Positions 1 through 34,166 of a DNA stretch of 34,166 bases are shown one piece after another. The position numbers were made by a program, and so were the translations under genes. Within the stretch, counting starts at the first letter, position 1. Every line of letters begins with the position of its first letter. The notes beneath the pieces were generated by a model, which saw only the letters and a program-made list of their open reading frames with translations, was not told the origin of the DNA and did no database searches. The DNA lies in the sequence record SRR9188677_231, one strand, 5' to 3'.

Positions 1-366
1 TACAGCTTTATTGGCTGGAATACCAACAAAATCAAAACCCAGCTCGACAATCCGGATACACTGTCAAAAGAAGAAATAGTTGCCGCAGCGAATGCCATTG
101 CTGCTGCTGCGAATTCGGGACTGGGCGCGCTATATGGCCCGGGGACGGACAAAGGCGAAGGCTGGAAGAAATCCAGGTTAAAATCTGAGTTCTTTGAAAA
201 ACCTGAAGAAGCAAAAAAAGCAGCCTTGCAGTTCAACCTGGAAGCCAATGAGTTTGCTAAGGTAGCGGCCACTGGCGATGTAGGCCAGATCAAAGCCAAG
301 TTTGGCAAACTGACGCAATCATGCAAATCCTGCCATGACAGCTTCAGGGAAAAAGATGTGAAATAA
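1..366 (+). CDS. Cytochrome c' (class II c-type cytochrome), 5'-truncated by the window edge
   Basis: Frame +1 is open from base 1 to TAA at 364-366 (absent from the ORF track because it has no start). It translates to a helical Ala/Lys-rich protein ending ...FGKLTQSCKSCHDSFREKDVK*, with the CxxCH heme motif at the extreme C-terminus, the class II hallmark. Confidence 0.88.
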   Translation, partial: YSFIGWNTNKIKTQLDNPDTLSKEEIVAAANAIAAAANSGLGALYGPGTDKGEGWKKSRLKSEFFEKPEEAKKAALQFNLEANEFAKVAATGDVGQIKAKFGKLTQSCKSCHDSFREKDVK

Positions 367-395
367 ACATTACTGTTTGTTTCTATTTTGAACAT

Positions 396-427
396 GCACG
401 GCGGCTGGCATTTGTCAGCCGCCGTGC
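396..427 (+). terminator. GC-rich hairpin, probable terminator or RNA-processing stem after cytochrome c'
   Basis: GCACGGCGGCTGGC-attt-GTCAGCCGCCGTGC forms a ~14-bp stem with one G-U pair. The downstream U-tract is weak. Confidence 0.6.
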
Positions 428-481
428 GTATGTATAGCAATTAAACAAACCCCTTAACCGCCTGTAGATGCATGAGCCAGT

Positions 482-1807
482 ATGTCTTTTAAAAAACTAA
501 TATTTCTAGCCTTATTCAGTGTGATCCTGATCGGGGGTTCCATATGGCTTTGGCGGGCTTATGAAGCACGGAATGGAGTTGTTGCGGATGAAGCAGACCC
601 TGCCGCATCTCATGATGCAGACCATAAAAATGGGGGTAATCATGGGCCGGGCAGTGGTCGCCATCGTGGTGACAAACCTGTGCCAGTGTTGGTGACAGCG
701 GTTGTCAAAGCCGATGTACCTATCATCCATTCGGCCTTGGGCACTGCAATTCCCTCCGCGGTAGTCACTGTTACCAGCCGTGTCAACGGTCAGCTGATAC
801 AGGTGGCTTTTAAAGAAGGTGAACTGGTCAAACAAGGGCAGTTGCTGGCAAAGATAGACCCGAAACCATTTGAAACGGCGCTGGCACAAATCCAGGGCCA
901 GGCCGTACGCAACCAGGCATTGCTGAAAAACAGCCAGATTGACCTGGAGCGTTTTAAAACGCTGCAATCGCAAGATTCGATTGCGTCACAGCAGGTAGAC
1001 TCACAGGCTTCATTGGTACAACAATACCAGGGTACGGTACAAGCTGACCACGCCTCGGTTGAGAATGCGAGGCTGCAACTCGGTTATACCAATATTATTG
1101 CTCCCGTCAGTGGCCGTATCGGTTTACGCCAGGTAGATAGCGGCAACAATATCACTACCACAAACCCGATTGCAGTTATTAACGCCATCCACCCTATTCA
1201 TGTGGTGTTTACACTGCCTGAAGACAAAATCACGCAACTGGTCCAACAAACACATACACCAGGCAGCCATCATAAATTCAAGGTGGAAGCCTGGGACAAA
1301 GCAAATAACACCAGGCTGGCCAACGGCTTTTTGACCAGTATTGATAACCAGATTGACACCACTTCTGGCACGCTGAAACTCAAAGCGGAATTTTCCAATG
1401 AAGACAATCGCCTGTTTCCCAACCAGTTCATCAATGTCCGCCTGTATAGCGACACCATACGGAATGCCAGTGTTATTCCGGTCAATGCTTTACAGCATGG
1501 GCCGGACGGCGCCTTTGTTTACAAGATTGTGCGTGACGAGAAAGGCGACAAGGTCATCCTGCAGCCGGTCACCGTTGGTCACACTACCGGTGAAATTGCG
1601 GCCATCACAAATGGTCTCGCTGTAAATGACCAGGTAGTCAGCAGCGGCATAGATAAACTGAAACAGAATGCCAAAGTAAAAATTAAAAACCCGGCCAATG
1701 CATTTGACGATAAAGATGAGCCAGGTGCCGAAAAAAAATCCAGGCGTCCTCACGGTACTGGCTCTCCGGACCAGAAACATAAACGCCGTTCGGATGCGCC
1801 TGCTTAA
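482..1807 (+). CDS. mdtA: RND efflux periplasmic adaptor (MdtA/MuxA family)
   Basis: N-terminal TM anchor. Motifs VTVTSRVNGQL...FKEGELVKQGQLLAKIDP, IIAPVSGRIGLRQVDSGN and IDNQIDTTSGTLKLKAEFSNEDNRLFPNQF. Precedes two RND permeases. Confidence 0.92.
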   Translation: MSFKKLIFLALFSVILIGGSIWLWRAYEARNGVVADEADPAASHDADHKNGGNHGPGSGRHRGDKPVPVLVTAVVKADVPIIHSALGTAIPSAVVTVTSRVNGQLIQVAFKEGELVKQGQLLAKIDPKPFETALAQIQGQAVRNQALLKNSQIDLERFKTLQSQDSIASQQVDSQASLVQQYQGTVQADHASVENARLQLGYTNIIAPVSGRIGLRQVDSGNNITTTNPIAVINAIHPIHVVFTLPEDKITQLVQQTHTPGSHHKFKVEAWDKANNTRLANGFLTSIDNQIDTTSGTLKLKAEFSNEDNRLFPNQFINVRLYSDTIRNASVIPVNALQHGPDGAFVYKIVRDEKGDKVILQPVTVGHTTGEIAAITNGLAVNDQVVSSGIDKLKQNAKVKIKNPANAFDDKDEPGAEKKSRRPHGTGSPDQKHKRRSDAPA

Positions 1808-1822
1808 GCAGCGCACTGGTTG

Positions 1823-4800
1823 ATGATGAATCCGTCTCGAATTTTTATCTTGCGCCCGGTGGCGACCTCGCTGCTGATGCTGGCCATCTTGCTGGCTGGC
1901 ATTCTGTCATACAGCCTGTTACCTAAGGCCGCTTTACCGCAAGTTGATTACCCGATTATCCAGGTGGTGACTTTGTACCCTGGCGCTAGTGCGGAAGTAA
2001 TGGCGATGAATGTCACTTCACCGCTGGAAAGGCAGTTTGGCTCTATGTCCGGCCTGGCTCACATGTCTTCTGCCAGCTCTGGCGGTGCCTCGGTGATCAC
2101 GCTGCAATTCAGCCTGAAAACCAGCCTGGATGTGGCTGTTCAATCTGTGCAGGCAGCCATGAATGCCGCCAGCAGCTTTTTACCTGCCGACCTGCCAGCG
2201 CCACCGATCTACAACAAAGTTAATCCTGCCGATGCACCGGTATTAACACTGGCGGTAACCTCCTCCACTTTGCCGTTACCAAAATTGCGTGATCTTGTGG
2301 ATACCCGTATGGCGCAGAAAATTGCGCAAGTGAATGGTGTCGGACTGGTCAGTGTCGATGGCGGTCAAAAACCGGCTATGCGCATCCAGGTGAACCAATC
2401 CGCTTTAGCCGCCTACGGCCTGGGCTTGAATGACTTGCGTACCCAGATTGATAGTGCCAACTCTAACCAGGCCAAAGGCAATATTGATGGCCCACTACTG
2501 GCTTATGAACTGGATGCCAACAGCCAGCTGCGCTCTGCAGAGGAATACCGTCAATTGATTGTTGCTAATGTCAACGACAGGCCGGTAAGGTTAAGCGATG
2601 TCGCAGACATTAAAGAAGCACAGGAAGACATGTATCTTGCTGCCTGGGCGAATAAAACCCCAGCTGTACTCGTCAATATCAAGCGCCAGCCGGGTGCCAA
2701 TGTCATTGAGGTGGTTGAACAGATACAGGCCAGATTGCCCTCATTGACTGCGGGATTACCTGCCGATGTTGAAATCAAGGAGTTAACCAACCGCACCCAT
2801 ACCATCCGTAGCGCACTGCACGATGTGCAGTTTGAGCTGATGCTGGCGGTCGGTTTGGTGGTGATGGTGATTTTTCTGTTCTTGCGCACCGCAGCCGGCA
2901 CCCTGATTCCCAGCCTGACTGTTCCGCTATCTTTGGTGGGTACCTTTGGTGTCATGTATGCCGCTGGCTTTAGTATCAACAATCTGACATTGATGGCACT
3001 CACCATCGCCACCGGTTTTGTGGTGGATGATGCGATTGTGATGATTGAAAACATCGCCCGACACATTGAAGAAGGTGAAAGCCCACTGGAGGCCGCATTA
3101 AAAGGTGCCCGCCAGATTGGTTTTACCATTATCTCACTGACATTTTCACTGATTGCGGTACTGATACCATTGCTTTTTATGGGCGACGTGATCGGGCGTC
3201 TGTTCCGGGAATTTGCCGTGACACTGGCTGTAGCCATTTTGATTTCAGCGGTGGTGTCATTAACGCTTACCCCTATGCTATGCGCGCGTTTACTCAAGGC
3301 CGCCCCACCGCAGCATGATAAGCGCCCAACATTCAGCGATAAGGTGATCGAGATTTACGGTCGTTACCTGAAGATTTCCTTAAATCATCAACCTTGGGTG
3401 CTGGCTATTGCAGGGCTATCATTCCTACTGACGGTTGCGCTGGCGATCGTGATTCCCAAAGGTTTGTTTCCGGTACAAGACACCGGTTTTATCCAGGTAA
3501 TTACCGAAACACCAGGTTCGGATGCCTTCAGGCAAGTCAGTCTGAAGCAACAGCGGGTTGTAGATGAAATCCTGCGTGACCCGGATGTAGACAGCGTGTC
3601 ATCAGTGGTGGGCATTGATGGCGTGAATACCACCCATAACAGTGGCCGCCTGTTGGTTAACCTCAAACCTTATCCCCTGAGGCAATCATCAGCCACAGCA
3701 GTGATCAGCAGATTAAAGCGTAACCTGGATGAGAGTTCACCTCTGATTCTGCATATGCAGCCGGTGCAGGATCTGACGCTTTCGGACCGTGTCAGCCGAA
3801 CCCAGTATCAATACATGCTGACCAGTACCGATCCGGAGGGGTTAGCTCAGATACTGCCGGCGTTTCTTGAAAAACTTCGCCGGTTGCCGCAGTTAACGGA
3901 CGTCGCCAGCAACCAGCATGACGATGGCTTACGTGCCGCGATTGTCGTGGACAGGGACAATGCCGGCCGTCTTGGCATCACCATGGCGGATGTTGACAAT
4001 GCTTTATACAGTGCATTCGGCCAACGCATGATTACTACTATTTTCACACAGGCAAATCAATACCGCGTGATCCTGGAAGCGCAGCCCTCCCAAAGCCCGG
4101 GGCTGGCTGCGCTGGAACAAGTCTTTGTTTCCAGCAGCAACGGTCGGCAAGTGCCACTGGCGAGTATCGCGACTGTCAGCGAAAAACCTGCTTCCCTGGT
4201 GATATACCGTGAAGACCAGCTACCTTCGATTGAAATCGGCTTTAACCTGGCCGCGAACTATGCGCTGGGTGACGCTGTGTCTGCGATTACAAGGGTTAGG
4301 CAGCAAATGCAATTTCCGGCAACAATCATTAGCCGTTTTCAGGGTGCGGCATCGGCATTTATTGCCTCACTGGATAACGAGTTATTTTTAACGCTGGCGG
4401 CGATCACTACCATGTACATCGTGCTCGGCATTTTGTACGAAAGTTATATTCATCCCCTAACCATATTGTCAACACTCCCCACTGCAGGCGTAGGTGCTTT
4501 GCTGGGCCTGATGGTGACCAATCATCCATTAAGCGTGATCGCGATCATAGGGATTATCCTGCTGATCGGTATTGTGCAGAAAAATGCCATCATGATGATT
4601 GATTTTGCGCTTGAGGCAGAGCGGGAACATGGTAAGACACCTCTGGAAGCCATCTACCAGGCCTGCCTGTTACGCTTCCGGCCTATCCTGATGACTACCC
4701 TGGCAGCGCTGTTCAGCGCCGTACCACTGGTTCTGGGCGATGGCCCCGGCTCAGAGTTGCGCGCGCCGCTGGGAATTGCGATGATAGGTGGCTTGCTCTT

Positions 4801-4906
4801 GAGCCAGCTGCTGACCTTATTTACCACGCCAGTGGTTTACCTGACTTTTGATCGCCTTGCCAAAACCTGGCAGACAGCAAAGCAGAAAACGGCGAGGCCA
4901 ACCTGA
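1823..4906 (+). CDS. mdtB: RND efflux permease MdtB/MuxB
   Basis: Starts [18 protein letters not shown]; contains [17 protein letters not shown] and [11 protein letters not shown]; ~1027 aa. ATG at 1823 or 1826 is preferred over TTG at 1820. Confidence 0.92.
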
Positions 4907-7900
4907 TGGTATGGTTGACCTTGTTCCTGCGACGGCCGATTGCCACCACCTTACTGGCGGTGGCAATCGCGTTGCCGGGGATCGCAGCTTATTTTGCCTT
5001 GCCTATCGCGTCCCTCCCGCAAGTTGAAATGCCCAGTATTGATGTATTTGCAAGATTGCCGGGGGCCAGCGCAGAAACCATGGCTTCTGCGGTAGCATCG
5101 CCACTGGAACGCTCCCTGGGCAATATCGCCGGTGTCAATGAAATGACATCCAGCAGTTCCAAAGGACAAACCCGGGTCAGTTTGCAATTTGACTTGGACC
5201 GAAATGCAGATGGCGCAGCACGCGATGTGCAGGCAGCCATTAACGCAGCGGTGCCTTTGCTGCCTGTCGGCATGCAAAGCAACCCGACCTGGCGCAAAAG
5301 CGGCTCCAACATGATTATGCATATTGCATTGACTTCGGAGCGCTACAGTCGACGCGAACTGTACGATATTGGCCTGTCACTGATCGGTCAGCGTATTTCC
5401 CAGGTCGATGGTGTAGGCCAGGTGAATGTGAATGGCAGTGCCTTGCGATCGGTGCGCGTTGAAGTTAACCCACTCACTGCGCATCAATATGGTATTGCCC
5501 TGGAGCAGATACGCAATGTGATCGCAAATACCAACGCGCATCTGCCGAAAGGCTTTGTTGAAAATGATGACAAGCGCTGGCAGCTTGATGTGAATGACAG
5601 TGGCAATAAAGCCGCCGACTTTGAAGATTTAATCGTGGCCTGGCGCAATGGCGCTCCTATCCGCCTGCACGACATTGCCGATGTCAAGGACTCGGTACAG
5701 GAGCTACGCAGCACCGGCAGTGTAAATGGCAAGCCAGGGGTAGTGATCTCAGTCAATAATATTCCCGGCACCAATATTGTCGCCACCGTGGATGGCATCA
5801 AGGCCTTATTGCCAAAACTGAAACCCTTGCTGCCGCCCGGCATTGAAATGGAAGTGCTGATTGACAGGAGTACCATCGTCAGGAAGTCACTGCAGGAAGT
5901 GGAACATACGCTGTTGATTTCTATCGTGCTGGTGATCCTGGTCACTTTCGTGTTTTTACGCAGTGGCCGCGCTGCGCTGATTCCAAGTATCGCCATCCCG
6001 GTTTCACTGCTGGGTACCCTGGCAGTGATTTACTTATGTGGCTTCAGCCTGAACAATCTGACGCTGATGGCGCTGATTATTGCCACCGGCTTTATTGTGG
6101 ATGATGCGATTGTGGTGGTTGAAAACACTATGCGTCATATTGAACATGGGTTAAAGCCATTGCAGGCGGCGTTCCAGGCGGTGCATGAAGTATCTTTTAC
6201 CATTATTGCCATGAGCCTGTCGCTGATTGCTGCCTTTATCCCTTTGCTTTTCATGGATGGCGTGATCGGGCGTATTTTCCGCGAATTCTCCATCACCCTG
6301 GCCAGTGCAGTGGTACTGTCATTGCTGATTACATTGACGCTTACCCCGGTACTATCCTCACGATTACTGAAATCCGATCCTTCACCCAACAGGCTGTCAC
6401 GCGCGCTGGCGAGCATTTTCGATATTCCGCACCGGGCTTACTACAAGGCATTGCAATGGGCGATCCGCCATTCCACACTTATCCTGGTGCTGTTTTTTGT
6501 GGCGATAGGCAGCAATGTCTACCTGTATTCCATCGTGCCCAAAGGCTTCTTCCCGTTACAGGATACCGGCAGGTTGCAAGGCAACTTTGAAGGTGATCAG
6601 AACCTGTCGTTCTGGGCGATGCGTGAAAAAGTCGACCAGTTCATGCGCGTGATTGCCAGTGACCCGGATATAGAAACTTATTATGAATACACCGGTGGCT
6701 TTGGCGGCGGACAGTCCAATACCGGCATGTTGAATGCTCGCCTTAAACCCAGGAAAGAGCGCGTAGCATCCGCACAGGAGATTGTGGACAGGCTACGCCC
6801 GCAACTGGACAGGGTAGCCGGTGCTTCGCTTCGTTTACGGCCGCAGCAGGAATTTAATATCGGCGTACGACCCGGTTCGGCTGAATTTCAATATACCCTG
6901 CTCTCCAGCAACATCGAGGATCTGCGTAGATTCTCGCCGCAATTGAGGGATGCACTGACTAAACTGCCGCAACTGACCGATGTGAGCAGTGATGCACAAG
7001 ATAAGGGGTTACAGGCAAACCTGGTGATAGACCGTGATGCTGCGGCACGGCTAGGCATTACCCAGCGCCAGATTGATGCTTCATTAAACGATGCCTTCGG
7101 CCAACGATTGGTGTCTACCATTTATGAGCCATTGAACCAGTACTTTATTGTGCTGACGCTGGCACCACGGTTTGCAGAAGGACCGGAATCATTAAACCAT
7201 ATTTATTTAAACAGCCTCCAGAACCAGCGTATACCATTGTCCAGCATCGCGCACTGGGAGCTGGTCAATACCCCGCTGGCAGTCAATCATGAGGGGCAGT
7301 TTGCCGCCGCCACCATTTCCTTCAATATTGCGGAAGGCTATGCACTGGATGCAGCTAGCCAGGCAATTGAAGCAGCTTTTGTATCCCTGGACCCGCCCGA
7401 AAGCATACATGGATCATTCTCAGGTAAAGCAAAAGCATTTAAAGAATCCATGGATAGCCAGCCCTGGCTGATTTTGACTGCACTAGTCACTATTTATATC
7501 GTGTTGGGAATACTTTACGAGAGTCTGATACATCCCATCACGATACTTTCCACCCTGCCCTCGGCCGGGATTGGGGCATTAATGGCTTTATTGCTGTTTG
7601 ACAGTGAGTTGACGATTATCGCCATGATAGGCATCGTGCTGCTCATCGGCATCGTGATGAAAAACGCCATCATCATGATAGATGCTGCACGCTATATCAT
7701 CCAGCATCGAGGCACCTCTCCTGATAAAGCGATTGTAGAAGCCTGCATGCAACGCTTCCGGCCGATTTTAATGACTACATTTGCGGCTGTGCTGGGCGCA
7801 CTGCCCCTGCTTTTTGGTGTAGGCGATGGCGCCGAAATCCGCCAGCCATTAGGTATTTCGATTGTCGGCGGTTTGCTGTTAGGGCAAGTATTAACCTTAT

Positions 7901-8004
7901 TCACTACGCCGGTCATTTACTTGTATCTGGACAAGCTGAATCAGTTTAGAACAAAAAAAATACAACGAACAACACCTGTTTCAACAAATATCACATCTGT
8001 ATGA
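4906..8004 (+). CDS. mdtC: RND efflux permease MdtC/MuxC
   Basis: Motifs RRPIATTLLA, IATGFIVDDAIVVVEN and KNAIIMID. It is the second permease paralog and overlaps the mdtB stop (TGATG). Confidence 0.9.
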   Translation: MVWLTLFLRRPIATTLLAVAIALPGIAAYFALPIASLPQVEMPSIDVFARLPGASAETMASAVASPLERSLGNIAGVNEMTSSSSKGQTRVSLQFDLDRNADGAARDVQAAINAAVPLLPVGMQSNPTWRKSGSNMIMHIALTSERYSRRELYDIGLSLIGQRISQVDGVGQVNVNGSALRSVRVEVNPLTAHQYGIALEQIRNVIANTNAHLPKGFVENDDKRWQLDVNDSGNKAADFEDLIVAWRNGAPIRLHDIADVKDSVQELRSTGSVNGKPGVVISVNNIPGTNIVATVDGIKALLPKLKPLLPPGIEMEVLIDRSTIVRKSLQEVEHTLLISIVLVILVTFVFLRSGRAALIPSIAIPVSLLGTLAVIYLCGFSLNNLTLMALIIATGFIVDDAIVVVENTMRHIEHGLKPLQAAFQAVHEVSFTIIAMSLSLIAAFIPLLFMDGVIGRIFREFSITLASAVVLSLLITLTLTPVLSSRLLKSDPSPNRLSRALASIFDIPHRAYYKALQWAIRHSTLILVLFFVAIGSNVYLYSIVPKGFFPLQDTGRLQGNFEGDQNLSFWAMREKVDQFMRVIASDPDIETYYEYTGGFGGGQSNTGMLNARLKPRKERVASAQEIVDRLRPQLDRVAGASLRLRPQQEFNIGVRPGSAEFQYTLLSSNIEDLRRFSPQLRDALTKLPQLTDVSSDAQDKGLQANLVIDRDAAARLGITQRQIDASLNDAFGQRLVSTIYEPLNQYFIVLTLAPRFAEGPESLNHIYLNSLQNQRIPLSSIAHWELVNTPLAVNHEGQFAAATISFNIAEGYALDAASQAIEAAFVSLDPPESIHGSFSGKAKAFKESMDSQPWLILTALVTIYIVLGILYESLIHPITILSTLPSAGIGALMALLLFDSELTIIAMIGIVLLIGIVMKNAIIMIDAARYIIQHRGTSPDKAIVEACMQRFRPILMTTFAAVLGALPLLFGVGDGAEIRQPLGISIVGGLLLGQVLTLFTTPVIYLYLDKLNQFRTKKIQRTTPVSTNITSV

Positions 8005-9395
8005 AAAATATCAAATTGAGCTTTCTGGTAATCGCTGGCCTGTTGCTGGAAGGGTGCAGCGTATGGGAAGCCTATACCCGGCCAACAATGGTGATCCCCG
8101 AGCAATATAAAGAAGCGAGTGCGTTTGCCGGCTGGAAAGCGGCGACGCCAGGTAGCCCTGCATTGTCGGACAAATGGTGGGATCGCTACCAGGATGCACA
8201 GCTCACTCGACTGTTACTGTCAGCTAACCAGGCAAATTACTCGATCCTGATTGCTGAAGCCAATTACCGCCAGGGCCTGGCACTGGCGAGAGGCAGCCGC
8301 GCCCCACTGTTGCCGGCAATCAACGGGCAATCAGCCATTATCCGTGGCAATAACAGCAATTCGGGCGCAAGCACTGAGCTTAGTATAGGCATTAGTGCCA
8401 GCTGGGAAATCGATTTATGGGGCAGGATACGCAACAGCATTTTGGCAGGTGAGGCAAATGCCGAAGCTACTGCAGCAGACCTGGCTGCCGTGAAACTATC
8501 CGTACAGTCCGCACTTGCACAAACCTATTTTCAGTTACGCATACTGGATTCGCAAAAATTATTGCTGGATACCACGGCGCAAAGTTTCGAGCGTTCATTG
8601 AAACTTACCATTAACCGTTACAACGTCGGATTAGCCTCCCGTACCGAAATCGCCCAGGCCGAAACACAATTACGCAATACCCGGGCTCAAGCAATCGACA
8701 TCACGGCAGCGCGTGCGCAACTGGAACACGCAATAGCAGTCTTGATAGGAAAAGTCCCGGCCGAGCTTTCGATCCCGTCTAGCCCCTACAAGCAAGTGAC
8801 TGGTATTGCTTTTCCGATTGCAGAAGCCAGCCTGCCTTCCAGCCTGCTGGAAAGAAGACCGGATATTGCGGCTGCCGAACGCCGTATTGCCTTGGCTAAT
8901 GCGCAGATCGGCGTTGCACGAGCTGCACTATTCCCGACCCTGAGCCTGGGTGCAGGCCTGGGTTACAGCAACGATACGCTGGGCAACCTGTTATCGCTGC
9001 CGAACCGTGTATGGTCGCTAGGCCCGGCATTGGCGGGCCCTATCTTTGACAATCAACTACGTCAATCGCAAACGGATGCTGCGATTGCCCGTTATGACGC
9101 CAGCGTTGCCAGCTACAAACAGACAGTTATCAACGGGATACGTGAAGTAGAGGACAATATGGCGTTGCTGCGTATTTTGGAAGCGGAAGCTGTGGAACAG
9201 GAAATCGCCGTAAAATTCGCGCGTGAGGCGGTTGAACAAACTGAAAACCGCTATCGAGCGGGTATCAGTGAATACCAGAATGTAGTGATTGTTCAATCGG
9301 CATTACTGAATGCAGAGCGCAATTTGCTCACTATTACCGGCCGGAGATTTAATGCTTCTGTGGCACTCATGATTGCATTAGGCGGCGTACATTAG
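8001..9395 (+). CDS. Outer-membrane efflux lipoprotein (OprM/NodT family)
   Basis: Lipobox LLEG|C; motifs WEIDLWGRIR, LPSSLLERRPDIAAAER and ALGG at the C-terminus; ATGA overlap with mdtC. Confidence 0.92.
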   Translation: MKNIKLSFLVIAGLLLEGCSVWEAYTRPTMVIPEQYKEASAFAGWKAATPGSPALSDKWWDRYQDAQLTRLLLSANQANYSILIAEANYRQGLALARGSRAPLLPAINGQSAIIRGNNSNSGASTELSIGISASWEIDLWGRIRNSILAGEANAEATAADLAAVKLSVQSALAQTYFQLRILDSQKLLLDTTAQSFERSLKLTINRYNVGLASRTEIAQAETQLRNTRAQAIDITAARAQLEHAIAVLIGKVPAELSIPSSPYKQVTGIAFPIAEASLPSSLLERRPDIAAAERRIALANAQIGVARAALFPTLSLGAGLGYSNDTLGNLLSLPNRVWSLGPALAGPIFDNQLRQSQTDAAIARYDASVASYKQTVINGIREVEDNMALLRILEAEAVEQEIAVKFAREAVEQTENRYRAGISEYQNVVIVQSALLNAERNLLTITGRRFNASVALMIALGGVH

Positions 9396-9426
9396 CTAGT
9401 TGATATATTTGTGGAAGGTGCAAAAT

Positions 9427-9458
9427 AAAAAAGCTGTGCCCACAGACACAGCTTTTTT
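9427..9458. terminator. Bidirectional intrinsic terminator
   Basis: AAAAAAGCTGTG-cccacaga-CACAGCTTTTTT lies between convergent genes, with A/T tracts on both sides. Confidence 0.85.
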
Positions 9459-9471
9459 ATCATCCAAGGAA

Positions 9472-9840
9472 TTAACGATTATTGAAATATCCAATATTCA
9501 TCACTCTATCGTTCACGAAAGTTACTTCGGTTTCTTTATAGGTATTTTTGGCATCATATTTAACGATGTTTTTGTAGTACCACATTTCCACTTGTACCGG
9601 CTTGGAGCTTTTGTCTTGCCCACCCACGCCGGCAATCATGTTACTCGCATTGCTAGGCTTTACCGATTGCTGTTTCTTGAAGGGTTGGCCCAGTTTTTCC
9701 AGCACTACTTTTTTTGATTTGCCGCTAAAATTATCAATGAATTCGTTTTCATTGTAGGTTTTGCCAGCGAAGGCTGATGCCACGTTGCTGAACATCACCA
9801 GTGCCATAACAACAGCCGAAATCTTTGCATAAAACTTCAT
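9472..9840 (-). CDS. Small exported protein, SmpA/BamE-like fold suspected
   Basis: Sec signal peptide (MKFYAKISAVVMALVMFSNVASAFA). The pattern GKSKKVVLEKLGQP...EMWYY...VTFVNDRV resembles SmpA/OmlA domains, but there is no lipobox Cys. RBS-like AGGGA upstream. Confidence 0.7.
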   Translation of the reverse strand: MKFYAKISAVVMALVMFSNVASAFAGKTYNENEFIDNFSGKSKKVVLEKLGQPFKKQQSVKPSNASNMIAGVGGQDKSSKPVQVEMWYYKNIVKYDAKNTYKETEVTFVNDRVMNIGYFNNR

Positions 9841-9953
9841 GTTTAATCCCTGTGATCCAAATTCAATTTTACAATTATCGTGTTTGTGAAAGTATAACTG
9901 TTTATCACCTTATTTGGTTGACTGCAACCACGGTAAACTTGTTCACTTCTCGG

Positions 9954-10715
9954 TCAGATGGTTAGCTGCAAGCCATCGTAACCCACTTTAACATTGGCTG
10001 GCAGCGTTGCCTGTAGCGCATGATATTCCAGCTCGTGGGTCATATGAATCAGCACATTGCGTTTGGCACCTATGAGGCTGATCAGCGCCAGCGATTCACT
10101 GAGGCTGACATGGGTGGGGTGCGGGGTTTCACGCAGGCAATCAATGAGTAACAGATCCACATCCTTGAGCAACTCGTAAGAGGATTCGGGGATACTGGAC
10201 ACATCCGTCATGTATACCAGATTACCTATGCGATAAGCATAAATACGTATCTTGCCGTGCATCACCGGGATGGGCGTCACGGCCTGCCCTGCCACTTCAA
10301 ACGGTGTTTCTACCACATGGGCTGCCAGCACGGGTAAATCCCAGAAGTTACTGGGCTCGCGTAAGGTATAGCCAAATTTATCCTGGATATGGCTGATCGC
10401 TTCCGGATAACTATACAGGGGAATCTGGCAGCGGTTGATCTGGCAAAAAGCACGCAAGTCATCAATACCGTGTAGATGGTCGGCATGGGTATGGGTAAAC
10501 AACACTGCATCGACCCGCTGCATATTTTCACGCAGTGCCTGCTGGCGTAAATCGGGCGAAGTATCAATCAGGATCACACGACCATCATCCAGCGTCACCA
10601 TGCTGGAACAACGCGTGCGCTTGTTGCGGTGGTCAGTGGAGACACAAGTGGCGCAAGGGCAACCCACCGCGGGAGTGCCTGCACTGGAACCTGCACCAAG
10701 TATGGTCAGTTGCAT
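9954..10715 (-). CDS. MBL-fold metallo-hydrolase (PhnP/YcfH-neighbour type)
   Basis: Motifs LGAGSSAGTP..GCPCATC, THTHADHLHGIDD and HMTH. Typical position next to tatD. Confidence 0.9.
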   Translation of the reverse strand: MQLTILGAGSSAGTPAVGCPCATCVSTDHRNKRTRCSSMVTLDDGRVILIDTSPDLRQQALRENMQRVDAVLFTHTHADHLHGIDDLRAFCQINRCQIPLYSYPEAISHIQDKFGYTLREPSNFWDLPVLAAHVVETPFEVAGQAVTPIPVMHGKIRIYAYRIGNLVYMTDVSSIPESSYELLKDVDLLLIDCLRETPHPTHVSLSESLALISLIGAKRNVLIHMTHELEYHALQATLPANVKVGYDGLQLTI

Positions 10716-11482
10716 GGCTGCGCGTGCTTAAACAGGCTGAAAAAGTTGCTGGTAGTGGCATCCATTACTTGTTGCAATGGAATATCGCGTAACCTGGCGA
10801 TTTCTTCAGCGACGTGGCGCACATAAGCAGGCTGGTTGGTTTTTCCGCGGAAAGGAATAGGCGCCAGATAAGGTGAATCAGTCTCGATCAGCATCGATGC
10901 CAGTGGCACTTTCTGCGCCACTTCTTTCAAGGCGACGGCATTTTTAAAAGTGACAATCCCGGAAAATGAAATATAAAACCCCATTTCGATAGCGCCCTGC
11001 GCCACTTCCCAGCTTTCGGTAAAACAATGCATCACGCCGCCCACTTCTGCTGCGCCCTCTTCCTGCATGATACGCAAGGTATCTTCAGCTGCATTGCGGG
11101 TATGAATGATCAGCGGTTTACCAGTGGTCCTGGCAGCGCGGATATGGGTGCGGAAGCGTTCACGTTGCCAGTTCAGGTCACCAGTCAGCCTGAAATAATC
11201 CAGTCCGGTTTCACCGATGGCCACCACGCGCGGATTATCGGCCAGCGAGACCAATTCGGCTACGGTTGGCTCCTGGATATCTTCATAGTCAGGATGCACG
11301 CCAACAGAAGCATATATATTCGGGTACTGCTCGGCAAGCGCCAATACTTCGGGAAACTTATCCAGTGTGACCGATACACACAAGGCATGACCGACCTCAT
11401 TGGTAAGCATGCTGGCGCGTACCTGGTCGATGTTTTGCGCCAGTTCGGGAAAGTTAATATGGCAATGCGAATCTACAAACAT
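10706..11482 (-). CDS. tatD: TatD family hydrolase (YcfH-like)
   Basis: Motifs DSHCH, GVHP, AIGETGLDY, HTR, HCF and ETDSPYLAP. Confidence 0.93.
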   Translation of the reverse strand: MFVDSHCHINFPELAQNIDQVRASMLTNEVGHALCVSVTLDKFPEVLALAEQYPNIYASVGVHPDYEDIQEPTVAELVSLADNPRVVAIGETGLDYFRLTGDLNWQRERFRTHIRAARTTGKPLIIHTRNAAEDTLRIMQEEGAAEVGGVMHCFTESWEVAQGAIEMGFYISFSGIVTFKNAVALKEVAQKVPLASMLIETDSPYLAPIPFRGKTNQPAYVRHVAEEIARLRDIPLQQVMDATTSNFFSLFKHAQPCN

Positions 11483-11500
11483 GAATAATCCAAAAACCTG

Positions 11501-11872
11501 CTAGATAGTATGGGTTGCGCGACTGGATTTAAGCGCTGCGCCGAGTATGGTTTCAATGCGTTTCTTGGCCTCTACGCCGCCATCGCGGTCACTGAACTGG
11601 ATGCCTATGCCCTGCGGTTTATTATTCACTGCCTGTGGCGTGATCCAGATCACTTTACCGACAATCTTCAGCTTGTGCGGGTCATCCAGCAAGGTCAGTA
11701 GCATGAATACTTCCTCGCCCATTTTGAAGGGTTTGCTGGTAGGGATAAATAGTCCGCCACCTTTGACAAAAGGCATGTAAGCAGCAAACAAGGCAGCTTT
11801 TTCACGGATAGCCAGTGACAGCACGCCTGGCTTGGCAGGGCTCATCGTCGATGGTGGTTGGGTGTCAGTCAT
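11501..11872 (-). CDS. pilZ: Type IV pilus assembly PilZ protein
   Basis: LSLAIREKAALFAAYMPFVKGGGLFIPT...THTI matches PA2960-type PilZ; conserved holB-pilZ-tatD order. Confidence 0.92.
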   Translation of the reverse strand: MTDTQPPSTMSPAKPGVLSLAIREKAALFAAYMPFVKGGGLFIPTSKPFKMGEEVFMLLTLLDDPHKLKIVGKVIWITPQAVNNKPQGIGIQFSDRDGGVEAKKRIETILGAALKSSRATHTI

Positions 11873-11895
11873 GCATGGACTCCTGGGCTAATCTA

Positions 11896-12891
11896 TTAGC
11901 CAAACATCTTCTTGTATTGGAGCAATAATTGCTCCAATTGCAATTCCTGGTTTAACGGGTGCTGTGCGGTCATTTTAAAACGATTTAACTGCTGTTGAAA
12001 TGCCAGCAGGCGTGCTAACTCAAGTTTCGATGCAAGTGTTTGTAAAGTAGCGGACTCCGCCGGATGGTAGCGTAATGGCAGTTGATGCCGCGACAGCCAT
12101 AAATCCAGCAGCCATTTTTGCAGCACCTGAATGGCTGCGCTCATCCCTTGTTTGATCAATATACCACCTGCCAGCGCACTATCCATGGCAGCACCACGCG
12201 AAAGGTGCGGGCTCCACTGCTGGTACCAGCCATACCAATCCAGGTCATCCTGCTGAATAGTCGTCGGTGCACCACCACTATAGTGCCAGAGCCATTCAGC
12301 CTGCGCGACCGATTGTGACTGCAACCATTGCAAGCCTTGCTCATGCGTTGGCACTGGCATATCCACCTGCATGCAACGACTTAAAATGGTGGGTAACAAG
12401 GCCTGGCGCTGATGCGAAACCAACAGGAATTGCGTACGCTGCGGAGGTTCTTCCAGTAATTTCAACAATGCGTTGGAAGCCGCAACATTCATTGCTTCCA
12501 GGGGGTGAATGAGTACCACACGTATGCCTCCTGCCTGGTGGCTGGTCAGGGCCAGGTAATCATTCAATGCACGAATCTGGTCAATCAGGATCTGCTGGCG
12601 TTTACGGGTTTTCTTTTTTGCGCTATCTGCGACTTCGTCATCTTCCGGCGTGATTTCCCTGAAATCAGGATGCGCCCCCTCTGATAGCCAGTGACATGAC
12701 TGGCATTGACCGCAGGCAATCCCGTTTTGCTGTGGTTGCGAGCACAACAGCCCTGCTGCCAGTGAATTTGCAAAACCCAGTTTGCCTATCCCGGCCTTGC
12801 CATGAAACAGTAAGGCATGGTGGCGGCTCTCGCCTGCATGCACCCAATGTGTATACAGCGATTCTTGCCATGGATATACATTATTAATCAT
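11896..12891 (-). CDS. holB: DNA polymerase III subunit delta'
   Basis: Motifs YPWQ, HALLFHGKAGIGK, CGQCQSC..HPD, ASNALLKLLEEP and LLPTILSRC. Confidence 0.95.
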   Translation of the reverse strand: MINNVYPWQESLYTHWVHAGESRHHALLFHGKAGIGKLGFANSLAAGLLCSQPQQNGIACGQCQSCHWLSEGAHPDFREITPEDDEVADSAKKKTRKRQQILIDQIRALNDYLALTSHQAGGIRVVLIHPLEAMNVAASNALLKLLEEPPQRTQFLLVSHQRQALLPTILSRCMQVDMPVPTHEQGLQWLQSQSVAQAEWLWHYSGGAPTTIQQDDLDWYGWYQQWSPHLSRGAAMDSALAGGILIKQGMSAAIQVLQKWLLDLWLSRHQLPLRYHPAESATLQTLASKLELARLLAFQQQLNRFKMTAQHPLNQELQLEQLLLQYKKMFG

Positions 12892-13493
12892 AATGATATG
12901 ATGATTTCTTCAACTGATTTCTTTACTTCTTCCAAAGACCTGTTGGCATCAATCACGCGGAAACGTTGTGGATATTCAGTCGCACGCGCAAGATATTGAG
13001 CGCGTAATTTGGCAAAAAATTCAATCCCCTGCGCTTCAAATTTATCAGGTGTGCGTGCCCCAGCCAGGCGCTGCATACTAACCTCTACCGGCACATCGAA
13101 CAGCAAGGTGATATCTGGCTGCAAGTCACCCTGCACCCATTTTTCAAGCGCCTGCATTTTAGCTAAAGGCAATCCGCGTGCGCCACATTGATAAGCATAG
13201 GAAGCATCGGTAAACCGGTCAGACAAAACAATCGCACCACGTGCCAATGCCGGAAGGATTACCTGCTGCAGATGTTCCGCACGGGCAGCGAACATCAGTA
13301 ATGATTCGGTTTCCACATGCATCTCTTTATGCAAGAGCAGTTCACGCAACTCTTCACCCAACGGGGTGCCACCGGGCTCGCGGGTAGAAACCACTTCACG
13401 GCCAGATTTTGCCAGCAATGCCAGTATGGTGGGAATATGCGTACTTTTACCCGCGCCATCCATGCCTTCAAGTGTAATAAACAAACCTGCCAT
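12888..13493 (-). CDS. tmk: Thymidylate kinase
   Basis: FITLEGMDGAGKST P-loop, TREPGGT and DRFTDASYAYQ. ATG at 13493 is preferred over TTG at 13508. Confidence 0.95.
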   Translation of the reverse strand: MAGLFITLEGMDGAGKSTHIPTILALLAKSGREVVSTREPGGTPLGEELRELLLHKEMHVETESLLMFAARAEHLQQVILPALARGAIVLSDRFTDASYAYQCGARGLPLAKMQALEKWVQGDLQPDITLLFDVPVEVSMQRLAGARTPDKFEAQGIEFFAKLRAQYLARATEYPQRFRVIDANRSLEEVKKSVEEIIISL

Positions 13494-13524
13494 TACTTTA
13501 TTTCCCAACTCATGCTGATTGTCA

Positions 13525-14526
13525 TTAGTGTTTCTTTAATTGATAGGCGCGCACGGCCTTGTTATGGTCTTCCAGCGTACTGGTAAACACATGCCTGCCC
13601 TGCCCGTTTGCCACGAAATACAAAGCCTTGGTATTGGCGGGATGTAATGCCGCTTGAATAGACGCCAGGCCTGGCAAAGCAATTGGCGTTGGCGGTAAGC
13701 CACTGCGCGTATAAGTATTGAAAGCGGTATCCGTCAGTAAATCCCGTCGCGTGATATTGCCACGATAACGGCTGCCCATGCCATAAATCACGGTCGGGTC
13801 AGTCTGCAAACGCATGCCCAGCCGCAAACGATTGACAAACACACCGGCGATTTGCGGACGCTCCACTTCAACGCCAGTTTCTTTCTCAACGATGGAGGCC
13901 ATGATCAGTGCTTCGTATGGCGTTTTATAAGGCAAGCCGGATTGACGTGTCTCCCAGGCGGCAGATAAATACTGCGTCATTTTCTGGTAAGCACGCTTAT
14001 ACATTTCCGTATCACTGCTTTGCTTGTCAATAAAATAGGTGTCCGGAAAAAACCAGCCTTCAGGAGGCTTGGCTTCACCGCTAACCAGTTCCATTAACTC
14101 ACTATCAGATAAATGTTGTGTCTCATGCCGTATGCCAGGCATTTGCGCCAGCTTCTGCCTGAAGTCGCTAAAGGTCTTGCCTTCAGTCAACTGAAGTTTA
14201 AGCTGATCAAATGTGCCATGCTTGAGTACATCAATCAGGCCCAGCACTTGCAATGGCGCATTTAAAGCGTAATCACCCGCCTGAAGTCGGCTGCCGCTCC
14301 CTGTCAGTTTGACCACCGCAAGGAAACTATAAGGCTCTTTCAACACCCCTGCCGATACCAGTTGGTCTGCAATGCCGCGCACACTGGCGCCGGCGGGAAT
14401 CTGCAAGCCTATGGTTTCAGAAACCATAGGCAATGGTCGTATCATATAAATGACTAGCCAGAGCGTGAGCGCCAGTCCGCATGACCCCAGAACCGCTAAC
14501 CCGTATTTGAAGCTTTTCTTAAACAT
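13525..14526 (-). CDS. mltG: Endolytic transglycosylase MltG (YceG)
   Basis: N-terminal TM; motifs EGWFFPDTY, ASIVEKET, LQTDPTVIYG and NTYTRSGLPPTPIA. Confidence 0.95.
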   Translation of the reverse strand: MFKKSFKYGLAVLGSCGLALTLWLVIYMIRPLPMVSETIGLQIPAGASVRGIADQLVSAGVLKEPYSFLAVVKLTGSGSRLQAGDYALNAPLQVLGLIDVLKHGTFDQLKLQLTEGKTFSDFRQKLAQMPGIRHETQHLSDSELMELVSGEAKPPEGWFFPDTYFIDKQSSDTEMYKRAYQKMTQYLSAAWETRQSGLPYKTPYEALIMASIVEKETGVEVERPQIAGVFVNRLRLGMRLQTDPTVIYGMGSRYRGNITRRDLLTDTAFNTYTRSGLPPTPIALPGLASIQAALHPANTKALYFVANGQGRHVFTSTLEDHNKAVRAYQLKKH

Positions 14527-14547
14527 GTAGTGCCTGATAAAAATCTT

Positions 14548-15387
14548 TTAATGCGTTACATAATGCAGCTGTGACCGGAGCTCTTTCGCCCAGTGATTGG
14601 TCGCAACCAGCTGATCGTCAATATGCGACACCTGCAACACACCATAAACACTATTCACGATGACAATCGCTTCTGCATTGAGCAAATCGTCCATGGTTAA
14701 TGTGCTTACCAGCACGGTCTGGCGTTGCGTTTTATACCAATCCAGTATTTTCTGCCGCATCACGCCGGCCACACCGCAACTCTCCAGCACTGGCGTCATC
14801 ACCACGCCATCCTTGCGGATAAACAGGTTGCCGCTTACCGCCTCAATGACATGGTCATCATAATCGCGCAATAAACCGTCAAAAAATCGCGGGTCTTTCA
14901 GCTCGCCACGCGCGAGGACATTTTCCAGGCGGTTTAAATGCTTGATACCGGCCAGTAAAGGCTGATGCGCCAGCCGCGTCTGGCAGGTATATAGCGCCAC
15001 ACCATTCGCATAAATCTCCGGCGGATAATTCGGTAACGGGCTTTGTATCAGCACCCGTGTGGGTTCACTCACTGCCGGTGGCGCATAGCCACGCGCGCCC
15101 TCGCCACGCGTAATCATAATCTTGAGGATACTGAACTGCGTATCTTCTTCACTGGCAGACGCCATCAAGTATTTGAATTCCTGCATCAGTAATTCGGCAG
15201 AAGGACACACAATCTGGATTTTGCTGCAATCTGCCACCAGGGTCTGGTAATGCAAAGGCCAGTCTTGCAGCTCACCATTCAACAAACGCATGGTGCGAAA
15301 AACACCATCGCCATAAGCAAAACCACGGTTGGTCGGCGCAATGCCATTGACCAGTTTGCCATTGATGCAATAGCGGACAGTTGTCAT
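14548..15387 (-). CDS. pabC: Aminodeoxychorismate lyase (PLP fold IV)
   Basis: Motifs RGFAYGDGVFRT, KIMITRG, LAGIKHLNRLENVLA and GVAGVMR; adjacent to mltG. Confidence 0.92.
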   Translation of the reverse strand: MTTVRYCINGKLVNGIAPTNRGFAYGDGVFRTMRLLNGELQDWPLHYQTLVADCSKIQIVCPSAELLMQEFKYLMASASEEDTQFSILKIMITRGEGARGYAPPAVSEPTRVLIQSPLPNYPPEIYANGVALYTCQTRLAHQPLLAGIKHLNRLENVLARGELKDPRFFDGLLRDYDDHVIEAVSGNLFIRKDGVVMTPVLESCGVAGVMRQKILDWYKTQRQTVLVSTLTMDDLLNAEAIVIVNSVYGVLQVSHIDDQLVATNHWAKELRSQLHYVTH

Positions 15388-15514
15388 CTTAAGAAGGGAA
15401 AATTGATGTGTCTGAACAAGGCTGAAACCTTACCATAAAACCGGAAAAAACCACGCACCTAACGGCATAAATCAACCATGAAGGAGTAGCGTTACAAAGA
15501 ATTGAACAATTTTC

Positions 15515-15541
15515 TAAAGTTTAATGGTTGGATGCCGTTAA
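15515..15541 (+). promoter_or_regulatory. Sigma-28 (FliA) promoter
   Basis: TAAAGTTT-N11-GCCGTTAA versus the established consensus TAAAGTTT-N11-GCCGATAA (one mismatch). It ends 45 bp upstream of the ATG at 15587. Confidence 0.8.
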
Positions 15542-15586
15542 CAAGATGAGGCGTATTGTATCTGCAATATTATGGGAGGCATCAGC

Positions 15587-16066
15587 ATGTCATTGTCCAG
15601 CATCCAGACTAACCTGGCCGCATTGATCAACAAAGCATATAGCACTGACAATAGCGCAACGAAGTCCGCTGCATCCACACAGGCTAGCGCTACAGCGAGC
15701 ACAGCCAAAACCGCGCCTAGCGCTGAAAAAGATGCCACGACTGCTGCCGATACCGCAACAGACAACCCAGCTGGCGCCAGTGCGCAGGTGACATTAGGAC
15801 AATCAGGCAACACAACAGAAATCTATACCGCACAAGGCCTGTTACAGCAAATGCGGCAGATTCAGCTCAGCAATACCATGCTGCTGTTTGGCAGTGAAGA
15901 AGAAAATGCCGAAGACAGTACCGGCTTAATGGGCATGTTTGGCAGTGAAGGTGATACTGAAGGGGAAAGCGATTGGACCGAGTCCATTAGCCAGCAGCCG
16001 GATAAAGCCGCGATAATGGTTGAAAAGGCAAAAAATAGTTCGATTAAGACCATGCTAGGTGGTTAA
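15587..16066 (+). CDS. Hypothetical Ser/Thr/Ala-rich acidic protein, putative flagellar-regulon product
   Basis: 159-aa ORF with a strong SD (GGGAGG at 15574-15579) before the ATG at 15587; no signal peptide, TM segment or Cys; follows a sigma-28 promoter. Confidence 0.75.
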   Translation: MSLSSIQTNLAALINKAYSTDNSATKSAASTQASATASTAKTAPSAEKDATTAADTATDNPAGASAQVTLGQSGNTTEIYTAQGLLQQMRQIQLSNTMLLFGSEEENAEDSTGLMGMFGSEGDTEGESDWTESISQQPDKAAIMVEKAKNSSIKTMLGG

Positions 16067-16119
16067 GTCAGCTTAGCTAGCTTTTTCTGTTTCTTTACTC
16101 TGTAAGGTTCGAGAAGATC

Positions 16120-16629
16120 TTAAGCTTCAAGCTTCACAAAACTGCCACTTTCTTTATCATTCAGCAAGCTCAGCAAATCTGCTGAGCGCAATGCCAGCGC
16201 ATAACCCAGTACCCCGCTGCCTATCACTACAGTTTCATATTCTGCAACACTGTTGTCCACCAGCACGCGCAAATCCTCCGGCAAAGCTATCGGTGGTACT
16301 GCGCCAACTACATAGCCAGTCACTTCCGGCACTTCGTCATACTCTGCCATACGGCATTTGCGCTCATTCAGGTGTTTGCGTAATAAAGCCCAGTCTGCAC
16401 GGCCACTTCCGGCTACCGCCAATAAACTGAACCCGCTGTTTTCGCCTTTGAACACTATGCTGCGCACCACTGATTGCGGTTGCAATCCCTGGCCAGAAAG
16501 CAATTCTTCAAGGCTGCGGATGGGTTTTTTATCTTCACTCAGAGGAATTTGAATGACCTGGAATTGAATGCCTTGCTGTTGTAGCAGGTTGGTCACAGCA
16601 GATTTAAAACTGGAGGTCATTGGCGGCAT
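16120..16629 (-). CDS. YbaK/EbsC/ProX-family aminoacyl-tRNA deacylase-like protein
   Basis: Motifs VVRSIVF, RMAEYDEVPEVTGYVVGAVPP and VLVD...GSG. The start may be 16620. Confidence 0.8.
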   Translation of the reverse strand: MPPMTSSFKSAVTNLLQQQGIQFQVIQIPLSEDKKPIRSLEELLSGQGLQPQSVVRSIVFKGENSGFSLLAVAGSGRADWALLRKHLNERKCRMAEYDEVPEVTGYVVGAVPPIALPEDLRVLVDNSVAEYETVVIGSGVLGYALALRSADLLSLLNDKESGSFVKLEA

Positions 16630-16665
16630 CCTTAATTATAAATTAGTTTAATTATTTAACTCAAA

Positions 16666-17040
16666 TCATTGATATTTAGTGTATTTATCGTTACTACCTT
16701 TACATTTTTCTACCGGATATTTCTGGTCATTCAGATCGATTTTGGCATTGGTCGCAGCAATCAAATCAATTCCGCAGACTTCGGCGATGCGCATCAGATA
16801 GACAAAGGTATCCGCCAGCTCATGCCCAACTTTTTCTTTAGTGTCAGCGTCCAGCTGGCGGCTTTCCTGCTCGGTCATCCACTGGAAATGCTCTACCACT
16901 TCAGCCGCTTCTACGATCATCGCCATCGCGAGGTTTTTTGGGGAATGAAACTGTGCCCAGTCACGCGCATCCACAAATGCATTGATACGTCGACGTAAAG
17001 TCAGCAAGGAATCAGTAGTCTGGTTTTCGGGTTCGGTCAT
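16666..17040 (-). CDS. MazG-like nucleotide pyrophosphohydrolase (dCTP pyrophosphatase-like)
   Basis: Motifs RDWAQFHSPKNLAMAMIVEAAEVVEHFQW, ELAD and KYP. Confidence 0.9.
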   Translation of the reverse strand: MTEPENQTTDSLLTLRRRINAFVDARDWAQFHSPKNLAMAMIVEAAEVVEHFQWMTEQESRQLDADTKEKVGHELADTFVYLMRIAEVCGIDLIAATNAKIDLNDQKYPVEKCKGSNDKYTKYQ

Positions 17041-17076
17041 AAATAAAATTATTCAAAAATAAAAGGATGGCAAGGT

Positions 17077-19320
17077 TTATTGCTGTGCAAGCAAGGCTTC
17101 AAATTCATCTGCAGGCAAAGGCCGACTAAACAGGTAACCTTGCATCTCATCACAATCATGCGATTTCAAGAACTCTAGTTGTGCCTGAGTTTCAACGCCC
17201 TCGGCGATGACGGTTAACCCCAGACTTTGGGACATTTTGATGATGGCAGTGACAATTGCCGCATCGTTGATATCAATTTCTATATCACGAATAAAGCTTT
17301 TATCAATTTTAATGGTATTCAGTGGCAACAGCTTTAGATACGACAGGCTTGAGTAACCAGTTCCAAAATCATCCACGGAAAGGCGAACACCCATATCTTT
17401 AAGCTTATTCAAATCATTAATTACAGTCACCTCACTTTGAATTGCAACGCTTTCAGTCACTTCAAGTTCCAGATTATAGGGTTGCAGGCCAGTTTGTAAT
17501 AACACTTTGACGACCTCCTGCGTAAAATGCGTTTGGTGTAACTCCACTACTGAAACATTAATCGCAATCGGAATCTCGGGCAAGCCGGTATCTTGCCATT
17601 TTTTATTCTGCGTACAAGCTTCACGCAATACCCAGTGGCCAATGCCCTTGATCAAGCCGGACTCCTCAGCAATCTTGATAAAGCGATCTGGCATCATCAT
17701 GCCCCATTGCGGGTGCATCCAACGAATAAGCGCTTCTGCACCAATAATCTTGCCAGTTTTAATACTGACTTTAGGCTGATAAAACAGTAGTAGCTCATTG
17801 TTTGAAATGGCTTTTTGCAGGCTGATTTCCATCGTGAGCTGGGCCGCAACACGTTCACTCATTTCATTGGTAAAAAACTGGTAATTATTTCTGCCAGAAT
17901 TTTTGGCATGGTACATCGCAGCATCTGCATGCCTGGTTAACACATCCTCACTTTCACCATCATCAGGATAAACGGCAATACCAATACTGGCAGTAATAAA
18001 CAACTCGTGATTAGCGATGCTGACCGGATCCTTAATCAGAGTGAGTATTTTTTGGGCGATTTCGGCAGGTACTGCGTCATCATTTAACTCGGGTAATAAC
18101 ACGACAAACTCGTCCCCACCCAGGCGACTAAGTGTGTCAGAGGCTCGAATGCACATTTGAAGCTTTTTACTCAACACTTTGAGCAACTGATCGCCAACTT
18201 CATGGCCCAGGGTATCATTCACCCGTTTAAAATGATCTATGTCAAAAAACAGAATCGCAAGCTTGGATTTCCTTCTCTTTGCAGCACTGATCGCTTGCGT
18301 GATACGGTCTGTCAGCAACAATCGATTCGGTAAATCGGTCAGGTAATCATGCTCGGCAAGATAGGTCATTTTTTGTGCCATCTGGCGGGCATCACTCACG
18401 TCATGAAACACCAGCACCACGCCTAAAATGGCGCCATTCTGATCGCGAATTGGCGCAGCAGAATCTTCAATGGCGTATTCAGCGCCTGTTTTGGCAATCA
18501 GCAAGGTATGATTCGCCAGCCCGCAAACTTTGTTATGCGTCAGCACCACATCCACCGGGTTGGCTGCCAACTTGCGAGTGCTTTCATTTAAAATCCTGAA
18601 CACTTCCAGAATCGGCCGTCCCAGTGCCTCGGCTTTGCTCCAGCCCGTCATTTCTTCGGCCACCGGATTAAGATAAGTCACCTCGGACTGCATATTGGTG
18701 GTAATCACCGCATCCCCGATAGATTCCAGCGTGACAATCGCCAGTTGTCTCTGGTTAAACAGTTCGAGCTCCGTGCGCTTTCTTTGTTCTATCTCCTGAC
18801 GCAAACTCTCATTGATGTTGCTCAAATCTTCAGTGCGTTCTTTGACCAGATGTTCAAGATTCAAATTTAATTTTGCCAGCGCCTGTTCTGCCAGTAATCG
18901 TTTCTCAACTTCAGATTCCAGCCTGGCAATGGTTATTTTCAGCTGTTTTGTGCTGGTAATCGTCAAGGCAACCGGCATCAAACGCCACAGCATGATTGCG
19001 GTAATCCCTGAAGCCACTGCCGTAACGCTTTTCATGGCGGCATCTAGCCAATAGGCAGGCTCCCAAATGGTTGCAATCGCAATCAAATGCGTCGTTCCAC
19101 AGGCAAAGATGAACACTGAAAACATAACGAATACCCAGTTAAACTCGAGATCAGCGCGTTTTTTAACCAGGTAGAGCAATGCAATCGGGATCGTGTAGTA
19201 GGAAATTGCTATGACAGTGTCGGAGACAACATACATCCACAGCAGGACGGGCGTCCATAAATAGCAATGACCATGCGGCATAAAGTCGCCAGGTACCAAC
19301 CAACTCAATAAAGCATCCAT
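17077..19320 (-). CDS. Membrane-bound ETR1-type ethylene-binding domain + PAS + GGDEF + EAL (c-di-GMP cyclase/phosphodiesterase)
   Basis: Three N-terminal TM helices with SDTVIAISYYTIP and FIFACGTTHLI; coiled coil; PAS (LESIGDAVITT..YLNPVAEEMTGW); RASD I-site plus GGDEF; EAL, DDFGTGYSSL, KIDKSF and EGVE motifs. Confidence 0.9.
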   Translation of the reverse strand: MDALLSWLVPGDFMPHGHCYLWTPVLLWMYVVSDTVIAISYYTIPIALLYLVKKRADLEFNWVFVMFSVFIFACGTTHLIAIATIWEPAYWLDAAMKSVTAVASGITAIMLWRLMPVALTITSTKQLKITIARLESEVEKRLLAEQALAKLNLNLEHLVKERTEDLSNINESLRQEIEQRKRTELELFNQRQLAIVTLESIGDAVITTNMQSEVTYLNPVAEEMTGWSKAEALGRPILEVFRILNESTRKLAANPVDVVLTHNKVCGLANHTLLIAKTGAEYAIEDSAAPIRDQNGAILGVVLVFHDVSDARQMAQKMTYLAEHDYLTDLPNRLLLTDRITQAISAAKRRKSKLAILFFDIDHFKRVNDTLGHEVGDQLLKVLSKKLQMCIRASDTLSRLGGDEFVVLLPELNDDAVPAEIAQKILTLIKDPVSIANHELFITASIGIAVYPDDGESEDVLTRHADAAMYHAKNSGRNNYQFFTNEMSERVAAQLTMEISLQKAISNNELLLFYQPKVSIKTGKIIGAEALIRWMHPQWGMMMPDRFIKIAEESGLIKGIGHWVLREACTQNKKWQDTGLPEIPIAINVSVVELHQTHFTQEVVKVLLQTGLQPYNLELEVTESVAIQSEVTVINDLNKLKDMGVRLSVDDFGTGYSSLSYLKLLPLNTIKIDKSFIRDIEIDINDAAIVTAIIKMSQSLGLTVIAEGVETQAQLEFLKSHDCDEMQGYLFSRPLPADEFEALLAQQ

Positions 19321-19490
19321 ACAAAAGCCTCTTCGAAGATTCTTAATGGTGAAATGTGGTGAGTTAAAGCTGTTTTACCACAGTAAATACTGGAAATGCT
19401 ATAGCGATAATATTTACGACTATAATTTATACTAAAAAATAATACGTGGCACGGATAAAACAATGATTAACATTTCAACAAGGCATAGAC

Positions 19491-19567
19491 TTCAACGTTG
19501 CATTGCAATTTCCGGGAGCTTGCTGACGCTCACGAATACATTCAACATTGCATCGCAAGCTTGAATG
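19491..19567. repeat. 18-bp imperfect direct repeat (50-bp period); the second copy lies inside a hairpin
   Basis: TTCAACGTTGCATTGCAA (19491-19508) and TTCAACATTGCATCGCAA (19541-19558) are 16/18 identical. Hairpin CATTCAA...TTGAATG spans 19539-19567. Confidence 0.5.
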
Positions 19568-19609
19568 CGCCATCAGATGCATGGCTAACATATTGGCGGA
19601 TATAGAATA

Positions 19610-20761
19610 CTAAGAGACCTGCTTACGGTTGCTACCTGCCACCATCTTGATTTCAAATAAACGGCATTCGAGCGGGCCGTTGAACAATGGTGTTTTTTTG
19701 CTTGGGCTTAAGCGCATCAGTTTGGGCATACGTAAATCGTTGGTCAGGAAGTACGTATTCCAGCCACTGAATTGCTGTTTAAGTGTGGCAGCCATTTGTG
19801 GATATAACTCGGCCAGTGTTTCATCTTCACCGATGCGCACACCATATGGTGGATTCGCCACCAGTACGCCGCTGTCGGCGGGTGGAGTGAGTTTGGTAAA
19901 TTCGATATGGCTCAGTTGTACCGCTTCGCTCCAGCCAGCCATTTCCAGGTTTTGTTTGGTGACACGCACGGCTCTAAGATCCATATCTGAACCATAAATC
20001 TTCTGGAAGCTGACAGGTTTCACGGCTTTGGCGGCCGCATTGCGGATTTTCTTGAAAGTATCTGATTCAAAGTTTTTGAGTTTTTCAAAACCGAAATTGC
20101 GGTTCAGGCCTGGCGCAATATTCAGCGCCATCATTACCGCTTCCTGCAGGAAGGTACCGCTACCACACATCGGGTCCAGCAGTGCCTGGCCTGGTTGCCA
20201 GCCGGAAAGTTTTAAAATACCAGCCGCCAGGTTTTCACGCAGCGGCGCTTCAATGGTATTTTTACGGTTGCCGCGCTGGTATAACGGGTTGCCTGATGTA
20301 TCTACATACAGGAGAAAACGGTCACTGGTTAAATAGACATGTACACGGATATCCGGCTCACGTGTGTCAATATTGGGTCGGCTACCCACGGCCTGGCGGA
20401 ATTTATCGCAAATGGCATCCTTGACGCGCAATGTAATGAATTCCAGGCTTTTCAGCGGGCTGCGCACCGCGGTGACTTTCACCATCATGCTGTATTTCAC
20501 ATTGAACCAGTTCGGCCAATTCACTTTAAGTGCACCCTGGTAAATGTCTTCTTCCGTTGCGTACTGTCCGTTGCCGACTTGCATGAGCACACGGGTGGCC
20601 ACGCGTGAATGCAGGTTGATCTGGTAACACACGCCCAGGTCACCGCTAAAGCTGGCACCGCCATCGGTAGGTTTGATGTCATTGGCGCCGCTGAGCTTCA
20701 ATTCCTCAACAAGTAAGGTCTCTAAACCGCGCGGACAGGTTGCAAAATAATGGTTACGCAT
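19610..20761 (-). CDS. THUMP-domain class I SAM RNA methyltransferase (RlmL-like, stand-alone)
   Basis: Motifs FATCPRGLE, EAPLRENLAAG, DPMCGSGT and NPPYG. Confidence 0.88.
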   Translation of the reverse strand: MRNHYFATCPRGLETLLVEELKLSGANDIKPTDGGASFSGDLGVCYQINLHSRVATRVLMQVGNGQYATEEDIYQGALKVNWPNWFNVKYSMMVKVTAVRSPLKSLEFITLRVKDAICDKFRQAVGSRPNIDTREPDIRVHVYLTSDRFLLYVDTSGNPLYQRGNRKNTIEAPLRENLAAGILKLSGWQPGQALLDPMCGSGTFLQEAVMMALNIAPGLNRNFGFEKLKNFESDTFKKIRNAAAKAVKPVSFQKIYGSDMDLRAVRVTKQNLEMAGWSEAVQLSHIEFTKLTPPADSGVLVANPPYGVRIGEDETLAELYPQMAATLKQQFSGWNTYFLTNDLRMPKLMRLSPSKKTPLFNGPLECRLFEIKMVAGSNRKQVS

Positions 20762-20831
20762 TTTTATCTCTGATTTTCTAGTTGAATATCAACTTAATGG
20801 TTGAACAGTCAGCCGCTGTTGCAAGCTTTAA

Positions 20832-21626
20832 CTAATCTCTGCTCAATGTGAATACTTTGCCGTCATTTGGGTTTGCGCCCTGTAAACGGTCAATTAAATC
20901 CAGGAACTGGATTGCATGCGTTTGCATGGCTTCCTGCGCACGTTTCCGCAGTGTGATTAAATCCGGCATGGCCAGTTCAGGCTTAAAGCCAAACACAATG
21001 ATATTGCCCGGTTTGCCGGTAGGCATCATCAACACGCGCTGGTCAAATGTTTGCTCGATGCGCTGCATGTAGATATCAAACTTTTTGTCTGAACCCCATA
21101 AGTTGATGGCAAACAGGCCATCCGGCGTCAATGCCTCGGCGCAATCGTCAAAAAATGCCTGCGTGCAAAAGTCAGGCGGCAGGCCGTTGCTGCCAAACGC
21201 ATCCATCATGAGCCAGTCACAACTCCCAAGATGCTGCTGGATATAGGCAATACCGTCACCTTCAATAATGTTCAGCCGCTCATCATTCTCCGGCACAAAA
21301 AAATGGCTGCGCGCGACCTGGATAACTTGCGGGTTCAGTTCAATGACAGTTTGCTTGATCTGTGGGCAGGCTTGCCAGACATATTTGGCAATCGATCCGC
21401 CGCCCAGCCCTACAAGTACGGCATTGCGGACATCCGGCTTGAACAACAGGCTGCTCAGCATACCCCATGAATACGCCAGTACCAGCGCAAACGGGTCTTT
21501 CACCTTCATGCTGCTTTGAATTGTCGGCGAACCCAGGTGCATAGAGCGCACGCCATCGACTTCGGTGACTTCGACCATTTCGAGATCAGAAATCGCTTTA
21601 TGAATTTTACGGTTAAATTTAAACAT
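20832..21626 (-). CDS. Spermidine synthase-like SAM-dependent protein
   Basis: Motifs RSMHLGSPTIQSSM, VGLGGGS, IELNPQV and DAF. Confidence 0.8.
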   Translation of the reverse strand: MFKFNRKIHKAISDLEMVEVTEVDGVRSMHLGSPTIQSSMKVKDPFALVLAYSWGMLSSLLFKPDVRNAVLVGLGGGSIAKYVWQACPQIKQTVIELNPQVIQVARSHFFVPENDERLNIIEGDGIAYIQQHLGSCDWLMMDAFGSNGLPPDFCTQAFFDDCAEALTPDGLFAINLWGSDKKFDIYMQRIEQTFDQRVLMMPTGKPGNIIVFGFKPELAMPDLITLRKRAQEAMQTHAIQFLDLIDRLQGANPNDGKVFTLSRD

Positions 21627-23539
21627 TATGCGTTTTCCGCCGCATCTGCAGGCGTGTCCCCTGTTTCGGCGACTGAGGCTATTTCAGTGTTGTCAGCGAC
21701 CGTTTCTTCAATCACGCGCAAGAACTTGCACTCAAGTTCCATCAGCAAAGTATCTATTTTTTGAACTGACAATTGCACTTTGCTGCCAGGCTTTATCACC
21801 GGCATGCCATAGACTTTGGTCATGTAAGGCAAGCCGCTGAGGCGGACCAGGTTCTCGCGCCAGACGGTGGCTTCCACTTCCTGGATGTTTTCCTGTACCA
21901 GGTATTGCAGGCACCAGTAGCGCTCCATACGGGTCTGGAATTCGTTATAGGCATTGTAAGTCTGGTCAAAATTGCGCATATGACCGACGATTTCATCGCT
22001 ATTGACGGCGTAGACTGGTTCCTGCATCGTCAATACGCTGATAATCTGGCGTTGATTGATTAAATCAACCGCACGTCGCAGCGGAGAAGTACACCAGGCA
22101 TATTGCGCCACACCTAACCCCTGGTGACCCTCGGCCTTGGTTGTCATATACACTTTGCCGCCATTCTGTGCACGGTAAATCCCCGGCACATTATGCTCAG
22201 CCAGCAATAAACCCCACTGGCTATTCGCGGCAATCATTAATTCAGCCACCAGTTTATCCATAGGCGAACCGCGCTGGCGGTTGATGATGCTGACGATCCC
22301 ATCGGTAACGTAGAAATTGTAATCTACCGGTTGCGGCCTGGTCGGGTCGTATTTGCCACGCGCTTTTTCCAGGCTTTCAGCAAAGTGGAACAGGAACACC
22401 AGCGGCTGCCACAACGGGTGGCCGCTATCGGTCTCCAGCGTATTCTCGTTAAAATAAGGCTCTAAAGTGTCATGGCGCAAGTTGTGCGCGATCTGCACGC
22501 GTTCCAGGCGGCTATGCTGTTGGACAACGCTGAAATCAGCGGCAACTTCCAGATACAGCGACAAGGCAGGCTTGGATTCGCCGGCATCGAGGCTGAACGG
22601 GCGGATGGCGGTTTCGGGCAGCATGGTGATTTTATGACCAGGCATATACACGGTAGACAAACGTTTCATGACTTCGTGATCTAATGACTCACGCGGCGTC
22701 ACCCCCAATGCTGGCGCGGCAATATGAATACCTACTTGCGTATTGCCGTTTGGCAAGGTTGTCACGGATAAAGCATCATCAATCTCGGTAGTCGTGCTGT
22801 CATCGATGCTGAATGCCTGCACTGCTGATATTGGCAGATCCTCAGGCAAAGCACCCAATGAGAACTCAGGGAACGCAGTGCCATTGGCAAAATACTCACG
22901 CAAAAAAGCGCCGAGGTGATAATCGTGGATAGACGGGATCGCACCAGCATCGTACAGCACCTGCACCGGTAACTTTTTGAGCTCGGTGGCCGCTTGCTCC
23001 AGCGCTTTCCATTCCATGGCGTTTTTATCCGGCGCATACAGCAATTGGTCGAGCTTGGCAGAGAAGCTTTCTGGCAATTGTTTGGCGGTCAGCTGCGCGG
23101 TCATAGTCGCCATCAGCTCGGCTTGCTGGCGTTTTTTCTCGACGCCAGCCATGGCAGCTTTCAAGGTTTCTTGCGGCGCGGCTTTATACTGCCCTTTACC
23201 CTTGCGATAAAAATACATGGGTGCACTGTGCAGTTTGATCGCAATCGCCGCTGCTTGCTGGCGGCTGGGTTTGCCGCCATAGTATTCTTGCGCCAGTGAC
23301 TCAAAACCGAATTCTGATTCACCGCTGCATTCCCACAAGAAATCAGTATCCAGGGTTTCTGCTTCAGTTTGTGCGGCCTCAAGAAAACCGGAAAGGCTGC
23401 CCTCAAAGCGCATTAACACATTGGCGGTTTTGATCTTGCTGCGTTTGCCAGTGCTGGCCTCGACTTGCATGCTGCTGTCAGCTTCAGTCATGATGGAAGC
23501 GACTTTGAAGCCACCGTCTTCTTCGTAAAAAACATTCAT
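21626..23539 (-). CDS. RNB-domain exoribonuclease (RNase II family, betaproteobacterial type)
   Basis: Catalytic motif SIDDSTTTEIDDALS, plus IHIAAP, STVYMPG and TSPLRR. The probable start is MNVFYEE at 23539; the ORF track extends to 23581. Confidence 0.88.
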   Translation of the reverse strand: MNVFYEEDGGFKVASIMTEADSSMQVEASTGKRSKIKTANVLMRFEGSLSGFLEAAQTEAETLDTDFLWECSGESEFGFESLAQEYYGGKPSRQQAAAIAIKLHSAPMYFYRKGKGQYKAAPQETLKAAMAGVEKKRQQAELMATMTAQLTAKQLPESFSAKLDQLLYAPDKNAMEWKALEQAATELKKLPVQVLYDAGAIPSIHDYHLGAFLREYFANGTAFPEFSLGALPEDLPISAVQAFSIDDSTTTEIDDALSVTTLPNGNTQVGIHIAAPALGVTPRESLDHEVMKRLSTVYMPGHKITMLPETAIRPFSLDAGESKPALSLYLEVAADFSVVQQHSRLERVQIAHNLRHDTLEPYFNENTLETDSGHPLWQPLVFLFHFAESLEKARGKYDPTRPQPVDYNFYVTDGIVSIINRQRGSPMDKLVAELMIAANSQWGLLLAEHNVPGIYRAQNGGKVYMTTKAEGHQGLGVAQYAWCTSPLRRAVDLINQRQIISVLTMQEPVYAVNSDEIVGHMRNFDQTYNAYNEFQTRMERYWCLQYLVQENIQEVEATVWRENLVRLSGLPYMTKVYGMPVIKPGSKVQLSVQKIDTLLMELECKFLRVIEETVADNTEIASVAETGDTPADAAENA

Positions 23540-23710
23540 TGCGGGAGATTTGAGGTGTGGATGACACACGATTGAATTCAAAACGCTATTTTACCCGAGA
23601 AGCATGTACTTTTTGGCAGAGATTGAACTTTAGCCGGTTGCGGTGACTAAATTAAGCCAGGTGTTAATTAACATAGTCGTCATAAAGGGATACCCTCTAC
23701 AATAGAGAAT

Positions 23711-25297
23711 ATGAAACCGCTGATATTTGATAACCGTTTTATTCGTGAACTACCCGGTGACCGCATTACCGATAACTACACCCGCCAGGTAAGCGATTGC
23801 CTGTGGTCAGCCGTGCAACCGACGCCGGTCAAGCAACCCAAATTACTTGCTTACAGTCCGGAGGTAGCTGCCATGCTGGGCCTGAGCGAAGCTGATATGC
23901 ATGATCCGGAGATGGTACAAACGCTAGGCGGCAACGGTGCCTTGCAAGGCATGTTTACCTATGCGACGCGATACGGTGGCCATCAGTTTGGCAACTGGGC
24001 CGGGCAACTGGGAGATGGACGTGCTATCTATCTGGGTGAGTTAGTTCATCAGCAGAATCGTTTTGAGCTGCAACTCAAAGGTGCTGGCGAAACGCCCTAC
24101 TCACGACGTGCTGATGGCCGCGCCGTATTGCGCTCCAGCCTGCGTGAATTTTTATGCTCCGAAGCCATGCATCATCTGGGCATCCCCACCACCCGCGCCT
24201 TAAGCCTGGTCACGACTGGCGATTCCGTGGTGCGCGATATGTTTTATGACGGTAACCCTGAGTTCGAGCCAGGTGCGATTGTTTGCCGGGTAGCGCCTTC
24301 ATTTATCCGTTTCGGCCACTTTGAAATACTTGCCAGCCGCAATGAGTTGCCGCTACTCAAGCATTTTATCGGGTTTACGATAGACAGGGATTATGCCGAT
24401 TGGTGGCCCAGCACAGGTTTGCTGCTGGATGTGGATAATCCAGGCCCAGGGATGATTGAAGCGTGGTTCAGCGAAATATGCGCCCGCACCGCGATCATGG
24501 TCGCGCACTGGATGCGGGTTGGCTTTGTGCATGGCGTCATGAACACCGACAACATGTCTATTCTCGGCCTGACCATTGATTATGGCCCATATGGCTGGGT
24601 AGATAATTTTGACCCGGGATGGACACCGAATACTACTGACGCACAAGGTCGTCGTTACTGTTTTGGTCGCCAACCGGATATCGCGCGCTGGAATCTTGAG
24701 AGGTTAGCAGACGCACTGGCAACTGTGCTGCCTGAAAACAATGATCTATCAAATGGACTCAATCATTTTGACACGGTGTATTTTGATGCACTGACGACAT
24801 CGCTGGCTGGCAAATTTGGCCTGGATGCCTGGCAAAACGGCGATGGCGAGTTGATCAATGAAATCTTTGAGCTGATGCAGCGCGCAGAAGTTGACCAGAC
24901 TTTATTTTTTACCCAGCTCAAGCAGCTGGACATCAACCAACCGCAAGTCGCCGTGCTTACGGAAGCTTTCTACACGGAACAAGGCTTGAAACAATTTGGG
25001 GAAGATATTCAAAGCTGGTTGCATCGCTATAGTCAGCGTTTGCAGCAATCAACACTTTCGCCAGAACAACGGCTGCAACGCATGTCAGAAAATAACCCGA
25101 TTTATGTGTTGCGTAACTACCTTGCTCAGGAGGCGATTGACCTCGCCACCCAGGGCGATAATTCACGGCTGCTGACCTTGCTTGAAGTATTGCGTAACCC
25201 ATACACCGAGCAGCCTTGCATGTCTGCATTCGCTCAAAAACGCCCGGACTGGGCCAGGCAAAAAGCCGGTTGCTCGATGTTATCCTGTAGCTCATAA
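23711..25297 (+). CDS. ydiU: SelO/YdiU protein adenylyl-/uridylyltransferase
   Basis: Motifs GQLGDGRA, QLKGAGETPYSRRADGRAVLRSSLREFL, HGVMNTDN and IDYGPY; C-terminal CSMLSCSS. Confidence 0.95.
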   Translation: MKPLIFDNRFIRELPGDRITDNYTRQVSDCLWSAVQPTPVKQPKLLAYSPEVAAMLGLSEADMHDPEMVQTLGGNGALQGMFTYATRYGGHQFGNWAGQLGDGRAIYLGELVHQQNRFELQLKGAGETPYSRRADGRAVLRSSLREFLCSEAMHHLGIPTTRALSLVTTGDSVVRDMFYDGNPEFEPGAIVCRVAPSFIRFGHFEILASRNELPLLKHFIGFTIDRDYADWWPSTGLLLDVDNPGPGMIEAWFSEICARTAIMVAHWMRVGFVHGVMNTDNMSILGLTIDYGPYGWVDNFDPGWTPNTTDAQGRRYCFGRQPDIARWNLERLADALATVLPENNDLSNGLNHFDTVYFDALTTSLAGKFGLDAWQNGDGELINEIFELMQRAEVDQTLFFTQLKQLDINQPQVAVLTEAFYTEQGLKQFGEDIQSWLHRYSQRLQQSTLSPEQRLQRMSENNPIYVLRNYLAQEAIDLATQGDNSRLLTLLEVLRNPYTEQPCMSAFAQKRPDWARQKAGCSMLSCSS

Positions 25298-25301
25298 TTA
25301 A

Positions 25302-25458
25302 GGAAACGCGGAATAAGTGTCTGCGCAAGCGAATTGCCGCGTTGCGCGAGACTTTATGAATACAGCTTCGCAACCTCGCCGTACTAAAGTACTGTATCGG
25401 TTTCTGCGTTCCGTGCGCCTTGCACTTCATCTTGCTCAATCACTTATTGCGTGTTTCC
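25302..25458. mobile_element. 157-bp MITE (non-autonomous element) with 18-bp terminal inverted repeats and a TAA target-site duplication
   Basis: Left TIR GGAAACGCGGAATAAGTG (25302-25319) versus the reverse complement of the right TIR, GGAAACACGCAATAAGTG (25441-25458): 16/18 identical. Flanked by TAA at 25299-25301 and 25459-25461. Has internal hairpins and no transposase. Confidence 0.8.
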
Positions 25459-25473
25459 TAAGCAAAATAAACT

Positions 25474-25926
25474 ATGCTGACTGCTGAACAATTAATTACC
25501 GATGCTGGCTTGCGCCCGACCAAAGCCAGGGTTGCAGTATTGAATACCCTGTTAACATCCACCAACGCACTTAGTCACCCGGATATTCTGGCGGCTTTGC
25601 AAGGCGTGGAGATAGACCGCGTGACAGTATACAGAGTGCTTGATTGGTTGCTGGAAAATAGCTTGATTCATAAAATTTCCAGCGATGACCGCGCCTGGAA
25701 ATTCCAGCTGAATGCGCCTAAACGCAACTATCGCAGTGCAGACACAGCCCATCTAGGCCTACTAAATAACCACGGTCACGCACATTTGCACTGCCAGCAA
25801 TGCGGGACTGTATTGTGCATACACGAGCTGGCGGCGCACATTCCGCAATCATTATTTGATACTTACCGTGTATCGAATATCGAAATCAGCCTGAAAGGGC
25901 TTTGCCTGGATTGCCAGCAATCCTGA
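25474..25926 (+). CDS. zur: Fur-family transcriptional regulator, probably Zur
   Basis: Motifs GLRPTKAR, DRVTVYRVLDWL, HGHAHLHCQQCG and GLCLDC. Zur identity is inferred from the adjacent dksA2/COG0523 island and the palindromic boxes. Confidence 0.75.
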   Translation: MLTAEQLITDAGLRPTKARVAVLNTLLTSTNALSHPDILAALQGVEIDRVTVYRVLDWLLENSLIHKISSDDRAWKFQLNAPKRNYRSADTAHLGLLNNHGHAHLHCQQCGTVLCIHELAAHIPQSLFDTYRVSNIEISLKGLCLDCQQS

Positions 25927-25985
25927 GTGTTTCACGCTTCCACATTTAAACCTCAAGATACTAAACACGTTAGAGTTAATACTTA

Positions 25986-26057
25986 AATTGCAACATAGTT
26001 GCAATTAATTCCATATCAACTTAAAATGCAACAAAATTGCATTGCAACCAAGTTGCG
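25986..26057 (+). promoter_or_regulatory. Three TGCAAC-N3-GTTGCA palindromes (putative Zur boxes) overlapping a sigma-70 promoter
   Basis: AATTGCAAC-ATA-GTTGCAATT (25986-26006, perfect), AATGCAAC-AAA-ATTGCATT (26025-26043) and TGCAAC-CAA-GTTGCG (26043-26057). Promoter: -35 TTGCAA (25999-26004), 17 bp, -10 TAAAAT (26022-26027). Confidence 0.8.
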
Positions 26058-26059
26058 TA

Positions 26060-26467
26060 ATGATGTTGACTCCTGGTGAATTACTTTCCATGCCTGAAAC
26101 TGCCTATATGAATGCCGGACAACTCGCATTCTTTAAAACACTGTTGCTCACGGAACTAGAAACCTTGCAAGCCAATATGCAACTCACCAGCGTGCATTTG
26201 CACGAGCAGCAGGAAACACCGGACCCGGCCGACAGGGCCACCCAGGAAGAAACACACGGCCTGGAACTACGCGCGCGGGAACGGGAGCGCAAACATATCA
26301 AAACGATACAGTCTGCCTTGTTGCGGATAACCACCGTCCAGTATGGTTATTGCGAAGAAACCGGCGAGCCCATTGGGCTGGCACGCCTGATTGCACGGCC
26401 CACCACAAAACTATGTCTGGAAGCGCAAGAGCGCCATGAGCGCCGCGAACGGCAATTCAATCACTAG
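26060..26467 (+). CDS. dksA: Zinc-independent DksA paralog (DksA2-type)
   Basis: [10 protein letters not shown]; coiled-coil tip [11 protein letters not shown] (DxxDxA); the finger region [29 protein letters not shown] reads CxxT...CxxA instead of the four-Cys zinc finger. Start is ATG 26060 or 26063. Confidence 0.9.
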
Positions 26468-26487
26468 AAAAAACGAAGGAAAACGCC

Positions 26488-27723
26488 ATGAAAAAACTCC
26501 CTGTGACAGTACTCTCCGGCTTTCTAGGTGCTGGCAAAACCACCCTGCTCAACCATATCCTCAATAACCGCGAAGGCAAGCGGGTGGCAGTCATTGTTAA
26601 CGATATGTCGGATGTGAACATAGACGCGCAACTGGTGCGTGATGGCGGTGCTGAGTTATCACGCCAGGAAGAAAAGCTGGTAGAGATGAGTAATGGTTGC
26701 ATCTGCTGTACTTTACGTGAAGATTTGCTGGTGGAAATCACGCGCCTGGCGAAAGAAAACCGTTTTGATTACCTGCTGATTGAAACCACCGGCATTTCAG
26801 AGCCTTTACCGATTGCCGAAACGTTTACCTTTGCCGATGAAGAGGGCATTTCGCTGGCGGATGTTGCACAGCTGGATACCATGGTGACCGTGGTGGATGG
26901 TTATCACTTCCTCAAAGACTATAGTTCTCAAACATTGCTCAGTGAGCGTGGCGAATCACTGGGTGAAGAAGACCAGCGTACGGTGGTTGATTTGCTGGTT
27001 GACCAGATTGAGTTTTGCGATGTGCTACTGCTGAATAAAACTGACCTGATGACGCTGGAAGAAATAGCGCAACTGGAAGGTATTTTAAAAGCTTTGAACC
27101 CACGTGCTCACATCCTCCACAGCAGTTTTGGCAAAGTGCCGCTTAACCGCATTATGAATACCGGATTGTTTGATTTTGACCTGGCAGCCGATGCGCCTGG
27201 CTGGCTGCAGGAATTACGCGGCGAGCATGTGCCTGAGACGGAGGAATATGGCATTTCCAGCTTTGTCTACCGTTCGCGCAAGCCTTTTCATCCGCAACGG
27301 TTATGGCAATGGCTCAATACCGAGTGGCTAGGCGTGGTCAGATCCAAAGGACGTTACTGGATTGCCTCTCGCCCTGAGTTGTGCGTCATGTGGTCCCAGG
27401 CAGGCGCCGTCACGCGTACGGAACTGGCCGGCATCTGGTGGGCAGCGACCGCGAGCGAGCATTGGCCGGACGATACGGAAAGCCTGCAAGAGATACACGC
27501 ACGCATGCAAGCACCGTACGGCGACCGTCAGCAAGAACTGGTGATTATTGGCATGCATATGCAGAAAGAAGCCCTGATCGCCGGTTTTGATGCCTGCCTG
27601 CTAACCGAGCATGAGATTGCTTTGGGTATGGATGCCTGGCGTAGACTCCCCGATCCATTCCCGCGGTGGTCAATGGGTGAGCATGATGAAATAGAGCAAC
27701 AAGTGACAGAGGAAATGGTGTAA
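26488..27723 (+). CDS. COG0523 G3E GTPase zinc metallochaperone (ZigA/YciC/CobW family)
   Basis: Motifs [15 protein letters not shown] (CxCC), ETTG and NKTD; CobW_C domain ([16 protein letters not shown]); SD AAGGA. Confidence 0.93.
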
Positions 27724-27725
27724 TC

Positions 27726-28400
27726 ATGCGCCACACCACGCAAATTCCGCCTCAGACCACTTCGTTGCCCGGCATGAATATAGATTTTGACGCGATGGAA
27801 TGTCTGTCTATTTTTGAACCCTCACAACAAGTAGGTATTGTCACAAGGCCTAACAACCCAAGAATATCTGCTTATTTGCAGCAATTCAGCAACCAGCTCA
27901 GCGCTGGCAGCAGGCTGACGACAAGACAAAAAGAAACAATGCCTGCCCTGCTTGACCGACAACTACGTCTACCTGAAGGCATCGGCAAACAAGATTTGCT
28001 CGCTGATATCTGCCTGCTGGTTAAGCTTTATGCTGACCTGATGGATTGTCCTTCGGTAGGCATCAGGCTGGAAGTGCTGAAGCATGCCATGTGCCCTAAG
28101 TTTCATATTGACCGCACCGGCATCCGCCTGCTGTGCACTTATCTCGGCCCAGGTACTGAATGGCTGGACGAAGCATTTTGCAATAGGAATGCATTTGCCA
28201 GCACACACCCGACCGATGAAATATTCAACCAATCGCTAGTCCTGCATCCTCGAGGCATACGTCAGGCGCCTGAGCAAGCATTGGTATTGCTAAAAGGCAG
28301 TTTGTGGCAAGGTAATCAACATAGCGGCGCTATTCATCGCTCACCCCAGATAGCAGAAACTACGACACGTGTGGTGCTGGCATTAGATGCGATCTGGTGA
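27726..28400 (+). CDS. DUF1826-family protein
   Basis: Motifs MCPKFHID, RLLCTYLGPGTEW and LLKG..W....GAIHRSP; usual neighbour of COG0523. Confidence 0.82.
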   Translation: MRHTTQIPPQTTSLPGMNIDFDAMECLSIFEPSQQVGIVTRPNNPRISAYLQQFSNQLSAGSRLTTRQKETMPALLDRQLRLPEGIGKQDLLADICLLVKLYADLMDCPSVGIRLEVLKHAMCPKFHIDRTGIRLLCTYLGPGTEWLDEAFCNRNAFASTHPTDEIFNQSLVLHPRGIRQAPEQALVLLKGSLWQGNQHSGAIHRSPQIAETTTRVVLALDAIW

Positions 28401-28421
28401 TCAATCGAATTAATAAATGCT

Positions 28422-28457
28422 CATAAAAGTGACACGGAATCCCATAAAAGTATCACG
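28422..28457 (+). promoter_or_regulatory. 15-bp direct repeat with 21-bp period upstream of the TonB receptor (possible TF site)
   Basis: CATAAAAGTGACACG (28422-28436) and CATAAAAGTATCACG (28443-28457) are 13/15 identical. Confidence 0.45.
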
Positions 28458-28580
28458 ACGTCTACCTCATGTTTTTTTGTGAATGACAGTCAGGTTTTTT
28501 AGTCAGAAAGCTAAATTGACGGACTTATAATGATGAGATTGTCCGGATAAATCTAAAATAAATCCTCAGGGAAGAGAAAC

Positions 28581-30644
28581 ATGCCGCATCAAAAAACAAT
28601 TGTCAGTCTGCTGGCAATGATATTACTACCTGCCGTATCGGTATCAGCGGAGGAAATAGAAGTACCAGAAAAAATTAAAGACAGCAGCCGACAAAAAAGC
28701 AAAGCCAAAGAGCCGGTTAACATTGAACTGGATAGCGTGATCGTTCTCGGTAAAAAAGAGCAGGTCTCTGCCACTGATAAAAGCCTCGCCGGTTCTGTTG
28801 ATGTCATCACCCGCGATGAACTTGAATATGAACATGTAACCGATACGCTGGAATTATTCAGTAAAACGCCAGGTGTGGTTCTCTCACGCTACAGCCAGGG
28901 CATAGTGAATACCGAAATCTCTATCCGCGGCTTTAGCGGTGACGGCGAAACACCGAATGCCAAATTGCTGGTTGATGGTATCCCTTCCAATTTATTTTCC
29001 GGATTGAGCGAGCTGGATTACCTGTTCCCGACCAATATCCAGAATATCCAGGTATTTAAAGGGACTAGTGATGCCACCACTGGTTTGTTCGCGACTGCCG
29101 GTAACTATAAGGTCGAAACGCGCAAGGACACCGGCAAGCAATTGCAATTTGGCTATGGCAGTTTTCAAACGCGCGAAATGCAAGGCTATTATGGCGAAAA
29201 ACAAGGCGATTTCACACAAAACTATGCGATGGGCTACCGTAAAGGCAACGGATTCCGGGACCATACCGAGAATGAGAAAATTGCCTTATCCGGCCGCTGG
29301 CAATTGGATTTTGACCAATCCACCCTTGCCTTAAGTGCCAAATACGGCAAATACAACTCACCGGAAGCGCCTGGCTATATGCCAAAAGCGCAGGCTCGTT
29401 CCAACAGAACCGGCGTAGCGCCGAATGCGCTGAACGATAGTGGTGAGAAAGAATTCAAGCATTTAAGTCTGCATTACGACTATTTCTTTGATAATGATGT
29501 GGATGTTAGCCTCAAGGGTTACTGGCAGAATTTTGACCGTGAGCGGGTTGTGCGTTTTGTTAACTCAGTTCAAGAAAATAGATTTGATGATCAAACTTCC
29601 ACTGGTCTCATTGCCAAACTCAACTGGAAAATCAATCCACAGTGGGCATTTGAAACAGGCTACGATATTGAACATCAGGCTGTAAACGAATTTCGTTACC
29701 GTCCTAGCAATGGACAAATCCGCCGCGATGCCACCTATGATTTTAATGCACAGGGTGTCTACGCAAAATTTGAGAATACACCTTTAGACTGGTTGCGCTG
29801 GAATATTGCCTATCGAGTGGATCGTCTTAGCAGCGATCCCAAAAACACATTTATTTCAAACGATATTACACTCAGAACAAACATGCTGGATGATCAAACC
29901 ATCGTTCAGCCTAAATTCAATATCTTTGCAAACTTGAATGAGCAACAAACTTTGTTTGTCAATGCTGGGCGCAGTTTTCAAACACCGACAGGCACTGATT
30001 TAAATTTGTTTGACAGATCAGGTACCAGGGTGCCCGTCGATGTTGCTATCAATGATGGCTGGGAACTAGGCCTGAAAAGCGCCTGGAGTAACGATCTGAA
30101 CACTCGCCTCTCATACTGGCAGCAAAAAGCTGAAAATGAGTTTATCAATATCGATGGCACCCGCCGATTACTGGGTGCAACGCGCAGGCAAGGCGTGGAT
30201 GCCAGTGTGGATTATAAGTTAAATGACTACTTAAGCTTCTGGGGTAATCTCTCTAAAGTGTATGCCAAAATTGATGAGCCGAATGCGCTTAATCCAAGCT
30301 TCCAAGGCAACACGATACGCAGTATCCCGGACCACACGGCTTCTTTAGGCCTGCAAATTACCCCAAACGCTGACTGGATTGCGCGGCTTCACATTGACCG
30401 CCAGGGCGCTTATTACGTCAACGAAAGCAATCAGGGCGGCAAATATGGCGCTTACACGCTTACTAACGCGAATGTGGATTACAAAACTAACTGGGGGCGA
30501 GTCAGTTTGCTGGCTAACAATATTTTCGATAAATATTATGAGTATGTGTATGACTTTTCATCCACAGGTGCGACTAACCAGCTGAATTTCGCCCCGGGTG
30601 CCGGCCGTAACTTTATGCTCACTGCAACTGTGGATTTCAAATGA
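28581..30644 (+). CDS. TonB-dependent outer-membrane receptor
   Basis: Signal peptide; TonB-box-like LDSVIVLG; plug motifs TPGV..SIRGF..LLVDGIP and IQVFKG; C-terminal NNIFDKYY...PGAGRNFMLTATVDFK. Confidence 0.93.
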   Translation: MPHQKTIVSLLAMILLPAVSVSAEEIEVPEKIKDSSRQKSKAKEPVNIELDSVIVLGKKEQVSATDKSLAGSVDVITRDELEYEHVTDTLELFSKTPGVVLSRYSQGIVNTEISIRGFSGDGETPNAKLLVDGIPSNLFSGLSELDYLFPTNIQNIQVFKGTSDATTGLFATAGNYKVETRKDTGKQLQFGYGSFQTREMQGYYGEKQGDFTQNYAMGYRKGNGFRDHTENEKIALSGRWQLDFDQSTLALSAKYGKYNSPEAPGYMPKAQARSNRTGVAPNALNDSGEKEFKHLSLHYDYFFDNDVDVSLKGYWQNFDRERVVRFVNSVQENRFDDQTSTGLIAKLNWKINPQWAFETGYDIEHQAVNEFRYRPSNGQIRRDATYDFNAQGVYAKFENTPLDWLRWNIAYRVDRLSSDPKNTFISNDITLRTNMLDDQTIVQPKFNIFANLNEQQTLFVNAGRSFQTPTGTDLNLFDRSGTRVPVDVAINDGWELGLKSAWSNDLNTRLSYWQQKAENEFINIDGTRRLLGATRRQGVDASVDYKLNDYLSFWGNLSKVYAKIDEPNALNPSFQGNTIRSIPDHTASLGLQITPNADWIARLHIDRQGAYYVNESNQGGKYGAYTLTNANVDYKTNWGRVSLLANNIFDKYYEYVYDFSSTGATNQLNFAPGAGRNFMLTATVDFK

Positions 30645-31351
30645 CTGCATTACTATCGATCCAGCAATTAAGCCTGCGTTTTGCCGGGCGTCAAATTTTA
30701 AACCAGCTAGACCTCAACCTGCGTGCTGGTGAAGTCGTCTCAGTGTTAGGCAGCAATGGCGCAGGTAAATCTACCCTTCTGAAAAGCATTCTTGGGTTAC
30801 AAGATGCGGCCGAGCAAACAGGTTCAATCCTGATCGCCGGTATTGCTATCGCACAAGCAAGAAATCAGGCTTTGTCGCATCTCGCATATGTGCCCGAACA
30901 ACCGGCGGTATACGGCCATCTCTCCGCGATTGAAAATATCCGTTACTTTTTAAGCCTGGGTGCCATCAGCCAGAGCATGGATATTGCAACCTGCCTAACC
31001 ATGGCTGGCTTGCCTGAGCAATCCTGGCATCGCCCTTGTAGCGAATACTCCAAAGGCATGAAACAAAAGGTGATGCTGGCATTCGCGCTGGCAAAACAGG
31101 CAAAACTCTTGTTGCTGGATGAACCCAATTCCGGACTGGACCCCCAGGCCACCGAAGAGCTGAACCAACTCATTGTGCAATGCAAAGAGCGTGGTATGGG
31201 CGTGCTGGTGGTGACGCATGACGTACTGTCTGCCATCGCCTTTTCTGATCGTTTGCTGATGCTGACCAACGGCCAGTTACAACCGGTAGCTTTGAACGAA
31301 TCAGCAATCACGCTGGATAGCCTCAAAAGACTATATCAGGGACAGGTATGA
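30641..31351 (+). CDS. ABC transporter ATP-binding protein
   Basis: Walker A GSNGAGKST, signature YSKGMKQ, Walker B LLLLDEP, H-loop VTHD; ATGA overlap with the receptor gene. Confidence 0.93.
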   Translation: MTALLSIQQLSLRFAGRQILNQLDLNLRAGEVVSVLGSNGAGKSTLLKSILGLQDAAEQTGSILIAGIAIAQARNQALSHLAYVPEQPAVYGHLSAIENIRYFLSLGAISQSMDIATCLTMAGLPEQSWHRPCSEYSKGMKQKVMLAFALAKQAKLLLLDEPNSGLDPQATEELNQLIVQCKERGMGVLVVTHDVLSAIAFSDRLLMLTNGQLQPVALNESAITLDSLKRLYQGQV

Positions 31352-32754
31352 ACTCATTGATCTGGAAAATCGCCATCAATGAATGGCGGCGCTTATGGCA
31401 TGCACGCGTTCCTGCTTTGTTATTGCTGGTATTAGTTGCTCTATGGGCGATTGCCGCACTTGCCGCCCATCATCACTGGCAAGACCATGCAAACACCGTC
31501 GCAGAAGTCACGGCACGTAGCCAGCATGACTGGCAATCGCAACCTGACCGCCATCCGCATCGCGTTTCACATTACGGTGATTTTGTCGCCAAACCAGTTC
31601 ACCCGCTCAGCGTGATCGAGCCGGGCATACTCGATCAATCCGGGCACCTGGTCTACCTTGAAGCGCACCGGTTAAATAGCGCAAATTTCAATCCGGCCAC
31701 CGAGGCCACCAGTCTTGGCCGCTTCCCATTGATTACCCCGGCCATGATTGTGCAATGGTGGATGCCGCTGTTTTTAATCATGATTGCCTATGCCACGGTC
31801 ACCGCCGATAAAATCAGTGGCATTCTCGCTTTTATGCGCGGCAACGGCACGCCTGGCTGGGCAATCGCGAGCGGAAAATGGCTGGCGTTGTTTTTGCCAC
31901 TGTTTTTCTTATTGTGTTTGCAAACCCTGTTGATCCTGGCCTGGAGCTGGCAGAGTGAGCAGGCTTTGCTCAGGTTGTCTATCCTAGCGCTCTCGCAAGC
32001 GCTTTATATCGCCGGATGGTGCCTGCTGGTCGTGGCCGTGTCGTGGTTCAGCAAGCAATTACATGGTGCGTTGCTGACCTTGCTGCTGTGCTGGGTATGT
32101 ATCTGCATTATTTTCCCGCGAGGATTAGCGAATCTGGCCCAGATTTCATACCCGACCCAACCAAGAACAGAAGCTGAATACCATGCGGAAACCAAACTGC
32201 AGGCCATAGGTGACAGCCATAATCCCAACGATCCGCATTTTGCCGCTTTTAAAGAAAGCGTACTGAAAAAATACCATGTCAGCAGTGTAGAAGATCTGCC
32301 AGTGAACTATCACGGCATATTGATGCAGGAAGGCGAACGTTTAACCACTGCTGTTTATCGTGAACAGCAAGTGCTTCACGATGCGCAACTGGCTAAACAG
32401 AATGAAAGTATCCGGCACTGGTTGTGGTTAACACCTGCATTGGCGTTGCAATATATACAGATGGCCAGCGCCGGCAATGACCTGTCGCATCACCAAGCAT
32501 TTATCAGTCAAGCAGAGGATCGCCGCTACAAATTAATTCAATACCTTAACCAGGTCCACACGTTCAAAGTCATTCAGCATGACGATAAGAACACCCGTGT
32601 ATCCGCAGATTTCTGGAAGAAAGCACCCCGTCCTCCGGTTCATTTGTCACCTATGGCCGTCAGCCGTAGCAGCATTCTGGCAGGCTTTCTCGTGTTGCTG
32701 GGTTGGATATTCATCCCGGGATGTTTGCTTTTTAAAGTGTCGCACCGCTTATGA
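31348..32754 (+). CDS. ABC-2-type permease with large His-rich periplasmic domains (DUF3526-like), subunit 1
   Basis: N-terminal WKIAINEWRRL followed by a TM; motifs RHPHRVSHYG, LEAHR and GDSHNPNDPHF; multiple TMs; ATGA overlap. Confidence 0.82.
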   Translation: MNSLIWKIAINEWRRLWHARVPALLLLVLVALWAIAALAAHHHWQDHANTVAEVTARSQHDWQSQPDRHPHRVSHYGDFVAKPVHPLSVIEPGILDQSGHLVYLEAHRLNSANFNPATEATSLGRFPLITPAMIVQWWMPLFLIMIAYATVTADKISGILAFMRGNGTPGWAIASGKWLALFLPLFFLLCLQTLLILAWSWQSEQALLRLSILALSQALYIAGWCLLVVAVSWFSKQLHGALLTLLLCWVCICIIFPRGLANLAQISYPTQPRTEAEYHAETKLQAIGDSHNPNDPHFAAFKESVLKKYHVSSVEDLPVNYHGILMQEGERLTTAVYREQQVLHDAQLAKQNESIRHWLWLTPALALQYIQMASAGNDLSHHQAFISQAEDRRYKLIQYLNQVHTFKVIQHDDKNTRVSADFWKKAPRPPVHLSPMAVSRSSILAGFLVLLGWIFIPGCLLFKVSHRL

Positions 32755-34004
32755 AACATGAACTGACTTTATTGCTCAAGCAACGCAGCATCATTATATT
32801 GCTGCTGCTAAGCCTGTTTTTGACCGGCTTTAGCCTGTTTAACGGCTGGCAAAATATCAACCACATTAACGCACAGATCAACCAGGCAAAACAGGAAGAA
32901 ATTTTGCGCAAGCAGGATTTTCTCGAACACCATAGCCATCATGGAACGCTGGACGCTGGCGAACTGGGCTACTACCTGTTCCATAATGTGTACCATAGCC
33001 CTGGCGAGTGGAGTTTTATTGCACTGGGTAACCGGTTGGTCGTTCCCTATATACAGCGCATACGTTTATTGGGCTTACAAAGCCAGCTTTACGATGGTGA
33101 ATCCCATCATCCTGAATATGTGATGCTGGGTACGTTTGATTACGCTTTCCTTCTAGTATTTTTTGCACCTTTGCTATGTATCGCCCTGATGCACGACTTA
33201 AAAGCCAGCGAGCAGCAAGCTCAAAGACTACTGTTTTTACGAAGTTTGATGACCGAGCCAAAGTTGTTTTGGGGTAACCGCGTATTATCCCGCTGGCTGC
33301 TGGTCACGCTCACATTCGTGTTGCCGCTATTGTTACTTGCTGCCACGCAAACACTTTCATTTTCGCCGTTGATACGCATACTGGCGATCACTGCCTTATA
33401 TACTTTTTTCTGGTCTGTATTATGCGCGGCCATCAGCCTGCGTAAACGCGCGCTCAACGCCAATTTCAACGCCATGCTGTTGGCTAGCATCTGGGTCATG
33501 CTCTGCGTAGTATTGCCCAATCTTTCCCAGCTGTGGCTGCATCACCATTACCCATTACAGGACGGCAGCCAGATTGCCTTGCAGCACCGGCAATGGGTAC
33601 ATGGTGCGTGGGACTTGCCCAAAGAAGACACGCTGGCGCCGTTTTATGCCCTGTATCCGCAGTGGAAAGACTCACCGCCAGTGACAGAGCGTTTTCACTG
33701 GAAATGGTATTACGCTTTCCAACATATGGCAGATGTAAAACTAGAATCACAAGTTTCCGCACGTGAACAGGCACTCAATCAACGTGACCAAGCCACTGGC
33801 TTGCTAGCCAGATTTTTGCCGACAGTATGGGTACAACGCAACCTGGAAGACATTGCACAGAGCGATGTGCCTGACCTGTTAGCACAACGGCAACGCATTA
33901 CCACGTTCCATACACATTTAAGGCACTATCTATACCCTTACCTGTTTGAGGAGAAGCCTTTTACGACTGACGCTTACATGCATCTGCCAGTGTTTGAAGA
34001 TTAG
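32751..34004 (+). CDS. ABC-2-type permease (DUF3526-like), subunit 2
   Basis: MKHELTLLL followed by a TM; motifs EHHSHHG, GTFDYAFLLVFFAPL, HGAWDLPK and FHWKWYYAFQ; ATGA overlap. Confidence 0.82.
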   Translation: MKHELTLLLKQRSIIILLLLSLFLTGFSLFNGWQNINHINAQINQAKQEEILRKQDFLEHHSHHGTLDAGELGYYLFHNVYHSPGEWSFIALGNRLVVPYIQRIRLLGLQSQLYDGESHHPEYVMLGTFDYAFLLVFFAPLLCIALMHDLKASEQQAQRLLFLRSLMTEPKLFWGNRVLSRWLLVTLTFVLPLLLLAATQTLSFSPLIRILAITALYTFFWSVLCAAISLRKRALNANFNAMLLASIWVMLCVVLPNLSQLWLHHHYPLQDGSQIALQHRQWVHGAWDLPKEDTLAPFYALYPQWKDSPPVTERFHWKWYYAFQHMADVKLESQVSAREQALNQRDQATGLLARFLPTVWVQRNLEDIAQSDVPDLLAQRQRITTFHTHLRHYLYPYLFEEKPFTTDAYMHLPVFED

Positions 34005-34029
34005 CTCGAGTAATGCATAAGCTAAAACT

Positions 34030-34056
34030 ACGTAAAATCATGAGCCTTTTTTACGT
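34030..34056. promoter_or_regulatory. Inverted repeat upstream of pqqA (possible operator or weak terminator)
   Basis: ACGTAAAA-N11-TTTTACGT. Confidence 0.35.
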
Positions 34057-34149
34057 GATCGCTTCAGGGCGATTTTGAAACAGGTGCGTATAGTGAGAGT
34101 CATACAAGTACATCGCTCAGATGCACTTAACAACCAAAAGGAGATTATC

Positions 34150-34166
34150 ATGTGGACTAAACCAGC
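34150..34166 (+). CDS. pqqA: PQQ precursor peptide PqqA, 3'-truncated by the window edge
   Basis: SD AAGGAG (34138-34143), then ATG TGG ACT AAA CCA GC = MWTKP(A), the characteristic PqqA N-terminus. The diagnostic ExxxY motif lies outside the window. Confidence 0.75.

Follow-up and report, generated by a model that had tools for sequence, protein, structure and literature searches.

The window, a stretch of 34,166 nucleotides from sequence record SRR9188677_231, carries on its minus strand a gene (17077..19320) whose 747-residue product represents an uncharacterised wiring of known parts, in which a domain of the copper-dependent ethylene-sensing type is joined directly to c-di-GMP enzymes. 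An open reading frame with an ATG start, Pfam matches and an AlphaFold model give the order, from the N-terminus, as ETR1_N sensor, long helix, PAS, GGDEF and EAL. We consider it likely, with a probability of about 0.6, that the protein is a one-component Cu(I)-ethylene sensor that tunes c-di-GMP. Already known were the Pfam family of the domain, a characterised member from a proteobacterium and, as noted in a review (PMC7700396), the many outputs of the bacterial versions. Our analyses add a match to a proven receptor that includes the putative relay lysine, a c-di-GMP output that extends across a bacterial family, and the apparent gain, loss and exchange of the gene at a single genomic site.

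The original prediction, made from the DNA letters and their translations, described an ETR1-type domain fused to a PAS-GGDEF-EAL enzyme, and Pfam returned the same architecture (ETR1_N at residues 26-120, PAS at 198-312, GGDEF at 322-479 and EAL at 500-734). The profile check that it had proposed for the N-terminus matched ETR1_N (PF25487; 18961..19245, minus strand; E 2.3e-36, 124.4 bits against a cut-off of 27, covering profile positions 2-96 of 97) and no other membrane-sensor family in Pfam at E 0.001. A language-model search with residues 1-130, independent of Pfam, also ranked ETR1_N clusters first (0.95). As a comparison receptor we used AzoEtr1 of Azospirillum brasilense Sp7 (525 residues), obtained by tblastn of plasmid records, among which 20 carriers were found; D35, C75, H79 and K98 of the sequence used agree exactly with those given in PMC11819568. 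The sensor and AzoEtr1 align over 115 residues without gaps, with 53 identities and a score of 314 (maximum of 63 in 1000 shuffles), and D34, Y41, I44, P45, I71, C74, H78 and K97 are each identical to their AzoEtr1 counterparts in this alignment. The first seven of these had been named in advance as the binding site and are found at the predicted positions, Y41 answering to Y32, which we take to be the seventh ethylene-binding residue of ETR1. The constant offset of +9 from ETR1 that had been claimed fits D25, I35, P36, I62, C65 and H69 (numbering of D25, C65, H69 and K91 according to PMC11819568 and PMC10266040, and of I35, P36 and I62 according to PMC6586836), but does not extend to the lysine of helix 3, where K91 falls on K97 at +6, so that helix 3 is shifted by three residues. 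K97 is the counterpart of K91 in ETR1, with which D25 is proposed to form a relay (PMC10266040); the earlier reading had not included this lysine. The site residues are invariant in an alignment of 50 orthologues. dN/dS is 0.02-0.10 in all five regions of the protein against three named relatives (L155-L157), with 0.02-0.07 in the sensor, and 0-0.18 against the nearest relative; the whole protein, sensor included, is under strong purifying selection. By every sequence test applied it is a member of the ETR1_N family and not a canonical kinase-type receptor.

Two structural models placed three N-terminal membrane helices at residues 24-54, 61-86 and 90-118, and hydropathy gave three peaks of 1.5-2.1. 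In the full-length AlphaFold model these are followed by a continuous helix of 72 residues (residues 124-195; 18736..18951, minus strand), which is likely to be a dimeric signalling coiled coil, and then by the PAS, GGDEF and EAL folds. Mean pLDDT was 81.7 at full length and 79.1 for the sensor alone; a full-length pTM of 0.44 means that the packing of the domains is unsure. Prediction with two copies of residues 1-135 supports a homodimeric sensor, scoring 0.54 against 0.00 for the best of three controls; the mark set on this scale is attained by 21 of 30 solved homo-pairs and by none of 23 single chains. At least 89% of contacts were shared between the dimer runs, and partner pLDDT was at least 75. 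In the modelled interface, helix 1 packs on helix 3 of the partner and K97 touches D34 across the subunits; residues 12-16 and 18-21 also take part. Since our copy of the PDB yielded no solved relative of the domain (0 matches at E 10 by sequence search, one chance-level match by profile search and 0 at E 0.001 with Foldseek), a dimer score drawn from a memorised structure is less likely. An output in the cytoplasm and three membrane helices would place the N-terminus and its P15-H-G-H-C19 motif on the periplasmic side, a topology we infer from the location of the output and from the charges of loop 1 (three K/R, two D/E).

In the reading that we favour, the membrane receptor would dimerise via its three-helix domains, and C74 and H78, positioned by D34, would hold a Cu(I) ion that binds ethylene released by plants or by soil or sediment microbes. 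The signal would pass through the D34-K97 contact and helix 3 into the 72-residue helix, the PAS domain and GGDEF-EAL, where a change in GGDEF pairing or in EAL activity would shift the balance between c-di-GMP synthesis and breakdown. AzoEtr1 binds ethylene saturably through its first 130 residues (PMC11819568) and shares the seven positions, the lysine, the PHGxC motif and a PAS domain after the sensor, but it is a histidine kinase with a separate response regulator, whereas here the c-di-GMP enzymes lie in the same chain. SynEtr1 (Slr1212) of Synechocystis and GeiEtr1/2 of Geitlerinema, compared by description and not by sequence, belong to the same domain family and have one N-terminal Cys, and SynEtr1(1-130) binds ethylene; they differ in carrying GAF and kinase domains, and the diguanylate cyclase adjoining GeiEtr2 is encoded by a separate gene (PMC6682694). 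Arabidopsis ETR1, of the same PF25487 family and with the residue spacing described above, has been modelled as a Cu(I) homodimer with an Asp-Lys relay (PMC10266040). Apart from the shift of three residues before helix 3, it differs in having two N-terminal Cys where the present protein has one, followed by GAF, kinase and receiver domains, and in signalling through CTR1 (PMC7700396, PMC6682694).

The direction of the response can only be guessed at by analogy. ETR1, SynEtr1 and AzoEtr1 are described as active when free and switched off by ethylene, which acts as an inverse agonist; ethylene lowers both biofilm and c-di-GMP in A. brasilense, by a route that the study leaves unexplained, and raises biofilm in Synechocystis (PMC11819568). 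From the inverse agonism of the three receptors and the drop of c-di-GMP in Azospirillum, our weakly held guess, on odds only slightly better than even, is that ethylene would lower c-di-GMP and favour a motile life. A protein of this kind would supply the direct route from ethylene to c-di-GMP left open in the Azospirillum study. How ethylene is coupled to output is still argued from models, since the PDB copy searched held no structure of the domain and the kinase is not the main output of the plant receptor (PMC11819568). With a natural fusion to easily assayed enzymes, direct tests of both the Asp-Lys relay and the inverse-agonist model become possible, even in E. coli, and such a fusion could serve as a ready ethylene biosensor; should binding fail, the seven residues would not be sufficient for it.

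The output had been predicted to be an intact-looking cyclase and phosphodiesterase in place of a kinase, and this was borne out by Pfam, which matched GGDEF (17884..18357) and EAL (17119..17823) and no kinase family. Both lie on the minus strand and follow the PAS domain (18385..18729, minus strand). All the expected motifs are present (RxxD at 392-395, GGDEF at 401-405, EAL at 529-531, DDFGTG at 650-655 and EGVE at 707-710). The GGDEF set is complete, with GG[DE]EF, the metal and substrate residues and an RxxD I-site five residues upstream, as is that of the EAL domain (E529, N588, E620, D650, D651, K671, E707 and Q727, plus the DDFGTG loop); these residues serve in catalysis and in metal and substrate binding in the two enzyme families. 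The I-site, the GGDEF motif and the EAL catalytic set are invariant in 50 homologues. Both enzymes occur in 114 of the 120 homologues listed, and all 114 keep GGDEF, the RxxD I-site and the sensor Cys and His, while 113 keep the EAL motif. In hybrids of GGDEF and EAL, often only one enzyme is active. As in E. coli DosP, P. aeruginosa MucR and MorA-type proteins, whose PDB chains the enzyme part matched at E 1e-68 to 1e-126, a sensor is fused here to tandem GGDEF-EAL; the sensors of those proteins are heme-PAS or MHYT domains, not ETR1_N. The logic of the protein works like that of gas-sensing GGDEF-EAL hybrids.

The cytoplasmic part is otherwise an ordinary PAS-GGDEF-EAL protein whose best matches are generic hybrids, and among the 25 NCBIfam families listed none of the 24 equivalogs was reached (best DibA, 542.8 against a cut-off of 980). 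This would suit a reading in which the membrane domain is an anchor or dimeriser and the enzyme, probably a phosphodiesterase, is constitutive or controlled by PAS, with gas binding barely affecting its output. We think this improbable, as the site residues do not vary in the 50 orthologues, selection constrains the sensor no less than the enzymes (dN/dS as given above) and a mere anchor has no need of buried Asp, Cys, His and Lys. Three genomes related to the host had 41-43 GGDEF matches each, and at that number the effect of one protein on the global c-di-GMP pool may be small; flagellin was found in all three.

The HGHC motif at residues 16-19, which had been singled out as an extra feature, is present, but the survey removed its distinction. 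In the phylum sample described below, H16 and C19 are each conserved in 27 of 29 domains and AzoEtr1 has PHGVC, which rules out a motif unique to this protein; only the second His (H18) varies, being kept in 8 of 29. The motif P15-H-G-H-C19 (19264..19278, minus strand), located before helix 1 and within the modelled dimer interface, is thus better described as HGxC, a general feature of the bacterial family. Invariance of PHGxC in one alignment (A3) and in the named loci is imposed by the pattern used for selection and does not count as evidence. The single N-terminal Cys of cyanobacterial receptors has been proposed to replace the plant disulfide pair (PMC6682694).

Among 62 domains found with the Pfam profile, a set that leaves out 80 domains fished with the motif, HGxC and the core site were both kept in 55, both lost in 5 and one was lost in 2; three of the five double losses belong to one genus, so that these counts are only a hint of coupling between HGxC and the core site. 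Such joint loss would fit an alternative in which an intact Cu(I) site serves a different physiological signal, such as a sulfur volatile, CO, some alkene other than ethylene, or the copper or redox state itself, sensed partly via HGxC. Aquatic strains are among the carriers, an olfactory receptor of the mouse detects organosulfur odorants at a Cu(I) Cys/His site whose Asp-Lys arrangement is similar (PMC10266040), and uncultivated Methylophilaceae degrade dimethylsulphide (PMC4611497). We regard this alternative as unlikely, though worth keeping in view: according to the papers cited above, both bacterial domains tested directly, SynEtr1 and AzoEtr1, bind ethylene, and AzoEtr1 is matched at every key position; moreover, only 6 of 151 genomes of the family have an above-cut-off match to the methanethiol-oxidase-like PF05694, which is missing from 28 of 31 domain carriers. 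A link to sulfur volatiles through PF05694 was considered in its own right and found no support (three of the six PF05694 genomes have the domain). Ethylene and another Cu(I) ligand cannot be told apart by sequence alone.

A survey of architectures across Methylophilaceae had been suggested. Named homologues belong to Methylophilus and other Methylophilaceae, and the domain was found in 31 of 151 genomes from the family, in 10 of 41 from the genus and in 29 of 401 from the phylum, counts in which kin are not independent and the named-genome and other genome sets overlap. Within the family, 31 of 32 matches were recovered (the one left out sits on a short contig); 29 have a GGDEF domain, one of these copies being cut by a stop, 27 of the 29 also have an in-frame EAL domain, and two are kinases. 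The phylum sample began with 32 matches, from which the nearest genome (counted in the family) and a 26-residue fragment were removed, and 29 of the remaining 30 were recovered: 26 kinases, one GGDEF protein and two with neither, in line with the original statement that the characterised bacterial domains mostly have kinase-type outputs. PF25487 has 10,407 cluster representatives at 50% identity, and the best 150 of these comprise 108 kinases, 7 GGDEF+EAL proteins, one with GGDEF only and 34 outside the BLAST reference classes. On these figures, 29/31 in the family against 1/29 in the phylum sample, and with few cases among the best 150 representatives, the wiring is uncommon overall but the rule in Methylophilaceae. 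Further examples of the fusion come from Noviherbaspirillum autotrophicum, Paucimonas, Gallionellaceae and a deltaproteobacterial bin. Earlier domain surveys reportedly include cyclase or phosphodiesterase outputs among those they list. Our literature search, whose coverage did not take in key domain surveys in which this architecture may already be drawn, returned no characterisation of an ETR1-domain GGDEF/EAL protein, and term searches found no mention of the fusion in PMC6508509 or in one supplement of PMC10266040.

On a weakly resolved tree of the sensor (108 of 143 rows, after omission of identical copies and rows with no assigned output), the output label changes nine times, of which at least two changes are forced. 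A single origin of all c-di-GMP fusions found no support on this tree. The swapping of the sensor among outputs, and three family members that retain their enzymes after the Cu-ligand Cys has changed to Tyr, are what would be expected if the membrane domain were an anchor only.

The nearest named matches are Methylophilus, in agreement with the methylotroph host that had been predicted, and on sequence similarity the host is a Methylophilus. M. glucosoxydans, Methylovorus mays, M. menthalis and Novimethylophilus are of plant origin, and the host lineage may live on plants. The plant association originally proposed was weakened: Methylophilus sp. Leaf416, the nearest named relative, was isolated from an Arabidopsis leaf, but a stop at codon 342 interrupts its copy, whereas the copies of M. 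medardicus MMS-M-51 (lake water) and strain 13 (lake sediment) are full-length (origins from PMC8399692, Table 1). Contigs from one soil metagenome covered 30 of 30 bins, and those from one aquatic metagenome 27 of 30. The gene itself is not plant-specific, as lake strains carry full-length copies. The absence of the gene from 31 of 41 genus genomes, the stop in the leaf isolate and the lake carriers were counted against our preferred reading.

The gene lies between an rlmL-like methyltransferase gene (19610..20761, minus strand), which forms the upstream flank of a variable site, and a MazG-like gene (16666..17040, minus strand), which begins 36 bases past its stop codon; both were assigned by Pfam and locus comparison. 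Among the 30 best loci of the genus, the gene occupies the position between rlmL and mazG in 8, and the site is empty in 22, with the flanks 48-266 bases apart. A functional operon with the neighbours was rejected, since these flanks occur only in close kin (31 family loci) and join directly where the gene is missing. In the rlmL tree, the window and one other genome (G001, which with its relatives stood in for the host in the genome comparisons) nest among genomes with an empty site, the nearest being 90% identical. Identity between the window gene and its counterpart in a further genome (G122) is 89.8%, against only 74.9% for rlmL of the same pair. Compared with the Leaf416 locus (L154), the flanks are mostly 96-100% identical, the gene inside them 87-96% and the upstream region 74-88%. 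These comparisons are most simply explained by a gene that was present in the ancestor, was lost more than once, and came back or exchanged alleles through recombination; the gene is accessory and has apparently moved between species.

The 22 empty sites and the premature stop in Leaf416, a TAA at codon 342, could also suggest a nearly neutral accessory gene that drifts in and out of genomes, decays in this lineage and confers no phenotype. We consider this very improbable: purifying selection is strong, Gln342 is kept in all 37 of the 747-residue homologues compared, and apparent regain across species at one site suggests that the gene is sometimes useful. The natural carriers, their empty-site relatives and the nonsense allele form a ready comparison set. 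Returning to the ethylene sensor, a bolder version of that reading is possible, although we hold it to be doubtful: Methylophilaceae would have turned the ethylene receptor, across the family, from a kinase into a switch that acts directly on c-di-GMP and that Methylophilus species trade at one site. By means of this switch, ethylene given off by plants or by oxygen-poor sediment would guide these methanol feeders in whether to attach or to leave, and the periplasmic HGxC would be a site, so far undescribed, for copper loading or for a second ligand in bacterial receptors. If true, this would be the first one-component enzyme converting ethylene into a second-messenger signal. A scan for sigma-70 promoters gave five sites against 6.4 expected, none of them upstream of the gene. 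By eye, an AT-rich block at 19406..19475 (minus strand), found in 4 of 10 upstream regions and common to four named Methylophilus carriers, is a candidate promoter or regulator site.

The homologue of the ETR1_N-PAS-GGDEF-EAL gene in Methylophilus sp. Leaf416, the nearest named relative (locus L154, 4501-6744), carries an in-frame TAA at codon 342, which divides it into a sensor-PAS portion and a GGDEF-EAL portion, and it appears to be a natural null or split allele. Identity between the window and this locus is a patchwork across 17500-18900 and 19321-19609, at 87-96% within the gene and 74-88% upstream. In the flanks it is mostly 96-100%. The mosaic is seen as a likely sign of allele exchange. 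Three further Methylophilaceae proteins (L058, 4118-6769; L060, 4399-7038; L061, 4553-7195) retain GGDEF-EAL, have lost the HGxC motif that precedes helix 1 of bacterial ETR1_N domains and have Tyr in place of the copper-ligand Cys. From their sequences, these seem to be naturally occurring sensor-dead or re-purposed variants. GGDEF matches number 41-43 per genome in three related genomes of about 3 Mb (G001, G122 and G131), indicating a putative c-di-GMP network of very high density.

All seven ethylene-site residues are present in short ETR1_N-histidine kinases of several Pseudomonas species, including gingeri, citri, uvaldensis and zanjanensis (L206, L223, L224, L228-L230 and L233, each matching near position 4501); their carriers would be convenient hosts for testing ethylene sensing. 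No output domain was found in six Gallionella/Sulfuricella ETR1_N proteins of about 330 aa (L180, L184, L187, L189, L199 and L214), five of which have Glu for the conserved sensor Asp; L180, the only one scanned, carries PAS besides ETR1_N. Four other proteins (L142, 484-1686; L207, 3476-4165; L231, 4324-5190; L186, 4399-5271) matched no Pfam family beyond ETR1_N at E 1e-6, and may have unrecognised output domains or be sensors standing alone. Members of the third-ranked cluster, one of ETR1_N proteins, in a language-model search with residues 1-130 of the focal protein are ~146 aa long, and Uroviricota is the most frequent phylum among the few having a record; these are possibly copies carried by phage.

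Elsewhere in the window, consecutive genes at 25474-34004 encode, by Pfam, a Fur-family regulator, a DksA-like protein, CobW/COG0523, DUF1826, a TonB receptor, an ABC ATPase and two DUF3526 proteins, a run that we take to resemble a zinc-starvation cluster. An Ala/Thr/Ser-rich ORF of 164 aa (15572-16066), lacking any Pfam match, shows 98% identity in the nearest genome compared with 35-40% in two others.
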